Shown: positions 1 to 64,000 of the stretch, piece after piece | Layout of the letters: every line of letters starts with the position of its first letter | Numbering within the stretch: position 1 is the first letter of the stretch | Assembly (NCBI RefSeq): GCF_030384885.1 | Contig: NZ_CP128613.1 | DNA length: 64,000 nucleotides | DNA from: Escherichia coli | GTDB lineage: Bacteria; Pseudomonadota; Gammaproteobacteria; Enterobacterales; Enterobacteriaceae | Strand: one strand, 5' to 3' | The notes under the pieces: generated by a model | Database searches by the model: none | What the model saw: only the letters and a program-made list of their open reading frames with translations | What the model was told of the DNA's origin: nothing | Made by a program: the position numbers and the translations under genes

Positions 1-1488
<1,488 letters not shown>

Positions 1489-1492
1489 ACCT

Positions 1493-1792
1493 ATGGCGCT
1501 TACAAAAGCTGAAATGTCAGAATATCTGTTTGATAAGCTTGGGCTTAGCAAGCGGGATGCCAAAGAACTGGTTGAACTGTTTTTCGAAGAGATCCGTCGA
1601 GCTCTGGAAAACGGCGAACAGGTGAAACTCTCTGGTTTTGGTAACTTCGATCTGCGTGATAAGAATCAACGCCCGGGACGTAACCCGAAAACGGGCGAGG
1701 ATATTCCCATTACAGCACGGCGCGTGGTGACCTTCAGACCCGGGCAGAAGTTAAAAAGCCGGGTCGAAAACGCTTCGCCCAAAGACGAGTAA
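1493..1792 (+). CDS. ihfA: Integration host factor alpha subunit
   Basis: 99-aa [76 protein letters not shown]..., canonical IHF-alpha/HU fold sequence. Confidence 0.97.
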
Positions 1793-1804
1793 TCTGATCT
1801 AACT

Positions 1805-1834
1805 AAAAAGGCCGCTCTGCGGCCTTTTTTCTTT
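1805..1834 (+). terminator. Rho-independent terminator after ihfA (GGCCGC-TCT-GCGGCC stem plus T-run)
   Basis: aaaaaggccgctctgcggccttttttctttt directly after ihfA stop. Confidence 0.8.
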
Positions 1835-1892
1835 TCACTGTCGAAGAGTCACCGTAAAATCAACGCCATGACACTTCAGCAGAACGGATACC

Positions 1893-2873
1893 ATGCTGAC
1901 ACTTGCCCGCCAACAACAGCGACAAAATATTCGCTGGTTATTATGCCTGTCAGTTTTGATGCTGCTGGCGCTTCTCTTAAGCCTTTGCGCCGGTGAACAA
2001 TGGATTTCGCCAGGTGACTGGTTTACTCCTCGTGGCGAACTGTTCATCTGGCAAATTCGCCTACCACGTACGCTGGCTGTATTGCTGGTTGGTGCGGCGC
2101 TGGCTATATCCGGCGCTGTAATGCAGGCATTGTTTGAAAATCCTCTGGCAGAACCTGGACTACTTGGCGTCTCTAACGGCGCAGGCGTAGGGCTTATCGC
2201 CGCGGTATTGCTTGGGCAAGGGCAATTCCCAAACTGGGCACTAGGGCTGTGTGCGATTGCTGGCGCGCTTATCATCACTTTAATACTCTTACGTTTTGCC
2301 CGTCGTCATCTTTCGACCAGTCGGTTATTGCTGGCTGGTGTTGCATTAGGGATTATCTGTAGCGCACTAATGACGTGGGCTATCTATTTTTCCACCTCTG
2401 TTGATTTACGTCAGCTGATGTACTGGATGATGGGCGGTTTTGGCGGCGTAGACTGGCGGCAAAGTTGGCTGATGCTGGCATTGATACCCGTGTTGTTGTG
2501 GATCTGTTGTCAGTCCAGACCGATGAATATGTTAGCACTTGGCGAGATCTCGGCGCGGCAACTAGGTTTACCCCTGTGGTTCTGGCGCAATGTGCTGGTG
2601 GCAGCGACCGGCTGGATGGTTGGCGTCAGTGTGGCGTTGGCGGGTGCTATCGGCTTTATTGGTCTGGTGATCCCACATATTCTCCGGTTATGTGGTTTGA
2701 CCGATCATCGCGTATTACTTCCCGGCTGCGCGCTGGCAGGGGCGAGCGCATTGCTGCTGGCCGATGTTGTAGCGCGCCTGGCATTAGCTGCCGCAGAGCT
2801 GCCTATTGGCGTGGTCACCGCAACGTTGGGTGCGCCGGTGTTTATCTGGTTATTGTTAAAAGCAGGACGTTAG
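1893..2873 (+). CDS. btuC: Vitamin B12 ABC importer permease
   Basis: 326-aa highly hydrophobic ORF, FecCD-type permease sequence recognised as BtuC; followed by btuE and btuD. Confidence 0.95.
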
Positions 2874-2932
2874 CCGCAAAAGACGGTCTATGATTAAAAG
2901 CTAAGATTTTTACTGACCACCCAGGAGAAACG

Positions 2933-3484
2933 ATGCAAGATTCCATTCTGACGACCGTAGTGAAAGATATCGACGGTGAAGTGGCCACGCTGGAGAAGTA
3001 CGCCGGTAATGTGCTGTTGATTGTCAATGTCGCCTCAAAGTGTGGCTTAACGCCGCAATATGAGCAGTTGGAGAATATTCAGAAAGCCTGGGCCGATCGT
3101 GGTTTTGTGGTGTTGGGATTCCCGTGCAACCAGTTTCTGGAGCAAGAACCGGGCAGCGATGAAGAGATTAAAACTTACTGCACCACTACCTGGGGGGTGA
3201 CGTTCCCGATGTTCAGTAAGATTGAAGTTAATGGCGAAGGACGCCATCCGCTGTATCAAAAATTGATTGCCGCAGCGCCGACGGCAGTCGCGCCGGAAGA
3301 GAGCGGATTCTATGCCCGTATGGTCAGCAAAGGTCGTGCACCGCTGTACCCTGATGATATTTTATGGAATTTTGAGAAATTTTTAGTTGGCAGGGACGGA
3401 TTGGTCATCCAGCGTTTTTCCCCGGATATGACGCCGGAAGATCCCATTGTGATGGAAAGCATTAAACTGGCGTTGGCGAAATAA
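2933..3484 (+). CDS. btuE: Glutathione-peroxidase-family thioredoxin/glutathione peroxidase
   Basis: 183-aa ORF with GPx-family motifs ([26 protein letters not shown]); AGGAG SD; stop overlaps btuD start (TAATG). Confidence 0.95.
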
Positions 3485-4233
3485 TGTCTATTGTGATGCA
3501 GCTACAGGATGTTGCGGAATCAACCCGCCTTGGGCCGCTTTCTGGCGAGGTTCGGGCTGGGGAGATCCTGCATCTGGTGGGGCCGAATGGCGCGGGTAAG
3601 AGTACCTTACTGGCGCGAATGGCCGGAATGACCAGCGGTAAGGGAAGCATTCAGTTCGCGGGGCAACCACTGGAAGCATGGTCCGCAACAAAACTCGCGC
3701 TGCATCGCGCCTATCTTTCACAACAACAGACGCCACCGTTTGCAATGCCGGTCTGGCACTACCTGACACTGCATCAGCACGATAAAACGCGTACCGAACT
3801 ACTGAATGATGTCGCAGGGGCGCTGGCTCTTGATGACAAACTCGGACGTAGCACCAATCAACTTTCCGGCGGCGAATGGCAACGCGTACGTCTTGCTGCG
3901 GTGGTGCTGCAAATCACACCACAAGCCAATCCCGCAGGCCAATTACTACTTCTTGATGAGCCTATGAACAGTCTTGATGTTGCGCAACAAAGTGCGTTAG
4001 ACAAAATTCTGAGCGCGCTGTGTCAGCAAGGACTGGCGATTGTTATGAGCAGTCACGATCTCAACCACACCTTGCGTCATGCGCATCGGGCGTGGTTGCT
4101 AAAAGGTGGAAAAATGCTGGCCAGTGGACGCAGAGAAGAGGTGCTCACGCCGCCAAATCTGGCGCAGGCCTATGGGATGAATTTTCGCCGTCTGGATATC
4201 GAAGGTCACAGAATGCTGATTTCGACCATCTGA
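3484..4233 (+). CDS. btuD: Vitamin B12 ABC importer ATPase
   Basis: 249-aa ORF with Walker [13 protein letters not shown] signature LSGGEWQR, Walker B LLLLDEP. Confidence 0.95.
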
Positions 4234-4310
4234 TTTCATTAGTATCTTGAAAATCGGGTAATTACGACGCTAAATTAATGCAAGAATAAAAAACAGAGGA
4301 ACCGTACGGA

Positions 4311-4775
4311 ATGCGTTTCTGCCTTATTTTGATCACAGCACTGTTTCTGGCCGGGTGTAGCCACCATAAAGCACCGCCGCCAAATGCCAGACTTTCTGAT
4401 TCGATTACCGTTATTGCCGGTTTGAACGACCAGCTACAGAGCTGGCATGGCACGCCGTATCGTTATGGTGGCATGACGCGGCGCGGTGTGGACTGTTCGG
4501 GGTTTGTGGTTGTGACGATGCGCGATCGTTTCGATTTGCAGCTGCCCCGTGAAACCAAACAACAAGCCTCTATCGGCACGCAAATTGATAAAGACGAGTT
4601 GCTGCCTGGTGACCTGGTCTTTTTCAAAACGGGCTCCGGACAAAATGGTTTGCATGTAGGTATTTACGATACCAACAACCAATTTATCCACGCCTCTACC
4701 AGCAAGGGAGTGATGCGTTCCTCACTCGATAATGTCTATTGGCAGAAAAATTTCTGGCAGGCGAGACGAATCTAG
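4311..4775 (+). CDS. nlpC: NlpC/P60-family lipoprotein (peptidoglycan endopeptidase-like)
   Basis: 154-aa ORF with lipoprotein signal and lipobox (LFLAGC), NlpC/P60 catalytic Cys context (GVDCSGFV) and His (GLHVGIY). Confidence 0.93.
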   Translation: MRFCLILITALFLAGCSHHKAPPPNARLSDSITVIAGLNDQLQSWHGTPYRYGGMTRRGVDCSGFVVVTMRDRFDLQLPRETKQQASIGTQIDKDELLPGDLVFFKTGSGQNGLHVGIYDTNNQFIHASTSKGVMRSSLDNVYWQKNFWQARRI

Positions 4776-5021
4776 TATGTCGAAAAATGGACGGCGATGA
4801 TACATCTCCGTCCATTTACTCCTGAATACAGTAGTATTTTACAGACAAAAATACCGTATATGGATTATTCGTTTATAATCAGGATAATCTAATAAAAGGA
4901 CCCCTGAAAAAGTGGTTAACATGGAACAAATGAAAGTTACTCCTTCTGTAATTGTTATGTCTTATGGCCTCATCCCTTTTAGCCGGATACTGAAAAACAT
5001 CCTTCGAGAGGGACGGTTACC

Positions 5022-5735
5022 ATGAAGATTTTTTTGGAGAATCTTTATCGTTCTGATTGCTATTTCCTGCCGATAAGAGATAACCAGCAAGACCTTGTCG
5101 GCGTTGAGTTAATTACCCATTTCTCCAGTGAAGATGGTACGGTTCGTATACCGACGAGTCGGGTTATAGCGCAACTTACCGAGGAGCAACATTGGCAATT
5201 ATTTTCTGAGCAGTTGGAATTGCTAAAATCATGCCAACACTTTTTTATTCAACATAAACTCTTTGCCTGGCTTAATTTAACCCCACAAGTGGCTACTTTA
5301 TTATTAGACAGGGATAATTACGCGGGCGAACTATTAAAATATCCGTTTATTGAACTGTTGATTAATGAGAATTACCCGCATCTCGATGAAGGAAAAGATA
5401 ATCGCGATCTTTTGTCCTTATCGCAAATGTATCCCCTTGTGTTAGGTAATTTGGGCGCAGGCAATAGCACAATGAAAGCGGTTTTTGATGGTCTTTTCAC
5501 CCGCGTCATGCTGGATAAAAGTTTTATTCAGCAACAAATCACGCATCGCTCCTTCGAACCGTTTATTCGTGCGCTCCAGGCGCAAATTTCCCCATGTTGC
5601 AATTGCATCATCGCGGGGGGCATTGATACGCCAGAAATAATGGCACAGATTACCCCCTTTGATTTCCATGCTCTCCAGGGATGCCTGTGGCCTGCCGTTC
5701 CTGTAAATCAGATAACGACGTTGGTTCAGCGATAA
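5022..5735 (+). CDS. ydiV: Anti-FlhD4C2 factor, degenerate EAL-domain protein
   Basis: 237-aa ORF recognised as YdiV (MKIFLENLYRSDCYFLPIRDNQQDLVGVELITHF...); position after nlpC as in E. coli. Confidence 0.92.
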   Translation: MKIFLENLYRSDCYFLPIRDNQQDLVGVELITHFSSEDGTVRIPTSRVIAQLTEEQHWQLFSEQLELLKSCQHFFIQHKLFAWLNLTPQVATLLLDRDNYAGELLKYPFIELLINENYPHLDEGKDNRDLLSLSQMYPLVLGNLGAGNSTMKAVFDGLFTRVMLDKSFIQQQITHRSFEPFIRALQAQISPCCNCIIAGGIDTPEIMAQITPFDFHALQGCLWPAVPVNQITTLVQR

Positions 5736-5758
5736 CCCTCCTGTTTGCTGGTGTTTAA

Positions 5759-7234
<1,476 letters not shown>

Positions 7235-7237
7235 AGG

Positions 7238-7429
7238 CTACTTGGTCAATAGCAGCTTGCCAGCCTGAGTTTTACGGAGCAGATATTCTTGCCCGTCATG
7301 ATCGATAATCAGTTTGCCATCCGGACCTAACAGTGTCTGGCTGGTAATTCGCCGAATGGGCTGCGGGGAGGCGGTCTTGTGATTGGCATCCGTTTCAGGC
7401 GTGAGTTTTCTGCTATCCGTATAACGCAT
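7238..7429 (-). CDS. ydiE: HemP/HmuP-like small protein
   Basis: 63-aa reading frame [63 protein letters not shown] (internal ATG of the 72-aa track ORF); Fur-box-like sequence just upstream. Confidence 0.8.
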
Positions 7430-7440
7430 AAAAATTAATA

Positions 7441-7471
7441 ATAATTGATATAACAATGATTCTTATTATCA
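7441..7471 (-). promoter_or_regulatory. Fur-box-like operator in ydiE promoter region
   Basis: ataattgatataacaatgattcttattatc: AT-rich dyad resembling Fur consensus GATAATGATAATCATTATC, 12-40 nt upstream of ydiE start. Confidence 0.5.
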
Positions 7472-7560
7472 ATATTCTGGCGGGCCAGAGCAAGCAGTAA
7501 TTTGTTGAGAAGACAACAAGTTGCGCAGAAATGCCCATTCCGTCAGGAATGGGCACGCAT

Positions 7561-8607
7561 TCAGAAGCGGGTATCAACCGCAGAGGCGAGTTTTTCGACC
7601 AGGCGTTCGGTATCTTCCCAGCCCAGACACGGGTCGGTAATCGATTGACCGTAAGTGAGCGGCTGACCGCCGACGATTTTTTGCGTTCCTTCGCGCAGGA
7701 AACTTTCCGCCATAATTCCAGCAATCGCCGTAGAGCCATTGCGGATTTGCTGACAAATATCCTCACAAACTTCTAACTGGCGACGATGCTGCTTCTGGCA
7801 GTTGCCGTGGCTGAAATCCACCACCAGATGTTCAGGTAAATCAAACTCGTGCAACGTATCGCAGGCAGCGGCGATATCATCCGCATGGTAATTCGGCTTT
7901 TTGCCGCCACGCATAATAATGTGGCCATACGGATTGCCGCTGGTCTGATAGATGGTCATCTGACCATTTTTGTCTGGCGAGAGGAACATATGGCTGGCGC
8001 GGGCTGCGCGGATAGCATCCACGGCAATCCGCGTGTTGCCATCGGTACCATTTTTAAAACCTACCGGACAGGAGAGTGCCGAAGCCATTTCACGGTGGAT
8101 CTGACTTTCGGTAGTACGTGCGCCAATCGCGCCCCAACTGATTAAATCAGCAATAAACTGACCGGTCACCATATCGAGGAACTCAGTCGCGGTAGGGACG
8201 CCCAGCTCATTGACCTGTAAAAGTAATTTGCGCGCCAGCTCCAGACCGTGATTTACCCGATAGCTGCCGTTTAAATCCGGATCGGAGATTAGCCCTTTCC
8301 AGCCGACTACAGTTCGTGGTTTTTCAAAATAGGTGCGCATTACGATTTCCAGCCGTGACTGGTACTGGTTGCGCAGCGACTGCAGACGGGTGGCGTACTC
8401 CATTGCAGCGGTGAGATCGTGGATCGAGCAGGGGCCAATAATGACCAACAGTCGCTTATCTTCACCATTCAGTATTTTTTCAATTCTGCGGCGGGAGTCG
8501 GTGACATGGGTGGCGACGCCAGGCGTTACGGGATACCGTAGCGCGAGTTCGGCGGGCGTTACCAGGCTCTCAATACGCGCAGTACGGAGTTCGTCAGTTC
8601 TGTTCAT
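7561..8607 (-). CDS. aroH: DAHP synthase, tryptophan-sensitive (3-deoxy-7-phosphoheptulonate synthase)
   Basis: 348-aa ORF MNRTDELRTARIESLVTPAELALRYPVT..., class I DAHP synthase; TrpR operator upstream. Confidence 0.96.
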   Translation of the reverse strand: MNRTDELRTARIESLVTPAELALRYPVTPGVATHVTDSRRRIEKILNGEDKRLLVIIGPCSIHDLTAAMEYATRLQSLRNQYQSRLEIVMRTYFEKPRTVVGWKGLISDPDLNGSYRVNHGLELARKLLLQVNELGVPTATEFLDMVTGQFIADLISWGAIGARTTESQIHREMASALSCPVGFKNGTDGNTRIAVDAIRAARASHMFLSPDKNGQMTIYQTSGNPYGHIIMRGGKKPNYHADDIAAACDTLHEFDLPEHLVVDFSHGNCQKQHRRQLEVCEDICQQIRNGSTAIAGIMAESFLREGTQKIVGGQPLTYGQSITDPCLGWEDTERLVEKLASAVDTRF

Positions 8608-8750
8608 TACAAGTCTCAGAAATTTGTTGCTTCTACGGCAGGACTACCGGGAAGTGATGCGCATCACGATAAACCAATCGCAGCTGATTTCAAGTGCGAG
8701 GTGTGTCACACCTCGCCGGGTGGTTAGCATGATAACAAAAAAACAAGTTA

Positions 8751-8772
8751 ATGCACTAGTTCTCTAGTACAT
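8751..8772 (-). promoter_or_regulatory. TrpR operator of aroH promoter (CTAG-containing dyad)
   Basis: minus-strand ATGTACTAGAGAACTAGTGCAT, matching the trp-repressor operator core GTACTAG..CTAGTAC; overlaps ppsR stop codon. Confidence 0.75.
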
Positions 8773-9597
8773 TCGACGACTAAGGCCCATGATATCAAGG
8801 ATCTTGGTGGCAATCTCTTCTACCGAATAATTGGTACTGTTAATCCATGGGATCTGATTCTTACGGTACAACGCTTCCACTTCCGCGACTTCCATCCTGC
8901 ACTGACGAAGCGAGGCATAGCGACTGTTCTCCCGACGTTCCTCGCGAATCGCCGCCAGACGTTCCGGGTCGATAGTCAGGCCGAACAATTTATGCTGAAG
9001 CGGTTTGAGCGACGCGGGTAGCACCAGATTATCCATATCGTCGGCAATAAAGGGGTAGTTTGCCGCGCGGATACCAAATTGCATTGCCAGATACAGACTG
9101 GTGGGGGTTTTACCACAGCGAGAAACGCCGAGCAGGATCACCTGAGCCTGGTCCAGATTGCGCAACGAAATGCCGTCGTCATGGGCAAGGGTGTAATCAA
9201 TCGCCGCAATGCGCGCATCGTATTTATTGAGATTATTAGGGTTAAGGCCATGGGTACGATGAGCAATCGGCGTTGGATCCAGTTTCATCTCTTGCTGTAG
9301 CGGGGCAACCAGCGCCTGAACGATATCCTGGCAAAAGCCTTCACTTTGCAAGATGATGGCGCGAATCTCCGGCAACACGATGGAGTAGAAGACCAGTGGG
9401 CGCACACCTGTCTGGTGATAAATTGCGTCAATCTGATCCTTCACTGCCCGTGCACGGCTCTCATTTTCGACAAACGGCAGCGTAATGCTGCTGATAGTGA
9501 CGGGAAATTGTGACATTACTGCGTGTCCTAATACCTCCGCAGTTATTGCCGTACCATCAGAAATATAAAAAACGTGGCGATCAACAGCATTATCCAT
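8764..9597 (-). CDS. ppsR: PEP synthetase regulatory protein (bifunctional kinase/pyrophosphorylase)
   Basis: 277-aa [30 protein letters not shown]... with P-loop GVSRCGKT; divergent from ppsA. Confidence 0.95.
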
Positions 9598-9827
9598 TTT
9601 GTTCTTCCCGTAATGCAGACATAATTCTATGAAAGCATAAATTAAAAACGCACAGAAGCGTAGAACGTTATGTCTGGTTTATAAAATGAACCTTCAATTT
9701 TATTTTTTATGAAAACAGCATTTCATTTTTACGGTTTCGTTTATACCGATGGTTTATGTGGAAATTGTCGAAGAGAGCAGATTTGCGCAACGCTGGGATC
9801 AGTCTTAAAAAGTAAAAAAATATATTT

Positions 9828-9843
9828 GCTTGAACGATTCACC
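9828..9843 (+). promoter_or_regulatory. Candidate Cra (FruR) site in ppsA promoter region
   Basis: gcttgaacgattcacc (minus-strand GGTGAATCGTTCAAGC), imperfect palindrome TGAA-N-TTCA type, about 90 nt upstream of ppsA ATG. Confidence 0.45.
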
Positions 9844-9929
9844 GTTTTTTTCATCCGGTTAAATATGCAAAGATAAATGCGCAGAAATGTGTTTCTCAAA
9901 CCGTTCATTTATCACAAAAGGATTGTTCG

Positions 9930-12308
9930 ATGTCCAACAATGGCTCGTCACCGCTGGTGCTTTGGTATAACCAACTCGGCATGAATGATGTAGACAGGGT
10001 TGGGGGCAAAAATGCCTCCCTGGGTGAAATGATTACTAACCTTTCCGGAATGGGTGTTTCCGTTCCGAATGGTTTCGCCACAACCGCCGACGCGTTTAAC
10101 CAGTTTCTGGACCAAAGCGGCGTAAACCAGCGCATTTATGAACTGCTGGATAAAACGGATATTGACGATGTTACCCAGCTTGCGAAAGCGGGCGCGCAAA
10201 TCCGCCAGTGGATTATCGACACTCCCTTCCAGCCTGAGCTGGAAAACGCCATCCGCGAAGCCTATGCACAGCTTTCCGCCGATGACGAAAACGCCTCTTT
10301 TGCGGTGCGTTCCTCCGCTACTGCAGAAGATATGCCGGACGCTTCTTTTGCCGGTCAGCAGGAAACTTTCCTCAACGTTCAGGGTCTTGACGCCGTTCTC
10401 GTGGCAGTGAAACATGTATTTGCTTCTCTGTTTAACGATCGCGCCATCTCTTATCGTGTGCACCAGGGTTACGATCACCGTGGCGTGGCGCTCTCCGCCG
10501 GTGTTCAGCGGATGGTGCGTTCCGACCTCGCATCTTCTGGCGTGATGTTCTCCATTGATACCGAATCCGGCTTTGACCAGGTGGTGTTTATCACTTCCGC
10601 TTGGGGCCTTGGTGAAATGGTCGTGCAGGGCGCGGTTAACCCGGATGAGTTTTACGTACATAAACCGACACTGGCGGCAAATCGCCCGGCTATCGTGCGC
10701 CGCACCATGGGGTCAAAAAAAATCCGCATGGTTTACGCGCCGACCCAGGAGCACGGCAAGCAGGTTAAAATCGAAGACGTACCGCAGGAACAGCGTGACA
10801 TCTTCTCGCTGACCAACGAAGAAGTGCAGGAGCTGGCAAAACAGGCCGTACAAATTGAGAAACACTACGGTCGCCCAATGGATATTGAGTGGGCGAAAGA
10901 TGGCCACACCGGCAAACTGTTCATTGTGCAGGCGCGTCCGGAAACCGTGCGCTCACGCGGTCAGGTCATGGAGCGTTATACGTTGCATTCACAGGGTAAG
11001 ATTATCGCCGAAGGCCGTGCTATCGGTCATCGCATCGGCGCGGGTCCGGTGAAAGTCATTCATGACATCAGCGAAATGAACCGCATTGAACCTGGCGACG
11101 TGCTGGTCACTGACATGACCGACCCAGATTGGGAACCGATCATGAAGAAAGCATCTGCCATCGTCACCAACCGTGGCGGTCGTACCTGTCACGCGGCGAT
11201 TATCGCTCGTGAACTGGGCATTCCGGCGGTAGTGGGCTGTGGTGATGCAACAGAACGGATGAAAGACGGTGAGAACGTCACTGTTTCTTGTGCAGAGGGT
11301 GATACCGGTTACGTCTATGCTGAGTTGCTGGAATTTAGCGTGAAAAGCTCCAGCGTGGAAACGATGCCGGATCTGCCGTTGAAAGTGATGATGAACGTCG
11401 GTAACCCGGACCGTGCTTTCGATTTCGCCTGCCTGCCGAACGAAGGCGTGGGCCTTGCGCGTCTGGAATTTATCATCAACCGTATGATTGGCGTCCACCC
11501 ACGCGCACTGCTTGAGTTTGACGATCAGGAACCGCAGTTGCAAAACGAAATCCGCGAGATGATGAAAGGTTTTGATTCTCCGCGTGAGTTTTACGTTGGT
11601 CGTCTGACTGAAGGGATCGCGACGTTGGGTGCTGCGTTTTATCCGAAGCGTGTCATTGTCCGTCTCTCTGATTTTAAATCGAACGAATACGCCAACCTGG
11701 TCGGTGGTGAACGTTACGAGCCAGATGAAGAGAACCCAATGCTCGGCTTCCGTGGCGCGGGACGTTATGTTTCCGACAGCTTCCGCGACTGCTTCGCACT
11801 GGAGTGTGAAGCGGTGAAACGTGTGCGCAACGACATGGGACTGACCAACGTTGAGATCATGATCCCGTTCGTGCGTACCGTAGATCAGGCGAAAGCGGTG
11901 GTTGAAGAACTGGCGCGCCAGGGGCTGAAACGTGGTGAAAACGGGCTGAAGATCATCATGATGTGTGAAATTCCGTCCAACGCCTTACTGGCAGAGCAGT
12001 TCCTCGAATATTTCGACGGCTTCTCAATTGGCTCAAACGATATGACGCAGCTTGCGCTTGGTCTGGACCGAGACTCCGGCGTGGTGTCTGAACTGTTCGA
12101 TGAGCGCAACGATGCAGTGAAAGCACTGCTGTCGATGGCGATTCGTGCCGCGAAGAAGCAGGGCAAATATGTCGGGATTTGCGGTCAGGGTCCGTCCGAC
12201 CATGAAGACTTTGCCGCCTGGCTGATGGAAGAGGGGATCGATAGCTTGTCCCTGAATCCGGACACTGTGGTACAAACCTGGTTAAGCCTGGCTGAACTGA
12301 AGAAATAA
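9930..12308 (+). CDS. ppsA: Phosphoenolpyruvate synthase
   Basis: 792-aa ORF, PEP-utilising enzyme family with phosphohistidine region ([21 protein letters not shown]). Confidence 0.97.
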
Positions 12309-12316
12309 AATAAATA

Positions 12317-12343
12317 CCCGGCGGCGTTTTGTCGCCGGGTTTA
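12317..12343. terminator. Bidirectional hairpin terminator between convergent ppsA and fadK
   Basis: cccggcg-gcgttttgt-cgccggg followed by ttt; lies between the two convergent stops. Confidence 0.65.
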
Positions 12344-12364
12344 CGTGATCCCCGAGTATGAAAC

Positions 12365-14011
12365 TTATTCAACCTCTTCGCAGATATCCTGAGTTAATCG
12401 CCGCATAATATCTTTCCTTAACAAAAACTTTTGTATTTTACCTGATGCAGTACGTGGTAATTTCTCTGTTACCACAATATGTTCAGGATATTTATATTTT
12501 GCTACCCGTTTACGGCTAAAAAAAGCCACTATGTCTTTCAGCGATATTGAATGATGTGGCGCTTTCAGCACGACATAAGCGCATGAACGTTCACCTAAGC
12601 GTTCATCGGGCATTGCCACAACACAAGCATCATGAATTTTAGGATGCTGTAATAAAATATCTTCCACTTCACGACTGCTAATATTTTCCCCGCCGCGGAC
12701 AATAATATCTTTCTTGCGCCCGGTTATTTTTATATAGCCAGCTTCATCCATTCGGCAGAGATCGCCGCTGTAATACCAGCCTTCTTCATCCAGCGCACGG
12801 GCGGTTAATTCAGGTTCATCAAAATACCCCATAAATACATTGGGGCCACGCGAGGCTTCTTCACCTACACAACCAGGCGGTAAGGTCTTGCGTGCATCAT
12901 CGACCACTTTAATCTCTACGCCTGCGGCAGCGTAACCATCGGTGTTCATAAAGCGCGACAAAGGATCGTCGAGATTTACCACCGCATGCGGCGAACTTTC
13001 TGTGGAACCATAAACACTTAATAATTTAATGCCGCGTTGTTGGCATTCACGCGCCACCTTTTTGGGGATCGTGGTGCCGCCGCAAAGAAAGAAGCGGAGT
13101 GCTGAAAGGTCCGCAGGCTGTTTTTCCAGTAAGTTCAGCAAATCATAGACAAATGGCGTGGCGCCGAGCATACAGGTGCAACGCTGCTGCTCAAGCAGCG
13201 CGAGACACGCATCAGGAGTGAAAATATCTAACAACACGCTGCGAGCACCAATCAAAAAAGGTGCCGTTACGCCATGCAGAAAGCCCGTTGCGTGACCAAG
13301 TGGCGCAGGCATCATAAAGACATCCTGCCAGGTCAGGTTCAGCCGCGCGCAATATGCCCGCTCACTGGCGAGAATATTGTTATGCGTTAGCATCACGCCC
13401 TTTGGCTGCCCCTCAGTTCCGGAGGTAAATAGCACTGCTGCTAATTCATCGCCGTGGACCGTTATTGCCTTAGTCAGTGGGGTATTGTCGGCGATAAGAT
13501 GACTTAACGAGAGGGACGAGGTGGCGGGGGCCAGTTTGTCGACGCCGACGATTTGCTGTAGTTGTGGAAGCTGATTTTGCAGCGGCAGGATTAAATCTAC
13601 CGGACGCGTTTGTTTAAACAACGTCGGTGCAAAGAACATTTTTGCCTGACACTTATTGAGCACCCACACCAGTTCAGCCTCCCGCCAGGAAGGCAACAGC
13701 GGCACGGAAACCGCACCGGTTTTCAGGCAGGCAAGATAGATAACGGTAAATTCACACCAGCCAGGCAGTTGAAAAGCAATGCGATCCCCTGATTCAATAC
13801 CCTTCGCCAGCATCCAGTTTGCCAGACAGCTCGCGGCGTGATCGAGCTCGCTATAGGTGTACGATGCACCATGATTATCGACCACGGCAATTTTATCTGG
13901 CATCGAACGAGCGGTCTGCTGCCAGTAATCGGCCAGCGAAGCATCGCCCCATAATCCTTGTTGACGATAAGCCGCACGACGTTGTTCGTTAAACGTTAAT
14001 GTCACTTTCAT
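12365..14011 (-). CDS. fadK: Short/medium-chain acyl-CoA synthetase (anaerobic)
   Basis: 548-aa frame from internal ATG (MKVTLTFNEQ...) of the 566-aa track ORF; AMP-binding signature FTSGTEGQPKGV. Confidence 0.9.
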   Translation of the reverse strand: MKVTLTFNEQRRAAYRQQGLWGDASLADYWQQTARSMPDKIAVVDNHGASYTYSELDHAASCLANWMLAKGIESGDRIAFQLPGWCEFTVIYLACLKTGAVSVPLLPSWREAELVWVLNKCQAKMFFAPTLFKQTRPVDLILPLQNQLPQLQQIVGVDKLAPATSSLSLSHLIADNTPLTKAITVHGDELAAVLFTSGTEGQPKGVMLTHNNILASERAYCARLNLTWQDVFMMPAPLGHATGFLHGVTAPFLIGARSVLLDIFTPDACLALLEQQRCTCMLGATPFVYDLLNLLEKQPADLSALRFFLCGGTTIPKKVARECQQRGIKLLSVYGSTESSPHAVVNLDDPLSRFMNTDGYAAAGVEIKVVDDARKTLPPGCVGEEASRGPNVFMGYFDEPELTARALDEEGWYYSGDLCRMDEAGYIKITGRKKDIIVRGGENISSREVEDILLQHPKIHDACVVAMPDERLGERSCAYVVLKAPHHSISLKDIVAFFSRKRVAKYKYPEHIVVTEKLPRTASGKIQKFLLRKDIMRRLTQDICEEVE

Positions 14012-14067
14012 TTTGGACTCTCGAAACAGAACATCAGGCCCGAGATACGGGCCTGTGGGATGCATGA

Positions 14068-14361
14068 TTAGCCGTAGCGAAAATCAATACCGAAGGTGCC
14101 TGCGGGATATTGCCACTGTTCGAGAATCGTATTGCCACACAACACCCGACAGGTGCCGCATTCGAGACAACCGGCGGAATCAAAATGTATGTTTCCTGCG
14201 TCATCCTGCTTATACAGTCCGGCAGGGCAAGCTTTCATTAATTTACGGAATTCATTGATATCGGGATTTGCCGCCAGAATGATATGCGGGTGACCCTCAT
14301 CAACATGGAATTTATTGACACCTAATTTGATGTCGACGTTAACCGTAGCGTTCTGGCTCAT
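14068..14361 (-). CDS. ydiT: FixX-like ferredoxin
   Basis: 97-aa ORF with Cys cluster (CPAGLY...DSAGCLECGTCRVLC); start overlaps ydiS stop (ATGA). Confidence 0.9.
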   Translation of the reverse strand: MSQNATVNVDIKLGVNKFHVDEGHPHIILAANPDINEFRKLMKACPAGLYKQDDAGNIHFDSAGCLECGTCRVLCGNTILEQWQYPAGTFGIDFRYG

Positions 14362-15647
14362 AGCGCGGTTGCTCCCTTAATGCCATCTTTCAGCAAGTTG
14401 ATCAGCCCAATTTTCTTCGCATGTCCCATGATCATTTTGCGTACCGGTTGGTTAGGCTTACCGTCGATAGTGAACATTTCGTTCATGATGTCGGCGACCA
14501 TTCGTGGGTATTGGCTAAACAGGCGCGGGTTTTCCATCAGCGCCGGGATCTTGCGAAAATGCTGCATATCACGCATGACGCAACTTTGTTCCAGCTCACG
14601 TTTGTATTGCGCCAGGCTGCTGGCGGAGAAGTCAGCGCGTTCTTTAGCGGCAATCACTGTTGTGGCAGCAGCCTGGGCCGATGCGATGGCTAAATCCATT
14701 CCGCGAACCGTAAAGCCCAGATTGAGGCAGAAACCTGCGGCATCACCGACGATCATCACGCCCTCATTAACCAGCTGCGGCACCATCGCCAGACCGCCTT
14801 CCGGCACCATGTGCGCGGAATATTCAAGCAGTTTGCCGCCGCTAATCAGTGGGCGAATGGCGGGGTGTTGTTTAAAATCTTCCAGCATTTGCGGCACGCT
14901 TTTTTTTGCATGGGCGATATCACCCAATCCACAAACCAGCCCCAACGATACGGAATCCTTGTTGGTATAGAGGAATCCGCCGCCCATCAGGCCGTCAGAA
15001 GGGGAACCGGCAAACAGCCAGGCGGTACCTTCCTCGCCCATAACATTAAAGCGATCGTTGATTTGCTCTGGTGTAAGACCAATAACCTCTTTAACACCAA
15101 CTGCGTAATGATGCGGATCGGAAGCGGGAACCATTCCCAGCGAGCGGCCAAGCATTGAGTTAACGCCATCAGCCAGAATCACTACATTCGCTTCGAGAAT
15201 ATCCTCCCCGGCCTGGACGCCAGTGACCTTGTTTCCTTCACGAACCAGCGCATCGACGCGAACACCCGGGATAAACTGCGCACCCGCCTGTTCGGCTAGT
15301 TCCATCAACCACGGGTCCAGACGATTACGCAATACGGTATAAGACGCGTGTTGCGGAACATCTGGTTGCTCGCGGTGAAAATCGAGGGTAACGGCACTCT
15401 CTTCGGTTAAGAAGGAGATTTTCTCGCGTGTGACCTTGCGTTCTACCGGTGCTGATGCAGCAAAGCCCGGAATGATCGCTTCAAGTGTGTGGGCATAAAG
15501 ACGCCCGCCGGTCATATTTTTGCATCCGGCACTGTCGCCGCGTTCTATCACCAGGACATCCAGCCCGGCTCGCGCCATGACCAGTGCGGCAACGCTACCG
15601 GCAACGCCCGCACCGACCACAATGGCATCAAATTTGTCATCCGACAT
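14358..15647 (-). CDS. ydiS: FixC-like flavoprotein (ETF-quinone oxidoreductase family)
   Basis: 429-aa ORF with N-terminal FAD-binding GxGxxG (VVGAGVAGSVAA). Confidence 0.92.
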   Translation of the reverse strand: MSDDKFDAIVVGAGVAGSVAALVMARAGLDVLVIERGDSAGCKNMTGGRLYAHTLEAIIPGFAASAPVERKVTREKISFLTEESAVTLDFHREQPDVPQHASYTVLRNRLDPWLMELAEQAGAQFIPGVRVDALVREGNKVTGVQAGEDILEANVVILADGVNSMLGRSLGMVPASDPHHYAVGVKEVIGLTPEQINDRFNVMGEEGTAWLFAGSPSDGLMGGGFLYTNKDSVSLGLVCGLGDIAHAKKSVPQMLEDFKQHPAIRPLISGGKLLEYSAHMVPEGGLAMVPQLVNEGVMIVGDAAGFCLNLGFTVRGMDLAIASAQAAATTVIAAKERADFSASSLAQYKRELEQSCVMRDMQHFRKIPALMENPRLFSQYPRMVADIMNEMFTIDGKPNQPVRKMIMGHAKKIGLINLLKDGIKGATAL

Positions 15648-15701
15648 GCGTTATGCTCCCTTCCCGCTGCGTTTACAGCGGGAGATGTGGTTGAAAGGGA
15701 A

Positions 15702-16640
15702 TTAGCGACTCAACTGACTAATCAGGGCAGGGACGACTTTGTAGATATCGCCCACCAGACCGTAGTCGGCATAGTTGAAGATTGGCGCATTTTTATCTTT
15801 ATTAATGGCGACAATCACTTTTGCACCGTTGCCGCCAACCATATGCTGGATCTGCCCGGAGATCCCCAGCGTCAGGTAGAGATCGGATTTCAGCAACACG
15901 CCGGAGACACCGATATAACGTTCACGCTCCATCCAGTTCTCGCCTTCGGCAATTGGACGTGAACAGCCGACTTCAGCATTCAGAACCGCCGCCAGTTCGT
16001 GGACCATTTTCAGGTCATCCTGCGCCGCCAGACCACGACCGACGCCAACCACACGTTTTGCTTTGCTCAGGTCCACGCTGCTTGCCGCTTTCGCACGGCG
16101 TTCGCGACAGAGAATTTCATGACGCGGGGCAACATAAGGTACCGTTTCTGTCGGGCACTGATGAGAGATATCACTGGTGCACGGTTCCTGAACACCGGGT
16201 GCAAGGGTAATGATCGCCAGCGGGCTGTTGATCTTTTCCTGAGCGAACGCTAACCCGCCATACATCCGGTGTTCGGCGCAAATGTGACCATCGACAATAT
16301 CCACCGCCGTGGCATCGTTCACCAGCGCCGCATTCAGTTGCACACTTAACCGTGCTGCCAGAGCTTTACCACGTTTCGTCGCGGCCAACAGCAACATAGC
16401 GGGGTGTTTATCTTTCAGCAGGGCAGCAATGCTTTCGGCGTAATTTTCAGTACGTTGCAGCGCGTCGTTTTGTTCAAGAACATAAATACATTTTGGCCCA
16501 TAAGGCATAACTGCCTGCGCCTGGTCGGTATTTTGTACAATGGCATACACCTGTTGGCCCCATTGCTGAGCGCCGCCAAACAGTTCAGCATAACGTTCAG
16601 GATTATCGCTAAAGACCCAGACGCTGTTTAATTGACTCAT
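15702..16640 (-). CDS. ydiR: Electron-transfer flavoprotein alpha subunit (FixB-like)
   Basis: 312-aa ORF of ETF-alpha family. Confidence 0.92.
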   Translation of the reverse strand: MSQLNSVWVFSDNPERYAELFGGAQQWGQQVYAIVQNTDQAQAVMPYGPKCIYVLEQNDALQRTENYAESIAALLKDKHPAMLLLAATKRGKALAARLSVQLNAALVNDATAVDIVDGHICAEHRMYGGLAFAQEKINSPLAIITLAPGVQEPCTSDISHQCPTETVPYVAPRHEILCRERRAKAASSVDLSKAKRVVGVGRGLAAQDDLKMVHELAAVLNAEVGCSRPIAEGENWMERERYIGVSGVLLKSDLYLTLGISGQIQHMVGGNGAKVIVAINKDKNAPIFNYADYGLVGDIYKVVPALISQLSR

Positions 16641-16659
16641 CGTTTCTTCTCCGTAGGCT

Positions 16660-17424
16660 TCAGTTCAGGGCTTTCTTCAGATGTTCCGCCAGCTCGGCAA
16701 TGGCCTCCGGCGAATCGTTATCGAGAATGATGTGCTTACGTTCTGTTTGCGGCGGTACGCGAATGCCGGTCAGTTCAGCAAGTGGTGTGCTCTGGCTCCA
16801 GCCAATATCACTTGCCTGCCACTGATTTACCGGTTTTTTACCCGCGCCGAGAATGGCTTTCATCGAAGGAATGCGTGGCATGTTAATATCGGAGGTGACG
16901 CAGAGCACGGCTGGAACAGAGAGCTCAATAACTTCAACATCATCTTCAAGCGTGCGTTCAATCACCAGTGTATTGCCCTGACGCTGAATAGCACTCACTG
17001 CATTAATCACCGGAAGTTGCAGAATTTCTCCGACCAGCAAGCCAACCTGCTGGGCATAAAGGTCGCCGGAACCTTCACCAAAGATCAGTAAATCGAAGCC
17101 GATCTTTTCAACTGCTGCCGCCAGCGCCTTTGCGGTATCGAGAGGCAGTGCATGTTCAAGTTGCGCATCCTGCACCAAATACAGGCTATGCGGCCCGCGG
17201 GATAGCACGTCTTTGCGCACTTTCGAGTTCTGCAACAATGAGCCGCCAATGGTCAGCGCGGCTATCTCATCGTCATCTGTTGCAATCTGGCTTGCAGCTT
17301 CAATGGCATTGAGATCGAACTGGCTGATTTTGGCGTCGGCATTGTCGAAATTCAGGGTATATTCTGGAGTGACAACAATGTCCTGTTCTTCAGGCACCAG
17401 CTTAAAGCAGGTTATTATTTTCAT
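16660..17424 (-). CDS. ydiQ: Electron-transfer flavoprotein beta subunit (FixA-like)
   Basis: 254-aa frame from internal ATG (MKIITCFKLVPEEQD...) with SD ctcacaggaga; the track ORF extends 33 codons upstream, which I reject. Confidence 0.9.
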   Translation of the reverse strand: MKIITCFKLVPEEQDIVVTPEYTLNFDNADAKISQFDLNAIEAASQIATDDDEIAALTIGGSLLQNSKVRKDVLSRGPHSLYLVQDAQLEHALPLDTAKALAAAVEKIGFDLLIFGEGSGDLYAQQVGLLVGEILQLPVINAVSAIQRQGNTLVIERTLEDDVEVIELSVPAVLCVTSDINMPRIPSMKAILGAGKKPVNQWQASDIGWSQSTPLAELTGIRVPPQTERKHIILDNDSPEAIAELAEHLKKALN

Positions 17425-17739
17425 GATTTCTCCTGTGAGTCGCATACGGAACCATCTCCGATGGAAGGTAAAAATGGCCTGAAAATAGTGTGCGATAGCG
17501 GTGCGGGGTTTTCGACGGAGCAAGCTGTTTTCCTTGCCAACAATCTTGCAAAAAAAATGCGATCGCTAAAACAAAAGTGCAATTTGCGGCAAAGTTGTTA
17601 TTCCATGACCGTACAATCTTGCATTCAGTGTAAATAATCTTGTTTAGCTCTCGCTAAACGCGGTTGTATAACCGCAATACACGCCGTATTTTATCCGGCA
17701 TATATTGTTTTTGCTTGCTCATGGAATAGGGAGGTTGTC

Positions 17740-18651
17740 ATGTATCAACGCTGTTTTGATAACGCCAGCGAAACGCTGTTTGTCGCCGGTAAAACGCCAC
17801 GGCTTTCACGTTTTGCATTTAGCGATGATCCAAAATGGGAGTCCGGACATCACGTTCATGACAATGAAACCGAGTTGATTTACGTCAAGAAAGGGGTAGC
17901 AAGGTTTACCATCGATTCTTCGTTATATGTCGCGCATGCCGATGACATTGTGGTGATAGAACGTGGCAGGTTGCATGCGGTGGCCTCTGACGTTAACGAT
18001 CCGGCAACGACGTGTACCTGTGCGCTGTACGGCTTTCAGTTTCAGGGGACTGAGGAAAATCAGCTACTGCAACCGCATTCTTGCCCGGTCATTGCCGCAG
18101 GGCAGGGAAAAGAAGTCATTAAAACCTTATTTAATGAGCTAAGTGTGATTTTGCCGCAAAGTAAAAATAGCCAAACATCTTCGTTATGGGACGCATTTGC
18201 CTATACGTTAGCAATTCTTTACTACGAAAACTTTAAAAATGCTTATCGTTCGGAGCAGGGGTATATTAAAAAAGATGTTCTGATAAAAGATATTCTTTTC
18301 TATCTGAATAATAATTATCTCGAAAAAATCACTTTAGAGCAGTTATCGAAAAAATTTCGTGCCAGCGTCAGTTATATCTGCCATGAATTTACCAAAGAGT
18401 ATCGTATTTCCCCTATTAACTATGTTATTCAACGGCGTATGACGGAAGCGAAATGGTCACTCACTAATACTGAATTATCACAGGCAGAGATCTCCTGGCG
18501 TGTGGGTTATGAAAATGTCGATCACTTTGCCAAACTGTTTTTGCGCCATGTCGGCTGTTCGCCCAGCGATTACCGCAGGCAATTTAAAAACTGTTTTGCG
18601 GAACAAGAAATCCTATCTGAATTTCCTCAACCAGTAAGTCTTGCCGGATAA
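17740..18651 (+). CDS. ydiP: AraC/XylS-family transcriptional regulator
   Basis: 303-aa ORF with C-terminal AraC-type HTH region; divergent from ydiQ operon. Confidence 0.9.
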   Translation: MYQRCFDNASETLFVAGKTPRLSRFAFSDDPKWESGHHVHDNETELIYVKKGVARFTIDSSLYVAHADDIVVIERGRLHAVASDVNDPATTCTCALYGFQFQGTEENQLLQPHSCPVIAAGQGKEVIKTLFNELSVILPQSKNSQTSSLWDAFAYTLAILYYENFKNAYRSEQGYIKKDVLIKDILFYLNNNYLEKITLEQLSKKFRASVSYICHEFTKEYRISPINYVIQRRMTEAKWSLTNTELSQAEISWRVGYENVDHFAKLFLRHVGCSPSDYRRQFKNCFAEQEILSEFPQPVSLAG

Positions 18652-18655
18652 ATCT

Positions 18656-18687
18656 GGCGGCGCAGTTTGTTAAGAAGCTGCGCCGCC
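18656..18687. terminator. Bidirectional hairpin between convergent ydiP and ydiO
   Basis: ggcggcgcag-tttgttaagaa-gctgcgccgcc, 10-11 bp GC-rich stem. Confidence 0.6.
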
Positions 18688-18693
18688 TGCAGA

Positions 18694-19845
18694 TTATTTG
18701 TTCTGATAATCTTTCAGGATCTGCCGACCCGCTACGTAAATCATAATTTCGTCTGTACCGCCGCCGATACGTTCACAACGGACATCACGCCAGAAGCGGG
18801 AGACGCGCGCCTCATCGGTATAGCCCAGACCGCCCATGATTTGAATCGCATCATCAATAACTTCCATTGCGGTACGTGCGCAGTACAGTTTTGCCAGCGC
18901 CGCGCTGGTGCGCAGTGACTGATGCTGATCGGCTTGCCATGCCACTTTCAACACCATGTTGCGCATGTTGTCGATCTTAATCGCCATCAGCGCCAGTTTT
19001 TCCTGGATCATCTGGTTATGACCAATGGGTTTACCAAAAGCGATACGTTGGTTGGCATAGCGGGCGGCATCTTCGAATGCGCATTCGGCAAAGCCGGTGC
19101 TGCGCGCGGCGTTGATCAGGCGCTCCATCTCAAAGTTGTACATCACATTGAGGAAACCCATTCCTTCTTCGCCCACCATGTCGCTCTCTTCAACCTCTAC
19201 GTTGTCGAGATAGACTTCGCAGGTGCTGAGCATATGCCAGCCGATTTTATGCAGCGGGTTAATCTTAATGCCGGGCTTACTGGAGTCGACCCACCACAGG
19301 GTGAAGGCTTTTTTGGGATCTTTCGGTTCTGGATCGCGCGCCAGCACCAGCATATATGGGTACTCTTTCGCGCCGGTAATAAAGGTTTTCTGGCCGTTGA
19401 TGTAAACCTTGCCATTTTTACGCGTGTAAGTGGTAGTGGCACTGTTATTGTCTGAGCCTGCGCCTGGTTCCGTCAACGCCAGGGCATAGGCGGGATCACC
19501 CGTTTCCAGGGTGCTCTCTGCCGTTTTACGTAGCTGCTCAGCAGAACCGAAACGGCGCATGCTGTGAATACATTGACCGTTGGTAATCAAAAATGCCGGA
19601 GCACCGCATTTTGACACTTCCATCAGCGCCAACATCTGGGTGACGTAATCCGCAGGGATGCCACCAAATTCTTCCGGCACGCCAAGCATAGAAATGCCGT
19701 TATCCGCCAGTGCCCGCATAAACTCACGCGGGTATGTCCCGTTTTGATCGCAGGTGCGGAAATACTCTTCCGGGAAGTTGGTCGTAATCAACTCGCGAAT
19801 ACTGGCCAGCAGCAGTTCTTGTTCTTCAGTTAAAGAAAAATCCAT
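18694..19845 (-). CDS. ydiO: Acyl-CoA dehydrogenase family protein
   Basis: 383-aa frame from internal ATG (MDFSLTEEQELL...) with SD aacaggagta; ACAD-family sequence. Confidence 0.9.
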   Translation of the reverse strand: MDFSLTEEQELLLASIRELITTNFPEEYFRTCDQNGTYPREFMRALADNGISMLGVPEEFGGIPADYVTQMLALMEVSKCGAPAFLITNGQCIHSMRRFGSAEQLRKTAESTLETGDPAYALALTEPGAGSDNNSATTTYTRKNGKVYINGQKTFITGAKEYPYMLVLARDPEPKDPKKAFTLWWVDSSKPGIKINPLHKIGWHMLSTCEVYLDNVEVEESDMVGEEGMGFLNVMYNFEMERLINAARSTGFAECAFEDAARYANQRIAFGKPIGHNQMIQEKLALMAIKIDNMRNMVLKVAWQADQHQSLRTSAALAKLYCARTAMEVIDDAIQIMGGLGYTDEARVSRFWRDVRCERIGGGTDEIMIYVAGRQILKDYQNK

Positions 19846-19858
19846 CGTGATACTCCTG

Positions 19859-21454
19859 TTAATGAGCCGCTTCAGGCAGGACAAAACCCATCGCCGCATC
19901 GATAAATAATCTTTCGTCCATCAGTTTGAGTTCTGGTGAAATCACTGGGGTGAAATCCATTTTGTCGAGAATATCTTTTTGTAAATCGACGCCAGGGGCG
20001 ATTTCGATTAAATGCAGGCCGTCTTCTTTTAGCGTGAATACGGCGCGCTCAGTGATATAACGAACATCCAGCCCTCGCTCGAGAGCGATTTTTCCGCTGA
20101 AAGTAATTTCCGGTAGTTCCCGAATAAATTTCTTCACCCGTCCTTCCTGGACGATATTTAATTTGCCGTCGGTAATTTCTGTTTTTAAACTGCCCGCAGT
20201 TAACGTGCCGCAGAAAACGATTTTCTTCGAAGTGGCACTGATATCAATAAATCCACCGGTGCCCATGATTTTACCATTGAATTTATGCACGCCGACGTTA
20301 CCGTGCTGGTCGACTTCAGCAAAACTCAAATAACAAACATCCAGACCGCCACCGTGATAAAAATCAAACTGGGACGTCATATCCAGAATGGCACGGGTAT
20401 TCACGTTCGCGCCAAAGGCGATACCCTGTGAAGTAATACCGCCAATTGGGCCTGTTTCTACCGTCAGAATAAAGTCATCAGCACAACCTTCTTCCCGGGC
20501 GACCAGGCCAATGCCGTCAGCAATACCGACGCCGACATTCCCCACCGCGCCTTTACGCATTTCGAATAATGCGCGCCGCGCAACTAATTTACGTTGGTTT
20601 AGGGGCAGGCTAAGTTTGGTACTGTCATCAAGGGTGAAGTCACCAGAAATAAAGCGGTTAACCGGCGCACCGCCATACAGTTGGGTTTGATCCGGATCGA
20701 CCACCACAATATCCACCAGATAACCCGGAATACGGACAGATTTAGGATGCAGCGTGGCTTTCTTAACCATTTTCTGCACCTGCATCATCACAATACCGCC
20801 GTTATTGTGCACCGCCTGAGCAATAACCAATGCGTCGAGATACATCACCTCATCTTCAAAAGTGGCGTAGCCTTCGCTGTCGCAGGTGGTAGCGCGAATG
20901 AAGGCGATATCTGGCGCTATCGCTTTGTAATAGAGATATTCTTTGTTATCAAACTCGACCAGTTTAATCAGGTCTTCTTTAGTGACTTCATTCAGTTTGC
21001 CGCCTTGCTGGCGTGGATCGACAAATGTTCCGATGCCAATATCACTAATAATACCAGGCTGGTGGGCTGCGGCGGCGCGTAAGGTTTGTGTAAGTACACC
21101 TTGTGGATAGTTATAAGCAATAATTTTATTTTGTTCTGCGAGATCAGAAATACGCGGCGATTGTCCCCAGTGACCGCATAATGCCCATTTCACCAGACCT
21201 TCTTGTGCCAGCGGACTAATACCACGGTCGGCGCGATCGCCAAGCCCTGTTGGACTAATAATCGATAAATTACGTGGTGTTTGAGTCTGTTTATATTTAT
21301 CAGCAAGAGCAGTAATTAACGTGGTGGCTTCCAGAATACCGCCGCCAGCGCCTAACACACAAAGTGTTGCTTCGTCGGGAATATAATTCACCGCTTCCTG
21401 TGCCGACAGGACCGGCACTCGTCCATTAATACGAGGTGGTTTTACAGGTTTCAT
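19859..21454 (-). CDS. ydiF: Family I CoA-transferase (acetate/short-chain acyl-CoA transferase, fused alpha-beta)
   Basis: 531-aa ORF recognised as YdiF. Confidence 0.92.
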   Translation of the reverse strand: MKPVKPPRINGRVPVLSAQEAVNYIPDEATLCVLGAGGGILEATTLITALADKYKQTQTPRNLSIISPTGLGDRADRGISPLAQEGLVKWALCGHWGQSPRISDLAEQNKIIAYNYPQGVLTQTLRAAAAHQPGIISDIGIGTFVDPRQQGGKLNEVTKEDLIKLVEFDNKEYLYYKAIAPDIAFIRATTCDSEGYATFEDEVMYLDALVIAQAVHNNGGIVMMQVQKMVKKATLHPKSVRIPGYLVDIVVVDPDQTQLYGGAPVNRFISGDFTLDDSTKLSLPLNQRKLVARRALFEMRKGAVGNVGVGIADGIGLVAREEGCADDFILTVETGPIGGITSQGIAFGANVNTRAILDMTSQFDFYHGGGLDVCYLSFAEVDQHGNVGVHKFNGKIMGTGGFIDISATSKKIVFCGTLTAGSLKTEITDGKLNIVQEGRVKKFIRELPEITFSGKIALERGLDVRYITERAVFTLKEDGLHLIEIAPGVDLQKDILDKMDFTPVISPELKLMDERLFIDAAMGFVLPEAAH

Positions 21455-21597
21455 TGTTAATTCCTGATTCAGGTGTGATTTTCCCTACGCCAGATGGAGA
21501 ATTAGCGCACAGAGACTCACGAAATATTTTTATTAAATACGGTTGAATATATTTTTTTGTTCGGCGGGGGAGGGTATTCCCGCCGAAATATTATTGC

Positions 21598-22356
21598 TTA
21601 TGCCTGATGTAAAATAGTTAATACCGTGCGCAAATCATTTACCGAGATTTGCCCTGGCGCAGAGGCTTTTTTTACCGCACCAAAAGTTGCCGCCGAGCCA
21701 AATACTTCACCAGCCAGACGAGAAATTACGCCAGTTTTTGCCATCGACATCGTGATGATTGGACGATCGGCATACTGCTCCTGCATCTCCAGGGTCGCAG
21801 CAAGCAACGTCAGCACATCGCTGGTACTTTGCGGCATCAGCGCAATCTTAGGAATATCGGCATCGAAGGACTGCATTTTGCGCAGACGGGCAATGATTTC
21901 TTCGGCTTCCGGCGTTTTATGGAAGTCATGGTTGGACATGACAACTTTCACATCATGCGCGTGGGCGTAGGCGACGGTTTCTTTAACCTGATCATCGCCG
22001 GTAAATAACTCCAGATCGATCATATCAACCAGGCCACTATCGATGGCTGCACGATTGAGTGCAATATAAGCCTCGGTGGAAATCGCCTGCTCGCCGCCTT
22101 CTTTGGCACTGCGGAAGGTAAACAGCAGCGGTTTTTCTGGCATGGTTTCACGGAGAATTTTTGCCGCTGCCATGACAGACTCCACATTGGAGAGGTCGGC
22201 ATAGTGGTCAACACGCCATTCCAGAATATCAAAGTCCGCTTCACGATAGGCGAGAGCTTCGGATTTCACGCTGGCGATATCTTTCGCCATCAGCGAGACG
22301 ATGATTTTAGGTGCGCCCGTACCAATGACGAGATCTTTTACAGTTACGGTTTTCAT
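21598..22356 (-). CDS. aroD: 3-dehydroquinate dehydratase, type I
   Basis: 252-aa [55 protein letters not shown]... Confidence 0.96.
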
Positions 22357-22386
22357 TTTTTACCCTTTCTGCACGCGGTCAGCCTG

Positions 22387-23253
22387 TCAGGCACCAAACC
22401 CCATGACCTGTTTAACATATTCCAGAGGGAAATCTTTGCCAGTCCATAACGTGAACTGTTCAGCCCCTTGCCACAACAACATGCCGTATCCATCAATCGT
22501 TTTGCAACCAGCTTGTTGCGCCTGCTGCAATAACTTCGTCATATGCGGGTTATACACGCATTCAGTGACCAGAAGTCCCGGATGTAACAGACTGATATCA
22601 TTAACCAATGATTCATTCTCAAGGGGTTTCATACCCACTTTTGTGCCATTGGTTAAAATGTCGGCGGAAGCCAGGGCTTCAGCAAAGGCTTGCTGATCGG
22701 CGAGATCGGTGACTGTCACGACGCAATCGGTGTTTTCGTTAACCCGCTGCGCGAAGGCGAGGGCTTTATCGAAGAACTCATCCCGACGGTTAAAGAGTTT
22801 AATTTCTTTTAAACCTTCAATTGCCCCCTGCGCGCCAATCGCCGTTGAGGCACCTCCGGCCCCTAACAGCACCATCGTTTTGCCTTTGATATCAAAACCG
22901 CTCTCTTTAATGGCGCGAATATGCCCCGTGCCGTCGGTGTTATAGCCACGCAGATAGCCATCATCATTAACGATGGTGTTGATGGCCCCCACCAGTTTGG
23001 CAGCTGGTGTTAATTCATCAACATATTCACACGCCAGTTGTTTGTTCGGCATTGATACACCAGTTCCGCGCATTTTTAGAGCTTTTAATCCTTCAATTGC
23101 TCCGGGAAAGCTATCGTTATCCACTTCAAAGGCCATATAGGTAAATGGCAATCCCGCTTTTTCTAAGGCTTTATTCTGCATTTCGGGCGATAAACTGTGG
23201 CGGATAGGATAGGCCATCAACCCAATCAATTCGTATTTTGCGGTAACATCCAT
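22387..23253 (-). CDS. ydiB: Quinate/shikimate dehydrogenase, NAD(P)-dependent
   Basis: 288-aa ORF of the AroE/YdiB family with GAGGA nucleotide-binding motif. Confidence 0.94.
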
Positions 23254-23264
23254 AATTAACTCCT

Positions 23265-24530
23265 TTAACCTCTATGCTTAATTGTGTTTAACCGGGTGCT
23301 AAATTTACGCTCGCCAAACCGCACATCATTTTCAGGAATAATGAAAACGCGGTAATAGCGGATAAAAACAATAATTGCGGTAATCAGGGCCAGCAGCGCG
23401 AAAGTAAAATCGAGAACAATGATATATTGCAGGCCGATGTTCGACAGATAACCGGTAATCAGCGGAATAACAAAGTTAGCCAGTCCACCCATCATCATAT
23501 AAATACTGGTGACTTTGGCTTTGCTTTTGGGGAAAAACTCTGACATGACCGAAACGCCGAGCTGTAAAATGCCGCCAGCCGCTGAGAAACCGATAACAAA
23601 GGCTCCGGCATTACACACCAGTGGAGAAGGGTACAGGTAGATAATGGCAGCTGTTATTGTTGCCAGTGCAGAGTTAAATACATTAGCCCAGATGGGCCGG
23701 ACCATTTTTTTCAGTAGTGCGGCAAAAATAAAGACACAGACCAACGAGCCCATACTGTAATAAGAGATGGTTTTTAATGCCTCAGCTTCTGACATACCAG
23801 CAAAAGCCATCGCATATTTGGGCATCCACACCACAATCACATAAAAGGTCGAGAATGCGGCTACACCGAACAGTACCGATGAAACACCTTCCAGCCAGAC
23901 TAATGGTTTGCTGTTCATTTGTGGTAATTCATGAGCTACGCTGGCGTCCACCAACTGGCTGGGGAATTTGCTTTTCAACAGCATCAACGTGATCAGTAAA
24001 AATAGGATGCCTGGAATAATCAGCCCATAGCCGTACCAGATATTATTGAGCAACATATAGCTCACTAGCATTGGATAGAACATTTGTCCAAATGACACCA
24101 TTGCTTTAACCAGTATGACTGCCGAACCGGAGGCTTTCGGAAAGCATTCCATTAGCGCGGGGTAACCACCCGTATCCAATGCTGAGTTAGCGATACCTAC
24201 GCACACTGCCAGACAGTAGGCGAGAGTTAAATTCGGGCAAGCGGGAATACCAAAGAAGAATAGCAGATACATTATTACTGCCATTAATATTACCGCCCGA
24301 CGACCAAACTTATCGGAGATCACACCGAAGAATAAAATACTGATCAATCGCCCCAAACCGATACCGGAAATTAAATAGGCAATGCCCGCGTTGTCAGTAG
24401 AAAACTTTTCTGCCAGAGATGACATATTTTGGGCAAGCGTTATAACACTAATGCCGTGCAGGAAATAGCTGAAGTAAATACAAAGAACAGCCAGGATAAA
24501 TGGCGTGCTGAAAGCCTTATTTTGAGACAT
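23265..24530 (-). CDS. ydiN: MFS transporter
   Basis: about 421-aa 12-TM hydrophobic ORF; I chose the ATG with AAGGAG SD (track ORF starts 2 codons earlier at GTG). Confidence 0.88.
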
Positions 24531-24756
24531 TTTCACAGCTCCTTGCTGAAAGATAATTTCGTTACCGTACGTATTGTTCTCCGACGGTTTACATAATTAC
24601 TATACTGAAGATGATTTTCCCTGGGTACATGGCATAAAGTTTATGTTTCCAGGAATATTGCATGTCATAGTTTGTTTTTTATCGCGATTTTCCTTAGTTG
24701 GCGCAGAAAGAGTTATTTATCCGTAAGATCTTGCATGACCTGAAAAGAATATTGCA

Positions 24757-25971
24757 TTACCCACCCGGAGCGACATTTTCCTTTAGCGAGTGATGCCACG
24801 TTTCTTTGCGGCTGCGTAAGCCGATAAACAGTGCCAGTAAAAAGCCGATGGCAGCGATGGCGGTATCGAACCACATAATATCGGCAATACTTCTTTGGGA
24901 CAGATGAGCCGTAATCAACGGAATAGTAAAGGTCGCAATACTGCCCGCACTGTAATAGATCCCTGTAGCTTTACCTTTAGCGTAGGGGAAACGTTCAGCC
25001 ATTAATGTCAGGCCAATTTGCACAACACCTCCAGCAGAGGTAAAACCAATGACAAAAGCAAATATTATCACCACATAAAATGTGGGATGCAGACAGACGG
25101 TAAACAGAGCAATAAATGAGATAAAGGTGTACAGCATCAGTAATGTTGTTGGGCGAACGGTATTACGAATGAGTGGAGCGGTAATAAATACACAAAGCAG
25201 CGAACCCACGGTGTAGATACTGAGTAGTTTGATCGACATAGTGTATGACATGCCTGCAACAAATTGTCCGTACTGTGCCAGCCACTGGCTAACCAGATAA
25301 AAGGTTGCCATTGAGATATAGCCATATAAGGTATAACTGGCTAAATCGATAATTGAACAGCGATGTTCCGTAGAGTTGGTGGCTTTCTCTATGACAGGTA
25401 AGCGACGACCCGGATGTGGTGGGAACGTACAACGGTATAAAAACAGAGCGTTAATAAACATAATGCCTGCGGCAATCATAAAGGACCAGCCGAACCACAG
25501 TTCAGCCCACACTAACAGGCTGATGATTAGCGGTAATAAAAATTGCCCGCTGGAAACAAATGCTTTAATTAAAATATTAGCTGTACCCGGTGAACGTGGA
25601 AAAGCTTCCATCAAACTGGGATAGGTGCCTGCATCGAGAAAACTGTTTGCCATTCCCGCCAGAAAGCCCAAACCATAAGCGATAATGATGTTATTGGTGT
25701 GCAGGATGCCAAAAAAGAAGGCCATATAGCAGCACATCCCGAGCATGATAAAAGGGCGGCGACCAAAGCGATCGGATAATAATCCTGCAAAAAGCAAGAC
25801 ACTTAATCGACCAATACCCAGCGATGAGATAACTATTGAGACGCCTGCGGCATTAGTCTGCCAAAGCGTCTCCAGCGAGGCCATATTCAGGCTCATCAAA
25901 ATGACGCCCATACCATGCACCAGGTAATTAAAATACAACCCAAGTGCGGTAGGGAAATAGGGATTTTTCAT
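24757..25971 (-). CDS. ydiM: MFS transporter
   Basis: 404-aa hydrophobic ORF, paralogous in architecture to ydiN. Confidence 0.9.
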   Translation of the reverse strand: MKNPYFPTALGLYFNYLVHGMGVILMSLNMASLETLWQTNAAGVSIVISSLGIGRLSVLLFAGLLSDRFGRRPFIMLGMCCYMAFFFGILHTNNIIIAYGLGFLAGMANSFLDAGTYPSLMEAFPRSPGTANILIKAFVSSGQFLLPLIISLLVWAELWFGWSFMIAAGIMFINALFLYRCTFPPHPGRRLPVIEKATNSTEHRCSIIDLASYTLYGYISMATFYLVSQWLAQYGQFVAGMSYTMSIKLLSIYTVGSLLCVFITAPLIRNTVRPTTLLMLYTFISFIALFTVCLHPTFYVVIIFAFVIGFTSAGGVVQIGLTLMAERFPYAKGKATGIYYSAGSIATFTIPLITAHLSQRSIADIMWFDTAIAAIGFLLALFIGLRSRKETWHHSLKENVAPGG

Positions 25972-26069
25972 AGGTTCTACTTAGCAAAGGTGCTTTAAAA
26001 AGTGAAGCGATGTTGTGTCAGCATCCGTTCATTATTGTTGTAACAACGACAATTCCTTTCTTTGGAAAA

Positions 26070-26426
26070 TTAACAAAGGCGCTCCAGATCGTGTGCATAT
26101 AATTCAGCGGCTACCGATTGATAGATCTTCCAGTCAATAAAATTGCCATCAGGGTAGACACGTTGAAACGCGGTTAAGTCAGGGAAAAAACGCATGGTGT
26201 TGTTGCCGATGTGGTTATTTATTTTCTCTATGATGGCATGAAGATGTTTTTTTCGTTGCTGTCGCATAGCCAACAGTTGCTCGACCACACGATCAGGAAT
26301 GGCGCATTTGCCATTTTCCCACTGACGCCAGCTTTCACTGTCACCGGTCTGGGCAATCCAGGTCGCGCATTCATCAATAGTCATGGCAAAAATATGGCGG
26401 AGTGCCTGGAGTTCATAAGCGTTCAT
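26070..26426 (-). CDS. ydiL: Uncharacterised protein YdiL
   Basis: 118-aa frame from internal ATG (MNAYELQALRHIF...); the track ORF begins at an upstream TTG. Confidence 0.85.
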   Translation of the reverse strand: MNAYELQALRHIFAMTIDECATWIAQTGDSESWRQWENGKCAIPDRVVEQLLAMRQQRKKHLHAIIEKINNHIGNNTMRFFPDLTAFQRVYPDGNFIDWKIYQSVAAELYAHDLERLC

Positions 26427-26563
26427 CGTGTAATGGCTGCATGAAATAAACAATAAAATATAAATAACATTATCAGCCTGCTGACGGCTTGAAGAGAGTC
26501 ACAGTATCTTGTGCAACATTATTGGAAAGAGTGAGGGGCGAGGTAGCGAAGCGGAAAAATGTT

Positions 26564-26669
26564 AAAAAAAAGCCCATCGTGGGAGATGGGCAAAGACTAC
26601 ACACAGCAATTCGTTGTTTCACTCAGGGGATTTCCATGCTTATAAATCAATATGTTGATTTATAACCGT
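26564..26669 (-). ncRNA. rprA: RprA small regulatory RNA (RpoS translational activator)
   Basis: minus-strand sequence ACGGTTATAAATCAACATATTGATTTATAAGCATGGAAATCCCCTGAGTGAAACAACGAATTGCTGTGTGTAGTCTTTGCCCATCTCCCACGATGGGCTTTTTTTT matches RprA as I remember it, with terminal hairpin and U-tract; located in ydiL-ydiK intergenic region. Confidence 0.9.
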
Positions 26670-26854
26670 GAGCTAATAGTAGGCATACGGACTTTTTGCG
26701 TCGATCAGATTCGTCTCATTAGTTTAAAAACTGTAAAGAATTTGCGACAGGTACTACCAGCTGAAAGGCGGTAAGCAGGAAAATATAGTGAAGAGCAAGC
26801 AAATATCAATTAGCGGTGGTTAACAATCAGGCGGCAGAGCCGCCTGATGAGAAA

Positions 26855-27967
26855 TTACTTATTCGGTTTCTCGATTTCGCCAAGTTCTTCGAGAATTTCT
26901 TCCGGTTGGTCCGTCGGCGGCGGGACTTCTTCCACCCACGCGGCAAACAGACGCCAGGAAACGGCTAACAGAACCGGACCAATAAACAGACCGATCATCC
27001 CGAAAGCAATCAAACCACCAATAACGCCAGAGAGGATCAGGATCAGCGGTAAATCGGCACCCATGCGAATTAACATTGGGCGGATGACGTTATCCAGCGT
27101 GCCAACCACACCACTCCATACCAGTAATACCGTGCCCCAGGTGGTATCGCCGGTCCAGTAAAGCCAGATGATCGCCGGAATCAGCACCGGCAGCGGGCCA
27201 AGTTGGACAAGGCAGGAGAGGATCATTAACACCGTGAGCAAAGTTGCATAAGGTACGCCGGATACCGCGAGGCCGATACCACCAAGCACTGCCTGTACTA
27301 ACGCAGTCACCACAACACCCAGCGCCACTGCGCGGATAGCTTGTGCCGCTAGCAGCACGGCGGCATCTCCACGAACGCCTGCCAGACGGGTAGCAAAATG
27401 GCGAATGCCTTGCGCCACTTGTTCACCGCGCCAGTACAGCAGGGCGCTGAAGAGAAGCATCAGCGCACAATGCACCATAAAGCGCCCGATATGCGCCGCC
27501 TGCCCAACGAACCAGGTGGTGGTGGTGCCAATATAAGGACGGAGTTTCGCCATGATCGCCGTACCCCCCATATCCAGCAAGTTGTGCCAGCCTGCATATA
27601 GCTTCGCGCCAATCACCGGAATGGTATTAAGCCACGCCAGATCGGGTAACGTCATGTCACCGCTGGAAATAGCTTTAATAAGCGGGCCGCTGCCATCGAC
27701 AATACTGTTAACCAACAAGGCAATAGGGATGATAAACACCATCACTAATAACAGCGTCATCACCAGAACGGCGAGAGAGCGGCGGCCAAACATGATCTTT
27801 TGCAAACGTAACAATACCGGCCAGGTAGCGATAACCACCGTACCGGCCCATGCGAAACCGAGAATAAAGGGTTGAACAATCCACAGACATGCCACAATCA
27901 TGATGGCTAAAAACAGCACCGAAAGCAGAATTTGTGCGACATCCCTGGGCTGACGAACATTTACCAT
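26855..27967 (-). CDS. ydiK: AI-2E/PerM-family membrane transporter
   Basis: 370-aa hydrophobic ORF. Confidence 0.9.
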   Translation of the reverse strand: MVNVRQPRDVAQILLSVLFLAIMIVACLWIVQPFILGFAWAGTVVIATWPVLLRLQKIMFGRRSLAVLVMTLLLVMVFIIPIALLVNSIVDGSGPLIKAISSGDMTLPDLAWLNTIPVIGAKLYAGWHNLLDMGGTAIMAKLRPYIGTTTTWFVGQAAHIGRFMVHCALMLLFSALLYWRGEQVAQGIRHFATRLAGVRGDAAVLLAAQAIRAVALGVVVTALVQAVLGGIGLAVSGVPYATLLTVLMILSCLVQLGPLPVLIPAIIWLYWTGDTTWGTVLLVWSGVVGTLDNVIRPMLIRMGADLPLILILSGVIGGLIAFGMIGLFIGPVLLAVSWRLFAAWVEEVPPPTDQPEEILEELGEIEKPNK

Positions 27968-28353
27968 AACTACTTTTCACCTTTTTTGTGCGTCAAATCG
28001 TCGACGCGACGTGAACACGCGAAACTCACCTGCATAATGATGAGCAATTTCAGCGGTTTTTAACAGGCCGATTCTGCCCTTAATTCTGATGGGCGTGTTA
28101 GAAAAAAATGTGGTACAACAAATCAGGCAACACGCAAACGATTTACTCGTCGTATTTCAAATTGCATGTGCTGCGGCTACGTTCGTTCACCCCAGTCACT
28201 TACTTTTGTAAGCTCCTGGAGTTCACTCGCTTGCCGCCTTCCTGCAACTCGAAATCCATAGAGTAAACAAACATCACCTTTCAGTGCGCTATTAGAAGCC
28301 TGAAAGAACAGTGTATCGATCTACATCACAGACCGCAGGAAAGGGTCAATATA

Positions 28354-31300
28354 ATGATTCCACAGATTTCCCAGGCACCCGGCGTCGTTCAATTGGTGCT
28401 TAATTTTTTGCAAGAGCTGGAGCAACAGGGTTTTACTGGCGATACGGCGACAAGTTATGCCGATCGTCTGACAATGTCGACCGACAACAGTATTTACCAA
28501 CTTCTCCCCGATGCAGTGGTATTTCCGCGTTCGACCGCAGATGTGGCGCTGATCGCTCGTCTTGCCGCGCAGGAACGCTATTCATCGCTGATCTTTACCC
28601 CCCGCGGCGGCGGCACCGGCACTAACGGTCAGGCGCTCAACCAGGGGATTATTGTTGATATGTCCCGCCATATGAACCGCATCATCGAAATTAACCCTGA
28701 AGAGGGCTGGGTGCGCGTTGAGGCCGGGGTGATAAAAGATCAACTCAATCAGTACCTGAAACCGTTCGGCTACTTTTTTGCGCCGGAGCTTTCGACCAGC
28801 AACCGGGCAACGCTCGGCGGGATGATCAATACCGATGCATCCGGTCAGGGATCGCTGGTCTATGGCAAAACGTCAGATCACGTACTTGGCGTACGCGCGG
28901 TGTTGTTGGGGGGCGATATTCTCGATACGCAACCCTTACCCGTCGAACTGGCAGAAACGCTGGGTAAAACCAATACCGCAATCGGGCGAATTTATAACAC
29001 GGTTTATCAACGTTGCCGTCAGCAACGCCAGTTAATCATCAACAACTTCCCCAAACTTAACCGCTTTCTTACCGGTTACGATCTGCGTCATGTCTTTAAC
29101 GATGAGATGACCGAGTTCGACCTGACGCGCATTCTGACGGGTTCAGAAGGGACGCTGGCCTTCATTACCGAAGCGCGGCTGGATATTACGCCCTTGCCTA
29201 AAGTGCGCCGTCTGGTGAACGTCAAATATGACTCTTTTGACTCCGCGCTGCGTAACGCGCCGTTTATGGTTGAGGCGAGGGCGCTTTCGGTAGAGACGGT
29301 GGACTCAAAAGTGCTGAATCTGGCGCGGGAAGATATTGTCTGGCATTCCGTCAGCGAGTTGATTACCGATGTGCCTGACAAAGAAATGCTCGGGCTGAAC
29401 ATTGTGGAATTTGCTGGTGATGATGAGACGCTGATTGATGAGCGGGTAAATGCACTCTGTGCGCGGTTGGATGAACTGATTGCCAGCCAACAGGCAGGTG
29501 TGATTGGCTGGCAGGTGTGCCGCGAACTGGCGGGTGTTGAACGTATCTATGCGATGCGCAAAAAAGCCGTTGGTCTGCTTGGCAATGCCAAAGGTGCCGC
29601 TAAGCCAATTCCGTTTGCTGAGGATACCTGCGTACCGCCGGAACATCTGGCCGATTATATTGCTGAATTTCGCGCGCTGCTCGACAGCCACGGCTTAAGC
29701 TACGGTATGTTCGGTCACGTCGATGCAGGTGTCTTGCACGTCCGTCCGGCGCTGGATATGTGCGATCCACAACAAGAGATTTTGATGAAGCAAATCTCTG
29801 ATGATGTAGTGGCGTTGACTGCGAAATACGGTGGTTTGTTGTGGGGCGAACACGGTAAAGGTTTTCGTGCCGAATACAGCCCGGCGTTTTTCGGTGAGGT
29901 ACTTTACGGCGAATTACGTAAAGTCAAAGCGGCATTTGATCCACAAAACCGGCTCAACCCAGGGAAAATTTGCCCACCGGAAGGTATCGACGCGCCTATG
30001 ATGAAAGTGGACGCGGTGAAGCGTGGCACATATGATCGACAGATCCCCATCGCGGTACGCCAGCAGTGGCGCGGGGCAATGGAGTGTAATGGCAACGGTT
30101 TATGCTTCAACTTTGATGCCCGCAGTCCGATGTGCCCGTCGATGAAGATCACCCAGAACCGGATTCATTCACCGAAAGGACGCGCAACGCTGGTGCGTGA
30201 GTGGCTGCGTTTGTTGGCAGATCGCGGCGTTGACCCACTCAAACTGGAACAAGAACTGCCTGAATCCGGCGTCAGTTTGCGGACGTTAATTGCCCGCACG
30301 CGCAATAGCTGGCATGCGAATAAAGGCGAATATGACTTCTCACACGAAGTCAAAGAGGCGATGTCGGGCTGTCTGGCCTGTAAAGCTTGTTCGACCCAGT
30401 GCCCCATCAAAATTGATGTGCCGGAGTTTCGCTCTCGTTTCCTGCAGCTCTATCACACACGTTATTTACGCCCATTACGTGACCATTTGGTGGCAACGGT
30501 TGAGAGCTACGCGCCGCTGATGGCACGCGCGCCGAAAACCTTTAACTTCTTCATTAACCAGCCGCTGGTGCGCAAACTCTCGGAAAAACATATTGGCATG
30601 GTTGATTTGCCGCTGCTGTCGGTCCCCTCGCTGCAACAACAAATGGTGGGGCATCGCTCGGCAAACATGACGCTGGAACAGCTTGAAGCTCTCAATGCAG
30701 AGCAGAAAGCGCGCACGGTGTTGGTGGTGCAGGACCCCTTTACCAGCTATTACGATGCGCAAGTGGTGGCGGATTTTGTCCGTCTGGTCGAAAAATTAGG
30801 TTTCCAGCCCGTGTTACTGCCATTTTCGCCGAATGGCAAAGCCCAGCATATCAAAGGCTTTCTTAATCGTTTTGCGAAGACGGCGAAAAAAACGGCGGAT
30901 TTTCTCAACCGAATGGCGAAATTGGGAATGCCAATGGTGGGCGTCGATCCAGCGCTGGTACTTTGTTATCGCGATGAATATAAACTGGCTCTGGGCGAGG
31001 AGCGTGGCGAGTTTAAGGTCTTACTGGCGAATGAATGGTTGGCAAGCATACTTGAGTCACAGCCAGTGGCTACAGTCAGCGGTGAATCATGGTATTTCTT
31101 TGGTCACTGTACCGAGGTTACCGCTTTGCCGGGCGCGCCAGCACAATGGGCTGCGATATTTGCCCGTTTTGGCGCGAAACTGGAAAATGTCAGCGTGGGT
31201 TGCTGCGGCATGGCAGGGACTTACGGACATGAAGCGAAAAACCATAAAAATTCGCTCGGGATCTATGAGTTATCCTGGCATCAGGTGATGCAGCGACTGC

Positions 31301-31410
31301 CGCGTAACCGCTGTCTGGCGACCGGATATTCCTGCCGTAGTCAGGTCAAACGGGTTGAAGGCACGGGGGTACGCCATCCTGTGCAGGCTTTACTGGAGAT
31401 TATTAAATGA
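28354..31410 (+). CDS. ydiJ: FAD-linked oxidoreductase fused to Fe-S/CCG domains (GlcD-GlcF-like; putative D-2-hydroxyacid dehydrogenase)
   Basis: 1018-aa ORF: N-terminal PCMH-type FAD-binding region (RGGGTGTNGQA), C-terminal ferredoxin-type CLACKACSTQCP and CCG motif GCCGMAG. Confidence 0.92.
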   Translation: MIPQISQAPGVVQLVLNFLQELEQQGFTGDTATSYADRLTMSTDNSIYQLLPDAVVFPRSTADVALIARLAAQERYSSLIFTPRGGGTGTNGQALNQGIIVDMSRHMNRIIEINPEEGWVRVEAGVIKDQLNQYLKPFGYFFAPELSTSNRATLGGMINTDASGQGSLVYGKTSDHVLGVRAVLLGGDILDTQPLPVELAETLGKTNTAIGRIYNTVYQRCRQQRQLIINNFPKLNRFLTGYDLRHVFNDEMTEFDLTRILTGSEGTLAFITEARLDITPLPKVRRLVNVKYDSFDSALRNAPFMVEARALSVETVDSKVLNLAREDIVWHSVSELITDVPDKEMLGLNIVEFAGDDETLIDERVNALCARLDELIASQQAGVIGWQVCRELAGVERIYAMRKKAVGLLGNAKGAAKPIPFAEDTCVPPEHLADYIAEFRALLDSHGLSYGMFGHVDAGVLHVRPALDMCDPQQEILMKQISDDVVALTAKYGGLLWGEHGKGFRAEYSPAFFGEVLYGELRKVKAAFDPQNRLNPGKICPPEGIDAPMMKVDAVKRGTYDRQIPIAVRQQWRGAMECNGNGLCFNFDARSPMCPSMKITQNRIHSPKGRATLVREWLRLLADRGVDPLKLEQELPESGVSLRTLIARTRNSWHANKGEYDFSHEVKEAMSGCLACKACSTQCPIKIDVPEFRSRFLQLYHTRYLRPLRDHLVATVESYAPLMARAPKTFNFFINQPLVRKLSEKHIGMVDLPLLSVPSLQQQMVGHRSANMTLEQLEALNAEQKARTVLVVQDPFTSYYDAQVVADFVRLVEKLGFQPVLLPFSPNGKAQHIKGFLNRFAKTAKKTADFLNRMAKLGMPMVGVDPALVLCYRDEYKLALGEERGEFKVLLANEWLASILESQPVATVSGESWYFFGHCTEVTALPGAPAQWAAIFARFGAKLENVSVGCCGMAGTYGHEAKNHKNSLGIYELSWHQVMQRLPRNRCLATGYSCRSQVKRVEGTGVRHPVQALLEIIK

Positions 31411-31817
31411 TATGGAAACGAAAAATCACCCTGGAAGCACTGAATGCCATGGGTGAAGGAAACATGGTGGGGTTACTGGATATTCGCTTTGAACATATTG
31501 GTGATGACACCCTTGAAGCGACAATGCCAGTAGACTCGCGGACAAAGCAGCCTTTCGGGTTGCTGCATGGAGGCGCGTCTGTGGTGCTAGCCGAAAGTAT
31601 CGGTTCCGTTGCCGGTTATTTATGTACCGAAGGTGAGCAAAAGGTGGTTGGTCTGGAAATCAATGCTAACCACGTCCGCTCGGCACGAGAAGGGCGGGTG
31701 CGCGGCGTATGCAAACCGTTGCATCTCGGTTCGCGTCACCAGGTCTGGCAGATTGAAATCTTCGATGAGAAAGGGCGTTTGTGCTGTTCGTCACGATTAA
31801 CGACCGCCATTTTGTGA
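31407..31817 (+). CDS. menI: Hotdog-fold thioesterase, 1,4-dihydroxy-2-naphthoyl-CoA hydrolase
   Basis: 136-aa ORF; start overlaps ydiJ stop (ATGA). Confidence 0.92.
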   Translation: MIWKRKITLEALNAMGEGNMVGLLDIRFEHIGDDTLEATMPVDSRTKQPFGLLHGGASVVLAESIGSVAGYLCTEGEQKVVGLEINANHVRSAREGRVRGVCKPLHLGSRHQVWQIEIFDEKGRLCCSSRLTTAIL

Positions 31818-31916
31818 CGTTGTCACCAGAAAAGTGTGACGCATATTGCTTTTGGTCATTATCTGCACAGTAAACGGTGGTATACTGTGCAGGTCTTGTC
31901 TAAAAGCGAGGATGCT

Positions 31917-32105
31917 ATGTCTACTCAACTTGATCCCACCCAGCTGGCCATTGAATTTTTACGCCGTGACCAGAGCAATCTTTCACCTGCCCAATATCTC
32001 AAACGTCTGAAACAATTAGAACTTGAATTTGCTGACCTGCTTACTCTCTCTTCTGCTGAATTAAAAGAAGAAATCTACTTTGCCTGGCGTTTGGGCGTGC
32101 ATTGA
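31917..32105 (+). CDS. ydiH: Small uncharacterised protein YdiH
   Basis: 62-aa frame from internal ATG (MSTQLDPTQLAIEFLRRDQSNL...) with GAGGA SD; track ORF extends 27 codons upstream. Confidence 0.78.
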   Translation: MSTQLDPTQLAIEFLRRDQSNLSPAQYLKRLKQLELEFADLLTLSSAELKEEIYFAWRLGVH

Positions 32106-32259
32106 TCCTGACGTAATGCCGCGAGTTCGCCAAATCGGCCTGGATTAATCTTCGTCCAGGTTCGAGGGCCTTCTTAATACTGCTTATCTACCCGCCTGAT
32201 AACGTTCAAAAATAATACAGATCGCAGTTTGTGCTAAAACAGCGGCTTAGCTTTATGAG

Positions 32260-32360
32260 ACTATTCTTATCGCCCCTTCAAGAGCTAAGCCACTGTGAGT
32301 GCCGGAGATAAGCGCCGGATGGGGTAGAAACCCTTAAGCCTGTGATGCACAGACTTAAGG
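32260..32360 (+). ncRNA. rydB: Candidate RydB-like small RNA locus (boundaries approximate)
   Basis: ydiH-sufA intergenic region; 5' hairpin (gccgg-agataagc-gccgg) and terminator-like hairpin aaacccttaag-cctgtgatgcacaga-cttaagggttt followed by tcttatttct; RydB is known to map between ydiH and sufA, exact sequence not recalled. Confidence 0.45.
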
Positions 32361-32593
32361 GTTTTCTTATTTCTGAACGCTGCAATTTTTTACCTATCTC
32401 TTAAATAGTCATTTTCAATACAACTTTTTCTTTTTCATCACAGCCTTAATGCTCCTTAGATAATAATCATTATCTAACAATGAGATACCTAATTCTTAGC
32501 GTGCCTGTTAACCCACACATCAGGGTCTATGCTTATTAAAAGCAGGCAAAAAGCATGTTTTACGGTAAAGCCCCTGCGTTTGCTGGGTTGAAC

Positions 32594-32608
32594 TGATAAT
32601 CATTATCA
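32594..32608 (+). promoter_or_regulatory. Fur box in sufA promoter
   Basis: TGATAATCATTATCA, near-perfect Fur consensus core, about 45-60 nt upstream of sufA ATG. Confidence 0.75.
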
Positions 32609-32653
32609 CTAACATGCTGTTATACGCTGAAAGCGATGAAGTGAGGTAAATCG

Positions 32654-33022
32654 ATGGACATGCATTCAGGAACCTTTAATCCACAGGATTTCGCCTGGCA
32701 GGGCTTAACGCTGACACCTGCTGCCGCGGTCCACATCCGTGAGCTGGTGGCAAAGCAGCCGGGTATGGTAGGCGTGCGCTTAGGCGTGAAGCAAACGGGC
32801 TGCGCGGGCTTTGGCTATGTGCTCGACAGTGTTAGCGAGCCAGACAAAGACGATCTGCTGTTTGAACACGACGGCGCGAAGCTGTTTGTCCCGCTGCAAG
32901 CGATGCCGTTTATTGATGGCACGGAAGTCGATTTCGTTCGTGAAGGACTTAATCAGATATTCAAATTTCACAACCCTAAAGCCCAGAATGAATGTGGCTG
33001 TGGCGAAAGCTTTGGGGTATAG
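32654..33022 (+). CDS. sufA: Fe-S cluster A-type carrier
   Basis: 122-aa ORF with C-terminal CGCGESF motif. Confidence 0.96.
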
Positions 33023-33030
33023 GCGGTACT

Positions 33031-34518
33031 ATGTCTCGTAATACTGAAGCAACTGACGATGTCAAAACCTGGACCGGCGGCCCGCTGAATTATAAAGAAG
33101 GATTCTTCACCCAGTTAGCCACCGATGAGCTGGCAAAGGGGATAAACGAAGAGGTGGTGCGCGCAATTTCGGCGAAGCGTAATGAGCCGGAGTGGATGCT
33201 GGAATTTCGTCTCAACGCCTATCGCGCATGGCTGGAGATGGAAGAACCGCACTGGTTGAAAGCGCACTACGACAAGCTGAATTATCAGGATTACAGCTAC
33301 TACTCAGCACCATCGTGCGGTAATTGTGACGACAACTGCGCGTCTGAACCCGGTGCGGTGCAGCAAACTGGCGCGAACGCCTTTTTAAGTAAAGAGGTGG
33401 AGGCGGCGTTTGAGCAGTTGGGCGTTCCCGTGCGGGAAGGCAAAGAGGTGGCGGTGGATGCCATTTTCGACTCTGTTTCGGTTGCCACCACTTATCGCGA
33501 AAAACTGGCGGAGCAGGGAATTATTTTCTGTTCCTTTGGTGAGGCGATCCACGATCACCCGGAACTGGTGCGTAAATATCTCGGCACCGTGGTGCCGGGG
33601 AATGACAACTTCTTTGCCGCGCTTAATGCGGCGGTAGCCTCTGACGGTACGTTTATTTATGTGCCTAAAGGCGTGCGCTGCCCGATGGAACTTTCCACCT
33701 ATTTTCGCATTAACGCGGAAAAAACCGGGCAGTTTGAGCGCACCATTCTGGTGGCCGACGAAGACAGCTACGTCAGCTACATTGAAGGCTGTTCCGCTCC
33801 GGTGCGTGACAGCTATCAGTTACACGCGGCGGTGGTGGAAGTCATCATCCATAAAAACGCCGAGGTGAAATACTCCACGGTACAAAACTGGTTCCCTGGC
33901 GATAACAACACCGGCGGTATTCTCAACTTCGTCACCAAGCGTGCGTTGTGCGAAGGCGAAAACAGCAAAATGTCATGGACGCAATCAGAAACCGGGTCAG
34001 CGATTACGTGGAAATATCCCAGTTGCATTTTGCGCGGCGATAACTCCATCGGTGAGTTTTACTCAGTGGCACTGACCAGCGGTCATCAGCAGGCGGATAC
34101 CGGCACCAAGATGATCCATATTGGTAAAAACACCAAATCGACCATCATCTCTAAAGGGATCTCAGCCGGACACAGCCAGAACAGTTATCGCGGCTTAGTG
34201 AAAATCATGCCGACGGCAACCAATGCACGTAACTTCACCCAGTGCGACTCAATGCTGATAGGCGCTAATTGTGGGGCGCATACTTTCCCGTATGTCGAAT
34301 GTCGCAATAACAGCGCGCAACTGGAGCACGAGGCAACGACATCACGTATTGGTGAAGATCAACTGTTTTACTGCCTGCAACGCGGGATCAGCGAAGAAGA
34401 CGCCATCTCGATGATTGTTAACGGCTTTTGCAAAGACGTGTTCTCGGAACTGCCGCTGGAATTTGCCGTTGAAGCACAAAAACTCCTCGCCATCAGTCTT
34501 GAACACAGCGTCGGATAA
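33031..34518 (+). CDS. sufB: Fe-S cluster assembly scaffold SufB
   Basis: 495-aa frame from ATG at 33031 ([17 protein letters not shown]...); track ORF starts 13 codons earlier inside sufA. Confidence 0.95.
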
Positions 34519-34527
34519 GGAATAAAC

Positions 34528-35274
34528 ATGTTAAGTATTAAAGATTTACACGTCAGCGTGGAAGATAAAACTATCCTGCGCGGATTAAGCCTCGACGTTC
34601 GTCCCGGCGAAGTTCACGCCATTATGGGGCCAAACGGTTCTGGCAAAAGTACCTTATCGGCAACGCTTGCCGGACGCGAAGATTATGAAGTGACGGCTGG
34701 CACGGTTGAGTTTAAAGGCAAAGATTTGCTTGCGCTGTCGCCGGAAGATCGTGCAGGTGAAGGCATCTTTATGGCCTTCCAGTATCCGGTGGAAATTCCC
34801 GGCGTCAGTAACCAGTTTTTCCTGCAAACGGCACTTAATGCGGTGCGCAGCTATCGCGGCCAGGAAACGCTCGACCGCTTTGATTTTCAGGATTTGATGG
34901 AAGAGAAAATCGCTCTCCTGAAGATGCCGGAGGATTTATTAACCCGTTCGGTAAACGTTGGTTTTTCCGGCGGCGAGAAAAAGCGCAACGATATTTTGCA
35001 AATGGCGGTGTTGGAACCGGAGTTATGCATTCTTGATGAGTCGGACTCCGGGCTGGATATTGACGCATTAAAAGTGGTTGCCGATGGCGTGAACTCGCTG
35101 CGTGACGGCAAGCGTTCATTCATCATTGTTACGCACTACCAACGCATTCTCGACTACATCAAACCTGATTACGTCCATGTGCTGTATCAGGGACGAATTG
35201 TGAAATCCGGCGATTTCACGTTGGTCAAACAACTGGAGGAGCAGGGTTATGGCTGGCTTACCGAACAGCAGTAA
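34528..35274 (+). CDS. sufC: Fe-S cluster assembly ATPase SufC
   Basis: 248-aa ORF with Walker A GPNGSGKST and ABC-type motifs. Confidence 0.96.
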   Translation: MLSIKDLHVSVEDKTILRGLSLDVRPGEVHAIMGPNGSGKSTLSATLAGREDYEVTAGTVEFKGKDLLALSPEDRAGEGIFMAFQYPVEIPGVSNQFFLQTALNAVRSYRGQETLDRFDFQDLMEEKIALLKMPEDLLTRSVNVGFSGGEKKRNDILQMAVLEPELCILDESDSGLDIDALKVVADGVNSLRDGKRSFIIVTHYQRILDYIKPDYVHVLYQGRIVKSGDFTLVKQLEEQGYGWLTEQQ

Positions 35275-36520
35275 CGCGCTGCAACAGTGGCATCACTTGT
35301 TTGAAGCTGACGGAGCGAAACGCTCCCCGCAAGCACAGCAGCATTTACAACAATTGCTGCGTACCGGACTGCCGACACGCAAACATGAGCACTGGAAATA
35401 TACGCCGCTGGAAGGGCTGACCAATAGCCAGTTTGTCAGCATTGCGGGAGAGATATCCCCACAGCAGCGAGATGCCTTAGCGTTAACGTTAGACGCTGTG
35501 CGGCTGGTGTTTGTCGATGGACGTTACGTGCCCGCGCTGAGCGATGCAACTGAAGGCAGCGGATATGAAGTGAGCATTAACGATGACCGCCAGGGGTTAC
35601 CCGACGCTATTCAGGCGGAAGTGTTTCTGCATTTAACGGAAAGCCTGGCGCAAAGCGTGACGCATATCGCCGTGAAGCGCGGTCAACGACCGGCAAAGCC
35701 ATTGCTGTTAATGCATATCACCCAGGGTGTGGCAGGTGAAGAGGTGAACACTGCCCATTACCGACATCATCTGGATCTGGCGGAAGGTGCCGAAGCGACG
35801 GTGATCGAACATTTTGTCAGCCTTAATGATGCTCGTCATTTCACCGGAGCGCGCTTTACCATCAATGTCGCAGCGAACGCCCACTTGCAGCATATCAAGC
35901 TGGCGTTTGAAAACCCGGTCAGTCACCACTTTGCCCATAACGATTTGTTGCTGGCTGACGATGCCACTGCATTTAGCCACAGTTTCCTGCTGGGTGGCGC
36001 AGTATTACGACACAACACCAGTACGCAACTCAATGGCGAAAACAGCACGCTGCGGATCAATAGCCTGGCGATGCCGGTGAAAAATGAAGTGTGTGATACC
36101 CGCACCTGGCTGGAACACAATAAAGGTTTTTGTAACAGCCGACAGTTGCACAAAACTATCGTCAGCGACAAAGGCCGCGCGGTATTTAACGGTTTGATCA
36201 ACGTCGCGCAGCACGCCATCAAAACGGATGGTCAGATGACCAACAATAATTTGCTGATGGGCAAATTGGCAGAAGTGGATACGAAACCGCAGCTGGAAAT
36301 CTATGCAGATGATGTGAAATGCAGCCACGGCGCGACGGTGGGGCGTATTGATGATGAACAGATGTTCTATCTGCGCTCGCGTGGGATCAATCAGCAGGAT
36401 GCCCAGCAGATGATCATTTACGCCTTTGCTGCCGAACTGACGGAAGCACTGCGTGATGAGGGGCTTAAACAGCAGGTGCTGGCCCGAATCGGTCAACGAC
36501 TGCCAGGAGGTGCAAGATGA
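35249..36520 (+). CDS. sufD: Fe-S cluster assembly protein SufD
   Basis: 423-aa ORF; start overlaps the 3' end of sufC by 26 nt. Confidence 0.93.
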
Positions 36521-37737
36521 CTTTTTCCGTCGACAAAGTGCGGGCCGACTTTCCGGTGCTTTCTCGTGAGGTAAACGGTTTGCCGCTGGCTTATCTCGAC
36601 AGCGCCGCCAGTGCGCAGAAACCAAGCCAGGTGATTGACGCCGAGGCCGAGTTTTATCGTCATGGCTACGCGGCGGTGCATCGCGGTATTCATACCTTAA
36701 GCGCCCAGGCGACCGAGAAAATGGAGAACGTGCGCAAGCGGGCATCGTTGTTTATCAACGCCCGTTCGGCGGAAGAGCTGGTGTTCGTCCGCGGCACGAC
36801 GGAAGGGATCAATCTGGTCGCCAATAGCTGGGGCAACAGCAATGTGCGGGCGGGCGATAACATCATCATCAGTCAGATGGAGCACCACGCTAACATTGTC
36901 CCCTGGCAGATGCTTTGTGCACGCGTTGGCGCAGAGCTGCGTGTGATCCCTCTCAACCCCGACGGTACGCTGCAACTGGAGACGCTGCCTACGCTGTTTG
37001 ATGAGAAAACTCGCCTGCTGGCAATTACCCATGTCTCCAACGTGCTTGGGACAGAAAATCCGCTGGTGGAGATGATCACGCTTGCGCATCAACATGGCGC
37101 AAAAGTACTGGTGGATGGCGCTCAGGCGGTGATGCATCATCCGGTGGACGTTCAGGCGCTAGATTGCGATTTTTACGTGTTCTCCGGGCATAAACTGTAT
37201 GGCCCCACTGGAATTGGCATTCTTTATGTCAAAGAAGCCTTGTTGCAGGAGATGCCGCCGTGGGAAGGGGGCGGTTCTATGATCGCCACCGTCAGCCTGA
37301 GTGAAGGGACTACCTGGACTAAAGCACCGTGGCGGTTTGAAGCCGGCACACCCAATACCGGAGGCATCATTGGTCTTGGCGCGGCACTCGAGTATGTTTC
37401 GGGGCTGGGGCTTAATAATATAGCCGAGTATGAACAGAATCTGATGCACTACGCGCTATCACAGCTGGAATCTGTACCGGATCTCACTCTCTATGGTCCC
37501 CAGAACAGACTTGGCGTTATTGCTTTTAATCTTGGTAAACACCACGCCTATGATGTTGGCAGTTTTCTCGATAACTACGGCATTGCTGTGCGTACCGGAC
37601 ATCACTGCGCTATGCCATTAATGGCCTATTACAACGTCCCTGCTATGTGTCGGGCGTCGCTGGCCATGTATAACACCCATGAAGAAGTTGATCGTCTGGT
37701 GACCGGATTGCAACGTATTCATCGTTTGCTGGGATAA
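36517..37737 (+). CDS. sufS: Cysteine desulfurase (PLP-dependent, group II)
   Basis: 406-aa ORF, class V aminotransferase family; ATGA overlap with sufD. Confidence 0.96.
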
Positions 37738-37749
37738 CAGGGAGGCACT

Positions 37750-38166
37750 ATGGCTGTATTGCCGGATAAAGAAAAATTGCTGCGTAATTTTTTACGCTGC
37801 GCCAATTGGGAAGAGAAATATCTCTACATTATTGAGCTGGGCCAGCGTCTGCCAGAATTACACGACGAAGACAGAAGCCCGCAAAATAGCATCCAGGGCT
37901 GCCAGAGTCAGGTATGGATTGTGATGCGTCAAAATGCGCAGGGAATTATTGAATTACAGGGCGACAGCGATGCGGCCATTGTGAAAGGGCTTATTGCGGT
38001 CGTCTTTATTCTTTACGATCAAATGACACCGCAGGATATTGTCAATTTCGATGTGCGCCCGTGGTTTGAAAAAATGGCGCTCACCCAACATCTCACCCCA
38101 TCACGCTCACAAGGTCTGGAAGCGATGATTAGCGCAATTCGCGCCAAAGCCGCTGCACTTAGCTAA
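37750..38166 (+). CDS. sufE: Cysteine desulfuration sulfur acceptor SufE
   Basis: 138-aa ORF. Confidence 0.95.
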
Positions 38167-38314
38167 ACTAAAGGGACAGCTTTCATCCGGTGGACTCACA
38201 TTGCCGGGTGGTCAATGTTTACACTGGCCTGCACAGGAGTGTTTTGGTTTCAGGTGAACATAAGCGCCATCCGACGTTTCAGCGTGAGTCTCCGGCAAAT
38301 ACAGGAGGTTTACA

Positions 38315-39319
38315 ATGAAACGCGCGTCTTTGCTTACACTCACGCTTATCGGCGCTTTTAGCGCCATCCAGGCTGCCTGGGCGGTTGATTATCCGCTACC
38401 ACCAACCGGAAGCCGACTGGTTGGGCAAAATCAAACGTATACGGTGCAAGAAGGGGATAAAAACCTTCAGGCCATCGCCCGACGTTTTGATACTGCGGCA
38501 ATGTTGATACTTGAAGCCAATAACACTATCGCTCCGGTGCCAAAACCCGGTACGACGATAACGATTCCTTCGCAATTGTTATTGCCTGATGCGCCGCGTC
38601 AGGGGATTATCGTTAACCTTGCAGAGCTGCGCCTTTATTATTATCCGCCGGGAGAAAATATCGTGCAGGTCTATCCGATAGGTATTGGATTGCAGGGGCT
38701 GGAAACGCCGGTGATGGAAACGCGTGTGGGGCAGAAAATCCCTAATCCAACCTGGACGCCAACGGCGGGCATTCGTCAGCGTTCGCTGGAGCGTGGCATT
38801 AAATTACCGCCAGTCGTTCCTGCCGGGCCAAATAACCCGCTAGGACGTTACGCACTGCGCCTCGCGCATGGTAATGGCGAATACCTCATTCATGGCACCA
38901 GTGCGCCGGACAGCGTCGGTTTGCGTGTCAGTTCAGGGTGTATTCGCATGAATGCACCGGATATTAAAGCCTTGTTCTCCAGCGTGCGGACGGGAACGCC
39001 GGTGAAAGTGATCAACGAACCGGTGAAATATTCCGTGGAACCGAACGGGATGCGTTATGTGGAAGTACATCGACCACTATCAGCAGAAGAACAGCAGAAC
39101 GTTCAGACAATGCCTTACACACTGCCAGCAGGCTTCACGCAATTTAAAGATAATAAGGCTGTAGACCAGAAGTTAGTCGATAAAGCGTTGTATCGTCGGG
39201 CAGGGTATCCAGTTGCCGTGAGCACTGGCGCAACGCCTGTAGCCAGCAATGCGCCTTCAGTAGATTCAGCGCAGAATGGTGAACCAGAGCAAGGGAATAT
39301 GTTACGCGCGACGCAGTAG
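38315..39319 (+). CDS. ldtE: L,D-transpeptidase with LysM domain
   Basis: 334-aa ORF with signal peptide, LysM-like region and YkuD catalytic region ([20 protein letters not shown]). Confidence 0.93.
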
Positions 39320-39334
39320 CGGTAAATGGCAGGC

Positions 39335-39366
39335 AAAAAAATGGCGCACAATGTGCGCCATTTTTC
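39335..39366. terminator. Bidirectional rho-independent terminator between ldtE and lpp
   Basis: aaaaaaa-atggcgcac-aatg-tgcgccat-ttttt: perfect hairpin flanked by A-run and T-run. Confidence 0.8.
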
Positions 39367-39381
39367 ACTTCACAGGTACTA

Positions 39382-39630
<249 letters not shown>

Positions 39631-39872
39631 CTAGATTGAGTTAATCTCCATGTAGCGTTACAAGTATTACACAAAGTTTTTTATGTTGAGAATATTTTTT
39701 TGATGGGAAGGCACTTATTTTTGATCGTTCGCTCAAAGAAGCATCGAACGCTGGGTTTTAGATAAAAAAATTGAGAGAAAACAGGATGCTTCCATCGGAT
39801 TCATCTTAGATAAAGTGGGATTATATAGCGAAATCCGATTTGATTTTTTATTGCTTCTGGTTATCGATTAAA

Positions 39873-39897
39873 TAAAAAAAGCGCCCATCAGGGCGCT
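39873..39897 (-). terminator. Rho-independent terminator of pykF
   Basis: minus strand: gaagcgccc-tgat-gggcgcttt followed by TTTTTTATTT. Confidence 0.8.
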
Positions 39898-39928
39898 TCG
39901 ATATACAAATTAATTCACAAAAGCAATA

Positions 39929-41341
39929 TTACAGGACGTGAACAGATGCGGTGTTAGTAGTGCCGCTCGGTACCAGTGCACCAGAAACCATAACTACGAC
40001 GTCACCTTTGTGTGCCAGACCGCTCTGCAGAGCCAGTTCTTTACCCAGACGGTAGAAATCATCAGTAGAAGTGATTTCTTTAACCAGCTGCGGCACAACG
40101 CCTTTGCTCAGTACCAACTGATGAGCCGTTTTTTCGTTGGTGGTCAGTGCCAGGATGGTGGCATCCGGGAAGTATTTACGTACTGCACGAGCAGATTTAC
40201 CGCCCTGGGTAGCAACCACGATCAGCGGAGCATCCAGTTTTTCAGCAGTTTCAACCGCGCCACGGCATACTGCTTCGGTAATGCGCAGTTTACGGTTGTC
40301 ATTGTTGAACTCGAGACGGCTGTTCATAACGCGGTCGGTACGTTCGCAGATGGTCGCCATGATAGAAACTGCTTCCAACGGGTATTTACCTTTTGCGGAT
40401 TCACCAGACAGCATTACTGCGTCAGTACCGTCGAGGATGGCGTTCGCAACGTCACCGGCTTCTGCGCGAGTCGGGCGTGGGTTTTTGATCATTGAATCGA
40501 GCATCTGGGTCGCAGTGATAACGACTTTACGTGCACGGATACATTTTTCGATCATCATCTTCTGGGCGAAGATAACTTCTTCAACCGGGATCTCAACGCC
40601 CAGGTCGCCACGCGCAACCATGATGCCGTCGGAGGCTTCGAGGATTTCGTCGAAGTTGTTCAGGCCTTCCTGGTTTTCGATTTTGGAGATGATTTGGATG
40701 TTTTCACCACCGTGTGCTTTCAGATGCTCACGGATTTCGATAACGTCAGAACGCTTACGAATAAAGGAGGCAGCAACAAAGTCTACGCCTTGTTCGCAAC
40801 CGAAGATCAGGTCTTGTTTGTCTTTTTCAGCCAGTGCTGGCAGGGCAATGGAAACACCCGGCAGGTTCACACCTTTGTTTTCGCCCAGGTCGCCGTTGTT
40901 CAGTACTTTACAGATAACTTTGTTACCTTCAATAGCGGTAACTTCCATACCGATCAGACCATCGTCAACCAGTACGGTGTTGCCAACAGACAGGTCGGTA
41001 GTGAAACCTTCATACGTTACCGCAACCATTTCGCTGTTGCCGATAACAGATTTATCAGTGGTGAAAGTAAAGGTCTGACCGGCTTTCAGAGAAACGTCGT
41101 TACCGCCTTCCAGTTTCATAGTGCGGATTTCTGGACCTTTGGTATCAAGCAGGATAGCGGCAGTTTTACCGGTTTTGCTCATCACGTTGCGCAGATTCTG
41201 AATGCGCTGACCGTGTTCTGCATAGTCACCATGAGAGAAGTTCAGACGCATAACGTTCATGCCAGCGTCCAGCATTTTAGCTAACATCTCTTCAGATTCG
41301 GTTTTCGGTCCGATGGTGCAAACAATTTTGGTCTTTTTCAT
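39929..41341 (-). CDS. pykF: Pyruvate kinase I (fructose-1,6-bisphosphate activated)
   Basis: 470-aa frame from internal ATG ([44 protein letters not shown]...); track ORF carries a 72-codon N-terminal extension, which I reject. Confidence 0.96.
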
Positions 41342-41546
41342 GACAGTCTTAGTCTTTAAGTTGAGAAGGATGGGAGAAACTTGCTTTCTGGGCGCACTGC
41401 CGGAAAGCGAATCCGGTATTACGAAAGTGGTGGTGCCTCGCTCTAAGGATAGGTGACATCGAAAAAGCGTGCAGAGGAATGTGTGCTTGTGTCTCAGCCC
41501 AACGTGAGTGCCTGTTTTTGAGTCGTTGAGTTCTACAGTCCAAAGT

Positions 41547-41562
41547 GCTGAAACCATTCAAG
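41547..41562 (-). promoter_or_regulatory. Candidate Cra (FruR) operator upstream of pykF
   Basis: GCTGAAACCATTCAAG, 14/16 match to my recollection of the Cra consensus GCTGAAACGTTTCAAG, about 205 nt upstream of pykF ATG. Confidence 0.45.
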
Positions 41563-41897
41563 AGTCAATTGGCGCGCATTATACGCTGAAATTAATCCAA
41601 AAGGAAAACAAAAACAGCGTTTCAAAAAATATACAACTTGTAAGACAATAAATTGTTATCAAAGATTTAACGTTACAGGGAAAGGGTTACGCAAAAACCT
41701 CGTTGTTTGCGCAACGTCTGGTGCCTGGGTTGTCAGTGTGAGGATAAGTGAGAGTTCATCCGGTGTATAAATACATCATCGCTCAATTGCTACAGTGAAA
41801 ATAATTTATCGCGTTATTTGTCTGATTTTGTTTGGTTTTTGTTTAATTGGTTAGATTGATATATGCTGATAGTTGGCATGATAAATAGGTATAAAGA

Positions 41898-42107
41898 ATG
41901 GGAAACCGGACAAAAGAGGATGAACTGTACCGAGAAATGTGCAGAGTTGTCGGTAAAGTTGTGCTGGAAATGCGCGATCTGGGGCAGGAACCAAAGCATA
42001 TTGTTATCGCAGGCGTATTACGTACAGCATTAGCCAATAAACGCATTCAGCGCAGTGAGCTGGAAAAGCATGCGATGGAAACCGTCATTAACGCACTGGT
42101 TAAATGA
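41898..42107 (+). CDS. fumD: Small fumarase-like protein FumD (YdhZ)
   Basis: 69-aa ORF MGNRTKEDELYREMCRVVGKVVLEMRDLGQEPKHIVIAGVLRTALANKRIQRSELEKHAMETVINALVK. Confidence 0.85.
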   Translation: MGNRTKEDELYREMCRVVGKVVLEMRDLGQEPKHIVIAGVLRTALANKRIQRSELEKHAMETVINALVK

Positions 42108-42112
42108 CCATT

Positions 42113-42139
42113 CAGGATGAGGCGGTAAGCTTCATCCTG
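42113..42139 (+). terminator. Hairpin terminator after fumD
   Basis: caggatgag-gcggtaagc-ttcatcctg followed by atattctt. Confidence 0.55.
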
Positions 42140-42347
42140 ATATTCTTAGTTCAGTTGCAGTCCAGTTAATCATTCTAAATAACAACTGCTGAAATTATAC
42201 AAATTTCGGTATGTATTTTAATTTATAGCGCTAATGTTATTTTTATTATCTGTAATGAAAGTCACAAATAATTGTCGGATCAGTTAAATTCATATCAAAT
42301 GATAATAAATATCACTTCACTTATATTTTTTTTCTTTGTGTTTTTAA

Positions 42348-42361
42348 TTGATAACGATCAA
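42348..42361 (+). promoter_or_regulatory. FNR box (TTGAT-N4-ATCAA) upstream of ydhY operon
   Basis: TTGATAACGATCAA, perfect match to FNR consensus half-sites, about 200 nt upstream of ydhY ATG in an AT-rich region. Confidence 0.8.
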
Positions 42362-42562
42362 TGTTAAGAACTCAGAATAATCACATTATTTTTTCTCCTA
42401 ACCATAAAGGATTAGTTTATCAGCGTTAAATCTTTTCTCATACACTATCGGGTTAGGGAAAATATCTGGTGTTGGGGACAGAGTCAGCAGCGTATTAGTT
42501 GAATGCTTAATATCAGGCTGCTGAATTGTCAGCACTGTGTTTGCGAAGAGGATGCGAAATAA

Positions 42563-45312
<2,750 letters not shown>

Positions 45313-45324
45313 GGAATGGGTGAG

Positions 45325-45975
45325 ATGAACCATCAGGATGTCTTGCCGTTAGCGGAAATCAGCGAAATTGACGAGGCGAAGCGGCAATGGTTGCAGGGGA
45401 TGCGCCACCCCGTTGATACGGTAATTGAAGACATCACAGAACCAGAACCTGCTGAAATCCTGGCAGAGTTCATTCGCCAGCATTCTGCGGCTGGGCAGCT
45501 GGTGGCGCGCGCCGTGTTTCTCTCGCCACCCTATTCGGTTGCAGAAGAGGAACTGTCAGTTTTGCTGGAAAACATTAAGCAGAACGGAGACTACGCGGAT
45601 ATCGCGTGTATGACGGGAAGCCAGGATGATTACTATTACTCAACGCAGGCCATGAGTGAAAACTACGCGGCGATGTCTTTGCAAGTTGTGGAGCAGGACA
45701 TTTGTCGCGCTATTGCACACGCCGTTCGTTTTGAGTGCCAGACGTATCCTCGTCCTTACAAAGTCGCCATGCTGATGCAAGCGCCATATTACTTCCAGGA
45801 AGCGCAGATTGAAGCCGCGATCGCCGCGATGGATGTTGCACCTGAATATGCCGATATACGGCAGGTGGAGTCATCGACGGCGGTGTTGTACTTGTTTAGC
45901 GAGCGATTTATGACCTATGGCAAAGCTTATGGCTTATGCGAATGGTTCGAGGTAGAGCAGTTTCAGAACCCCTGA
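45325..45975 (+). CDS. ydhW: Uncharacterised protein YdhW
   Basis: about 216-aa acidic ORF; start chosen at second in-frame ATG with better SD spacing (the ATG at 45316 is also possible). Confidence 0.8.
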   Translation: MNHQDVLPLAEISEIDEAKRQWLQGMRHPVDTVIEDITEPEPAEILAEFIRQHSAAGQLVARAVFLSPPYSVAEEELSVLLENIKQNGDYADIACMTGSQDDYYYSTQAMSENYAAMSLQVVEQDICRAIAHAVRFECQTYPRPYKVAMLMQAPYYFQEAQIEAAIAAMDVAPEYADIRQVESSTAVLYLFSERFMTYGKAYGLCEWFEVEQFQNP

Positions 45976-46038
45976 AATTTCAGGGAGATGTCATGGATAG
46001 GGTGGACATTAGCAGCCACTGCATTAGGGGATAATCAG

Positions 46039-46707
46039 ATGTCCTTCACTCGACGCAAATTTGTTCTGGGGATGGGAACAGTAATCTTTTTTACTGGTTC
46101 TGCGTCTTCTCTGTTAGCGAACACGAGGCAAGAAAAGGAAGTTCGGTATGCCATGATTCATGACGAGTCACGGTGCAATGGCTGTAATATTTGCGCCCGC
46201 GCATGCCGTAAAACTAACCACGTCCCCGCTCAGGGAAGCCGTTTATCGATAGCACACATACCGGTCACCGATAACGACAACGAAACGCAGTATCACTTTT
46301 TTCGCCAGTCATGCCAGCACTGTGAAGATGCTCCTTGCATCGACGTTTGCCCAACAGGAGCGTCATGGCGTGATATGCAGGGGATCGTGCGGGTAGAAAA
46401 ATCGCAGTGCATCGGCTGCAGTTATTGCATTGGCGCTTGCCCGTATCAGGTTCGCTACCTTAACCCTGTCACTAAAGTGGCAGATAAATGTGATTTCTGC
46501 GCTGAGTCCCGACTAGCAAAAGGCTTTCCGCCCATTTGCGTTAGCGCCTGCCCGGAACATGCATTGATCTTTGGTCGCGAAGATAGCCCAGAAATTCAAG
46601 CGTGGTTGCAAGAAAATAAATATTATCAATATCAGCTACCTGGTGCCGGGAAACCGCATCTGTATCGCCGATTCGGTCAACATTTGATTAAAAAGGAAAA
46701 TGTATGA
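46039..46707 (+). CDS. ydhX: Tat-exported 4x[4Fe-4S] ferredoxin-like subunit
   Basis: 222-aa frame with twin-arginine signal (SFTRRKFVLGMG) and four Cys clusters (CNGCNICARAC, CQHCEDAPCIDVCP, CIGCSYCIGACP, CDFC...CVSACP). Confidence 0.88.
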   Translation: MSFTRRKFVLGMGTVIFFTGSASSLLANTRQEKEVRYAMIHDESRCNGCNICARACRKTNHVPAQGSRLSIAHIPVTDNDNETQYHFFRQSCQHCEDAPCIDVCPTGASWRDMQGIVRVEKSQCIGCSYCIGACPYQVRYLNPVTKVADKCDFCAESRLAKGFPPICVSACPEHALIFGREDSPEIQAWLQENKYYQYQLPGAGKPHLYRRFGQHLIKKENV

Positions 46708-47489
46708 ACCCGTCGCAACATGCTGAACAGTTTCAGAGCCAGTTGGTGAACTATGTGCCACAGTTCACTCCCGAATTTTGGCCGGTGTGGTTGATCATTG
46801 CCGGACTATTGCTGGTTGGGATGTGGTTGGTGCTGGGGCTGCATGCCTTGCTTCGTGCTCGTGGCGTGAAGAAATCAGCCACCGATCATGGTGAGAAGAT
46901 TTATCTTTACAGCAAAGCGGTCAGATTATGGCACTGGTCGAATGCGTTACTCTTTGTATTGTTGCTGGCAAGTGGGCTGATAAATCACTTTGCGCTGGTG
47001 GGAGCAACTGCGGTTAAAAGTCTGGTTGCGGTGCATGAAGTTTGCGGATTTTTGTTACTGGCATGCTGGCTCGGCTTTGTTCTGATCAATGCCGTTGGGG
47101 GTAATGGTCACCACTATCGCATTCGTCGTCAGGGTTGGCTGGAGCGAGCGGCAAAACAAACGCGATTTTATTTGTTTGGCATTATGCAGGGGGAAGAACA
47201 TCCTTTCCCGGCAACAACACAGTCTAAATTTAATCCCTTACAGCAGGTCGCCTATGTTGGTGTCATGTATGGATTGCTGCCGTTGTTACTATTGACGGGG
47301 CTGCTGTGTCTCTATCCGCAAGCCGTGGGAGATGTGTTTCCTGGCGTAAGATACTGGTTATTTCAGGCGCATTTTGCTCTGGCATTTATAAGCCTCTTTT
47401 TTATCTTCGGTCATCTTTATCTTTGCACCACGGGGCGTACGCCACACGAAACCTTTAAAAGCATGGTCGATGGCTATCACCGGCACTAA
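46704..47489 (+). CDS. ydhU: PhsC/cytochrome-b-like integral membrane subunit
   Basis: 261-aa hydrophobic ORF with conserved His residues in TM helices; ATGA overlap with ydhX. Confidence 0.88.
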   Translation: MNPSQHAEQFQSQLVNYVPQFTPEFWPVWLIIAGLLLVGMWLVLGLHALLRARGVKKSATDHGEKIYLYSKAVRLWHWSNALLFVLLLASGLINHFALVGATAVKSLVAVHEVCGFLLLACWLGFVLINAVGGNGHHYRIRRQGWLERAAKQTRFYLFGIMQGEEHPFPATTQSKFNPLQQVAYVGVMYGLLPLLLLTGLLCLYPQAVGDVFPGVRYWLFQAHFALAFISLFFIFGHLYLCTTGRTPHETFKSMVDGYHRH

Positions 47490-47492
47490 CGA

Positions 47493-48308
47493 ATGATCAT
47501 TACACGAGCAGACCTGCGAGAATGGCGTATCGGAGCGGTGATGTATCGCTGGTTCCTGCGCCATTTCCCACGCGGCGGTAGTTATGCCGATATTCATCAT
47601 GCACTTATTGAGGAAGGATATACGGACTGGGCGGAGAGTCTGGTTGAGTATGCGTGGAAAAAATGGCTGGCGGATGAAAACTTCGCGCATCAGGAAGTTT
47701 CTTCTATGCAAAAACTGGCCATAGATCCCGGAGGAGAGAGACCATTTTGCAGTCAGTTTGCCCGCAGCGACGATCATGCTCGCATCGGCTGTTGTGAGGA
47801 TAATGCCAGAATCGCAACTGCTGGGTATGCCGCGCAAATTGCCAGTATGGGTTATAGCGTGCGGATTGGAAGTGTCGGCTTTAACAGTCACATTGGCAGC
47901 TCCGGTGAACGCGCACGGGTTGCTGTAACCGGTAATTCTTCGCGGATAAGCAGCGCTGGAGATAGTAGTCGGATTGCGAATACCGGAATGCGAGTACGCG
48001 TTTGCACATTGGGTGAACGGTGTCATGTCGCCAGTAATGGTGACCTGGTGCAAATCGCCAGCTTTGGCGCAAACGCCAGAATTGCCAACAGCGGCGACAA
48101 TGTACACATCATTGCCAGCGGTGAAGATTCAACAATAGTGAGCACGGGCGTGGTCGACTCAATTATTCTCGGGCCAGGGGGAAGCGCCGCACTGGCATAT
48201 CATGACGGCGAAAGAGTTCGCTTCGCCGTCGCCATTGAAGGTGAAAACAATATTCGAGCCGGAGTCCGCTATCGCCTTAATGAACAGCATCAGTTTGTTG
48301 AGTGCTGA
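47493..48308 (+). CDS. ydhT: Uncharacterised protein with 15 tandem nonapeptide repeats
   Basis: 271-aa ORF; residues about 90-225 form 15 consecutive 9-residue units of pattern x-[R/H/Q]-[I/V]-x-x-x-G-x-x. Confidence 0.88.
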   Translation: MIITRADLREWRIGAVMYRWFLRHFPRGGSYADIHHALIEEGYTDWAESLVEYAWKKWLADENFAHQEVSSMQKLAIDPGGERPFCSQFARSDDHARIGCCEDNARIATAGYAAQIASMGYSVRIGSVGFNSHIGSSGERARVAVTGNSSRISSAGDSSRIANTGMRVRVCTLGERCHVASNGDLVQIASFGANARIANSGDNVHIIASGEDSTIVSTGVVDSIILGPGGSAALAYHDGERVRFAVAIEGENNIRAGVRYRLNEQHQFVEC

Positions 48309-48313
48309 TAGCT

Positions 48314-49924
48314 TTACATTTGATCAAACGAAAGACGCCGACGAGCACGGGATGCAGGCTTTACGACCGCCTGAGCCATCGCCTCACCAATTTCTGCACA
48401 TGCCGTAAGTCCCTGTACGAATGGCCGGTCGTGCATCAACCAGGGCAACGCGCCGAACGCTACGCGCCCACGAATTTCTTCGGGTTGCTGTAGCGTATAA
48501 TCTTCGCCAACATCCGGGATTTCATCGCCTGTTTTCTGTAATTGTTCGCGTAGCCCTGGGAAAGGAATGTCTTTCACTTTGAGCGGACGCTGCCCGCGGG
48601 CATCAATAAAAACGTCAAACGAGTAGCTATTGTTTTCCGTTTTCAGGACGGTGCGCGACTCATTAATTTCCATTTCGTAGTCTTCACCGAGGGCGAGAAT
48701 ATGAATGATTCCCGCTTCACGTAAGGCCAGTAGTCGACGAATAGACTCTGAAGGGATTGCCGCATAATTATCGATGAAAACCCGGGCAAGGCCTTTACTG
48801 AACCGTTTATGGTCGTGTTCATTCAGATGAGGAACAATTTCCTGTACGGCTTCATGCAGGCGCAGAATGACATAACGCCAGGGAACAGTATGTTTTTCTC
48901 GTTTATTGCGTTCGACTTCCTGGAGATTTTTTTCTGCCCAGTCGAATGGGTCGCGTTGTTTGCGCTCGGCAAACCAGGCTTGAGCAAAGGAATCGACATT
49001 CAGGCTCTCTAAGGCTATGCGTTGGCTCCAGTCTAGATCAGCAAATTTGATTTCCTCTACTATTAATTCGAATACTCGATCCAAAAGGCCCTCTTCGCCT
49101 TTTTGAATCTCCGCATTTAATGCCTGTTCAGTGACGATGTGTAAGGGCTCGTAGGGAATAGGGCAATAGAAATCGGCTTCCGGTAAAATACCCGTGCGTG
49201 ACATTAGCGTAATACTTAGCTTTTCACTTGTGTTATTGAGTTGATAAATAACATGTTGTTTATCATCTTCAATAAATGAACCATGTTGAATAGCCACTGC
49301 CATTGCCGCATCCAGTCCGCTCAAGGATGTTCCCATAATACCCACGTTACACGCATCAACCTTTGCTTCCATCAGGCCTGACCACGGGCTGGGAAAATAC
49401 GTTCTGGTTGCTTCTTCTTCATCAGGCCAGACGTGACCCGTCGCGATCACCGCTAAATCAAACGTCTCGATGGGTAAATCCTGATTTGTAGCGAGCATGA
49501 CGCCAGCATTTATAATTTTCAGATCGGTAACCTGGCATGATTCATAAACAGCCACTGCAAATTTTTGCTGTCGTGCCTGGTCTACTAATCGTAAAAATTG
49601 ATCGCGGAAATATTCGCCCAGCAGAATTCGCGGTAAAAACTGGCGATCGTGCAAGGTTTCTTTTTTAACGCCATAACGCTGGAGATGGCTGGCTTCTTGC
49701 TTTTGTAGCCATTCGAGATATGTACAAGAAATCGGCGGTATTTCAATACTGGCAATATTTGCCAGCATCAGTTTTGAGTTTTCCTCATCACTGTATGGCA
49801 TCCCGACACCGGCTTCGTCAGCCTGCTCGAAGATAGAAATAGAAAGTGGAGTTTGTTGCTGTAGAAGCGAGAATAAGGTGTAGATCCCCGTAGGCCCGGC
49901 ACCCACAATAGCAATTTTTTTCAT
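48314..49924 (-). CDS. ydhS: FAD/NAD(P)-binding oxidoreductase-like protein
   Basis: 536-aa ORF with N-terminal Rossmann motif (IAIVGAGPTGIYT). Confidence 0.9.
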   Translation of the reverse strand: MKKIAIVGAGPTGIYTLFSLLQQQTPLSISIFEQADEAGVGMPYSDEENSKLMLANIASIEIPPISCTYLEWLQKQEASHLQRYGVKKETLHDRQFLPRILLGEYFRDQFLRLVDQARQQKFAVAVYESCQVTDLKIINAGVMLATNQDLPIETFDLAVIATGHVWPDEEEATRTYFPSPWSGLMEAKVDACNVGIMGTSLSGLDAAMAVAIQHGSFIEDDKQHVIYQLNNTSEKLSITLMSRTGILPEADFYCPIPYEPLHIVTEQALNAEIQKGEEGLLDRVFELIVEEIKFADLDWSQRIALESLNVDSFAQAWFAERKQRDPFDWAEKNLQEVERNKREKHTVPWRYVILRLHEAVQEIVPHLNEHDHKRFSKGLARVFIDNYAAIPSESIRRLLALREAGIIHILALGEDYEMEINESRTVLKTENNSYSFDVFIDARGQRPLKVKDIPFPGLREQLQKTGDEIPDVGEDYTLQQPEEIRGRVAFGALPWLMHDRPFVQGLTACAEIGEAMAQAVVKPASRARRRLSFDQM

Positions 49925-50049
49925 TGTTACTTACCTGTACGCATTCTTTCGAATTTAGTGTTATCAGATAAGTTTGGTTGAAATTTTTAGAATTTGAGAA
50001 ATTTCAGACAGGGATGAAAAGGGCGCTAACCGCCCTTGGTTAAAATCAG

Positions 50050-50355
50050 TCAGGCGAGTTTTGCCTGATTGATTTGACTCAGTGGCTCATTGACATCGAA
50101 AACTTTGGCGACAACTTCCTCAACGCCGAGATTTTTCAGTCGGGCAGTATGTTTTTCCAGATAGGCAAGGGCGCTTTTTTCATCAGTGAAAAGGTAGATC
50201 CCACCGGCTTCGTGGTTCTTTTCACTTTCTGTCCATACCTTCCACAGAAAACCAGGTTCCTGATTAATCGACTCAGCAAGCGGTTTAAGCTGCTCAGCCA
50301 TTGCGTCGCCAAATGGGCCATTAAAAGCAAAATGAAGTTGTAACAAAGTTGCCAT
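50050..50355 (-). CDS. ydhR: Small Dabb/antibiotic-biosynthesis-monooxygenase-like protein
   Basis: 101-aa ORF; terminator hairpin downstream (aagggcg-gttag-cgccctt). Confidence 0.85.
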
Positions 50356-50462
50356 AGCGATTCTCCTTCTGATAACGCATACGAAGACAGTGTAAATCTT
50401 TTAACGTATTGGATACAGAGAAGAAACAGAGGGAAAAAGGAGAAGACCAGATTAAGAAAATC

Positions 50463-50539
50463 TGGTGCGTCCGAGTGGACTCGAACCACCGACCCCCACC
50501 ATGTCAAGGTGGTGCTCTAACCAACTGAGCTACGGACGC
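50463..50539 (-). tRNA. valW: tRNA-Val (anticodon GAC)
   Basis: minus strand GCGTCCGTAGCTCAGTTGGTTAGAGCACCACCTTGACATGGTGGGGGTCGGTGGTTCGAGTCCACTCGGACGCACCA: 77 nt, cloverleaf-compatible, encoded CCA; copy assignment valV vs valW inferred from gene order. Confidence 0.95.
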
Positions 50540-50543
50540 AGGA

Positions 50544-50620
50544 TGGTGCGTTCAATTGGACTCGAACCAACGACCCCCACCATGTCAAGGTGGTGCTCTA
50601 ACCAACTGAGCTATGAACGC
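50544..50620 (-). tRNA. valV: tRNA-Val (anticodon GAC)
   Basis: minus strand GCGTTCATAGCTCAGTTGGTTAGAGCACCACCTTGACATGGTGGGGGTCGTTGGTTCGAGTCCAATTGAACGCACCA: 77 nt, differs from its neighbour in acceptor and T stems; 4-nt spacer. Confidence 0.95.
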
Positions 50621-50928
50621 AACGTTGTAGGTGACAACGGGGACGAATATTAGCGGCAGAGTGGGAAGGTGGCAAGAGGCAAAACGTAATTTTCTGCGGT
50701 ATTTCGACCGTTTGCAGAGCTTTTAAGCAAATTGGCTATATTTTGTTGATTTGCAAGGGCGATTTTTATTCAGGATCGCATTTACATCTGACACAACCCA
50801 ATAATCTGTGTATCAGAGTTTAAACAGAGTTGTTTGCCACCATCTCAAAATCTGTCGTGGATAAATCCTCCGTAGCCTTTACACTTATGTAGCAATAAAG
50901 GCACACAGATGCAGCAAAGGAATAAATC

Positions 50929-52185
50929 ATGGGATCTGATGCGAAAAACTTGATGAGCGACGGGAACGTGCAAATTGTTAAGACCGGCGAGGTCATTGGC
51001 GCGACGCAACTTACTGAAGGTGAGTTAATTGTTGAAGCTGGCGCAAGAGCCGAAAATACCGTGGTCACGGGGGCCGGTTGGTTGAAAGTGGCAACCGGTG
51101 GGATCGCCAAATGCACACAGTACGGCAACAATGGCACGCTATCGGTCAGTGACGGTGCCATTGCCACAGATATTGTTCAGTCAGAGGGAGGCGCAATTAG
51201 TCTCTCTACGCTCGCTACGGTTAATGGCCGCCATCCAGAAGGTAAATTTAGCGTTGATCAGGGTTATGCCTGCGGTTTGTTGCTGGAAAATGGCGGTAAC
51301 CTGCGTGTACTGGAAGGCCATCGCGCGGAAAAAATCATTCTCGATCAAGAGGGCGGCCTGTTGGTCAATGGGACAACCTCAGTGGTCGTGGTAGATGAAG
51401 GTGGTGAATTGTTGGTGTATCCAGGTGGGGAAGCCAGCAATTGTGAGATTAATCAGGGCGGCGTTTTTATGCTGGCGGGGAAAGCCAGTGATACATTGCT
51501 TGCTGGTGGCACCATGAATAATCTCGGTGGTGAAGACTCTAACACTATTGTTGAGAATGGAGCCATTTATCGTCTGGGGACGGATGGCCTTCAGCTCTAT
51601 AGTTCCGGTAAGACGCAAAACCTGTCCGTTAATGTGGGTGGTCGGGCTGAAGTGCATGCTGGTACGCTGGAAAACGCGGTAATACAAGGTGGGACAGTGA
51701 TCTTGTTGTCACCCACCAGCGCGGACGAAAATTTTGTCGTAGAGGAAGATCGCGCACCGGTTGAACTGACCGGGAGTGTTGCATTACTGGACGGCGCTTC
51801 AATGATTATTGGCTATGGCGCAGATCTGCAACAATCATCGATTACTGTACAGCAGGGCGGTGTGTTGATTTTCGATGGCAGTACGGTAAAAGGTGACAGT
51901 GTCACTTTCAATATTGGTAACATCAATCTGAATGGTGGAAAACTGTGGCTGATCACTGATGCGGCAACGCATGTGCAACTGAAAGTGAAACACCTGCGCG
52001 GAGAGGGAGCGATTTGCCTGCAAACCAGTGCGAAAGAGATTTCACCTGACTTCATCAATGTTAAAGGGGATGTTAACGGTGATATACACGTTGAGATAAC
52101 CGATGCCAGTCGGCAAACTTTGTGTAACGCACTGAAATTACAGCCAGACGAAGACGGGATTGGCGCAACGCTCCAGCCTGCGTAA
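50929..52185 (+). CDS. ydhQ: Autotransporter-passenger-like beta-helix repeat protein lacking a translocator barrel
   Basis: 418-aa Gly/Asn/Val-rich ORF with imperfect repeats typical of AIDA-type passenger beta-helices; no C-terminal beta-barrel-length region. Confidence 0.87.
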   Translation: MGSDAKNLMSDGNVQIVKTGEVIGATQLTEGELIVEAGARAENTVVTGAGWLKVATGGIAKCTQYGNNGTLSVSDGAIATDIVQSEGGAISLSTLATVNGRHPEGKFSVDQGYACGLLLENGGNLRVLEGHRAEKIILDQEGGLLVNGTTSVVVVDEGGELLVYPGGEASNCEINQGGVFMLAGKASDTLLAGGTMNNLGGEDSNTIVENGAIYRLGTDGLQLYSSGKTQNLSVNVGGRAEVHAGTLENAVIQGGTVILLSPTSADENFVVEEDRAPVELTGSVALLDGASMIIGYGADLQQSSITVQQGGVLIFDGSTVKGDSVTFNIGNINLNGGKLWLITDAATHVQLKVKHLRGEGAICLQTSAKEISPDFINVKGDVNGDIHVEITDASRQTLCNALKLQPDEDGIGATLQPA

Positions 52186-52225
52186 AAACACAGGCGCAAC
52201 CCGTGAAGGTTGCGCCTTATCTTTA

Positions 52226-53620
<1,395 letters not shown>

Positions 53621-53813
53621 TTATATGAGAGACTAAAAAGCCGCCTGAATGGGCAGCAAAAAGAAGAAGCAGGGGAAATTCAGTCTATTGTAGCGAGGAT
53701 TTATTAATTCTCCAGTGAAAAAATAGCCATTCTTACCCCTTCACTGGTAAGGGCGTTTTCCACCTGCTATTGTGCTGAACAGAATGTCTTAACTGATTTC
53801 AGGAGTTGTAAGT

Positions 53814-54455
53814 ATGTTTACGGGGATTGTACAGGGCACCGCAAAACTGGTGTCGATTGACGAGAAACCAAATTTTCGCACGCATGTGGTGGAGTTACCC
53901 GACCACATGCTGGACGGTCTGGAAACCGGTGCGTCCGTGGCGCATAACGGTTGCTGCCTGACCGTGACGGAGATTAACGGCAACCATGTCAGTTTTGACC
54001 TGATGAAAGAAACGTTACGTATTACCAATCTTGGCGATTTAAACGTGGGGGATTGGGTAAATGTTGAGCGGGCGGCGAAATTTAGCGATGAAATTGGCGG
54101 ACACTTAATGTCAGGTCATATTATGACCACCGCTGAAGTGGCTAAAATATTAACCTCGGAAAATAATCGCCAGATCTGGTTTAAAGTCCAGGATAGTCAG
54201 CTGATGAAATATATCCTGTACAAAGGATTTATTGGCATCGACGGTATTAGCCTGACCGTCGGCGAAGTCACGCCAACGCGTTTTTGCGTCCATTTAATTC
54301 CGGAAACACTGGAACGCACGACTCTTGGGAAGAAAAAACTCGGCGCACGCGTCAATATTGAGATCGATCCACAAACTCAGGCAGTGGTAGATACGGTAGA
54401 ACGTGTGCTGGCGGCACGAGAAAATGCCATGAATCAACCAGGTACAGAAGCCTGA
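53814..54455 (+). CDS. ribC: Riboflavin synthase
   Basis: 213-aa [33 protein letters not shown]... with the internal duplication typical of riboflavin synthase; AGGAG SD. Confidence 0.95.
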
Positions 54456-54461
54456 TCTGAA

Positions 54462-54484
54462 ATCGCCCCCGGAGCGGGGGCGAT
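54462..54484. terminator. Bidirectional hairpin terminator between ribC and cfa
   Basis: atcgcccccg-gag-cgggggcgat between convergent stops. Confidence 0.7.
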
Positions 54485-54494
54485 AGAATAGCCT

Positions 54495-55643
54495 CTAGCG
54501 AGCGACTCGAAGGCCGTTTTCGACTCCGCGAGAGAACACCACCTGCCAGAGCTGAATATCACGGGCGCGGAAAGCACCTGCACAGGCATTCAGATAATAG
54601 GTAAACATCCGTTTAAAGCGTTCACTGTAGTTATCCGCAATTTCTGGCCATGCGGCGAGGAAACGTTCATACCACGCCATCAACGTAGTATCGTAATCAG
54701 CACCGAAGTTATGCCAGTCTTCCATCACAAAGTGGGGTTCGCTGGACTGAGCAATCTGGCGTACAGAGGGCAGGCAACCGTTCGGGAAAATATATTTATT
54801 AATCCAGGGATCAACATTCAGATCGGTTTTTTTCGAACCGATAGTATGGAGCAGGAATATACCTTCCGGTTTCAAATTACGATCCACCACCGCAAAATAG
54901 GTATCGTAATTTTTCGGTCCGACGTGCTCGAACATCCCCACAGAAACAATACGATCAAACTGGTCGTTCAGGTCACGATAATCTTGCAGCAAAATGGTGA
55001 CATCCAGGCCTTCACAGCGTTCCTGAGCCATTTTTTGCTGTTCAGCAGAAATGGTGACGCCCACCACGCTTACGTCATAGTTAGACGCCATGTAATGCGC
55101 CAGTCCGCCCCAACCACAGCCAATATCCAGTACGCGCATCCCTGGTTTTAACTGCAATTTTTCACAAATCATTTTGAGCTTCGCCTGCTGGGCAGATTCC
55201 AGATTATCGGCATCTTTCCAGTAAGCGCAGGAATATTGCATGAAGGGATCAAGCATGCGGCTGAACAAGTCATTACCCAAATCGTAATGCTCTTTGCCGA
55301 CTATCCAGGCACGTTTTTTACTCTGCAGATTGAAGAGACGAGCGCCGGCAATACGCAGCGTGTCTTTGAAATGATGGGGGAGTTGGTTCTCGAGACCTGC
55401 GCGTAAGACTTTGCTAAAAAACATATCCAGTCGGTCACATTCCCACCAGCCATCCATATAACTTTCGCCTAACCCCAAAGAGCCTTCCTGCAGAACGCGT
55501 TTAAAAAAATCGGGGTTTTTGACACGAATATCCGCCGGGGCAGAACCGTTAATGGCTATACCGGCACGGCTAAGTAATTCGTTGGCGATACGGTACCAGT
55601 TGTCATCCGGTACACTGACTTCTTCTATACACGATGAACTCAT
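54495..55643 (-). CDS. cfa: Cyclopropane-fatty-acyl-phospholipid synthase
   Basis: 382-aa ORF with SAM-methyltransferase motif (VLDIGCGWGG). Confidence 0.95.
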   Translation of the reverse strand: MSSSCIEEVSVPDDNWYRIANELLSRAGIAINGSAPADIRVKNPDFFKRVLQEGSLGLGESYMDGWWECDRLDMFFSKVLRAGLENQLPHHFKDTLRIAGARLFNLQSKKRAWIVGKEHYDLGNDLFSRMLDPFMQYSCAYWKDADNLESAQQAKLKMICEKLQLKPGMRVLDIGCGWGGLAHYMASNYDVSVVGVTISAEQQKMAQERCEGLDVTILLQDYRDLNDQFDRIVSVGMFEHVGPKNYDTYFAVVDRNLKPEGIFLLHTIGSKKTDLNVDPWINKYIFPNGCLPSVRQIAQSSEPHFVMEDWHNFGADYDTTLMAWYERFLAAWPEIADNYSERFKRMFTYYLNACAGAFRARDIQLWQVVFSRGVENGLRVAR

Positions 55644-55933
55644 AGTTTCTCCATCACTGGTCGGTGATCAGAACCTTAAAACAGCGTAGACGCTTTTTGG
55701 GCTTTGTGAGAAATATCGCAGAAAAATCCGCGAGTCTATAATCCGACGTAGAACAGAGGGAAAGGAGGAACCCTTGCCGAAATGACCATCCATAGTGAGT
55801 CGGGAACGATCCTGTCCCCGTAAAAACATAATATTTATCGTAGCTTTAACAACTCGAAATTAGTATAGGCCGCTAATTTCAATCATACAACAAAATTTTG
55901 TTAGCAGCCTAAGTATAAGCATATCGATATAGA

Positions 55934-57145
55934 TCAGTGTGATTCGCTATGAGCGACTTCGGCATTGCCATGATTCTGGCAGTCTACTTCTTCACAACGT
56001 TGCATCATGTAACCCAGAGCGACCAGCACTACTGTTGATAACATCACGCTGGTGGTGGTGAGCAATGGCGTGCTGATACTGATAAGCCAGGAAACTACCA
56101 GACTTGCGAGGAAGCACAGACCCAGTTGTAGAGTGTTCTGCAACGCTGCGGCGCGACCAGTTGCATGTGGGAAAGGACGCAGTGCCTGGGCGACAACAAT
56201 CGGGTAGATCGCGCCGTTGGCAATCGCCATCACACAGAATGGGATCAGGATTTCGGCCAGCGACACATGGCTAATGAAGCCCGCAGCCCAGGTCGCAATG
56301 ACGCTGACAGCAAACAGCACCAGCAACCACGGTAATAACTGCTTGCCTTGCCATTTTTGTAGTGCGGCGCGACAGCCATAGCCACCAATCAGAAACGCGA
56401 TAGTTTGCGGGACATAGCTTAAACCAATCACTGCCGGGCTGTAACCCATTTCGCTAAGGATGAACGGTGAACCGGTCAGCCATGCAAAAAAACTGGCTGA
56501 ACAGGCCGCGTATACCAGCACGTTGCCGCGATAGGTTTTAGAACGTAGCAGATCGGTAAAGGTCAGACCATCCTGACTATTGTTACGGGCCTTCGTCGTG
56601 GGTTTGAGCCAGAAAATAGGCAGAATCAGCACCACGGTAATGGCAAACAGGGTGGCGAATATCGCCTGCCAGGAAAAATGGACCAGCAGCCAGCTTCCTA
56701 ACAGAGGAGCCAGTGCCGGAGATAGACCCACCAGCGGCATGATGGTCGCAAAAATACGGTTAACTTTCTGTGAAGGATAATAATCTGTCACTAATGCTTG
56801 CCAGATAACCGCCGCGGCGCAGACACCTACAGCCTGTACAAAACGCAATACCAGCAGCGTGGCGGCGTTTTCAACCCACAGCATCCCCAGACTACCTAAC
56901 GCAAAAATTGTCAGGCCGATGAATAACACCGGTTTACGACCATAACGGTCGGAGAGCGGCCCCCACAGAAGCTGGGCTGCGGCAAATCCGGCAAGGAACA
57001 GACTAAGGCTGGCACTGACAGCAGACGCAGGCGTTTGCAGGTCGGCCTGTATGGCGGCGAAAGCAGGCAGATACATATCGGTTGCCAGAAAACCGAGTAC
57101 GCTCAAACCTGCCAGCCAGACTAAAAATCTTTTCCCAGGTTGCAT
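55934..57145 (-). CDS. ydhC: MFS transporter (Bcr/CflA-type)
   Basis: 403-aa hydrophobic ORF. Confidence 0.9.
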
Positions 57146-57257
57146 GTATATTCTCTAAATCTCTCAATTAAACACCGCCGCAAAGTGTAGGGAGTGAAAT
57201 TAGTGTTGTGAAACGGTAATATTTGATGACTGGTTTCAAAAATTTTGCAGGCAGACT

Positions 57258-58190
57258 ATGTGGTCAGAATATTCACTCGAAGTTGTTGATGCGGTAGCGC
57301 GTAATGGTAGTTTTAGCGCTGCAGCCCAGGAGTTGCATCGCGTTCCTTCTGCGGTCAGCTATACCGTGCGTCAGCTGGAAGAGTGGCTGGCGGTGCCTCT
57401 GTTTGAACGACGTCACCGTGATGTGGAACTGACCGCTGCCGGAGCGTGGTTTCTCAAAGAAGGGCGCTCTGTTGTCAAAAAAATGCAGATCACTCGGCAG
57501 CAATGTCAGCAGATAGCGAACGGCTGGCGCGGTCAGTTAGCTATCGCAGTGGATAATATTGTCAGGCCAGAACGTACACGGCAGATGATCGTTGATTTTT
57601 ATCGCCATTTTGATGATGTCGAACTTCTTGTCTTTCAGGAAGTGTTCAACGGTGTCTGGGATGCGCTTTCCGACGGGCGCGTGGAACTGGCGATTGGCGC
57701 AACACGCGCGATTCCGGTAGGCGGTCGTTATGCCTTCCGGGATATGGGGATGCTAAGCTGGAGTTGCGTTGTTGCCAGCCACCACCCGCTGGCGTTGATG
57801 GATGGCCCGTTCAGCGATGATACGTTGCGCAACTGGCCGTCATTGGTGCGCGAAGACACCTCGCGAACGCTACCTAAACGTATTACCTGGTTGCTGGATA
57901 ACCAAAAAAGACTTGTCGTGCCTGACTGGGAATCATCGGCAACCTGTATCTCGGCAGGATTATGCATAGGGATGGTGCCAACACATTTCGCCAAACCGTG
58001 GCTTAATGAGGGGACGTGGGTAGCATTAGAACTGGAAAACCCCTTTCCGGATTCGGCATGTTGTCTGACATGGCAGCAAAATGATATGTCGCCTGCGTTA
58101 ACCTGGTTGCTTGAGTATCTCGGCGATAGTGAGACGCTGAATAAGGAGTGGCTGCGGGAGCCGGAAGAGACTCCCGCAACGGGTGATTAA
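57258..58190 (+). CDS. punR: LysR-family transcriptional regulator
   Basis: 310-aa ORF with N-terminal LysR HTH; divergent from ydhC (punC). Confidence 0.9.
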
Positions 58191-59212
58191 CGACGATAGT
58201 CTCGGAACGGGCCGTCAGCCACGGAGCGGCGTTCAATCAAGCGCGGATGCACTTCAATGGACTGCGGTTCTTCACGTTTGTTGACGATACGATCCAACAG
58301 CATGTTGAACGCTGTTTCACCCAGCGAATCTTTTGGCTGATGGATCGTGGTCAGCGCCGGCGTAAAATAGCGGGCGTTGCGCACGTTATCATAACCGATC
58401 AGCGAAACATCCTGCGGGACGCGCAGACCCATTTCATCAGCAGCACAAAGTGCGCCCATTGCCATGATATCGCCACCACAGAAGACGGCAGTAGGGCGAT
58501 GCGGCTGCGACAGTATTTGCTGCATGGCGCGATAACCGGATTCAGGTTCAAAGTCACCCTGTACAATCCAGCTTTCCGGCACCTTGATCATCGCTTCTTC
58601 CATCGCCTTCATAAAACCGGCAAGGCGGCCTGCGCCAGTGTTACGTTCCAGCGGGCCGGGGATAACGCCGATTTCGCGGTGACCGCGTTCAATCAGATAA
58701 CGCCCGGCCATGTAGCCGCCTTCGAACGCGTTATCAATGACCGCATCGGTGAAGTCAGCTTTTGCTTCACCCCAGTCCATTACCACCATTGGGATATGGC
58801 GATACTCTTCCAGCATCGTCAGCAACGGCTCTGGGTACTCAGAACACATCACCAGCAGACCATCGACGCGTTTTTGCGCCATCATCGACAGATAAGCCCG
58901 CTGTTTCTCAAGATTGTTCCACGCATTACCCAGAATCAGGGTGTAACCTTTCTGGAAGCAATTTTTTTCAACCGCTTCAATTATCTCGGCAAAATAGGCC
59001 GCTTCGCTGCTGGTCGCCAGCAAACCGATAGACTTGGTGTGGTTAACCTTCAGGCTACGCGCCACCGCGCTAGGGGAGTAGTGTAATTCTTTGATCGCTG
59101 CCCACACGGCGTTGCGCGTTTCTTCAGCGACGAAACGTGTTTTGTTGATTACGTGTGACACAGTTGTAGTGGAAACGTTTGCTCGTTTCGCTACATCTTT
59201 TATTGTTGCCAT
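58187..59212 (-). CDS. purR: Purine repressor (LacI family)
   Basis: 341-aa [68 protein letters not shown]... Confidence 0.97.
59171..59186 (-). promoter_or_regulatory. PUR-box-like operator inside the 5' end of purR coding region
   Basis: minus strand GAGCAAACGTTTCCAC, matching PurR-box core CAAACGTTT; lies in codons about 9-14 of purR. Confidence 0.6.
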
Positions 59213-59253
59213 TCCATTTCACTCCAGACCCTAACTTCAGCTCCTGCAAAATC

Positions 59254-59274
59254 GCAAGGTAAACGTTTGCCTTT
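59254..59274 (-). promoter_or_regulatory. PUR-box-like operator in purR leader
   Basis: minus strand AAGGCAAACGTTTACCTTGC, about 45-60 nt upstream of purR ATG. Confidence 0.6.
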
Positions 59275-59510
59275 ACACACCTTACGCACAACAAAAGTGT
59301 TGCGGTACGCCGGAAAAACGACACGGAGCGTCAGGAAGGGGTCAATGGCCAGTACGCAAATAGTGTAAGCGTGGAATTTTGGCCGATCTTGACGAAAAGG
59401 GGAAGTGGTAAAAACACTTATCATTATAAATGACGGGAGATTTTTTCATCACAGTGTGTAAAAATGCGTAATATCACTTTTTGTGTGGTAATAAAAAAGG
59501 AGAAAACTTG

Positions 59511-59600
59511 ATGAGCACCGACCTTAAATTTTCACTGGTAACAACGATTATCGTCCTCGGTTTGATCGTAGCCGTGGGTTTGACTGCCGCGCTGCACTGA
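59511..59600 (+). CDS. ynhF: 29-aa single-TM small membrane protein
   Basis: ATG preceded by AGGAG SD (aaaaaaggagaaaacttg ATG); encodes MSTDLKFSLVTTIIVLGLIVAVGLTAALH; below the size cut-off of the supplied ORF track. Confidence 0.75.
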   Translation: MSTDLKFSLVTTIIVLGLIVAVGLTAALH

Positions 59601-59765
59601 TTTCCTCTCGAGGGAGCGCGTTCTCCCTCGCATCTCCTTCCTGTTTGTTAGCAAAATGGCAAAAGTGTTTTCTCTTTTTGTTATTTTCATTTTTTTGTGA
59701 TTGCTGTCATGCTTTCGCCACTTTAATGAATATCGCGTAATGACGCGAAGAGGTGGAGATAAGGC

Positions 59766-60935
59766 ATGAAGATTAACTATCCGTTGCTGGCGCTGGCGAT
59801 TGGCGCGTTTGGTATCGGGACAACGGAGTTCTCGCCAATGGGCTTGTTGCCCGTCATTGCGCGCGGTGTGGATGTCTCGATTCCCGCTGCCGGAATGTTA
59901 ATCAGTGCCTATGCAGTTGGCGTAATGGTTGGCGCGCCGCTGATGACGCTTCTACTTTCTCATCGTGCCCGCCGCAGTGCGTTGATTTTCCTGATGGCAA
60001 TTTTCACGCTCGGCAACGTACTTTCCGCCATCGCGCCGGATTATATGACCCTGATGCTTTCACGCATTTTGACCAGCCTGAATCACGGAGCATTTTTTGG
60101 TTTGGGTTCAGTTGTGGCCGCAAGCGTGGTGCCAAAACATAAACAGGCCAGCGCAGTTGCCACTATGTTTATGGGGTTAACCCTGGCAAATATCGGTGGC
60201 GTTCCGGCAGCGACCTGGTTGGGCGAAACCATCGGCTGGCGGATGTCATTTCTGGCAACGGCGGGGCTGGGCGTGATTTCAATGGTAAGTCTGTTCTTCT
60301 CATTACCTAAAGGTGGAGCAGGGGCGCGACCTGAAGTGAAAAAAGAGCTGGCGGTATTAATGCGTCCGCAGGTGCTGTCTGCATTGCTGACGACGGTACT
60401 GGGGGCTGGTGCAATGTTTACCCTCTACACCTATATCTCTCCGGTACTGCAAAGCATTACCCACGCAACGCCGGTGTTCGTCACGGCAATGCTGGTGCTG
60501 ATTGGTGTCGGATTCTCTATCGGTAACTATCTCGGCGGCAAACTGGCAGATCGTTCAGTTAACGGCACGTTGAAAGGCTTTTTGTTGCTGCTGATGGTGA
60601 TTATGCTGGCAATCCCGTTCCTGGCCCGCAATGAGTTCGGCGCAGCTATTAGCATGGTGGTGTGGGGAGCTGCAACCTTTGCGGTCGTACCGCCGTTACA
60701 GATGCGCGTGATGCGTGTCGCCAGTGAAGCGCCTGGTCTGTCTTCATCAGTCAATATTGGTGCCTTTAATCTTGGAAATGCGCTGGGAGCAGCTGCTGGT
60801 GGTGCGGTAATTTCCGCTGGGCTGGGATACAGTTTTGTGCCGGTGATGGGGGCGATTGTCGCGGGACTGGCATTATTGCTGGTGTTTATGTCAGCCAGAA
60901 AACAACCTGAGGCAGTTTGCGTTGCCAACAGCTAA
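59766..60935 (+). CDS. ydhP: MFS transporter
   Basis: 389-aa hydrophobic ORF. Confidence 0.9.
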   Translation: MKINYPLLALAIGAFGIGTTEFSPMGLLPVIARGVDVSIPAAGMLISAYAVGVMVGAPLMTLLLSHRARRSALIFLMAIFTLGNVLSAIAPDYMTLMLSRILTSLNHGAFFGLGSVVAASVVPKHKQASAVATMFMGLTLANIGGVPAATWLGETIGWRMSFLATAGLGVISMVSLFFSLPKGGAGARPEVKKELAVLMRPQVLSALLTTVLGAGAMFTLYTYISPVLQSITHATPVFVTAMLVLIGVGFSIGNYLGGKLADRSVNGTLKGFLLLLMVIMLAIPFLARNEFGAAISMVVWGAATFAVVPPLQMRVMRVASEAPGLSSSVNIGAFNLGNALGAAAGGAVISAGLGYSFVPVMGAIVAGLALLLVFMSARKQPEAVCVANS

Positions 60936-60944
60936 TTAAACAAA

Positions 60945-60970
60945 AACGCAGAAGGATAACCTTCTGCGTT
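60945..60970. terminator. Hairpin terminator after ydhP (also positioned downstream of convergent sodB)
   Basis: aacgcagaagg-ataa-ccttctgcgtt with A-run upstream and short T context. Confidence 0.6.
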
Positions 60971-60998
60971 ACAGTTGCTGGCAACGTGCGATTTATCT

Positions 60999-61060
60999 TG
61001 CCGGATGCGGTGTTAACGCTTCATCCGAGTTGGCATGGTAAGCGAAGCGCATCAGGCAAT
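60999..61060. repeat. REP/BIME-like repetitive extragenic palindrome
   Basis: GCCGGATGCGGTGTTAACGCTTCATCCG resembles enterobacterial REP consensus, followed by an inverted partial unit (AGCGCATCAGGCAATG). Confidence 0.55.
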
Positions 61061-61080
61061 GTTGCATTTGCCATCAGTTA

Positions 61081-61662
61081 TTATGCAGCGAGATTTTTTG
61101 CTACGAATTCCCAGTTCACCAGCGCCCAGAAGTGCTCCAGATAGCCAGGACGTGCATTGCGATAGTCGATGTAATAAGCGTGTTCCCAGACATCAACGGT
61201 CAGCAGTGGAGTCGCATCGGTGGTCAGCGGAGTACCCGCGTTAGAGGTTGAAACGATAGCCAGCTTGCCATCGCTGTTTTTCACCAGCCAGGTCCAGCCA
61301 GAACCAAAGTTTTTGATCGCTGCATCAGTAAACTGAGCTTTGAAATCGGCAAAGCTGCCAAAAGATGCGGCGATAGCTTCAGCGACTTTTCCAGTCGGTT
61401 CGCCACCCGCGTTCGGTGCCAGGCAGTTCCAGTAGAAAGTATGGTTCCAGACCTGAGCTGCGTTGTTGAATACGCCACCTTCAGAGCTGCGAATAATCTC
61501 TTCCAGTGATTTACCTTCAAACGCGGTACCTTTAATCAGGTTGTTCAGGTTAGTCACATAAGTCTGATGATGCTTGCCGTAGTGATACTCGATGGTTTCC
61601 GCAGAAATGTGCGGTGCCAGAGCATCTTTAGCATATGGTAGTGCAGGTAATTCGAATGACAT
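61081..61662 (-). CDS. sodB: Iron superoxide dismutase
   Basis: 193-aa [48 protein letters not shown]..., Fe/Mn-SOD family. Confidence 0.97.
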
Positions 61663-61789
61663 TGCTACTCTCCTTTATTATTAATTTGCATACGTACAAT
61701 AGCCTTATTGTGCGTATGGATAGGGTAGCAAATTAAAAGGTGAGACAAAAGATGAACTTACCCTGTTGCCGTAACAACAGGGTAAAGTT

Positions 61790-62617
61790 TTAGCGAAGTG
61801 TTTTTGGGGTCATTACCCGGCGAGCGCCAACATAGTGGCGCTGCCAGTAGTCTTCACTGAGAGAAGTGATTTGAATTTCCTGACCCGTACGCGGTGACTG
61901 AATAAATTTGCCGTTGCCGACATACACGCCGACATGATCGGCTGTACCGCGTCCCTGAGTACGGAAGAAGACCAGGTCGCCGTTTTTCAGTTCACTACGT
62001 TCGATAGGTGCTGCATCACGCAGGTGATACATTTCATTCGCCGTACGCGGAATACGAATTTTCACCAAATCTTTATAAGCGTAATAAACCAGGCCGCTGC
62101 AATCAAAACCGGTACGCGGTGAGCTGCCACCCCAACGATATGGCTTACCAATTTGCTGCATCAGTTTATTCATTGCCACTTTTGTAGCTTTTTGCACCTT
62201 CGCTTTGTGTGCGTCGGCAAGGGTTCCTGACGCGGCATTTTTGACTTTCACACAATGCGATTTATAGCCCTTACGTTTGGTACACTTTTCGGTAAAGCTG
62301 GCTGAGGCCGTTTTATTGACGACGTGTTTGCTGCGAGTTTTGGCGTTTTTAGAAGCGGTAATGGAAGATTTTTTAACGGAAGAAGCGGTTTTGCTTTTGG
62401 TCGTACTTTTACTGGCGGCTTTTTTCGCTGTTTTCTGGCTGGCTTTCTGGGTCTTTTTGGTGGTTGCCGTACTTTTCTTTTTATCTGCTTTTTTGGTGAT
62501 ATGAGTGGTAGCAGAACTCTCCCTGGCTTGCTTTGAAGCATGGGCCATAGGCGTTAAAGGCAGGGTGGTAAAAAGTAAAGCACAGAGCGTGATCGAAATA
62601 CGGTTTATCCGCGCCAC
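61790..62617 (-). CDS. mepH: NlpC/P60-family peptidoglycan D,D-endopeptidase with K/S/T-rich low-complexity linker
   Basis: 275-aa ORF (GTG start): signal peptide, about 70-residue Lys/Ser/Thr-rich segment, C-terminal NlpC/P60 domain (GFDCSGLVYYAY...HVGVYVGNG). Confidence 0.9.
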   Translation of the reverse strand: MARINRISITLCALLFTTLPLTPMAHASKQARESSATTHITKKADKKKSTATTKKTQKASQKTAKKAASKSTTKSKTASSVKKSSITASKNAKTRSKHVVNKTASASFTEKCTKRKGYKSHCVKVKNAASGTLADAHKAKVQKATKVAMNKLMQQIGKPYRWGGSSPRTGFDCSGLVYYAYKDLVKIRIPRTANEMYHLRDAAPIERSELKNGDLVFFRTQGRGTADHVGVYVGNGKFIQSPRTGQEIQITSLSEDYWQRHYVGARRVMTPKTLR

Positions 62618-62951
62618 TGAGCGTCCCTCTGTTAAGGCAGGTCTATCATGCCTGCGTCTGATTTACAAAACTTGATGATTCTAATGCATAGAAGAAGAGA
62701 AAGTTAATAGCTTTTATTGTTAAAAAATACGTTTCGTCGGCGAGCGCAAAAAAATGCAGCAGTGGAAGCTAAAAATGGTTATAAATACGCCAGTTTGCCG
62801 TGCGTCAGGGAAGAAACGAATATTTGAAATGCAACAAATAGAACAAAGGGATAAAATAGCAAAAGCGTGATGAAAATGTTATTTTCCGATGCCGCACTGA
62901 CCCGCTACAATGTCAGATTACAGCCGTAAAGAAGTTTGAGGAAGCAAGACA

Positions 62952-63299
62952 ATGAGCACCACTATCGAAAAAATCCAACGCCAGATTGCTGAAAACCCGA
63001 TCCTGCTGTACATGAAAGGTTCACCGAAACTGCCGAGCTGCGGTTTCTCTGCCCAGGCAGTCCAGGCGCTTGCCGCATGTGGCGAACGTTTTGCCTATGT
63101 TGATATCCTGCAGAATCCGGACATTCGTGCGGAACTGCCGAAATATGCTAACTGGCCGACCTTCCCGCAACTGTGGGTTGACGGCGAGCTGGTCGGCGGT
63201 TGTGATATTGTGATCGAAATGTATCAGCGTGGCGAACTGCAGCAGCTGATCAAAGAAACTGCCGCTAAATACAAGTCTGAAGAGCCGGACGCTGAATAA
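62952..63299 (+). CDS. grxD: Monothiol glutaredoxin (Grx4)
   Basis: 115-aa ORF with CGFS active site (PSCGFSAQAV). Confidence 0.96.
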   Translation: MSTTIEKIQRQIAENPILLYMKGSPKLPSCGFSAQAVQALAACGERFAYVDILQNPDIRAELPKYANWPTFPQLWVDGELVGGCDIVIEMYQRGELQQLIKETAAKYKSEEPDAE

Positions 63300-63313
63300 T
63301 CCGTCCTGCAATA

Positions 63314-63341
63314 CTGACGGATGCGAACGGGCATCCGTCAG
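63314..63341. terminator. Bidirectional hairpin terminator between grxD and lhr
   Basis: ctgacggatgc-gaacgg-gcatccgtcag, 11-bp perfect stem. Confidence 0.7.
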
Positions 63342-63349
63342 TCCTTTCT

Positions 63350-64000
63350 CTATCCCCAATCCAGTCCTTGTGGCGAACTTGAAAATCCCGCCTCACGCAG
63401 CAGCGTAAACATCGGCGTTTGCCGGACCGGTAGGTCATTCACTTCTGTTAGCGTAAAGCGCAGCCGTGGTTCGCGACGCAGTGCGGTAGTCAGCGCGTGG
63501 AAAATCTCTGGGGCGAGTAATTCCTCTTTTTCCTGCCAGACCAGCATTTTTTTGCCACCTTGCGCCAGATAGAGTAACAATTTGCCGCCAGAAACGACCA
63601 CCAGCGCACCCGCCCGACGCGTTGGTATCAGCGTTGCCGGATGTGCAGGCCAGGGCAGAAGATTTCCCCATGCATTAGCCGGATCGTTGGCAGAGAGCGC
63701 CACTGGTGTATAGTGGCGCGTTTGCGTGGCTTGTGTCGCCAGATCGCGCAATCGGTCAATAGTCAGACGTTCAGCGAATTGCGCGCCACCCAGACCTTCT
63801 ACAAAACGACCTCGCATAATTCGCCCGGAGTCTTCCATACTTCGACAAAGCGTTTGCATCGATGGAAACCCGCCAGGGATATTTTCGGCTATCACCGCCT
63901 GACGACTGATGATGCCGTAGCGGTCGAGCATATTTTCCGCCAGCGCCAGCATCCTTTCGGTATCGTTTAGTGGCTCCACCTGCAATAACGACCAGCGTCC
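63350..64000 (-). CDS. lhr: Lhr-type large ATP-dependent helicase, C-terminal end (5' part outside window)
   Basis: reading frame open to the window edge on the minus strand; C-terminal sequence recognised as Lhr; the track's M at 63985 is a TTG inside the longer gene. Confidence 0.85.
   Translation of the reverse strand, partial: GRWSLLQVEPLNDTERMLALAENMLDRYGIISRQAVIAENIPGGFPSMQTLCRSMEDSGRIMRGRFVEGLGGAQFAERLTIDRLRDLATQATQTRHYTPVALSANDPANAWGNLLPWPAHPATLIPTRRAGALVVVSGGKLLLYLAQGGKKMLVWQEKEELLAPEIFHALTTALRREPRLRFTLTEVNDLPVRQTPMFTLLREAGFSSSPQGLDWG

Follow-up and report, generated by a model that had tools for sequence, protein, structure and literature searches.

The perfect FNR palindrome between fumD and ydhY in Escherichia coli is very probably the published class II operator of the FNR-activated ydhY promoter

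The palindrome TTGATAACGATCAA in the spacer between fumD and ydhY is, with a very high degree of confidence, the published operator through which the oxygen sensor FNR activates the class II promoter of ydhY and, when oxygen is absent, turns on the ydhYVWXUT oxidoreductase operon of E. coli. The same 14-mer has been published as FNR-bound and activating at position -42.5 (PMC3688515), which bears out the reading of a first-pass annotation that the box controls ydhY. The site, its position and its regulators (FNR, NarL/NarP, Fur, H-NS, SlyA and sigma-S) are already known, and as a discovery the site carries little weight, since the literature plus genome-scale FNR and Fur datasets already cover it. 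A true operator was recognised from the letters alone by the first-pass annotation, with correct inferences, and the comparison of four genera provides a compact promoter picture of four elements at fixed spacing.

The DNA analysed, here called the window, is a stretch of 64,000 nucleotides (64 kb), and the locus within it is the lpp-pykF-fumD-ydhYVWXUT region of E. coli, in an orientation opposite to that in K-12. The genes and the elements that frame the spacer are:

41898 to 42107, plus strand: fumD (ydhZ) coding sequence, a 69-aa ORF annotated as fumD in K-12 and in strain 2013C-4282, upstream of ydhY and in the same orientation
42112 to 42140, plus strand: terminator-like hairpin of the intrinsic type after fumD, from a terminator scan, with a 12-pair stem and a T-rich tail; the K-12 sequence is identical
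42348 to 42361, plus strand: FNR box TTGATAACGATCAA, very probably the site from which FNR activates ydhY as a class II promoter, from sequence, K-12 identity, conservation and the published -42.5 position
42563 to 43189, plus strand: ydhY, first gene of the operon, encoding a ferredoxin-like protein (208-aa ORF; RefSeq annotation)
43210 to 48308, plus strand: ydhV, ydhW, ydhX, ydhU (phsC) and ydhT, the remaining genes of the operon, with annotation transferred from the collinear strain 2013C-4282

The fumD stop lies at 42107 and the spacer to ydhY comprises positions 42108 to 42562 (455 nt). Its GC content is 31.9% versus 49.6% for the window, the lowest-GC 455-nt stretch of which begins at 42140. 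It is the second-longest intergenic spacer of the window after ydiH-sufA (548 nt), as ranked with the annotation of the collinear, 99.8%-identical E. coli strain 2013C-4282, so that its earlier description as unusually long and AT-rich is apt. The earlier term "455-nt leader" is right in length and wrong in the word leader, as about 166 nt are expected to be co-transcribed with ydhY. The terminator-like hairpin probably ends the fumD transcript, and ydhY would therefore require a promoter of its own.

Direct reading of positions 42348 to 42361 gave a match at 10 of the 10 specified bases of TTGAT-N4-ATCAA, and 201 nt separate the box from the ydhY ATG at 42563; the perfect half-sites and the distance of about 200 nt claimed in the first-pass annotation were thus confirmed. 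When both strands were searched, the perfect palindrome was found once in the 64-kb window, while six further sites carry one half-site mismatch. One of the latter, TTGATTTACGTCAA at 17875 to 17888, lies within ydiP beside ydiQ; its reverse complement TTGACGTAAATCAA is given as an FNR-bound, H-NS-associated site in supplementary file 6 of PMC3688515.

The chance expectation for a perfect box is 0.14 per window, and at least one match was found in 12 of 100 dinucleotide-preserving shuffles of the window, so that a perfect match by itself is only modestly unlikely. These shuffles speak for reading the box as a chance palindrome in AT-rich DNA, a reading that, together with the one in which a different member of the CRP family (CRP, for instance) binds the box, we regard as extremely improbable. 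TTGAT/ATCAA are FNR-type half-sites and TGTGA/TCACA are CRP-type half-sites; the box carries the former and not the latter, which argues against CRP. What raises the box above chance is the conservation of its half-sites across loci. For this comparison 30 ydhY loci were gathered from Escherichia, Citrobacter, Leminorella and Limnobaculum, of which 29 contain the promoter region, and the conservation of sequence blocks was read from an alignment of 31 sequences from the four genera. The half-sites are perfect in 26 Escherichia- and Citrobacter-type loci and in the window (27 in total) and show one half-site mismatch (ATCAC) in the three Leminorella and Limnobaculum loci, while neighbouring bases vary, the central four being AACG, GACG, AGCG, GATG or AATG among the loci. 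Such retention of the half-sites across four genera is not what a chance palindrome would give. Neither are the FNR ChIP signals that fall on the box and the fnr-dependent expression in the published dataset (PMC3688515).

In the study of Myers et al. 2013 (PMC3688515), ydhYVWXUT is classed as activated by FNR; the operon has a ChIP peak, and its FNR site is placed at -42.5 with reference to Partridge et al. Supplementary file 6 of that study contains the bound predicted FNR site TTGATCGTTATCAA at 1752702 (U00096.2); its reverse complement is the window box TTGATAACGATCAA. Its differential-expression table holds a value of 0.25 for ydhY, assumed here to be the ratio fnr-/wt. The supplements also give a sigma-70 ChIP peak at 1752642 (U00096.2) that is stronger anaerobically (177 versus 47). 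The K-12 ydhY promoter was characterised by Partridge et al. 2008 (Microbiology 154:608), the title of which names the involvement of NarL/NarP, and literature tables give "FNR, NarL" as regulators of ydhYVWXUT. Moreover, the sigma-S holoenzyme transcribes the ydhY promoter better in vitro (PMC3141248). A literature search for the ydhY promoter turned up only its use as control DNA, and the promoter sequence is absent from PMC3141248. For the comparison of positions, coordinates of U00096.2 were converted to those of K-12 by an offset of 1976 bp, the conversion being deduced from the matching FNR site. After conversion, the FNR signals fall close to the box centre, at a distance of about 3 bp for ChIP-chip and about 20 bp for the tabulated ChIP-seq peak, and the sigma-70 peak corresponds to about window position 42421, approximately 60 bp downstream of the FNR site.

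In class II promoters the FNR site has its centre some 41.5 bp (39.5 to 42.5) 5' of the transcription start. With the published -42.5 position, the start of ydhY is expected near 42397, which would give the transcript a leader of about 166 nt. The long 5'-UTR suggested in the first-pass annotation is in line with this, as are the downstream NarL/NarP heptamers that it had suggested, for which a candidate at about +3 to +18, conserved in position in four genera, was found. The predicted elements of the core promoter are:

42384 to 42389, plus strand: candidate -10 hexamer CATTAT, 22 bp downstream of the box, in keeping with a class II promoter
42396 to 42397, plus strand: predicted transcription start, from the box centre at 42354.5 plus 41.5 to 42.5, following the published -42.5
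42399 to 42414, plus strand: putative NarL/NarP-type 7-2-7 inverted heptamers TAACCAT-AA-AGGATTA over +3 to +18, with one mismatch per heptamer to TACYYMT

The motif CACATTAT, which contains the candidate -10, is nearly invariant in Escherichia and Citrobacter. A generic sigma-70 scan made no call of the ydhY promoter, the -10 of which is weak, as is expected for an activator-dependent promoter. The same scan found a 9/12 match, ATGATA-17-TATATT, at 42299 to 42327 on the 5' side of the box, and K-12 has a perfect TATAAT at this upstream promoter position. The palindrome could thus serve another promoter, with FNR blocking this upstream one or, given the symmetry of the box and the TATAAG that 42320 to 42325 spells on the minus strand, driving a divergent transcript from that strand. 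Both variants are very improbable, however: the 4 promoter-like matches found in this AT-rich DNA do not exceed chance (3.9 expected), conservation beyond E. coli is seen for the downstream CACATTAT and not for the upstream and divergent hexamers, the minus strand holds no gene to serve, and FNR is published as an activator of ydhYVWXUT (PMC3688515).

The assignment of the box to the downstream ydhY promoter agrees with the comparison to K-12, in which the same locus and the gene order fumD-ydhY-ydhV are found and the identical box is located at 1754678 to 1754691 of NC_000913.3 (MG1655). The FNR box, the following 35 bp through the -10 region and the 7-2-7 element are identical in K-12 and the window. 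The window derives from a less common E. coli lineage and its spacer differs from that of K-12 at about 20 positions, almost all of them 5' of the FNR box and with the recognised elements untouched; the leader of about 166 nt differs at 2 positions. The differences are densest between the Fur-like box described below and the FNR box. The spacer was found in 5,423 of 5,426 complete E. coli genomes, to most of which it is only 90-95% identical, with an identity of at least 99% in 3 of the 5,423. Five diverse E. coli strains carry the same FNR half-sites, -10 and 7-2-7 element.

As a stand-alone statistic the 7-2-7 pattern was dropped, because the number of matches with at most two mismatches in the window (5 versus 2.8 expected) is at chance level and not significant. 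The element was retained as a candidate because its position is conserved and regulation by NarL/NarP is published. Among 29 related loci, 28 have it starting 37-39 bp downstream of the FNR box (1-3 mismatches); in Limnobaculum it reads TACCCCC-TT-AGAGGTA and is near consensus (one mismatch), and it is absent only from the second ydhY copy of Citrobacter sp. NCU1. The stretch from 42399 to 42414 is accordingly proposed, from its sequence and placement, as a putative NarL/NarP operator. Five Citrobacter loci (L013, L014, L018, L019 and L030) carry an insertion of about 19 nt directly after the 7-2-7 element, e.g., TACCCGTGTTTAGGGTA, which is itself a palindrome of NarL-like heptamers and possibly a further site for NarL/NarP.

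Upstream of the FNR box, two further features were distinguished:

42300 to 42314, plus strand: Fur-box-like 7-1-7 palindrome TGATAATAAATATCA, centred at about -90 and 33 bp 5' of the FNR box, with one mismatch to TGATAATNATTATCA
42153 to 42470, no strand assigned: AT-rich stretch that corresponds to the H-NS-bound "promoter island" ydhY/ydhZ (1752593_318, U00096.2) in the table of PMC3661553, matched by way of the 1976-bp offset

Matches to the Fur core TGATAAT-N-ATTATCA with at most two mismatches number 4 in the window versus 0.26 expected, and the palindrome is found at a fixed spacing of 33-35 bp upstream of the FNR box in the four genera. A Fur ChIP-seq peak at 1910890 in CFT073 was reported by Banerjee 2020, where a peak in MG1655 is reported too, and the centre of the Fur-like 15-mer in CFT073 lies 18 bp from the former. 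The same study reports activation of the ydhY operon by Fur in CFT073 (fur-/wt 0.07), which is independent of RyhB (ryhB-/wt 1); this dependence was measured in CFT073, the ydh operon of MG1655 being below RNA detection. The 15-mer at 42300 to 42314 is thus a candidate for the Fur site. The Fur-box-like element, the Fur-like box being one of the four elements (with the FNR box, the -10-like CATTAT and the 7-2-7 element) whose mutual spacing is fixed across the four genera, was absent from the first-pass annotation, as was the prior publication of the site and its regulators. This conserved spacing lends support to matching particular base pairs with the Fur ChIP peak and the NarL/NarP repression known from the literature. 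Elsewhere in the window, a perfect Fur box (TGATAATCATTATCA) is located at 32594 to 32608, 46 (about 50) bp upstream of sufA, and a copy with two mismatches lies at 32461 to 32475 in the same sufA upstream region. Together they presumably represent the known Fur site of the suf promoter.

Within 42153 to 42470 the GC content drops to 23-30%. In a SlyA study (PMC5797941), ydhYV-T is flagged as H-NS-associated in three datasets, and overexpression of SlyA is given as leading to a 2.5-fold induction of the ydh operon. Furthermore, the occupancy of FNR at ydhY reported in PMC3688515 climbs to 1.82 when hns and stpA are mutated, against 0.29 otherwise.

Taken together, the locus very probably operates as follows, with published experiments behind the binding and activation by FNR at -42.5, the involvement of NarL/NarP, the Fur ChIP peak with its positive dependence on Fur, and the association with H-NS. 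The hairpin after fumD would isolate ydhY from upstream transcription. Without oxygen, a [4Fe-4S] FNR dimer would bind TTGAT-N4-ATCAA about 42 bp upstream of the start and recruit RNA polymerase to the weak -10 CATTAT, which appears to lack a usable -35, and the resulting transcript would consist of the leader of about 166 nt and ydhYVWXUT. In the presence of nitrate or nitrite, phosphorylated NarL/NarP on the 7-2-7 element would repress transcription. Fur on the box-like element at about -90 would be needed for full expression, and H-NS would coat the AT-rich spacer and lower the occupancy of FNR. Fur may work by countering H-NS, a step that is suggested by the -90 position and the H-NS data and by analogy with ftnA.

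The promoters of dmsA and ynfE are class II FNR promoters that are repressed by NarL/NarP near the start. The ydhY promoter resembles them in the FNR site near -41.5, the NarL heptamers at or after the start and an anaerobic induction that is vetoed by nitrate; it differs from them in the upstream Fur-dependent input, the H-NS-bound AT-rich upstream region and the unusually long leader. Nandal and co-workers (2010) reportedly described a positive control of ftnA in which Fur, bound upstream, counteracts H-NS. With ftnA the ydhY promoter shares a Fur site far upstream of the core promoter, a positive and RyhB-independent dependence on Fur, and H-NS-bound AT-rich DNA. The difference lies in the anti-silencing by Fur, which at ydhY is a proposal.

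The transcribed part of the spacer was analysed for conserved blocks, coding potential and RNA structure:

42397 to 42562, plus strand: predicted ydhY 5' untranslated leader of about 166 nt, from the expected start to the ATG
42446 to 42458, plus strand: conserved leader block TATCGGGTTAGGG, found in the Escherichia and Citrobacter loci but missing from those of Leminorella and Limnobaculum
42503 to 42562, plus strand: candidate 19-codon upstream ORF MLNIRLLNCQHCVCEEDAK, in frame with ydhY and with its TAA abutting the ATG; probably not a gene
42545 to 42565, plus strand: block GAAGAGGATGCGAAATAAATG with the Shine-Dalgarno sequence AGAGGA (42547 to 42552), spacer and start codon, nearly invariant in the 31-sequence alignment

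In addition to control by FNR, the long leader could itself be regulatory, as a structured RNA switch, a translationally coupled upstream ORF or an sRNA target, so that the stretch from box to ATG would accommodate post-transcriptional control, which is considered unlikely here. Every genus keeps a leader of 134-234 nt, and the approximately 20 nt before the ydhY ATG are nearly invariant and the preceding 20 nt or so strongly conserved. Block TATCGGGTTAGGG is complementary both to the mRNA 5'-end CCUAACC (42397 to 42403) and to codons 2-5 of ydhY (AACCCGGUUGAU, 42566 to 42577), and the two pairings would be mutually exclusive, if formed. Because every candidate pair is invariant, there is no covariation evidence for these pairs; moreover, C. 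koseri carries a deletion of the middle of the leader, and Leminorella and Limnobaculum lack that part, which speaks against a regulatory leader. The upstream ORF is intact in the window and in all four other Escherichia loci, in each of which it abuts the ydhY ATG, whereas in many Citrobacter it has no start or contains an in-frame stop. As a peptide gene it was rejected on the latter grounds, and the conservation is judged to act at the nucleotide level.

Searches for structured RNA gave little in favour of a leader device. The Rfam scan of the leader at E up to 10 returned no family match beyond two at chance level (E about 7), and a riboswitch or other known RNA was rejected on this result. 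The single-sequence fold of the leader is not unusually stable (MFE z-score -1.6), and RNAalifold on 21 leaders arrived at -8.6 kcal/mol, of which the covariation term is -0.5, and at a single compensatory pair. For leader sub-blocks the energies were 0 to about -5 kcal/mol, and covariation was all but absent. A stable conserved leader structure was thus rejected as unsupported. An attenuator at 42519 to 42534 was likewise discarded, this being a weak terminator-like hairpin of 6 pairs with a poor T tail that is not kept in Citrobacter. A post-transcriptional device in the leader is therefore graded as possible but unsupported. The combined proposition that the leader carries an undescribed post-transcriptional control, by a TATCGGGTTAGGG switch or the upstream ORF, and that, separately, Fur at about -90 displaces H-NS as at ftnA, is distinctly unlikely; if true, the switch or the 19-codon cysteine-rich ORF could tune the translation of an iron-sulphur/molybdenum enzyme complex.

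Two loci depart from the common arrangement of the FNR-activated ydhY promoter. The second of the two ydhY loci in Citrobacter sp. NCU1 (L025) has kept the FNR box (TTGATAATGATCAA) without the 7-2-7 element, and its Fur-like box is degraded. In E. coli 98195 (L036; NZ_CP173582.1, 3373985 to 3374657), IS903B is inserted exactly at the FNR box. The left half-site has become TTGAG, neither the Fur-like box nor the upstream spacer is retained, other sequence having taken their place, and this locus represents a natural promoter-disruption variant.

Follow-up and report, generated by a model that had tools for sequence, protein, structure and literature searches.

The closest known system to YdhS, the larger of the two proteins studied here, is FzmM of Streptomyces sp. 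V2 (PDB 8CP2/8CP5), an L-aspartate N-hydroxylase or nitrosuccinate synthase with the relatives CreE and PcxL. Previously, it has been shown that the helical domain of FzmM (residues 264-447) binds the substrate and that Arg13, Arg266, Arg276, Arg409, Arg412, Arg416 and Arg577, together with Asn413, are the L-aspartate-binding residues, while Asn62 takes the Asn/Asp/Glu position over the flavin C4a in class B monooxygenases. Other class B monooxygenases, both the FMOs (6WPU, 7D4K, 2GV8) and the N-hydroxylating SidA, PvdA and KtzI, do not have the large helical domain of the YdhS type. For YdhR, the smaller protein, the nearest systems by fold appear to be the ABM-type cofactor-independent oxygenases (SnoaB and, as cited in the literature, ActVA-Orf6 and YgiN), but in Pfam YdhR is placed in a family of its own, PF08803, and it gave no match to the ABM family. 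The neighbouring ydhYVWXUT operon consists of six genes, ydhY through ydhT, and is directly activated by FNR under anaerobiosis. Based on the analysis below we consider it probable that ydhS and ydhR are two unrelated and separately transcribed core genes, that YdhS is a flavoenzyme of FzmM architecture while YdhR acts alone, and that neither belongs to the anaerobic YdhYVWXUT system.

The ydhS-ydhR locus and its transcription

The window, a stretch of 64,000 nucleotides of Escherichia coli DNA, contains the following features at and around the two genes.

48314-49924, minus strand: ydhS, an ATG open reading frame of 536 aa, encoding a PF13454 FAD/NAD(P)H-binding protein with a predicted three-domain FzmM-like fold
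50050-50355, minus strand: ydhR, an ATG open reading frame of 101 aa, encoding a ferredoxin-like protein (Dabb) whose structure has been solved
47493-48308, plus strand: ydhT, the last gene of ydhYVWXUT, convergent with ydhS and matching the NCBIfam PRK09946 YdhT equivalog
50463-50539 and 50544-50620, minus strand: valV and valW, two tRNA-Val(GAC) genes found with ARAGORN, upstream of ydhR and a separate transcription unit
50675-50647: promoter-like site of valVW from the sigma-70 consensus scan
48309-48313: gap of 5 bp between the convergent ydhT and ydhS stop codons
49925-50049, minus strand: ydhR-ydhS spacer of 125 bp, which includes the terminator-like hairpin of ydhR as well as the presumed promoter and the ribosome-binding site (AGGTAAG) of ydhS
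50012-50037, minus strand: terminator-like hairpin AAGGGCG-GUUAG-CGCCCUU (50019-50037), then UUCAU, downstream of ydhR

YdhS scored 1096.6 bits (cut-off 783, residues 1-534) against NCBIfam PRK09897 'FAD-NAD(P)-binding protein YdhS' and YdhR 169.9 bits (cut-off 103) against PRK11118, and therefore both open reading frames are real genes. These equivalog matches agree with the names that a sequence-only reading of this DNA had given them, and the same reading was right in placing them by tRNA-Val, just downstream of the two tRNA-Val(GAC) genes, and in describing ydhS as convergent with ydhT. Both are ordinary genes that were already known and annotated, and they are core genes of E. coli, the 2.7-kb stretch that carries them being found in 5398 of 5426 complete genomes.

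It had also been proposed that the two genes have their own promoters and terminators, and of this only a part was recovered. No promoter was found with the sigma-70 consensus scan in the spacer upstream of either gene; the scan itself was at background (4 sites in 3 kb compared to 3.2 expected), and its sole relevant site was the valVW promoter. The hairpin downstream of ydhR is terminator-like, with a folding energy of -12 kcal/mol and a short U tract, at a z-score of only -1.77. The stop codons of ydhS (48314-48316) and ydhT (48306-48308) are 5 bp apart, which leaves no room for a terminator between these genes, and downstream of the ydhS and ydhT stops no terminator-like fold (z -1.08 and +2.09) and no T run was found on either strand. 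Thus, ydhS lacks its own terminator. The pair ydhS-ydhT is listed among the overlapping convergent pairs detected by RNA-seq. The support for independent transcription of ydhS and ydhR comes from the literature and not from the sequence: in K-12 a sigma-S holoenzyme SELEX peak was reported in the spacer between ydhR and ydhS, and ydhR was reported as not co-transcribed with valVW. A match to Rfam HPnc0260 was considered as an antisense RNA to ydhR and rejected, as this match is most likely artefactual and due to the tRNA-antisense portion of the model.

Family and predicted fold of YdhS

The motifs and domains of YdhS to which the comparison refers are given here with their codons.

49877-49915, minus strand: FAD-binding beta-alpha-beta GxGxxG motif, residues 4-16 (IAIVGAGPTGIYT), aligning to the FAD motif of FMOs
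49757-49759, minus strand: codon of Asn56 in the LANIAS motif, a candidate counterpart of FzmM Asn62 by its position rather than by residue-by-residue alignment
49304-49345, minus strand: second dinucleotide motif for NAD(P)H, of the FMO type GxSxSAxD, residues 194-207 (VGIMGTSLSGLDAA)
48713-49135, minus strand: inserted all-helical domain, residues ~264-404, between the two dinucleotide-binding domains and presumably the substrate domain

A dinucleotide-binding motif near the start of YdhS had been noted before, and it is present at residues 4-16. The accompanying statement, that the protein has no obvious similarity to a specific enzyme class, was not borne out: YdhS matched Pfam PF13454 (NAD_binding_9) with 107.3 bits (cut-off 21.8, E 1e-30), and its family profile and predicted fold matched class B FMOs and FzmM. 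YdhS did not reach the Pfam threshold for any family of class B monooxygenases (FMOs, N-hydroxylating) and was assigned to PF13454 instead. Against solved structures, the family profile gave 1e-10 for class B FMOs, which provided all of the best matches, and 9e-8 for 8CP2, the aspartate N-hydroxylase FzmM, in sixth place. FzmM was not detected by single-sequence phmmer with YdhS, and 8CP2 was no longer recovered with the N-terminal sub-profile (A3) of the family. For one distant member of a PF13454 subfamily (P0266) no PDB match was obtained, indicating that this subfamily is not FzmM-like by sequence.

Residues G8, G10, N56, R99, G163 and G198 were invariant in the 85 family members used for all conservation figures. 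In the NAD(P)H motif, where L201 was also invariant, S200 was conserved in 95% and D205 in 99%. Its counterparts in the family-profile alignment are IIGSSASAVD and LGSSYSAEDV, from the solved structures of the FMOs 6WPU and 7D4K. Both the ATGH motif of YdhS and its GxSxSAxD align with those of FMOs. The FMO-identifying motif FxGxxxHxxxY/F was not evident by eye in residues 165-193, between the ATGH and NAD(P)H motifs; N-hydroxylases deviate from this motif too. Asn56 lies 12 residues past the GMPY motif and FzmM Asn62 lies 11 past Trp51, with positions counted and not aligned. YdhS is a single polypeptide that carries FAD- and NAD(P)H-binding dinucleotide domains, each with a glycine-rich motif, as in class B enzymes.

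The AlphaFold2 model of YdhS (pLDDT 94.7, pTM 0.92), a check that the sequence-only reading had suggested, best matched the flavoprotein monooxygenase 8CP2, and did so in all three domains. Foldseek returned 8CP5/8CP2 first (E 6e-22, TM 0.72), and the next matches, the ornithine hydroxylases SidA, KtzI and PvdA, were ten orders of magnitude worse. Only 8CP2 aligned across the helical domain, which the model places at residues 266-403, with 477 aligned residues compared to about 300-360 for every other match. The model thus has the three domains and the large helical substrate domain of the L-aspartate N-hydroxylases FzmM and CreE, and this predicted architecture is one solved so far only for FzmM. 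That YdhS is a dinucleotide-binding protein of the flavoprotein type, as read from the sequence, is in line with the model.

The same scaffold of two dinucleotide domains could also serve a reductase or dehydrogenase that depends on NAD(P)H (low-molecular-weight disulfide, quinone or ferredoxin-type) or an NAD(P)H oxidase, and we regard this as a real but rather unlikely alternative. No cysteine is conserved in the YdhS family (C509 is the best with 58% of the 85 members), which argues against a disulfide reductase that uses a protein thiol, and a pyridine-nucleotide disulfide reductase of the TrxR/Bdr type was rejected for the lack of a conserved redox-active cysteine. Moreover, a monooxygenase is the sole structure to match in all three domains, the profile matches at the top are FMOs, and the invariant Asn56 falls in the region of the catalytic Asn/Asp/Glu of class B.

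Gene neighbourhood and YdhR

YdhR is identical to the protein in PDB 2ASY/1WD6/2HIQ (100% to 2ASY over 101 residues) and scored 142.7 bits against PF08803 (cut-off 27.1). The likeness to a monooxygenase/Dabb protein that had been proposed for it agrees with its small ferredoxin-like (Dabb) fold and with its label 'putative monooxygenase'. In the fold search the same Z was reached by ferredoxin-like proteins that have no relation to YdhR (designed proteins, BLUF, PII-like and ribosomal S6), and the name is a guess from the fold. YdhR is very strongly conserved and probably works on its own.

We compared the surroundings of ydhS in 80 species, whose YdhS orthologues (63-93% identity) were found from a 21-sequence alignment. 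Only in Escherichia and two Citrobacter did ydhS adjoin ydhR or ydhTUXWV. Elsewhere its neighbours were unrelated, namely catalase, GST, acetyltransferase, porins, GGDEF, carbonic anhydrase and LysR genes, and in Enterobacter, Lelliottia and Huaxiibacter the order was mdtK-valVW-ydhS without ydhR. The ydhR open reading frame was cleanly deleted in Escherichia sp. MOD1-EC7003, which has kept ydhS and the terminator-like hairpin. The homologues of ydhR in Neisseria, Raoultella, Photobacterium and Tolumonas had no PF13454 neighbour, and no recurring partner was seen beside distant YdhS homologues (29-46% identity), mostly on short metagenomic contigs. The adjacency of ydhS and ydhR is probably owed only to an Escherichia-specific gene order.

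It is accordingly very unlikely that YdhS and YdhR work as a pair, for instance as a flavoenzyme and a cofactor-free oxygenase or isomerase that share an aromatic or quinone substrate, as the adjacency is missing from the other 70-odd species with ydhS, each gene occurs without the other, and the spacer between them contains the terminator-like hairpin as well as a separate site of sigma-S binding. The pairing is as lineage-specific as the link to the neighbouring oxidoreductase cluster, which the sequence-only reading had found suggestive.

That link, with YdhS and YdhR as accessory redox partners of the YdhYVWXUT oxidoreductase, has in its favour that the genes adjoin the operon in E. coli and that all of them are annotated as redox proteins, but we consider it highly improbable. 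With an adjacency confined to Escherichia and two Citrobacter it fails the synteny test, and ydhS, lying on the opposite strand with this lineage-limited linkage, is not a member of an operon that ends at ydhT. The convergent stops 5 bp apart, in a pair reported to have overlapping transcripts ('excludon'), favour mutually exclusive expression, and sigma-S holoenzyme binds the ydhS promoter region. Since the operon is activated by FNR in anaerobiosis and the closest relatives of YdhS belong to a class that consumes O2, the pairing would be physiologically awkward as well.

Proposed reaction of YdhS

HpyO is, we presume, also a member of PF13454. It has been presented as a urate hydroxylase that uses FAD and NAD(P)H and comes from 'a distinct family of hydroxylases', one with numerous paralogues, and FzmM is the best structural match of YdhS; still, it is hardly to be expected that YdhS is the orthologue of such a characterised enzyme, either the nitrosuccinate-making L-aspartate N-hydroxylase or an FAD-dependent urate hydroxylase of the HpyO type, because identity to FzmM is only 17-18% with no phmmer match, FzmM Arg13 falls on the hydrophobic Ile14 of YdhS in the HMM register, no nitrosuccinate-lyase-type or uricolysis gene was found beside ydhS in the 80 loci, and FzmM-type genes lie in Streptomyces biosynthetic clusters whereas ydhS is a solitary Enterobacterales core gene without a cluster or lyase partner. 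Similarly, no natural-product cluster with a nitrosuccinate-using enzyme was found near ydhS in the window or the 80 orthologous loci.

The family position at Ile14 has the consensus Leu/Ile (register: query residue 4 on chain residue 3), so that a hydrophobic residue appears to stand in the place of FzmM Arg13; the profile alignment of YdhS with 8CP2 spans residues 4-283 only. The substrate of YdhS is probably not L-aspartate. Three other arginines are conserved in the family, Arg99 (100%), Arg321 (88%) and Arg374 (87%, n = 85), and hint at an anionic substrate. The gene neighbourhoods of ydhS and of its distant homologues gave no clue to the substrate, and in the literature searched there was no report on YdhS activity, flavin content or substrate.

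As a flavoenzyme of FzmM architecture, YdhS would be a cytoplasmic single polypeptide in which domains for FAD and for NAD(P)H are accompanied by a large helical domain for the substrate. By analogy with the class B mechanism and the domain roles in the literature on FzmM and class B enzymes, NAD(P)H would reduce the bound FAD, the reduced flavin would react with O2 to a C4a-hydroperoxyflavin that may be stabilised under the invariant Asn56, and a small metabolite in the helical domain would receive one oxygen atom on a nucleophilic N or S.

Deletion of ydhS has been reported to make E. coli less susceptible to killing by the T6SS of Agrobacterium. No PADLOC defence model matched YdhS or YdhR, and this phenotype is therefore not explained by a known defence system. 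Speculatively, and with considerable doubt, YdhS could be a core-genome, stationary-phase (sigma-S) flavoenzyme, N- or S-oxygenating, with a common anionic metabolite as its substrate and an N-hydroxy, nitro or S-oxide compound as its product. To our knowledge such chemistry is not currently part of known E. coli metabolism. If this were true, the product or the redox side-effects of the reaction could account for the T6SS phenotype.

The analysis removes a tempting link by association of ydhS and ydhR with YdhYVWXUT, although its practical value is modest, and it advises caution with the database label 'monooxygenase' for YdhR, which is based on a generic fold alone. For YdhS, one of the remaining y-genes of E. 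coli, it offers a concrete biochemical hypothesis from the predicted structure, that of a class B-type flavin monooxygenase with FzmM architecture, for which an aerobic NADPH assay with small nucleophilic, probably anionic, metabolites would be apt.

The ydhS-ydhR locus

The ydhS and ydhR genes are real, named core genes and not chance ORFs, because both proteins scored far over the cut-offs of their NCBIfam equivalog models (YdhS 1096.6 bits, cut-off 783; YdhR 169.9 bits, cut-off 103) and both genes are nearly universal in E. coli. Of 5426 complete E. coli genomes, 5425 matched a 2.7-kb query spanning the interval, 5398 of them at a coverage of at least 80%. The gene identities of the sequence-only reading were thus correct, as was the convergent orientation of ydhS and ydhT.

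Features of the locus (window coordinates)
47493-48308, plus strand: ydhT, convergent with ydhS
48314-49924, minus strand: ydhS, ATG ORF of 536 aa
50050-50355, minus strand: ydhR, ATG ORF of 101 aa
50463-50539 and 50544-50620, minus strand: two tRNA-Val(GAC) genes (valV, valW), directly upstream of ydhR
50929-52185, plus strand: ydhQ, 418 aa, with AIDA and pertactin passenger-type repeats (Pfam PF16168, PF03212)

The allele at 48000-50700 is rare: among 5425 E. coli genomes, just 10 reached 99% identity or more over the 2.7 kb, and the others all fell at 95-99%; strain 2013C-4282 was 100% identical to the window over the query. Compared with the usual 534-aa form, the encoded YdhS (536 aa, C-terminus ...SFDQM) is 96% identical and two residues longer at the C terminus. 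YdhQ gave 86 bits with the Ag43 model (cut-off 1200), far under full autotransporter adhesins, and on this basis ydhQ is predicted to be a passenger-like fragment in which a translocator domain is not evident.

Deletion of ydhS was reported to lower susceptibility to Agrobacterium T6SS killing, an effect that was complemented in trans. YdhS is predicted to be cytoplasmic and is cleaved by Prc in vitro, and with AZT ydhS was repressed 16-fold. A SELEX site for RcdA has been placed at ydhT. No biochemical data on YdhS were found in the literature searched, and neither YdhS nor YdhR matched the PADLOC defence models.

Family and fold of YdhS

Residues 5-164 of YdhS matched the FAD-NAD(P)-binding family Pfam PF13454 (E 1e-30), and the dinucleotide-binding motif noticed earlier near the N terminus was located at residues 4-16 (IAIVGAGPTGIYT). 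Searching the PDB with the single sequence gave only marginal Rossmann-motif matches. The relatives of YdhS formed 992 clusters at E ≤ 1e-3 in a 50%-identity library, from which an alignment of 85 sequences was drawn. The profile of this alignment matched class B flavin-containing monooxygenases (FMOs) at 1e-10 and 8CP2 ('FAD-binding protein') at 9e-8 over residues 4-283. In the profile alignments the ATGH motif of the YdhS family aligned with the corresponding FMO motif, and its G-x-S-L-S-A-x-D motif with the FMO sequences IIGSSASAVD and LGSSYSAEDV. Invariant in the family were G8, G10, N56, R99, G103, G163, G198, L201, G215, P248, P391, A400, G444 and P501, while E61, D134, H164, D205, S242, R321, W349, D371, R374 and Q445 were conserved in at least 87%; the conservation analysis gave no conserved cysteine.

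Structure prediction with AlphaFold2 from the 85-sequence alignment yielded a confident model (pLDDT 94.7, pTM 0.92). In a Foldseek search of the PDB with this model, 8CP5 and 8CP2 were the top matches (E 6e-22, TM 0.72), in agreement with the profile search; the ornithine hydroxylases SidA, KtzI and PvdA trailed them by ten orders of magnitude. YdhS therefore belongs to a recognisable enzyme class, contrary to the earlier statement that it lacks obvious similarity to a specific one. The 8CP2 structure is that of the L-aspartate N-hydroxylase of Streptomyces sp. V2, of the FzmM type.

Gene neighbourhood, YdhR and transcription

The sequence-only reading had called a pairing of ydhS and ydhR with the adjacent oxidoreductase cluster suggestive but unproven. 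We mapped the neighbour proteins of the window onto 80 loci from different species with YdhS orthologues of 63-93% identity. Escherichia and two Citrobacter, the latter with insertions, were the only ones in which ydhR and ydhTUXWV adjoin ydhS. The order ribC-mdtK-valV-valW-ydhS, without ydhR and with a convergent carbonic anhydrase gene downstream, is that of Enterobacter, Lelliottia, Huaxiibacter and relatives. Other loci have unrelated neighbours, such as a maltose-acetyltransferase-like protein, an Ail/Lom protein, a GST, a LamB porin, a TonB receptor, a GGDEF protein or LysR regulators. In Escherichia sp. MOD1-EC7003 (locus L001, 2056-2303) the ydhR ORF is cleanly deleted, with the RBS, first bases, last four codons and downstream hairpin retained and with valVW and ydhS intact. 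The ydhR homologues of Neisseria, Raoultella, Photobacterium and Tolumonas stand alone, in no case beside a PF13454 gene. The enzyme class nearest to YdhS requires O2. The ydhYVWXUT operon, of which ydhT is the last gene, is in contrast directly activated by FNR. Based on the lineage-limited adjacency, the loss of ydhR and its solitary homologues, and the opposition between an FNR-activated operon and an O2-requiring class, the suggested functional association is not supported, and the genes are neighbours by coincidence, through the gene order of Escherichia.

A further unrelated neighbour of ydhS is a large catalase, in Brucella and Paracoccus. The YdhS orthologues of Brucella (ex-Ochrobactrum), a Hyphomicrobiales MAG and Paracoccus (63-66% identity; loci L047, L053-L055, L058, L061, L066, L070 and L076) are as close to the E. 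coli protein as those of Enterobacter are. In every one of these loci with upstream sequence available, a catalase gene (about 704-710 aa) of the same strand immediately precedes ydhS, with about 107-132 bp between the two. Horizontal transfer of ydhS is suggested for these bacteria, perhaps with an oxidative-stress context. One ydhS locus of enterobacterial type (L034, compared with L056) comes from an assembly labelled Chryseobacterium sp. 18061. This assembly is probably mislabelled or mixed, because the neighbour clusters agree with those of Citrobacter sp. 18056, which belongs to the same project.

YdhR is identical to PDB entries 2ASY, 1WD6 and 2HIQ and defines Pfam PF08803. It is unusually conserved, with 46 of 101 positions invariant among 19 homologues from Escherichia to Neisseria, Photobacterium and Tolumonas. 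On YdhR the literature offered expression data only: the protein was 3.4-fold up in uranyl stress together with WrbA, and plumbagin lowered the transcript. One YdhR homologue of 77% identity (P0339) has been entered as a predicted protein of Naegleria gruberi, which could reflect either bacterial contamination or a horizontal transfer into a eukaryote. In Photobacterium sagamiense (L084, 2928-4306) and Tolumonas osonensis (L085, 2991-4303) ydhR is divergent from an adjoining LysR-family regulator gene, just past which T. osonensis has a KatG-type peroxidase; given this context, YdhR may have a regulator of its own and a connection with stress.

The claim that ydhS and ydhR have their own promoters and terminators held in part. 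A hairpin 3' of ydhR (50019-50037, minus strand; dG -12 kcal/mol, short U tract) was found, with a z-score of only -1.77. The consensus promoter scan remained at background (4 promoter-like sites, 3.2 expected), its sole relevant match being the valVW promoter, and folding analysis gave no terminator-like structure downstream of the ydhS or ydhT stop codons, which are 5 bp apart. Separate transcription units for ydhS and ydhR are supported by the literature. Co-transcription of ydhR with valVW is reported to be absent, and in genomic SELEX the sigma-S holoenzyme bound the ydhR>ydhS spacer. The ydhS-ydhT pair figures among the overlapping convergent ('excludon') pairs of a recent RNA-seq survey.

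At 50446-50466 (minus strand) an 8-bp hairpin begins in the valW ACCA end, with a U-rich tract after it (UCUUCUCCUUUUU; dG -9.4 kcal/mol, z -5.05, equally stable folds in 0 of 200 shuffles). According to the valVW paper, no Rho-independent terminator can be recognised at this place. Rfam RF02194 ('HPnc0260 bacterial antisense RNA') matched full-length at 50339-50501 on the plus strand (112 bits, gathering 59, E 2e-16), antisense to the first ydhR codons, the valW-ydhR spacer and the 3' half of valW. The stretch that matches well (model positions 118-156) is no more than the tRNA T-arm and acceptor end in reverse complement, and the remainder is A/U-rich. The match is thus probably artefactual, as the model was seeded antisense to a tRNA.

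Proposed reaction of YdhS

The fold, the motifs and the invariant Asn56 are best read as those of a class B-type monooxygenase with a single component. In this scheme NAD(P)H would reduce the bound FAD, the reduced FAD would react with O2 to C4a-hydroperoxyflavin, and a small substrate held by the helical domain would receive oxygen on a nucleophilic atom. In FzmM, Trp51 stacks on the flavin, Asn62 lies over C4a and the substrate is bound by a helical domain (residues 264-447); in the YdhS model the helical block covers residues 266-403, and Asn56 is a candidate counterpart of Asn62. Identity to FzmM is only 17-18%, FzmM Arg13 falls on a hydrophobic position of YdhS in the HMM register and biosynthetic neighbour genes are absent around ydhS, which argues against aspartate as the substrate. 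Both ydhS and ydhR are already known genes. With its FzmM architecture, YdhS would be an 'orphan enzyme' among the flavoenzymes encoded by the E. coli core genome, which is routine and no surprise.

Follow-up and report, generated by a model that had tools for sequence, protein, structure and literature searches.

Is a tRNA locus that lacks an integrase, a duplicated tRNA 3' end, and conspicuously foreign DNA a site at which nothing has ever inserted? The question is raised by a tandem pair of tRNA-Val genes in a stretch of 64,000 nucleotides from an Escherichia coli chromosome (contig NZ_CP128613.1), referred to here as the window. A preliminary description of the window, made from its sequence alone, had placed two 77-nt tRNA-Val(GAC) genes 4 nt apart, had noted compensatory differences between their stems, and had considered the locus unoccupied, with neither an integrase, nor a direct repeat of the tRNA 3' end, nor foreign-looking DNA on its flanks.

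Exactly two tRNA genes were detected in the 64-kb window by ARAGORN, both encoding tRNA-Val with the anticodon GAC, and both scored above the gathering score of 29 for Rfam family RF00005. Each gene is 77 nt long and encodes its own CCA end. ARAGORN, Rfam, and the sequence itself agreed with the preliminary description on the identity, coordinates, lengths, and spacing of the pair, and they assigned it to the minus strand, which that description had left unstated. The pair and its downstream neighbor are as follows.

50544-50620, minus strand: valV, tRNA-Val(GAC), the promoter-proximal gene (ARAGORN; Rfam, 70.1 bits; 77/77 nt identical to K-12 b1665)
50540-50543, minus strand: intergenic spacer between valV and valW, 4 nt, UCCU in the transcript (from the sequence)
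50463-50539, minus strand: valW, tRNA-Val(GAC), the distal gene (ARAGORN; Rfam, 69.6 bits; 77/77 nt identical to K-12 b1666)
50050-50355, minus strand: ydhR, neighboring gene, arranged as in K-12

From valV through the spacer to valW, identity to the valV (b1665)-valW (b1666) region of E. coli K-12 MG1655 was complete (158/158 nt), and it remained complete from 78 nt upstream of valV, a region that includes the -35 and -10 elements and the leader, through to the start codon of ydhR. On the chromosome, the locus is flanked by ydhQ and ydhR within the mdtK-pykF region, and both neighbors are the same as in K-12, as judged from the annotation of K-12 and of a near-identical genome. The nearest match to the whole 64-kb window was E. 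coli 2013C-4282, with six differences; the gene annotation used for the window is the RefSeq annotation of the genome that differs from it by 6 nt over 64 kb. A 2-kb piece around the pair matched 5,425 of 5,426 complete E. coli genomes and was 100% identical in strain 2013C-4282. We regard it as nearly certain that the feature is the chromosomal valV-valW operon of E. coli, which encodes the cell's two tRNA-Val(GAC) genes. The products of valV and valW, which we take to be the tRNAVal2B and tRNAVal2A of the older literature, have both long been known. The operon itself has already been well studied, and it is ordinary apart from the lineage-specific genes that lie directly behind it. In K-12, valV and valW are the two isotype-2 genes out of seven valine tRNA genes (Agrawal et al. 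2014, PMC4176162).

The RefSeq annotation of the near-identical genome shows no integrase at any point in the 64-kb window and lists only named housekeeping and core genes there. Patterns of 20 and 25 nt from the tRNA 3' end, with up to three mismatches allowed, recovered only the two genes themselves from the window. Elsewhere in the window, blastn-short returned no copy of either 3' end longer than 11 nt, and Smith-Waterman local alignments of the 3' end over ±20 kb did not score above shuffled controls. At the boundary on the pykF side (41200-42700), a search with all Rfam families (E ≤ 10) found no tRNA or att remnant, its matches being noise to unrelated families. No attP-like match to the 3' end of valW was found in 50,697 phage records, queried both with the pair and with the 3' half of valW plus its trailer; the phage matches consisted solely of phage-encoded tRNAs and generic T-arm similarity. 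The absence of an integrase and of a direct repeat of the tRNA 3' end was thereby borne out, and the signs that the preliminary description had named as speaking against it, a duplicated 3'-end fragment and an integrase remnant nearby, were both missing from the window.

Among the phage records, "Escherichia phage 503046" (CP025887.1) contains the locus at 98.5% identity and was considered as a possible prophage at valV. It was rejected because the record (1-23083, unannotated) appears to be chimeric chromosomal DNA, in which ydbH-tynA-feaB, phage tail genes, and IS100 are joined to the region from ydhV to ydhQ, including valV-valW, with the junction inside ydhV. This record should not be taken as a phage that carries valV-valW.

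Within the species, the uninterrupted 501-nt locus was present in 5,417 of 5,426 complete genomes, and the presence/absence polymorphism that marks a tRNA-linked island was therefore not seen. The weakest of the eight genomes without an intact locus, strain CEC96047 (NZ_AP026104.1, 12164-13503), was examined as a candidate for an island at this site; it carries instead an IS3-family element just upstream, with one tRNA-Val(GAC) gene left.

Comparison with other genera gave a different view of the same locus. Relatives were found by scanning species-representative genomes for a 43-nt core common to both genes, which yielded at least 120 loci, and gap sizes were derived from tBLASTN matches and the positions of the tRNA genes. 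Yersinia aldovae, Serratia marcescens, Erwinia psidii, Morganella psychrotolerans, and Acerihabitans arboris carry mdtK, then the tRNA-Val cluster, and then pykF, with 0.65 to 1.3 kb between the outer genes and no other genes in the interval. The corresponding distance in E. coli is 10,884 bp, so that about 9 kb sits where a tRNA-linked island would. DNA homology between E. coli and its relatives runs from the conserved promoter through valW, ends at about 50454-50460, and resumes at about 41371-41379, just upstream of pykF (at 41498-41562 in the case of Cedecea). In the other direction, homology upstream of valV ends at about 50655-50722. Two features of E. coli fall outside the homologous stretches.

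41380-50458, no strand assigned: segment of about 9 kb particular to E. coli and close relatives, containing ydhR, ydhS, ydhT, phsC (ydhU), ydhX, ydhW, ydhV, ydhY, fumD (ydhZ), and ynhH (annotation and synteny; no integrase and no flanking repeat)
50929-52185, plus strand: ydhQ, an adhesin-like gene with AIDA repeats, divergent from the tRNA promoter (annotation)

The 9-kb segment starts about 5 to 40 nt past the CCA end of valW, and ydhQ occupies the space from mdtK to valV, which measures only 150 to 350 nt in most relatives. The GC content of the segment is 0.470, compared with 0.496 for the window (flanking range, 0.470 to 0.487). Such a mild reduction explains why the segment did not look foreign by eye. 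AT-rich intergenic edges, with a GC content of 0.32 to 0.40, were found at 41342-41897 and 42108-42562; the latter, with a GC content of 0.319, separates fumD from ydhY within the lineage-specific block. The statement that the locus is unoccupied and free of foreign DNA can thus be upheld in one respect only. No mobile element is present there today, and the missing integrase and repeat, together with the intact locus of nearly all E. coli genomes, indicate no recent one. The 9 kb and ydhQ, however, are lineage specific when set against the five genera.

Other Enterobacteriaceae carry different genes on both sides of the cluster, including LysR regulators, an alpha/beta hydrolase, a permease, an aminotransferase, an SDR, and an MscS channel, as well as a TibC-like glycosyltransferase with a 2,176-aa autotransporter-type open reading frame (ORF). 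Among 20 ORFs scanned from the variable segments beside the cluster in eight relatives, there was no integrase. The block found in E. coli is itself mosaic. In Escherichia albertii (7435-8616), ydhR is followed directly by ydhT, without ydhS, and in Citrobacter werkmanii (3216-4811) and Enterobacter cloacae (6325-7908), a ydhS homolog (65 to 69% identity) lies beside valW, without ydhR.

Two further arrangements were recorded among the relatives. In Enterobacter sp. Bisph1 (609-8427), a TibC-like heptosyltransferase and the 2,176-aa ORF lie directly downstream of valW. The ORF has weak (26 to 30%) repeated similarity to E. coli YdhQ, and genes for AIDA-type adhesins therefore recur at this tRNA locus, in differing positions. 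Cedecea neteri (3986-7247) and Enterobacter sp. Ag1 have a third tRNA gene, full length and of the valV type, 3 to 4 kb after valV-valW and immediately upstream of pykF. The DNA that separates this third gene from valW encodes an alpha/beta hydrolase and a LysR regulator, and in Ag1 a FAD-binding protein as well, which means that the insert is bracketed by whole tRNA genes, without an integrase.

The locus had been read as a virgin attachment site, at which nothing ever inserted and whose flanks are ancestral core genes. Such a history would agree with the missing integrase and tRNA 3' repeat, with the near-universal conservation of the locus in E. coli, and with a flanking GC content close to the average of the window. 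It is nonetheless highly improbable and already contradicted by the span from mdtK to pykF (0.65 to 1.3 kb in five genera, compared with 10.9 kb in E. coli), by a break in homology only a few nucleotides past the CCA of valW, by the other, unrelated genes that border the cluster at either end in further Enterobacteriaceae, and by the presence of SPI-2 or SPI-22 in the same interval of Salmonella (PMC3158058; bioRxiv 10.1101/188599). Alternatively, the ydhR-fumD block could be a degraded island that entered at the valW 3' end by means of an integrase and has since lost both the integrase and the att repeats. Its start, some 5 to 40 nt from the tRNA gene, is the classical position of a tRNA-linked island; its GC content is slightly low and its edges are AT-rich; and the insert between valW and an extra full-length valV copy in Cedecea and Enterobacter sp. 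Ag1 also points in this direction. Against this origin, the annotation contains no integrase remnant, the tRNA 3' end is not repeated even at chance-level stringency, the ORFs scanned in the eight relatives include no integrase, the phage records offer no attP-like counterpart of the valW 3' end, and the gene content of the block is a mosaic when E. albertii, Citrobacter, and Enterobacter cloacae are compared. We therefore consider a degraded island unlikely. The mosaic pattern is better fitted by piecemeal gain and loss, through homologous or illegitimate recombination, than by a single integration. Our reading of these sequence comparisons is that the tRNA cluster lies in a long-lived variable interval, in which E. 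coli has fixed old additions without integrases on both sides, ydhQ on one and ydhR-fumD on the other.

Integrase-bearing islands linked to tRNA genes are found in E. coli at, for example, selC, pheV, leuX, and thrW. As at those sites, the extra DNA behind valW starts immediately 3' of the tRNA gene. In contrast to them, the valW segment lacks an integrase, a repeat of the 3' end, and polymorphism among strains. A likeness in position comes from Salmonella. SPI-2 of Salmonella enterica occupies the ydhE (mdtK)-pykF interval beside tRNA-valV (PMC3158058), and SPI-22 of Salmonella bongori, an island with a type VI secretion system, occupies the same interval beside the same tRNA gene (bioRxiv 10.1101/188599). 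The E. coli block shares with these islands, whose description we take from the literature, both the interval and lineage-specific DNA that abuts the tRNA. The Salmonella cargo is a type III or type VI secretion system (plus ttr), whereas that of E. coli consists of the putative oxidoreductase genes ydhR-ydhY and fumD, and the E. coli block is about 9 kb long and fixed in essentially all E. coli.

How the pair is expressed can be approached through K-12, from which the operon, promoter, leader, and trailer of the present strain do not differ. Upstream of valV, the following features were placed.

50647-50675, minus strand: sigma-70 promoter, with -35 TTGCCA at 50675-50670, a 17-nt spacer, and -10 TAATAT at 50652-50647 (consensus scan)
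50621-50640, minus strand: 5' leader (K-12 primer extension, PMC2190699, transferred through sequence identity)

In K-12, valV and valW are cotranscribed from a sigma-70 promoter (-35, 5/6; -10, 4/6), and primer extension detected two starts 18 to 19 nt upstream of valV (Mohanty & Kushner 2007, PMC2190699). The UCCU spacer is without an A/U-rich RNase E site, RNase P splits the dicistronic transcript while making the 5' ends, independently of RNase E, and RNase II and PNPase remove the trailer (PMC2190699). The two starts, both at a C and about 18 to 19 nt upstream of mature valV, map to about 50639-50640 in the window, a coordinate obtained by counting. The -10 element is followed by a GC-rich discriminator, TCGTCCCC, and the block TTGCC(A)/TTGCA(A)-N17-TAATAT-TCGTCCCC is nearly invariant in all 17 Enterobacterales compared, with TAATATCCGTCTCC in Morganella. 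The promoter is probably of the stable-RNA type, with stringent-type control. Given the identity to K-12, we infer the same transcription starts and RNase P processing in the present strain. A stable-RNA-type sigma-70 promoter would drive a dicistronic transcript starting about 19 nt upstream of valV, RNase P would cut at each mature 5' end, removing the leader and separating the tRNAs, and RNase II and PNPase would trim the 3' trailer exonucleolytically. Because the 4-nt UCCU gap offers no A/U-rich RNase E site, it would be RNase P that does the separating. The same organization and processing have been described for leuQ-leuP-leuV, a tRNA-only operon with short spacers that are not A/U-rich, separated by RNase P without RNase E and relieved of its trailer by PNPase and RNase II (PMC2190699); it differs in having three leucine tRNA genes and in lying at another locus.

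Termination at this operon in K-12 is reported to be Rho dependent, with no recognizable intrinsic terminator (PMC2190699). The terminator scan of the window gave one candidate structure behind valW.

about 50446-50466, minus strand: trailer hairpin ACCAGAUU-UUCUU-AAUCUGGU, which engages the terminal ACCA of valW and precedes a pyrimidine/U-rich tract

The hairpin has a predicted dG of -9.4 kcal/mol (z = -5.6 relative to shuffled sequences). In an alignment of six sequences, 93.9% of cells were paired, compared with 32 to 43% when the partner strand was slid, and three pairs had changed on both sides. The structure is kept in Escherichia, Citrobacter, Enterobacter cloacae, and Pseudescherichia (dG, -9.4 to -17.9 kcal/mol); the last three have a more stable form (-14 to -18 kcal/mol), with a stem that reaches into GCACCA/UGGUGC. 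It was absent from Cedecea, Serratia, Yersinia, and others compared. As predicted, this covarying hairpin with its U-rich tract resembles a weak intrinsic terminator, which is at odds with the Rho-dependent account. By sequestering the CCA, it may be a real intrinsic terminator or a control element for the 3' end; none is described in published work on K-12.

The 3' part of valW also gave a match on the opposite strand, to Rfam RF02194 (HPnc0260; 112.1 bits, gathering score 59) at 50339-50501 (plus strand). HPnc0260 was originally reported from Helicobacter pylori as an antisense RNA. Where the alignment is reliable, it corresponds to the T arm and acceptor strand of valW in reverse complement; what remains is A-rich and of low information. 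A consensus scan of 50200-51100 found no promoter-like site on the plus strand. We did not retain the match as an antisense RNA, as it is probably due to an antisense-tRNA similarity in the model. Rfam matches elsewhere in the window included RprA (118 bits, 26562-26669, minus strand), RydB (83 bits, 32272-32332, plus strand), and STnc540 (67 bits, 1734-1892, plus strand), which overlaps the 3' end of ihfA. The "sRNA" STnc550 (396 bits, 59213-59603, plus strand) spans the annotated 29-codon gene cydH (about 59511-59600) and is hence at least partly the mRNA of a small protein.

The two tRNA genes are not copies of one sequence. They differ at six positions (5, 7, 51, 65, 67, and 69 of the 77-nt sequence), and when cloverleaf pairs were assigned from the Rfam tRNA alignment, these resolved into three base pairs, each altered on both sides, in keeping with the compensatory changes noted earlier.

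Pair 5:68, acceptor stem: U-A in valV, C-G in valW
Pair 7:66, acceptor stem: A-U in valV, G-C in valW
Pair 50:64, T stem: U-A in valV, G-C in valW

The acceptor stem of valV thus reads GCGUUCA/UGAACGC and its T stem GUUGG/CCAAU, and those of valW read GCGUCCG/CGGACGC and GGUGG/CCACU. The two genes share the same D arm, anticodon arm, variable loop, T loop, and discriminator A73. Six positions drawn at random would make up exactly three of the 21 stem pairs with a probability of about 5.6e-6.

Both variants recur in other genera. Among the matches listed, ten sampled Enterobacteriaceae outside Escherichia (Citrobacter werkmanii, Citrobacter sp. FP75, Enterobacter cloacae, three more "Enterobacter" isolates, Superficieibacter, Cedecea, Pseudescherichia, and Pluralibacter) carry a gene of the valV type and, after it, one of the valW type, both identical to their E. 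coli counterparts (77/77), with divergent flanks and a spacer of 4 to 17 nt. This exact identity indicates that the pair is old and selectively maintained, with both variants under purifying selection and unhomogenized. In E. albertii, valV has one base change in the D loop and the spacer is TATT. Yersinia, Erwinia, and Acerihabitans carry a related V-like gene (GCGUUCU...AGAACGC) together with W-type genes; Serratia and Photorhabdus have W-type copies only, identical and in tandem; and Morganella has a single W-like gene. Judged by these sequences, the pair is an old duplication, retained as two distinct isodecoders across the Enterobacteriaceae.

It might be argued instead that one of the genes is a decaying duplicate, a nascent tRNA pseudogene whose stem differences reflect drift, as valV falls short of valW by three G-C pairs and is predicted to fold less stably (-27.6 compared with -31.4 kcal/mol). 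Yet all six differences are compensated pairwise, the two genes score equally with the tRNA model, and in K-12 each of the two tRNAs has been detected and seen to be processed (PMC2190699). The persistence of both exact sequences across genera, although the spacer varies, effectively refutes decay, to which we assign almost no probability.

For the retained pair of isodecoders, ValRS would charge both tRNAs, and both would read the codons GUC and GUU; we have assumed that the two are functionally equivalent. A less orthodox possibility, which we hold to be rather improbable, is that the isodecoders are nonredundant, each acceptor- and T-stem variant being selected for a property of its own, or that a genuine control function resides in the trailer hairpin. 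The selected properties could include stability, the order of RNase P processing, modification, or escape from a tRNA-targeting toxin or nuclease. Nonredundancy could be suggested by the fact that the variants stand 4 to 17 nt apart and are still distinct and individually invariant, unlike the identical tandem copies of Serratia and Photorhabdus.

Our findings reidentify a textbook tRNA operon, and their value is that of a calibration case. An integrase, repeats, and a strong compositional skew were all absent, and this was insufficient for calling a tRNA site "unoccupied." The comparison with outgroups alone revealed the roughly 9 kb behind valW, and ydhQ before valV, as additions to the hot spot that in Salmonella holds SPI-2. 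The lasting coexistence of two distinct isodecoders in one operon bears, modestly, on how selection acts on bacterial tRNA genes.

Follow-up and report, generated by a model that had tools for sequence, protein, structure and literature searches.

The ydhQ gene belongs to the core genome of Escherichia coli, where it is routinely labelled as an autotransporter or adhesin, is used as a display anchor, and is also invoked in connection with biofilms or antibiotic resistance. The copy considered here lies within a stretch of 64,000 nt of E. coli DNA (the window), for which an earlier note, made from the sequence alone, had offered three readings of the gene product: a degraded autotransporter, a two-partner-secreted protein or an intracellular β-helix protein. 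The question raised by this locus is therefore which of these descriptions is appropriate and, if it is the last, what intracellular task might fall to a passenger β-helix that possesses neither a leader nor a barrel.

With regard to identity, the open reading frame extends from 50929 to 52185 on the plus strand and encodes 418 aa plus a stop codon, exactly as the earlier note had it, with the peptide that it quoted found at residues 165–203. The product is 100 % identical to RefSeq WP_000534247.1 (annotated as ydhQ), carries the RefSeq name "AIDA repeat-containing protein" in a 100 % identical genome, and matches the NCBIfam equivalog NF007409 over 1–418/418 at 926.1 bits, compared with a cut-off of 830, such that it belongs to the orthologous group NF007409/PRK09945. 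At the nucleotide level, positions 50400–52400 are entirely identical to strain 2013C-4282 (100 %), and share 96–97 % identity with the majority of the other complete genomes. Databases and a 2026 paper (PMC13101318) already record the gene, along with its AIDA repeats and its lack of a leader. What is added here is the exact point of truncation, the absence of remnants of the missing parts, the origin of the gene by insertion at the mdtK–valV spacer, purifying selection across the genus and a gain of cysteines.

The composition of YdhQ is unusual for this region, with Gly (14.8 %) and Asn (6.2 %) each being the highest amongst the 30 window ORFs of at least 300 aa, for which the means are 7.9 and 3.8 %, respectively. 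The earlier description of a Gly/Asn/Val-rich protein is thus sound for the first two residues, but weak for Val, which at 9.1 % is just ~1 sd over the window ORF mean. Self-similarity within the protein is maximal at offsets of 17–19, 36 and 54 residues (z 3–4.4 against shuffles), giving a repeat length of ~18 residues. In addition, the Pfam AIDA model (PF16168) matches five stretches of the sequence (E 1.4e-27), and at 39.7 bits the cut-off of 30 for the strand–loop–strand repeat model TIGR04415 is exceeded, so that the imperfect, adhesin-type repeats previously claimed are readily recognized. The protein is acidic, with a pI of 4.45 and a net charge of −26.

The features of the locus are collected in Table 1.

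Table 1. Coordinates of features at the ydhQ locus, given as window positions
Feature	Position	Strand	Basis and remarks
Tandem tRNA-Val(GAC) genes valV/valW	50463-50539 and 50544-50620	-	ARAGORN, Rfam tRNA
valVW promoter-like site (TTGCCA, 17 nt, TAATAT)	50646..50675	-	Promoter scan; conserved with Salmonella and Enterobacter
Escherichia-lineage-specific segment, ~1.47 kb, comprising ydhQ and ~210 nt upstream	50718..52190		Spacer alignments; bounds approximate
Candidate ydhQ promoter (TGGATA, 16 nt, TACACT)	50858..50885	+	Inferred by eye only; weak; conserved in genus
Shine-Dalgarno AAGGA (50917-50921), then in-frame TAA (50923-50925)	50917..50925	+	Sequence; invariant among orthologs
AIDA/strand-loop-strand repeat region, aa ~15-260, β-helix rungs	50971..51708	+	Pfam AIDA, TIGR04415, Ag43 alignment, ~18-aa periodicity; approximate
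Most conserved block, aa 66-140	51124..51348	+	Ortholog alignment; homologous to Ag43 segment ATVTG..LExGGxLxVLxGH, 69.7 bits
Acidic loop, aa 264-274, SADENFVVEED	51718..51750	+	pLDDT <50; sole internal low-confidence segment
Truncated Pertactin-like/autochaperone domain, aa 330-403	51916..52137	+	PF03212 profile positions 2-78 of 121 only
YdhQ-specific C-terminal tail PDEDGIGATLQPA	52144..52182	+	Stands in for autochaperone end, linker and barrel
Bidirectional terminator hairpin	52192..52217	both	Terminator-like sites; fills 40-nt ydhQ/mdtK gap

The point at which YdhQ departs from its relatives can be located by comparison with six barrel-bearing proteins (P0082, P0109, P0125, P0132, P0139 and P0142). 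In these, the Pertactin profile (PF03212) is covered from position 2 to 120 (from 3 to 120 in one case), and is followed by a linker of 45–130 aa and then by the PF03797 barrel; YdhQ lacks the ~40 additional Pertactin positions, the linker and the barrel alike. P0082 (771 aa) and its relatives are short AIDA-type autotransporters, collinear with residues 7–396 of YdhQ at 29 % identity, a stretch that takes in the Pertactin-domain motif GDF..V.G...G.F.V...D. Collinearity with the barrel-bearing relatives continues to approximately residue 405, where LKLQ is aligned with SLQI; beyond this, homology ceases and YdhQ continues with its own tail of 13 residues. This collinearity, together with a stop inside the Pertactin domain, indicates that YdhQ represents the C-terminal ~400 residues of a passenger of the AIDA/Ag43 type, interrupted within the autochaperone domain, and in this respect the notion of an autotransporter ancestry is upheld. 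A second apparent case of such truncation, P0052 (422 aa, with AIDA repeats and Pertactin positions 1–87/121), was rejected, as it is part of a longer, P0039-related autotransporter of E. coli, frameshifted and located on a contig of just 1.5 kb. An origin from defence systems or phages was similarly discarded: PADLOC-DB returned 0 defence families at E ≤ 0.01, and PHROGs gave only phrog_21473, of unknown function, as an AIDA-like match to residues 5–161.

Structural prediction is consistent with this assignment. The AlphaFold2 model of YdhQ, built from a 19-sequence alignment, is all-β over residues 7–417 (pLDDT 90.3, pTM 0.88), with only residues 1–6 and the acidic loop being weakly modelled; the loop is conserved in orthologs despite its low pLDDT, and the C-terminal tail is modelled as two short strands. 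The best PDB matches found by Foldseek are Ag43 (7koh, 7ko9, 7kob and 4kh3) and TibA (4q1q), with E-values from 1e-8 to 1e-11, and homology to the passengers of self-associating autotransporters (SAAT; Ag43, AIDA-I and TibA) is indicated by both structure (Foldseek E 5.6e-11) and sequence (phmmer against PDB Ag43, E 1.6e-25). The predicted fold is therefore a passenger-type β-helix. Neither of the two outcomes against which the earlier note had set its description, a complete translocator or a fold unrelated to passengers, was encountered.

Amongst known passengers, the α-domain of Ag43 (Flu/Cah) is the best match in the PDB both by structure (Foldseek E 1e-10 to 1e-11) and by sequence, with residues 26–214 of YdhQ lying on Ag43 residues ~202–393, and the AIDA repeat region as a whole aligning to residues ~200–400. 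In the self-association region of Ag43, local identity is ~40 %, and both proteins share a three-stranded right-handed β-helix bearing the motif ...NG..G.F.V..G.A...LLENGG.L.VL.GH.A. Ag43, however, is a surface-displayed protein equipped with a leader, an entire autochaperone domain, a linker and a barrel of 12 strands, whilst YdhQ is without these export parts and scores just 86 bits with the auto_Ag43 model (cut-off 1200). The glycosylated SAAT adhesins AIDA-I and TibA likewise share with YdhQ the PF16168 repeats and TIGR04415, the latter being the target motif of O-heptosyltransferases, and TibA residues 55–350 match the YdhQ model with a TM-score of 0.59 when normalized to the target (4q1q). 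Unlike these adhesins, YdhQ has no leader, no barrel and no adjacent heptosyltransferase gene, and reaches only 53 bits with the auto_AIDA-I model, again against a cut-off of 1200.

The export modules are genuinely absent. No match to the PF03797 barrel was returned by Pfam, even at E ≤ 1, and AC_1 (PF18883) was also not detected, so that the protein is indeed too short for a 12-strand translocator, ending as it does inside the Pertactin domain. At the other end, no signal peptide is apparent, with a maximum Kyte–Doolittle value of 0.71 for the N-terminus (15-residue window), and SignalP 6.0 is likewise negative (PMC13101318). Upstream of the ATG, in-frame stops occur at −2, −12 and −14 codons, all three within 60 nt, which precludes an N-terminal extension; the earlier observation that there is no leader at the annotated start thus holds. 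Of the defining features of type Va autotransporters, YdhQ has the passenger β-helix, but lacks a leader, a barrel and an entire autochaperone domain. Failing three of the four features tested, YdhQ should not be filed as a type Va autotransporter, and with neither a Sec leader nor a 12-strand barrel the type V pathway is closed to it. On sequence grounds, these absences argue against SAAT-like surface display.

Remnants of the missing parts were sought in the 64 kb window by tblastn, for which 14 autotransporter relatives (of which those checked against Pfam carry a barrel) supplied the queries, namely 120 aa from each N-terminus and 450 aa from each C-terminus. All matches with E < 0.06 are in frame inside the ydhQ ORF, and none extends past 52131. 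Barrel or leader remnants were accordingly found neither in the spacer at 50621–50928, where the earlier note had proposed that barrel remnants be sought, nor downstream, nor elsewhere in the window (all E ≥ 0.06), and no traces of in situ decay were seen. On the 3′ side, ydhQ and mdtK are convergent with 40 nt between their stops, and, as the terminator hairpin fills this gap, there is no room for coding remnants.

The surroundings of the gene suggest a different origin. The genes around ydhQ are those for tRNA-Val, ydhR, ydhS, mdtK and ribC, with the two tRNA-Val(GAC) genes that the earlier note had placed beside it being divergent from ydhQ, 308 nt from its start codon. In Salmonella and Enterobacter, mdtK and the corresponding pair of tRNA-Val genes are ~150 nt apart, and this interval is devoid of genes. 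The ~95 nt 5′ of valV, comprising its promoter region, are common to the window and both genera, after which similarity is lost near 50718 and is not regained until the mdtK stop codon; the sequence of the mdtK terminator hairpin also differs between the window and the two genera. The short spacers of Salmonella and Enterobacter indicate that the ydhQ segment is an insertion of the Escherichia lineage. The GC content (50.5 %) is close to that of the window (49.6 %), as would suit an acquisition long ago. An exhaustive HMMER search (1.84 billion representatives) found no relative outside the YdhQ cluster with >38 % identity, the next matches beyond the cluster being long autotransporters. Since no remnants flank the gene, insertion of a partial gene fragment is a simpler explanation than the erosion of a full autotransporter at this site, which, though conceivable, is less likely.

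Orthologs of 418 aa are present in E. albertii, E. marmotae, an E. ruysiae-like lineage, E. sp. E4742 and other lineages, with the order ydhR, valVW, ydhQ, mdtK maintained in all of them. A 419-aa ortholog, 70 % identical, adjoins mdtK in an outgroup lineage, whose mdtK is 82–83 % identical to that of E. coli, E. albertii and E. marmotae, compared with 87–89 % amongst these three. Within E. coli, the ydhQ region (≥80 % of its length) was found in 5419/5426 complete genomes, and one rare disrupted allele was noted, resulting from insertion of ISEcp1 in strain AR_0013. A genome-collection scan with two strict peptide patterns returned five genomes, from Escherichia.

Comparison of the window with six Escherichia lineages, all seven sequences being of exactly 418 codons without indels, gave dN/dS values for ydhQ of 0.11–0.15 at dS 0.10–1.01 (Nei–Gojobori). 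Constraint is seen in every segment of the protein, including the tail region (residues 393–418, dN/dS 0.12), and is tightest for residues 26–200, with regional values of 0.07–0.09; residues 66–140 are nearly invariant amongst eight Escherichia-lineage orthologs. The corresponding ratios are ~0.015–0.04 for mdtK, cfa and ribC, and 0.08–0.15 for ydhS, so that the dN/dS of ydhQ is ~8-fold higher than that of the neighbouring housekeeping genes, and constraint is best described as moderate. Judged by these substitution ratios, ydhQ is not decaying but is under purifying selection across the genus Escherichia. The gene-wide positive selection reported elsewhere (PMC9110714) is not supported by pairwise dN/dS values of ~0.12. 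An intact gene under genus-wide selection probably specifies a working protein, and, in this case, a cytoplasmic one.

With regard to expression, the Shine–Dalgarno sequence lies 7 nt ahead of the ATG, and a strict sigma-70 scan reported no promoter for ydhQ, as the candidate in Table 1 matches only 8/12 consensus positions. The ydhQ 5′ UTR has been scored as a direct CsrA target (PMC5389547), and GGA motifs, of which there are copies at 50859–50861, 50919–50921 and 50932–50934, overlap both the Shine–Dalgarno sequence and the start codon. A structured 5′ UTR that presents these motifs to CsrA was considered and is unsupported, as the fold is less stable than that of shuffled sequences (z +1.33). 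Native YdhQ has been quantified in whole-cell proteomes (PMC6561319), whilst deletion of the gene serves as a neutral control (PMC6962156; bioRxiv 10.1101/2023.03.28.534373).

A further indication of where YdhQ acts comes from its cysteines. Secreted autotransporter passengers are known to avoid this residue. YdhQ contains five (1.2 %), of which C115, C363 and C399 are conserved, whilst seven barrel-bearing relatives have 0–2 each, and just 4 % of 94 long relatives reach the same Cys fraction. Conserved, widely spaced cysteines of this kind are atypical of translocated passengers. Experimentally, a leaderless YdhQ–pFAST fusion was fluorescent, folded and located in the cytoplasm, and agarase activity was not obtained with it at the surface (PMC13101318); this location rests on an over-expressed fusion rather than on native YdhQ. 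The "leaderless autotransporter YdhQ" of that study is the same protein as that encoded in the window. Whilst its authors class YdhQ as an autotransporter anchor and never mention the absent β-barrel, the domain analysis performed here reveals that the translocator is absent.

Collectively, we consider it probable, though well short of certain, that YdhQ is a domesticated, acidic β-helix of the cytoplasm, derived from a SAAT passenger, and that it is functional yet dispensable in the laboratory. Of the three options in the earlier note, the intracellular β-helix is the best supported, by the lack of a leader and barrel, by purifying selection, by the cysteines and by the cytoplasmic, folded fusion (PMC13101318). 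The source would be an internal piece of ~1.5 kb from an AIDA-I/Ag43-type autotransporter gene, containing repeat rungs and the first two-thirds of the autochaperone domain. After the forebears of the Escherichia lineage had parted from Salmonella and Enterobacter, this piece may have become established in the interval bounded by mdtK and the valVW promoter. Such a gene, which has a ribosome-binding site, start codon and terminator of its own as well as the 13-residue C-terminal tail, would give rise to a right-handed acidic β-helix of ~20 rungs that presumably folds autonomously in the cytoplasm and works there. Its translation is probably controlled by CsrA, and its job may be non-essential under laboratory conditions. 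As constraint is strongest on the Ag43-like block at residues 66–140, this would be the likeliest interaction surface. Two observations run against a cytoplasmic location, namely that adhesion and vesicle hints suggest a role in the envelope or outside the cell, and that display improves with an exogenous leader, which would not be predicted for a barrel-less cytoplasmic protein.

It is from these observations that the principal alternative is drawn, in which a non-classical route would bring YdhQ to the cell surface or into the medium, where it would serve as an adhesin or modulate aggregation of the Ag43 type. Vesicles, biofilm lysis, translocation in trans by BAM/TAM or the barrel of a different autotransporter, and flagellar type III export of a disordered YdhQ N-terminus are each conceivable as routes. 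An early-adhesion role is attributed to ydhQ in PMC9110714, which cites Roux et al. (2005), and an exogenous leader joined to YdhQ raised apparent surface display over that seen with no anchor (PMC13101318), although the leaderless fusion in the same study was, as described, confined to the cytoplasm. The similarity to the Ag43 self-association region would also be in keeping with this role, as would the listing of YDHQ under COG3468, a cluster that recurs in extracellular-vesicle proteomes. Such proteomes, however, include many cytoplasmic contaminants. A FlhDC gSELEX peak in the ydhQ–valV spacer might similarly be taken to favour it, but its position falls within the ancestral stretch around the valVW promoter, which Salmonella shares. 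Given, moreover, that YdhQ has neither leader nor barrel, that no partner gene for it is found nearby, and that its conserved cysteines are widely spaced, we regard this alternative as rather unlikely.

A quite different possibility is that YdhQ is a non-functional autotransporter relic that has so far escaped disabling mutation. Both export modules are absent, deletion of ydhQ is without reported laboratory phenotype and the locus is treated as neutral in the studies cited above, the dN/dS of the gene exceeds that of its neighbours, and an IS-disrupted allele is occasionally met with. Against this, the ratio remains far below 1, and no indel or stop has arisen in 418 codons at dS values of up to ~1; furthermore, a 419-codon ortholog persists in a still deeper lineage, the non-homologous tail is itself conserved, the gene is retained in all but a handful of the E. 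coli genomes, and the protein is detectably expressed. A dead relic is therefore very improbable, and with it falls the decay that the degraded-autotransporter option entailed, the sister genera examined being empty at this site. The remaining reading, that YdhQ is a TpsA exoprotein, or that its start was mis-called with a leader lying upstream, scarcely merits any credence. A β-helical, repeat-rich architecture is common to TpsA proteins, but no TPS (haemagglutination activity) domain is amongst the YdhQ Pfam matches at E ≤ 1, no Omp85/TpsB gene lies within the 10 kb flanking ydhQ, the homology is to type Va passengers with the autochaperone domain included, and the upstream stops leave no place for a leader. 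From the sequence, this reading, and with it the two-partner-secreted option of the earlier note, can be considered already refuted.

Returning to a cytoplasmic YdhQ, one may ask what it does there. High-throughput studies have reported co-purification with EF-Tu (PMC2672614) and inclusion in an RNA-binding-proteome listing of new RNA-binding proteins, although RNA binding fits oddly with a net charge of −26. A more ambitious proposal, which we put forward as speculative and rather unlikely, is that a secreted-adhesin passenger was exapted to a new intracellular role, and has been retained for as long as the Escherichia lineage has existed. One candidate for such a role, which draws on the EF-Tu and RNA-binding results, is that of a CsrA-controlled, acidic β-helical scaffold on the translation or RNA machinery; an alternative candidate is the titration of factors that act on autotransporter passengers prior to export.

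The absence of two export modules, the insertion of a fragment beside valVW and the action of purifying selection together correct the label under which ydhQ is generally cited, and results on "surface display" of YdhQ should be treated with caution, rather than being taken as autotransport. The practical value of this is annotation hygiene and one testable puzzle, as opposed to a new system. If true, however, the exaptation of YdhQ would document, for a type V passenger, a change of both compartment and function.

The spacer between ydhQ and the tandem tRNA-Val genes valV and valW (valVW) harbours an FlhDC site recovered by genomic SELEX and assigned to 'ydhQ/valV' in PMC9962212. The part of the spacer in which this site lies (see table) is conserved with Salmonella and Enterobacter. 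The FlhDC site belongs to the ancestral valVW promoter region, and not to the ydhQ-specific insert.

Features in the neighbourhood of ydhQ and valVW
Feature	Window coordinates	Strand	Description
ydhS	48314-49924	-	536 aa in the window
RF02194	50339-50501	+	'bacterial antisense RNA HPnc0260', full-length Rfam match
FlhDC site	50668-50710		genomic-SELEX site (PMC9962212)
ribC	53814-54455	+	213 aa

The Rfam match to RF02194 scores 112 bits vs a gathering score of 59. It lies antisense to the region upstream of ydhR, as well as to the 3′ portion of the distal gene of the tRNA-Val pair.

With regard to the E. coli lineage represented here, only 14 of the 5425 matching E. coli genomes display at least 99 % identity to window 50400-52400, with all of those remaining at 95-99 %, and the window thus derives from an uncommon lineage (strain 2013C-4282-like). 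A near-full-length copy of the ydhQ region is missing in only 7 of 5426 complete E. coli genomes, including AR_0013, in which ydhQ is split by insertion of ISEcp1, an IS1380-family element (L019 4530-7447). Length differences in the neighbouring genes are small: ydhS encodes 534 aa in the other lineages compared vs 536 aa in the window, whilst the RibC proteins of E. coli and E. albertii comprise 213 aa, and those of E. marmotae, E4742 and the ruysiae-like genomes 205-208 aa.

On the far side of valVW, gene content varies amongst Escherichia species (L002 4251-5432; L004 1-5426). In E. albertii, ydhT adjoins ydhR, without ydhS there, whilst E. marmotae possesses pykF, ynhH, a DUF2767 gene, ydhS and ydhR, without the ydhV-ydhT oxidoreductase cluster.

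Beyond this genus, the same tRNA-Val pair in Salmonella enterica is directly followed by a type III secretion gene cluster (L017 8514-15362), known as SPI-2, containing the families Bac_export_1/2/3, FliP, SepQ, SsaO, SsaP, T3SS ATPase and FHIPEP. It is ydhS, rather than such a cluster, that comes after the pair in Enterobacter. The flank 3′ of valVW is a hotspot of gene flux.

Follow-up and report, generated by a model that had tools for sequence, protein, structure and literature searches.

The punC-cfa spacer of an Escherichia coli strain as the known cfa control region, with strain-level differences from K-12

The window analyzed here, a stretch of 64,000 nucleotides of Escherichia coli DNA (contig NZ_CP128613.1), carries on its minus strand the gene cfa (54495-55643) and, upstream of it on the same strand, punC (old name ydhC; 55934-57145). 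The question raised by this locus is what occupies the DNA between the two genes and what it does for cfa. A previous reading of the window, which was based on its letters and open reading frames and is hereafter called the sequence-only reading, had placed cfa 290 nt away from ydhC on the minus strand, a value that proves exact: according to the ORF list the spacer is non-coding and runs from 55644 to 55933, directly downstream of the punC stop codon TGA (55934..55936, minus strand), and the RefSeq annotation of both strain 2013C-4282 and K-12 MG1655 gives the same two genes separated by the same 290-nt gap. The gene order purR-punR-punC-cfa-ribC-mdtK is also identical to that of K-12 in the RefSeq annotation. 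A 490-nt query across the spacer is 100% identical to strain 2013C-4282 and, out of a total of 5,426 complete E. coli genomes, finds matches in 5,424; one E. coli genome has the punC-cfa junction a second time, on a plasmid (one plasmid place, the maximum number of places per genome being two). The spacer had also been called AT-rich, which holds in that its GC content is 40.7% compared with 49.6% for the window, but only to a moderate degree, as the transcribed leader has 44.3% GC; most of the AT-richness is due to a segment of 78 nt, with 30.8% GC, that lies upstream of the distal start site.

The comparison with K-12 shows how closely the spacer matches a system already described, for the two sequences are identical at 286 of 290 positions (98.6%) in a gapless alignment and the differences from K-12 amount to four substitutions, at -277, -144, -84 and -72 with respect to the cfa start codon. 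The cfa region of E. coli K-12 and Salmonella (Wang & Cronan for the promoters; Froehlich 2013; Bianco 2019, PMC6755755; Farley 2025, PMC12691595) shares its neighboring genes and a spacer of 290 nt with the window, in which the sequences of P1 with its start site TSS1, the Hfq region, the CpxQ site, the stem-loop, the rut tract, the RydC/ArrS site, the RNase E site and P2 with its start site TSS2 are found at the same positions. Once coordinates are converted (a position -n from the ATG corresponds to 55643+n and a position +n from TSS1 to 55856-n), all published landmarks fall on the expected bases of the window. The tandem promoters proposed by the sequence-only reading, one of them RpoS-dependent, are indeed those reported for K-12, with their landmarks at the predicted coordinates. 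We thus hold it as almost certain that the spacer is the known cfa control region of E. coli, consisting of two promoters and a 212-nt leader regulated by sRNAs and Rho. Start sites, the dependence on Rho and RNase E and the proof by compensatory mutations are taken here from the literature, and coordinates, identity, predicted pairing and conservation were computed in this work; from the 98.6% identity we infer that an allele of the 2013C-4282 type would behave like that of K-12.

Published primer extension of cfa gives both a distal start, TSS1, with a 212-nt leader and a proximal start, TSS2, with a 34-nt leader (PMC6755755), not the short leader alone that would have spoken against the long 5' UTR claimed before. 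TSS1, at which the long isoform begins, maps to the G at 55855 on the minus strand, at -212 from the ATG (PMC6755755, PMC12691595), and the long 5' UTR defined by it covers 55644..55855 on the same strand, very nearly the range 55644-55860 that had been suggested for pairing with sRNAs. The distal sigma-70 promoter P1 occupies a conserved region at 55856..55912 (minus strand), in which the hexamers can be assigned from the published start site (PMC6755755) and the alignment described below: a putative -10 element, TATACT, at 55867-55862, which ends 7 nt before TSS1, and a putative -35 element, TTGTAT, at 55890-55885, separated from the former by a 17-bp spacer (both minus strand). The blocks GGCCTATACT and GCTAACAA of the P1 region are invariant in 12 of 12 aligned sequences, and K-12 has the same sequence over the whole stretch 55912-55788. 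A scan with the generic sigma-70 consensus retrieved no promoter match in the spacer region, P1 being missed because its -35 element is weak, with a match of 3/6.

The proximal, RpoS-dependent promoter P2 maps within the long leader, at 55677..55690 on the minus strand, its position following from the published start site (PMC6755755) and its hexamer being a putative assignment. The likely extended -10 element, TCTACGCT (55690-55683, minus strand), belongs to a block that is invariant in 12 of 12 sequences and fits the extended -10 preference of sigma-S. From TSS2, the A at 55677 (-34, minus strand; PMC6755755), the short leader of 34 nt extends over 55644..55677 and contains, in sequence and fold, a hairpin AUCAC-N6-GUGAU (55668-55653), followed by the Shine-Dalgarno motif GGAG (55652-55649), all on the minus strand. 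The sequence from -71 to -1 is identical to K-12 and nearly invariant across three genera.

Three symmetric elements are nested around P1. A perfect 14-bp palindrome, AACAAAATTTTGTT, lies over its -35 element (55902-55889), and an 8-bp inverted repeat, GAAATTAG/CTAATTTC (55880-55873 / 55863-55856), spans the -10 element up to the base before TSS1. A longer inverted repeat of 11 bp, TAGGCTGCTAA/TTAGCGGCCTA (55911-55901 / 55876-55866), has its arms on either side of the -35 element and extends into the -10 element. The latter repeat has a z score of -2.44 as RNA and could, from its position downstream of the punC stop codon, terminate punC transcription; this would suit an explanation of the spacer as a passive gap that holds no more than a terminator for punC and a short promoter for cfa, the long leader having no regulatory role. 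The fold of the whole leader, which is not unusually stable, would be in line with the same explanation. When examined as a conserved structure, the 11-bp repeat proved complete in Escherichia alone and showed no real covariation; it may represent a genus-specific terminator of punC or a site for binding a protein such as a repressor, in either case outside the conserved core of the region.

The conservation of the leader also speaks against a passive gap. We studied it by matching a degenerate pattern of the cfa N-terminus against genome contigs; this returned 12 loci, the 10 relevant ones representing species of Escherichia, Salmonella and Citrobacter, and the resulting alignment comprised 12 sequences from the three genera. 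The leader is 81-86% identical to its counterparts in Salmonella and Citrobacter, whereas identity at the third codon positions of cfa is only 53-58%; such an excess over largely synonymous sites provides clear evidence, on comparative grounds, that purifying selection acts on this non-coding sequence. Only over the 21 nt that follow the punC stop codon does conservation break down (29-57% identity), while the 34-nt short leader is 88-100% identical across the three genera. Invariant or nearly so in the 12 sequences are the -10 block of P1, the CpxQ site, the CU tract, the block containing the RydC, ArrS and RNase E sites, and the segment from about -70 to the ATG. Conservation of the region has also been reported for 10 Enterobacteriaceae (Farley 2025, PMC12691595).

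The same alignment bears on whether selection could act on a leader peptide, since the leader contains on the cfa strand an ATG-initiated ORF of 53 codons (55829..55668) that stops 24 nt short of the cfa start and the translation of which might control cfa by attenuation. Its ATG is replaced by AGG in the two Salmonella sequences, its downstream frame is not conserved in Citrobacter, the CU tract of several Escherichia species lacks 1 nt, which would shift the frame, and the conservation of the region has no codon periodicity; in addition, Rho-dependent termination within the leader implies an RNA that is not translated (PMC12691595). With neither start codon nor frame conserved, we consider it very improbable that the 53-aa upstream ORF is a gene or a leader peptide, and we attach next to no credence to an attenuator of this kind.

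We then examined the leader for RNA structure. The fold of the complete 212-nt leader is no more stable than that of shuffled sequences (z -0.44), a result that argues against an RNA structured over its whole length, for instance a riboswitch, and an Rfam scan at E<=10 gave no match inside 55644-55933; five Rfam matches occur elsewhere in 54000-57500, all far below gathering scores. The minimum free energy (MFE) fold of the leader does contain three local helices, described here from the 5' end and all on the minus strand. Downstream of the A/U-rich region that binds Hfq (-195..-161, mapped onto the sequence from PMC6755755 at 55838-55804), the first of these is the hairpin CGGGGAC-N6-GUUCCCG at +36..+55 (55801..55820), in which 98.8% of the cells of the 12-sequence alignment are paired with one-sided changes only; a published 3' end at +59 (PMC12691595), equivalent to 55797, lies just downstream of it. 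The second is the stem-loop of the CU tract, published as +78..+97 (55778-55759; PMC12691595) and extending over +78..+98 (55778-55758) in our MFE and local folds, which is 100% paired in the 12 sequences, six of its seven pairs never varying. Its 5' arm coincides with the CpxQ site and it sequesters the CU-rich tract UUCCUCCUUUCCCUCU, 16 nt at +86..+101 (55770-55755), which forms the core of the Rho utilization site (PMC12691595) and lies in a segment with a pyrimidine content of 65% across windows of +61..+120.

The third helix is a conserved hairpin at +123..+140 (55716..55733, minus strand), defined by folding and alignment and followed by UAUUUCUC. It has an energy of -10 kcal/mol, is more stable than shuffled sequences in E. 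coli as well as in Salmonella (z close to -2.5, the window value being -2.5) and was also flagged as terminator-like. Its position is the 3' margin of the stretch that Rho-dependent regulation requires, for which a boundary at +138 has been published (PMC12691595). Across all helices 98% of the cells are paired and the only compensatory pair of the 12 sequences is in this hairpin, covariation support being thin because the helices hardly vary. Terminator-like appearance, stability above shuffles, pairing retained through one compensatory change and coincidence with the +138 boundary could together suggest that the hairpin and its U-rich tail work as an intrinsic attenuator, or that the leader is a riboswitch-like RNA binding a metabolite or a protein, either beside the sRNA and Rho control or in its place. 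Yet the leader matches no Rfam family at E<=10, the hairpin has as its tail only UAUUUCUC here and GAUUUCUC in almost every other E. coli, which is ill suited to intrinsic termination, and published data credit termination to Rho; we therefore regard this possibility as improbable, albeit less so than the passive gap and the leader peptide.

Pairing of the leader with sRNAs was examined by prediction. Unrestricted RNAduplex was discarded for this purpose, as it returned unrealistically long full-length duplexes, and it was replaced by an accessibility-corrected, IntaRNA-like scan in which windows of 25 nt were hybridized with unpaired-probability penalties for both RNAs, dinucleotide-preserving shuffles of the leader serving as controls. 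The published sites of RydC, CpxQ, ArrS and GcvB were the top match for each sRNA, in the published order from upstream to downstream of GcvB, CpxQ, CU tract and RydC/ArrS. GcvB nt 154-171 pairs with +57..+74 (55799-55782) at -13.7 kcal/mol (0/24 shuffles as good, z -3.9), in agreement with its placement upstream of the CpxQ site in the literature (PMC12691595), and CpxQ nt 4-25 with +65..+86 (55791-55770) at -10.8 kcal/mol (0/100 shuffles, z -3.4), a stretch in which the CpxQ 5' end faces +78..+86 and whose validated core, +78..+85, includes G-135 at 55778. RydC nt 2-14 pairs with +104..+115 (55752-55741) at -14.4 kcal/mol (1/100 shuffles, z -3.3) and ArrS nt 1-11 with +108..+119 (55748-55737) at -7.5 kcal/mol (5/60 shuffles, z -1.5), so that for ArrS the energy alone is not better than in shuffled leaders, even though the site is experimentally validated. 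The RydC and ArrS sites overlap (55737..55752) and contain both G-101 (55744) and the RNase E cut GG/AUU between G-100 and A-99 (55743/55742), all on the minus strand. G-101 and G-135 are the positions of the compensatory genetics for RydC/ArrS (G101C) and CpxQ (G135C), which were published together with the mapping of RNase E cleavage (PMC6755755). OxyS gave weak and equivocal predictions, which were not the same for the window and K-12 alleles and did not agree with the 'far upstream' site of the literature.

These results sustain most of what had been anticipated for the leader. Targeting by RydC, ArrS and CpxQ matches the K-12 literature (PMC6755755, PMC12691595, PMC11340327), and the IntaRNA-type check recommended for these three sRNAs, when run, recovered the published sites as top matches; the potential pairing regions mentioned by the sequence-only reading go beyond chance for RydC, CpxQ and GcvB, but the energy of ArrS pairing is not significant. 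The notion of a passive gap is hardly tenable at this point, given that conservation of the leader greatly exceeds that of synonymous sites, that its sRNA sites outscore shuffles and that the published reporter and compensatory-mutation genetics, carried out on a nearly identical K-12 sequence, need the long leader (PMC6755755, PMC12691595).

The preferred reading, a known control region with two promoters and a regulated long leader, would operate as follows. P1, located ~57 bp after the end of punC, would function as a constitutive sigma-70 promoter and produce the transcript with the 212-nt leader, and P2, inside that leader, would depend on RpoS in stationary phase and produce the 34-nt leader that bypasses leader control, regulation being presumably confined to the long form. 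The long-leader mRNA would be prone to premature Rho-dependent termination through a rut site formed by the CU tract and the sequence down to about +138, with the stem-loop limiting access of Rho. By pairing with the 5' arm of the stem, CpxQ would expose the CU tract, increase termination and repress cfa, whereas RydC and ArrS, pairing just downstream of the tract and over the RNase E site, would block the loading of Rho and activate cfa; they would also mask RNase E cleavage, as a lesser contribution. GcvB would pair further upstream and repress mildly, OxyS would activate modestly, and Hfq would bind close to the leader's 5' end. The contribution of RNase E is indeed reported to be only minor (Farley 2025, PMC12691595), the published mechanism having moved from protection against RNase E to sRNAs that control premature termination by Rho (PMC12691595), and RydC is itself repressed by YieP (PMC11340327). 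The mechanism implied by the sequence-only reading therefore stands with respect to sRNA pairing, but mRNA stability is now thought to be secondary to Rho-dependent premature termination (PMC12691595).

What distinguishes the window from K-12 resides in the four substitutions, three of which are inside the long leader. The outer one, at 55920 (-277; G in the window, A in K-12), is upstream of the promoter. In K-12 the punC stop codon is directly followed by a perfect 12-bp palindrome, TATATCGATATA (55932-55921), and the G at 55920 alters the base directly after this palindrome, giving ...GATATG.

The substitution at 55787 (-144, +69 from TSS1) has G in the window and A in K-12, and the G is invariant in 10 other sequences of Escherichia, Salmonella and Citrobacter. 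The frequency of the two alleles was estimated from exact 57-mer counts in 5,426 E. coli genomes: the window 57-mer around -144 is present exactly in 2,566 genomes (at least 47%) and that of K-12 in 1,107 (20%). Judging from this distribution, G-144 is the ancestral base, lost in K-12, and the K-12 allele, used in all published experiments, is the atypical one. Position -144 lies between the GcvB and CpxQ sites. With G-144 a second block of predicted CpxQ pairing arises, GGAUGGU at +65..+71 opposite CpxQ nt 19-25, and the predicted duplex becomes bipartite, with -10.8 compared with -7.7 kcal/mol for the A of K-12. Predicted GcvB pairing is instead weaker with G-144, passing from -16.8 to -13.7 kcal/mol as an A-U pair becomes G-U.

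The other two leader substitutions, 55727 (-84; A in the window, T in K-12) and 55715 (-72; T in the window, G in K-12), are nearly private: among 5,426 genomes, two have the A at -84 and one, strain 2013C-4282, has the T at -72, the G at -72 being invariant in 11 of 11 other aligned sequences. Both affect the +123..+140 hairpin, in which the A at -84 adds an inner A-U pair and the T at -72 removes the outer C-G pair, so that CUCGCGG/CUGCGAG with a 6-nt loop shifts to UCGCGGA/UCUGCGA with a 4-nt loop at similar stability (-10.0 kcal/mol in the window vs -11.1). The tail of the window hairpin, UAUUUCUC, is more U-rich than the GAUUUCUC of nearly all other E. coli. One could speculate, tentatively and with more doubt than confidence, that repression of cfa by CpxQ may exceed the K-12 level in most natural E. 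coli and that the private substitutions may remodel the +123..+140 hairpin, which is beside the Rho-termination window and the region upstream of P2; this extrapolation derives from modeled pairing and folding.

The cfa leader is real and functional, but it is already known in detail and presents no new biology; its recognition shows that spacing alone can be enough to pick out a leader that is truly regulated. Only strain-level details are new, namely G-144 extending the predicted pairing of CpxQ and the two near-private substitutions of the hairpin. The leader of rpoS, with its sRNAs DsrA, ArcZ and RprA, is a known case of sRNA control of Rho-dependent termination in a long 5' UTR. The cfa leader resembles it in being a long untranslated leader vulnerable to Rho in which sRNA pairing near the rut region would change elongation, but differs from it in that its sRNAs would act both ways, CpxQ raising and RydC lowering termination, whereas those of rpoS only antagonize Rho. 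A modestly useful by-product of our analysis is that K-12 is atypical at the otherwise invariant position -144. For the organism, the cfa leader is a model of how stress-responsive sRNAs converge on one mRNA, that for membrane lipid cyclopropanation and acid resistance, and also a model for sRNAs that raise or lower Rho-dependent premature termination.

Follow-up and report, generated by a model that had tools for sequence, protein, structure and literature searches.

A key question raised by the purR locus of Escherichia coli is whether the two PUR-box-like sequences at the 5' end of the gene, one in the leader and one within the coding sequence, are operators for the product of the gene itself, and what an operator inside the reading frame means for the protein segment encoded there. 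The window, i.e., the whole stretch of E. coli DNA that was analysed, is 64,000 nucleotides (64 kb) long. We hold with high confidence that the two sites, O1 and O2, are the operators used by E. coli PurR in the repression of purR itself, and their detection from the DNA is a correct re-identification of the published purR O1/O2 pair, which is already known. The features on which the argument turns are the following:

58187..59212, minus strand: purR coding sequence of 341 codons, encoding the LacI/GalR-family purine repressor of 341 amino acids (open reading frame and RefSeq annotation).

59213..59511, minus strand: purR-cydH intergenic region, with the promoter and 5' leader of purR and the control region of the divergent cydH (ynhF), as delimited by open reading frames, annotation and the conservation profile.

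59222..59225, minus strand: Shine-Dalgarno-like GGAG at -13 to -10 of the purR ATG, near-invariant in 81 species.

59257..59272, minus strand: O1, a PUR box in the purR 5' leader, AGGCAAACGTTTACCT, at -60 to -45 of the ATG.

59169..59184, minus strand: O2, within the purR coding sequence, GAGCAAACGTTTCCAC, in codons 10-15 (R A N V S T).

59177..59179, minus strand: codon 12, AAC (Asn12), which supplies the AAC of the left half-site of O2.

Window bases 58000-59800 are 100% identical to E. coli strain 2013C-4282, and the purR region is found in 5425 of the 5426 complete E. coli genomes. Residues 2-341 of the encoded PurR match the PDB purine repressor entries of the 1PNR/1BDI family with E = 3e-230, and the Pfam families PF00356, PF00532 and PF13377 (LacI HTH; periplasmic-binding-like) are found in PurR homologues. 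The protein thus combines a LacI-type HTH with a periplasmic-binding-protein-like corepressor domain, as LacI/GalR-family repressors do, and is the E. coli PurR ortholog. In the RefSeq annotation purR is neighbored by the convergent punR and by cydH (ynhF) and ydhP, which are divergent. The Shine-Dalgarno-like GGAG and O1 do not overlap. At the other end of the gene, purR and punR meet in the palindrome TTAA (58187..58190), where their stop codons share 2 nt within a gene overlap of 4 bp; an identical 4-bp overlap of purR and punR is found in Erwinia amylovora.

The sequence-only reading had placed two PUR-box-like sites at purR, one of them intragenic, and both of its strings are indeed present on the minus strand of a gene whose identity as purR is confirmed. 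The leader string, AAGGCAAACGTTTACC, is found on the purR-sense strand at 59258..59273, and the range assigned to this site, 59254-59274, brackets the full 16-bp box. The coding string, GAGCAAACGTTTCC, is found on the same strand at 59171..59184, within a site that exists as proposed and that occupies codons 10-15 instead of codons 9-14, running from position 2 of codon 10 to position 2 of codon 15 (R-A-N-V-S-T). The HTH of PurR, which we take to comprise residues 4-23, includes all the residues encoded by O2, which are placed in the HTH turn itself; the description of these residues as HTH-proximal has to be replaced. Both O1 and O2 are 16-bp imperfect palindromes with a central CG, like the PUR box ACGNAAACGTTTGCNT.

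The two sites share the core CAAACGTTT, as had been noticed, and its only two copies in the 64 kb are both at the purR 5' end, 88 bp apart. The count by itself is not significant (shuffle mean of 0.82, with at least 2 copies in 22 of 100 shuffles), while about 1e-3 pairs this close at the purR 5' end are expected by arithmetic from the same shuffles. In place of the uninformative 9-mer count, weight-matrix and conservation tests were used, the PurR matrix being trained on 27 other ChIP-chip sites from Table 1 of Cho et al. (2011; PMC3159470). By this matrix O1 is the top match of the 64-kb window, scoring 21.1 bits oriented and 20.4 bits symmetric, a level at which 0-0.01 matches are expected in shuffles. 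With the symmetric matrix O2 reaches 11.9 bits, ranks fifth in the window and, with about three such matches expected per 64 kb, is indistinguishable from chance by motif score alone. It carries a perfect GCAAACGTTT core and falls in the low part of the range spanned by the validated training sites (10.0-23.3 bits); the O2 variant GCGCAAACGTTTCCAC, present in 44 of the 81 species compared below, scores 14.3 bits. About 0.01 matches of the grade of O2 are expected, again by arithmetic, within 100 bp on either side of O1, and on motif grounds O2 is notable only through its 88-bp distance from O1.

These numbers bear on the simplest alternative, that both matches are chance AT-rich palindromes with no regulatory role. 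The 9-mer count is compatible with it, 2 copies being observed against 0.82 expected and 22% of the shuffles reaching 2. At 20.4 bits, however, O1 has a score that no match in the shuffles attains, O1 and O2 are the most conserved stretches of their respective regions in 81 species, a PurR ChIP-chip peak lies at purR (PMC3159470), and genetics and footprinting have been published (PMC5110547, RegulonDB). The conservation and ChIP data refute the chance reading, to which we assign virtually no probability.

The same scan returned a second-best PUR-box match elsewhere in the window, ACGCAAACGATTTACT at 28132..28147, scoring 16.6 bits symmetric and 18.3 bits oriented. It lies within the 386-bp intergenic region between the divergent genes ydiK (26855..27967, minus strand) and ydiJ (28354..31410, plus strand), for which a PurR ChIP-chip peak, 'ydiJ/ydiK', was reported with no motif given (Cho et al., 2011; PMC3159470). 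By its offset from O1 the match falls inside this peak, and ACGCAAACGATTTACT is therefore probably the missing motif of the ydiJ/ydiK peak.

Conservation was assessed in the purR loci of 80 other Enterobacteriaceae species (92-99% protein identity), which together with the window make 81; in the test of O2, parsimony steps were counted on a neighbour-joining tree of the remainder of the purR gene. The O1 16-mer shows 15 steps compared with a median of 71, ranks first among 285 16-nt windows of the 300-nt intergenic region, and is bordered on both sides by fast-evolving sequence. At O2, GCAAACGTTTCCAC is identical in 78 of the 81 loci, next to upstream codons, K9 and R10, that vary freely. Synonymous entropy over codons 11-15 is 0.073, compared with a gene median of 0.66, and is the lowest of all 323 five-codon windows. 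The third positions of codons 11, 12, 13 and 14 show 1, 0, 0 and 1 parsimony steps, respectively, compared with a median of 15 over the gene, and at most one step is seen at only 4.6% of the comparable third positions; the sum of 2 over the four codons (median 62) ranks first among 173 four-codon windows. Both sites are thus conserved at orthologous positions beyond their flanks or neighboring synonymous sites, and strong purifying selection acts on their DNA. The suggestion that an operator within the reading frame limits the protein sequence and DNA binding together is borne out by the synonymous positions of codons 11-14, which are essentially frozen across the 81 species, and by the confinement of O2 to lineages with Asn12 (AAC) instead of the Gly that is typical of the family.

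Immediately 3' of the O2 box, at 59156..59167, two further codons are near-invariant in the 81 species, namely codon 16, ACA (1 change), and codon 19, TCA (0 changes). Both are outside the 16-bp box, and TCA is invariant despite the existence of six Ser codons.

Selection on this DNA might be for something other than PurR binding. O1 would then be the sole functional PurR operator, and the O2 match would be a by-product of coding that is conserved for GalR/GalS, for a feature of the mRNA or its translation, or for an antisense promoter. A score of only 11.9 bits, with some three such matches expected per 64 kb, suits this reading, as does the evidence for GalR: O2 has in its right half, GTGGAAAC, a perfect half-site for GalR, and GalR was found bound at ynhF/purR by ChIP-chip and qPCR, with the peak probe at O2 (PMC5110547). 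In that study both boxes, which resemble GalR operators, were assigned as such, the GalR sites overlapping the PurR operators, so that part of the constraint could serve GalR; no GalR-dependent expression change was seen by its authors at ynhF/purR (PMC5110547). The extra invariant synonymous sites 3' of the box, codon 16 ACA and codon 19 TCA, can be counted on the same side, and so can a weak TTGCTC-16-TATTGT pair that overlaps O2 on the plus strand and would give a start near 59213, where the Rfam STnc550 model also starts.

The pattern of constraint nevertheless points to PurR. All four frozen third positions, those of codons 11-14 (GCA, AAC, GTT, TCC), carry the PUR-consensus base, and even codon 10, whose third position varies, has the consensus C there in 44 of the 81 species. 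O2 appears only with a change of GGN to AAC that completes the PurR-type half-site GCAAAC, the pre-existing GTTTCCAC half being found also in lineages that lack O2; a role for GalR leaves the creation of this PurR-type half-site unexplained. Codons 3-10 vary freely, with 6-12 changes each except at codons 5 and 8, so the constraint on O2 is not a generic effect of the 5' end. The title of the primary paper, moreover, states that autoregulation requires two sites (Rolfes and Zalkin, 1990). On balance we consider it unlikely that O1 is the only functional operator. The antisense promoter TTGCTC-16-TATTGT (59179..59206, plus strand), a candidate for feeding an STnc550/cydH RNA, was rejected in its own right for a -10 that is not conserved: codon 4 is ATT, not ATA, in 66 of the 81 species, and codon 3 varies.

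For O1, the corresponding doubt is that it is conserved as an RNA hairpin, in the 5' UTR of purR or in an antisense STnc550/cydH RNA, and not as a protein site. O1 is palindromic and folds into a hairpin, the very one drawn in the Rfam STnc550 model. In 13 of the 81 species, however, the right flank of O1 has changed from ACCT to ACGT, TCGT or CCGT, toward the PUR consensus (...CGT), so that the G now at position 15 faces the invariant G of position 2. These changes are uncompensated on the left, favoring a protein site over an RNA hairpin, and it was on this ground that the hairpin was rejected. O1 also matches a PurR matrix built from unrelated promoters and lies under the PurR ChIP peak (PMC3159470). 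An RNA hairpin as the reason for the conservation of O1 is exceedingly unlikely, and a binding site for PurR is the preferred reading.

The Rfam family invoked here, RF02081 'STnc550' (an enterobacterial sRNA), matches the plus strand at 59213..59603 with 396 bits. The match covers the whole purR-cydH intergenic region and the cydH (ynhF) open reading frame; the model begins at the base adjoining the purR ATG and ends 2 nt past the cydH stop, and one of its consensus hairpins is the O1 palindrome. From these boundaries, STnc550 looks like the cydH mRNA or the intergenic region rather than a discrete sRNA. If an STnc550 RNA truly starts at 59213, it would be antisense to the whole purR leader, with O1 inside. 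No mention of STnc550 was found in the literature searched.

In the original study, O1 is said to lie between the transcription start and the start codon and O2 in the coding region; binding of PurR to the two sites is reportedly non-cooperative, with an affinity for O1 about six-fold that for O2, the effect of autoregulation is reportedly 2-3-fold, and a roadblock is said to have been proposed by the authors. That the two sites serve purR autoregulation, as the sequence-only reading supposed, had been published already, and a PurR ChIP-chip peak at purR is on record as well (PMC3159470). Citing papers credit Rolfes and Zalkin (1990; J Bacteriol 172:5758), whose title names both sites as required, with the finding that purR is autoregulated at two sites located downstream of its promoter. 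The ChIP-chip peak at purR was obtained only with adenine, and the motif given for it, AGGTAAACGTTTGCCT, equals window positions 59257..59272 on the plus strand, i.e., exactly O1 (Cho et al., 2011; PMC3159470). O1 is the sole site named for that peak, at a ChIP-chip resolution that is too coarse for 88 bp, and PurR is described as binding within the open reading frames of purB and purR and blocking elongation (PMC3159470). RegulonDB holds a tally of PurR sites with footprint and mutation support, and the sequences of both O1 and O2 appear in Tables 3 and 4 of PMC5110547, O2 as a purR operator. The purR O1 and O2 of E. coli K-12 in RegulonDB/EcoCyc have the same sequences in the same gene and are the same object as the sites described here; the window comes from a different strain, which makes no functional difference.

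PurR binding, its dependence on a corepressor, the need for both sites and the roadblock are all taken from the literature. Based on these, we propose that a PurR dimer bound to hypoxanthine or guanine would occupy the strong O1 in the leader and the weaker O2 in codons 10-15. With both operators downstream of the purR promoter, bound PurR would act as a roadblock to elongating RNA polymerase and not as a competitor for the promoter, and the roadblock would result in a modest negative feedback of roughly 2-3-fold. The two operators would act independently, without a DNA loop.

O2 is inside the open reading frame and is hence necessarily transcribed. A standard sigma-70 promoter scan of the purR upstream region found nothing in a suitable place, and, with no convincing sigma-70 promoter predicted, the position of O1 downstream of the promoter rests on the literature. 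A relaxed scan, which gave weak candidates only, had the following as its best-conserved sigma-70-like candidate:

59376..59404, minus strand: candidate purR promoter TTCCCC-17-CAAAAT at -192 to -164, a weak candidate with 7/12 matches, from the relaxed scan and conservation.

The most conserved intergenic block after O1, CAAAATTCCACGCTTA (59366..59381, -169 to -154 of the purR ATG), contains the -10-like CAAAAT of this candidate, with TTCCCC 17 nt upstream; to judge from its sequence and conservation, the block is possibly the purR promoter or else a cydH control element on the other strand. Closer to the gene, a well-conserved stretch includes, at 59319..59333 on the minus strand, a hairpin that resembles a terminator, TGACGCTCCGTGTCG with TTTTT after it; it precedes the purR ATG by about 107-121 nt. 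Depending on the purR start site, it is a possible attenuator, if located in the leader, or otherwise an element of the promoter region.

Two LacI-family operators 88 bp apart, one of them intragenic, resemble the arrangements with lacO2 in lacZ and galOI in galE, and O1 and O2 might cooperate as lac O1/O2 and gal OE/OI do, by DNA looping over the translation start region. The distance between O1 and O2 is 88 bp in 52 species, 87 bp in 22, 86 bp in 4 and 85 bp in 3. It is thus not phase-locked, and 88 bp corresponds to about 8.4 helical turns; a spacing of 85-88 bp argues against phase-dependent looping and fits independent binding. PurR, moreover, is a dimer without the tetramerisation helix of LacI (PDB 1PNR family structures) and is said to bind non-cooperatively, both of which count against a loop. 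Looping was rejected for the variable O1-O2 spacing, which lacks the phasing of looping systems, and is in our judgment very unlikely; independent binding to the two operators is preferred.

In a family-wide survey, intragenic operators of LacI-family regulators are rare, accounting for <1% of the predicted sites, with lacZ and purB as examples. The PurR operator of purB is likewise far downstream of the promoter and inside the coding sequence, where it blocks elongation (He and Zalkin, 1992), and the repression ratio of purB is low, like that of purR; purB has a single site in its coding sequence, whereas in purR a leader site is combined with a second one in the codons for the HTH turn of the repressor itself. 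Similarly, lacO2 and galOI are auxiliary operators of the LacI/GalR family that are found in coding sequences, with the primary operator upstream. The auxiliary operators of lac and gal loop to the promoter-proximal operator through a tetramer or with the assistance of HU, whereas the spacing at purR is not phase-conserved, PurR is dimeric, and neither purR site overlaps a recognisable promoter. The canonical PUR boxes, such as those of purF, purMN and purHD, share the 16-bp palindrome ACGNAAACGTTTGCNT and bind PurR with hypoxanthine or guanine, but they overlap the -35/-10 elements, block initiation and give strong repression, while the purR sites are downstream of the promoter and give weak feedback.

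The distribution of the residue at codon 12 suggests how an operator came to be located in the HTH turn. Codon 12 is AAC in all 81 Enterobacteriaceae. Among the best 120 PurR homologues, Asn12 is found in every sequence with an identity of at least 87% to E. coli PurR, i.e., those of Enterobacteriaceae, and in a single metagenomic sequence with 80% identity, while Gly12 is found in 97 Enterobacterales sequences, all with at most 85% identity, from Erwinia, Pantoea, Yersinia, Providencia, Xenorhabdus, Hafnia, Pectobacterium, Serratia and others. Gly12 is also found in all 119 Pasteurellaceae and all 120 Vibrio PurR proteins. Asn12 and O2 occur together in 82 of 82 loci, i.e., the 81 Enterobacteriaceae and the 80%-identical metagenomic ortholog, whose locus has both O1 and O2, and Gly12 occurs without O2 in all loci examined of Erwiniaceae, Yersiniaceae, Hafniaceae, Pectobacteriaceae, Morganellaceae, Pasteurellaceae and Vibrio. 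The DNA of the Gly12 lineages reads GCN GGN GTT TCC ACC, for instance GCGGGTGTTTCCAC in Erwinia and GCAGGCGTTTCCAC in a Pasteurellaceae contig, so that the right half of O2 (GTTTCCAC) is already present and the left half-site is destroyed by GG. As the right half pre-exists in these lineages, O2 amounts to the ancestral coding sequence plus a change of GGC to AAC. In a broad sample of LacI-family representatives the turn residue is Gly in 87, Asn in 18 and another residue in 24; with Asn the second commonest, the replacement of Gly by Asn is structurally tolerated.

O1 has a wider distribution. Erwinia, Yersinia and Pectobacterium possess a weaker O1, AGGCAAACGATTAACA (11.2 bits), at the same position and with unrelated flanks, the site of Hafnia at the O1 position is AAGCAAACGATTAACA (9.9 bits), and a decayed remnant (1.1 bits) is found at that position in Providencia. 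No PUR box was found near purR in Haemophilus, in another Pasteurellaceae contig or in V. cholerae, which agrees with PMC13328217, where Ravcheev et al. (2002) are cited for the lack of the autoregulatory site in V. cholerae and Pasteurellaceae. In Vibrio parahaemolyticus a PUR-box match, ACGCAAACGATTAAAT (14.2 bits), is found at about 431..446 of the locus, -270 from the purR ATG, and has no counterpart upstream of purR in V. cholerae; it may represent lineage-specific autoregulation in some vibrios or a site of the upstream gene.

From these distributions we infer that O1 is older than O2 and may have been ancestral to the Enterobacterales in a weaker form, and that O2 would have arisen in the ancestor of the Enterobacteriaceae when codon 12, set in a GCN...GTTTCCAC coding sequence that already existed, changed from GGC to AAC. 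O2 looks like an innovation of the Enterobacteriaceae that is tied to the Gly-to-Asn change. It is an evenly balanced question whether selection for the operator drove this replacement in the HTH turn, by the two transitions that turn GGC into AAC, such that the DNA encoding an HTH turn became a target of the same HTH. The co-occurrence of Asn12 and O2 is an observation from which we draw neither causal direction, and it is a small evolutionary footnote that is possibly unreported. A metagenomic PurR-like protein with 89% identity has Asp at the turn (ADVS), whose codon could be GAC, a possible intermediate on the way from GGC to AAC; the protein, which is encoded on a 1.6-kb contig and whose N-terminus is atypical in other respects, may be chimeric.

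The two-operator autoregulation of purR has been textbook material since 1990, and its re-identification has little discovery value. The locus is an instance of dual coding, in which five codons specify the HTH turn of a repressor and, at the same time, a binding site for that same repressor. The cost of this overlap is seen in four synonymous sites that are frozen across a bacterial family and in a lineage-specific replacement of Gly by Asn. As a dated gain whose ancestral state is visible in sister families, O2 would make a teaching and test case for the origin of regulatory sites inside genes.

Follow-up and report, generated by a model that had tools for sequence, protein, structure and literature searches.

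The 29-codon frame between purR and ydhP of Escherichia coli encodes CydH (YnhF), the fourth subunit of cytochrome bd-I

The purR-ydhP region and its short reading frame

The stretch of DNA analysed here, referred to as the window, comprises 64,000 nucleotides of one strand of an Escherichia coli genome (RefSeq assembly GCF_030384885.1, contig NZ_CP128613.1). Towards its 3' end, the genes purR and ydhP enclose a spacer of 553 nt (59213-59765), which carries a short reading frame, cydH (also named ynhF), together with a number of candidate and mapped control elements (Table 1). A preliminary description of this DNA, which was made from the sequence alone, had proposed an ATG behind an AGGAG motif, a frame of 29 amino acids and a short hairpin following it, and all three are confirmed by the window sequence; its placement of the frame between purR and ydhP is right as well, and merely the spacer length of 552 nt given there deviates, by a trivial off-by-one. 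The product consists of a single transmembrane helix with a maximal Kyte-Doolittle hydropathy of 2.53 over 19 residues.

Table 1 Coordinates of cydH, its neighbours and associated elements, given as positions in the window
Feature	Position	Strand	Remarks
purR	58187-59212	-	Divergent neighbour; genomic context, not a part of the oxidase
RF02081 (STnc550) match	59213-59603	+	Full-length Rfam match, model positions 1-388; 396.5 bits, threshold 48
PurR (and GalR) operator O1	59259-59273		GGTAAACGTTTGCCT; in the purR leader, about 240 nt upstream of the cydH ATG
Candidate extended -10 element	59457-59465	+	TGTAAAAAT (TGnAAAAAT); block TGTG-x-AAAAT nearly invariant across genera
Shine-Dalgarno sequence	59498-59502	+	AGGAG, 8 nt upstream of the cydH ATG
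cydH (ynhF)	59511-59600	+	ATG 59511-59513, 29 sense codons (MSTDLKFSLVTTIIVLGLIVAVGLTAALH), TGA 59598-59600
Stem-loop	59609-59630	+	CGAGGGAG-CGCGTT-CTCCCTCG; GC-rich, 8 bp, starts 9 nt past the stop codon
Dominant cydH 3' end	59634	+	Term-seq entry for ynhF, MG1655 1737422 (minus strand); 4 nt past the stem-loop
ydhP	59766-60935	+	Downstream of cydH on the same strand

The frame had been described as missed by the ORF track, and this absence is due to the length threshold: at a minimum of 20 amino acids, the ORF listing contains it as a 39-amino-acid ORF extended to an upstream TTG (59481-59600). Short frames are numerous in this region, with 79 ORFs of at least 20 amino acids overlapping the 4.5 kb around cydH, and frames of 20-50 amino acids in which an ATG follows AGGAG occur 4.8 ± 2.1 times in block-shuffled windows versus once, as cydH itself, in the real window. 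The AGGAG-ATG motif by itself is weak evidence that does not beat chance, and the frame is accepted as real because of the comparative and structural evidence and not because of the motif. On the opposite strand, a 52-amino-acid ORF with an ATG start (59532-59690) covers the 3' half of cydH, as well as the hairpin, in antisense orientation; it is probably a chance ORF, since conservation collapses past position 59600 and the substitution periodicity follows the cydH frame.

Identity of the peptide as CydH

The peptide MSTDLKFSLVTTIIVLGLIVAVGLTAALH is 100% identical, over 29 of 29 residues, to chain 6RKO_H of the PDB, and the same chain is present in seven further entries (eight in total), where it is annotated as CydH (YnhF); the name given by the depositors is 'Cytochrome bd-I ubiquinol oxidase CydH (Uncharacterized protein YnhF)'. 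In NCBIfam, the sole match of the peptide at E ≤ 1 is the equivalog model NF033411, 'cytochrome bd-I oxidase subunit CydH', which scores 50.2 bits against a cutoff of 30 and is covered completely (profile positions 1-29 of 29). A local Pfam-A scan gave no match for the peptide, which might reflect either a newer model or the filtering of short sequences; in precomputed annotations, PF28012 (YnhF) is assigned to the peptide and to all close homologues. The frame is annotated in E. coli by RefSeq as cydH, flanked by punR, purR, ydhP, sodB and mepH, and 5425 of the 5426 complete E. coli genomes contain the 553-nt spacer with an identity of at least 95%; this part of the window is therefore the E. 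coli purR-sodB region. The gene is presumably b4602 of E. coli K-12.

The peptide has the features by which the CydH family is recognised, i.e. a length of 29, rarely 30, residues, a single helix, the N-terminal motif M-x-T/D-D/N/E-L-K-F/M-S-L-x-T-T and the C-terminal motif A-A/V-L-H/N, and its gene is oriented divergently from purR and lies outside the cyd operon, as in the description for E. coli. We regard it as virtually certain that positions 59511-59600 are cydH (ynhF, cydY), which encodes the fourth, 29-residue subunit of the ubiquinol oxidase cytochrome bd-I. The gene is already known: the segment is the type member itself and does not differ from the gene that has been described. The name ynhF, the single-helix inner-membrane protein and the strong ribosome-binding site, all of which had been proposed from the sequence, are correct. 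The accompanying statement that the function is essentially unknown has been outdated since 2019, when cryo-electron microscopy and mass spectrometry established the protein as a subunit of bd-I, and the comparison with respiratory complexes that had been suggested as a check has in effect been carried out in published work, in which YnhF was resolved in cytochrome bd-I.

Conservation of the frame and selection acting on it

When one genome per species was scanned for peptide patterns, 103 loci were obtained, 80 of which were kept; they represent more than 15 genera, and all cydH loci recovered are from Enterobacteriaceae. In all 81 loci, the frame consists of an ATG, 29 codons and a stop codon at the same place, free of internal stops, and is preceded at constant spacing by AGGAG, which is replaced by GGGGG in Klebsiella and Raoultella. 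Beyond the stop codon, the same-frame translation diverges at once in the comparison of the 80 genomes. Within the frame, entropy at codon positions 1, 2 and 3 amounts to 0.39, 0.21 and 1.21, respectively. With the method of Nei and Gojobori, applied to all pairs, we obtained a pS of 0.62, a pN of 0.10 and a ratio of about 0.16, an estimate that is somewhat biased towards conservation as the loci were found via conserved peptide patterns; Jukes-Cantor correction gives an omega of about 0.08. Judged by these substitutions, cydH is under strong purifying selection. The period-3 substitution signal reaches up to 15.7 times the background in the cydH ORF and is otherwise seen only in purR; a search of the spacer by means of this signal revealed no second conserved ORF.

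At the protein level, 1.84 billion representative proteins were searched with a profile, which gave only 78 matches at E ≤ 0.001, and all family members that are complete and correctly called have 29 or 30 amino acids and share the N- and C-terminal motifs. CydH thus represents a genuine, small family whose length is tightly constrained. No significant bias of the variable residues towards one side of the helix was detected, the helical moment being 0.346 versus 0.247 ± 0.121 in shuffled sequences (p = 0.21), and the alignment therefore provides no independent support for a single binding face.

CydH as a subunit of cytochrome bd-I

Purified cytochrome bd-I of E. coli showed density for an unexpected fourth, single-helix subunit in cryo-electron microscopy, which was identified as YnhF by mass spectrometry and named CydY (PMC6853902). 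A second cryo-EM study deposited the structure 6RKO under the name CydH (review: PMC8951039). CydH docks in a cleft of CydA formed by TM1 and TM8/9, opposite to CydX, and shields heme b595 from the membrane (PMC6853902; PMC8951039; also seen in later structures). Its position corresponds to the site where oxygen enters the Geobacillus enzyme and to a menaquinone site of mycobacterial enzymes, and neither the bd-II oxidase of E. coli nor the mycobacterial bd oxidases contain CydH. The subunit is reported to retain its N-formyl-methionine; the sources on the protein include a top-down mass-spectrometry paper. YnhF was reported to be made at low oxygen, in work cited in PMC6853902, and the gene lies outside cydABX (PMC6853902). 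In agreement with the latter, no cydABX genes are present within the 64-kb window according to the syntenic annotation. The association with CydABX has been published for E. coli with the identical peptide. In a ribosome-profiling preprint (Weaver et al.), ynhF is not mentioned in the main text.

Taken together with the transcript described below, these structures give the following picture. Translation from a short and very abundant monocistronic cydH mRNA is driven by the strong ribosome-binding site, and the peptide inserts into the inner membrane as one helix, keeping its N-formyl-methionine. Docked on TM1 and TM8/9 of CydA, it would cover heme b595 from the lipid phase and close the wide oxygen-entry site that is used by the Geobacillus enzyme. 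In E. coli bd-I, oxygen probably reaches heme d by a narrower channel starting at CydB. In vivo, CydH may tune the access of oxygen or other ligands or stabilise the b595 site. Because neither a deletion phenotype of cydH nor kinetics with and without CydH were found in the accessible literature, the role in blocking access to b595 is a structural inference.

Small single-helix subunits are also known from other membrane complexes, such as KdpF with KdpABC and CcoQ and CcoM in cbb3 oxidases. Comparable by location are CydX, AppX and CydS, which likewise have one transmembrane helix and about 30-40 residues and sit on CydA of the same enzyme. CydX, however, has no sequence relationship to CydH (NCBIfam reports CydH only for the peptide), is a product of the cydABX operon, sits on TM1/5/6 and is required for assembly and activity, whereas CydH is encoded elsewhere, next to purR and ydhP, occupies the opposite side of CydA and forms a small family. 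An assignment of the peptide to the CydX/AppX family is thus at odds with both features that were considered, as no model of that family is matched and the gene lies outside the cydAB operon. The same principle, in which one helix with a length below 50 residues docks on a large membrane enzyme, is realised by AcrZ with AcrB and by KdpF, CcoQ and CcoM; these proteins are unrelated to CydH in sequence and have different partners. Among the published examples discussed here, CydX adjoins its partner genes, whereas cydH sits away from cydABX.

Neighbouring genes and a possible link to YdhP

The gene directly upstream of cydH is purR, in divergent orientation, in 81 of 81 loci, with a start-to-start distance of 288-308 nt; the arrangement also holds for L082, the most divergent of the members whose DNA was recovered. 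The downstream side is more variable. In 75 of the 81 loci, ydhP follows cydH on the same strand at a distance of about 165-180 nt. It is absent beside an intact cydH in four, where sodB comes directly next in convergent orientation (L031, which is Salmonella arizonae, as well as L004, L072 and L078, this group including Pluralibacter and Cedecea), and it was not detected in the remaining two, one of which ends just past cydH. In E. coli PCN061 (L084), an IS1A element (positions 828-1525 of the locus) has inserted between the two genes; cydH and its hairpin are intact and ydhP is displaced by about 0.78 kb.

These observations bear on the idea that CydH has another or an additional main partner, for example that it regulates the MFS transporter YdhP in the way AcrZ regulates AcrB. 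The frequent co-orientation of ydhP with cydH speaks for such a partnership, and in two-hybrid assays small proteins with a single helix may give promiscuous signals, CydH having scored positive with RNase E; that signal was, however, ascribed by its authors to an unspecific interaction of the transmembrane domain. Against a partnership with YdhP stand the intact cydH genes in S. arizonae, Pluralibacter, Cedecea and one other locus where ydhP is absent, the separation of the genes by IS1 in PCN061 and the dominant 3' end of the cydH transcript, which lies upstream of ydhP, and CydH is resolved stoichiometrically in the bd-I structures. We assign this reading a very low probability, and the link to YdhP that had been put forward in the preliminary description finds no support in the variable neighbourhood or in the separate transcript end.

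Upstream of ydhP, at about 59648-59667, the window contains a further conserved element, a palindrome of the form GCAAAA-N3-TTTTGC, which reads TTAGCAAAATGGCAAAAGTG in E. coli. In most loci, it is located 55-70 nt past the cydH stop codon and usually has ATTGTTA in front of it; it might serve ydhP, either as the binding site of a regulator or as a hairpin.

The cydH transcript and the purR-cydH spacer

Coordinates of published transcript data were converted with the relation MG = 1797056 - window position, which was derived from PurR/GalR operator coordinates (PMC5110547). In the Term-seq entries for this region (supplementary file 1 of Adams et al. 2021, PMC7815308), the 3' end listed in Table 1 is classified as 'primary' for ynhF with average reads of 655,382 and 662,064, the two counts, in order of earlier and later passage, probably representing LB OD 0.4 and LB OD 2.0; among these entries, the counts lie far above those of the neighbouring genes. 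Since this very abundant end is situated only 4 nt past the hairpin, cydH is expressed as a short, stable, monocistronic mRNA. The 5' end of the ynhF mRNA has been reported to be trimmed by RNase G.

The stem-loop of the window has a centroid energy of -13.6 kcal/mol, and its z score depends on the procedure, being -1.13 with a 65-nt window and dinucleotide shuffles versus -3.65 with a 45-nt window and mononucleotide shuffles. A hairpin after the stop codon occurs in nearly all of the 81 loci (median 9 pairs; mean z -3.49, with 86% of the loci below -2), and in a few distant genera a post-stop stem of quite different sequence is found. At least five T residues in the 10 nt following the hairpin are present in only 17% of the loci, and in a consensus promoter and terminator scan, the hairpin was not called as a terminator. 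RNAalifold, applied to the aligned 3' region, retains just an invariant 5-bp core (GGGAG/CTCCC) with almost no covariation, which is scarce because this core is conserved in sequence; support for the hairpin therefore comes from the folds of the individual sequences and from Term-seq. Presumably, the hairpin sets the 3' end of the cydH mRNA and makes it stable, whether by terminating transcription in a non-canonical way or by holding up 3' exonucleases.

On the 5' side, the candidate extended -10 element would place the start of cydH transcription near position 59472 and would thereby imply an mRNA length of about 160 nt. In the consensus promoter scan, neither this element nor any other plus-strand promoter for cydH was reported. 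An FNR box with up to two mismatches was not found upstream of cydH; the sole nearby match overlaps the cydH start codon and is at chance level, and the reported induction at low oxygen is therefore unexplained at the sequence level. Inspection by eye of the upstream region for ArcA, CRP and IHF sites likewise revealed nothing convincing.

The purR-cydH spacer is well conserved, with a majority-base identity of 0.72-0.93 per 20 nt, above that of third codon and synonymous positions. Invariant blocks are located at about 59337-59350 (GGGGTCAATGGCC), 59366-59406 and 59419-59446, and the block containing operator O1, whose coordinates were taken from Table 3 of PMC5110547, is invariant across genera as well. 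At both PurR operators (59169-59184 and 59259-59273), ChIP of GalR in E. coli yielded peaks as well (assigned to ynhF/purR), and in Salmonella, MarA and RamA ChIP peaks were reported for purR<>ynhF, with a weak motif inside the purR start that corresponds to window positions 59181-59195. The Term-seq entries for this region further contain two 'orphan' 3' ends on the minus strand in the purR leader, at 59280 and 59223 (MG1655 1737776 and 1737833). The former lies 7 nt before O1 and would fit an RNA polymerase stalled at bound PurR, i.e. autoregulation by a roadblock.

The constrained spacer and the hairpin might also encode a form of regulation that has not been described, which we consider unlikely. 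Three options come into view: cross-talk between the purine repressor region and the expression of an oxidase subunit; read-through into ydhP modulated by a ribosome that melts the hairpin when it ends at the cydH stop codon; and an additional action of the abundant transcript of about 160 nt as a base-pairing RNA.

The Rfam family STnc550

The Rfam family RF02081 (STnc550), typed as an enterobacterial small RNA, matches the same locus on the same strand as cydH over its full length. STnc550 was originally the designation of the whole purR/sodB intergenic region of Salmonella, for which 10 reads were obtained in an Hfq co-immunoprecipitation versus 6 in the control (1.7-fold) and for which the Northern blot was negative (Sittka et al. 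2008, Table S3). The probe used in this blot, GCGACAATCACGCCCAG, is complementary to codons inside cydH. The direct adjacency of cydH and sodB in the loci devoid of ydhP matches the label 'purR/sodB' used in Salmonella. The model itself is composed of the purR-cydH spacer and the cydH coding sequence: it starts at the base beside the purR start codon, its consensus spells the cydH codons without assigning them any pairing, the palindrome of the PurR operator accounts for one hairpin on its 5' side, and it ends 31 nt short of the mapped 3' end.

The transcript could accordingly be viewed as a regulatory or dual-function RNA in which the cydH frame is secondary, a view with which the full-length match at 396.5 bits and a short, extremely abundant transcript with a stable 3' hairpin would be in line. 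We judge it very improbable, as nothing beyond the abundance is in its favour. The Hfq enrichment and the Northern result of the original study do not back it, the features of the model listed above are those of an intergenic region with a coding sequence, and substitutions in the ORF track codon periodicity and not base pairing. A non-coding transcript with defined ends and conserved RNA structure is not what was encountered here for RF02081; the family is typed as a non-coding small RNA, yet contains a translated and structurally verified ORF, and its boundaries track the intergenic region and not the transcript. We take STnc550 to be the region of the cydH mRNA together with the DNA of a divergent promoter, and not a demonstrated non-coding RNA; the family looks mis-typed as a small RNA.

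In the remainder of the window, Rfam matches at gathering level were obtained for STnc540, RprA, rydB, two tRNA genes and HPnc0260; among the positions of the further matches are 1734-1892, 26562-26669, 32272-32332 and 50339-50620. The antisense family HPnc0260 overlaps one of the tRNA genes (50466-50539).

That the cydH frame is a chance ORF of an AT-rich spacer without a product, as the number of short frames around the site and of AGGAG-ATG frames in shuffled windows might suggest, is excluded by the identity with the PDB chain, the presence of the peptide in solved structures and mass spectra, and the conserved length of and purifying selection on the frame across genera.

Implications

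Cytochrome bd is also an antibiotic target, and the picture of CydH known from the published structures is left unchanged by the present results. What is added here are a reading frame of invariant length with a pN/pS of about 0.16, an invariant linkage to purR versus a variable linkage to ydhP, a conserved post-stop hairpin tied to a very abundant mapped 3' end, and the proposal that STnc550 be regarded as the cydH mRNA region. The gene is a genuine small gene of the kind that is hidden by length filters, and its product is a peptide of only 29 residues that is encoded far from the genes of its partners, yet is a fixed subunit of a respiratory enzyme.
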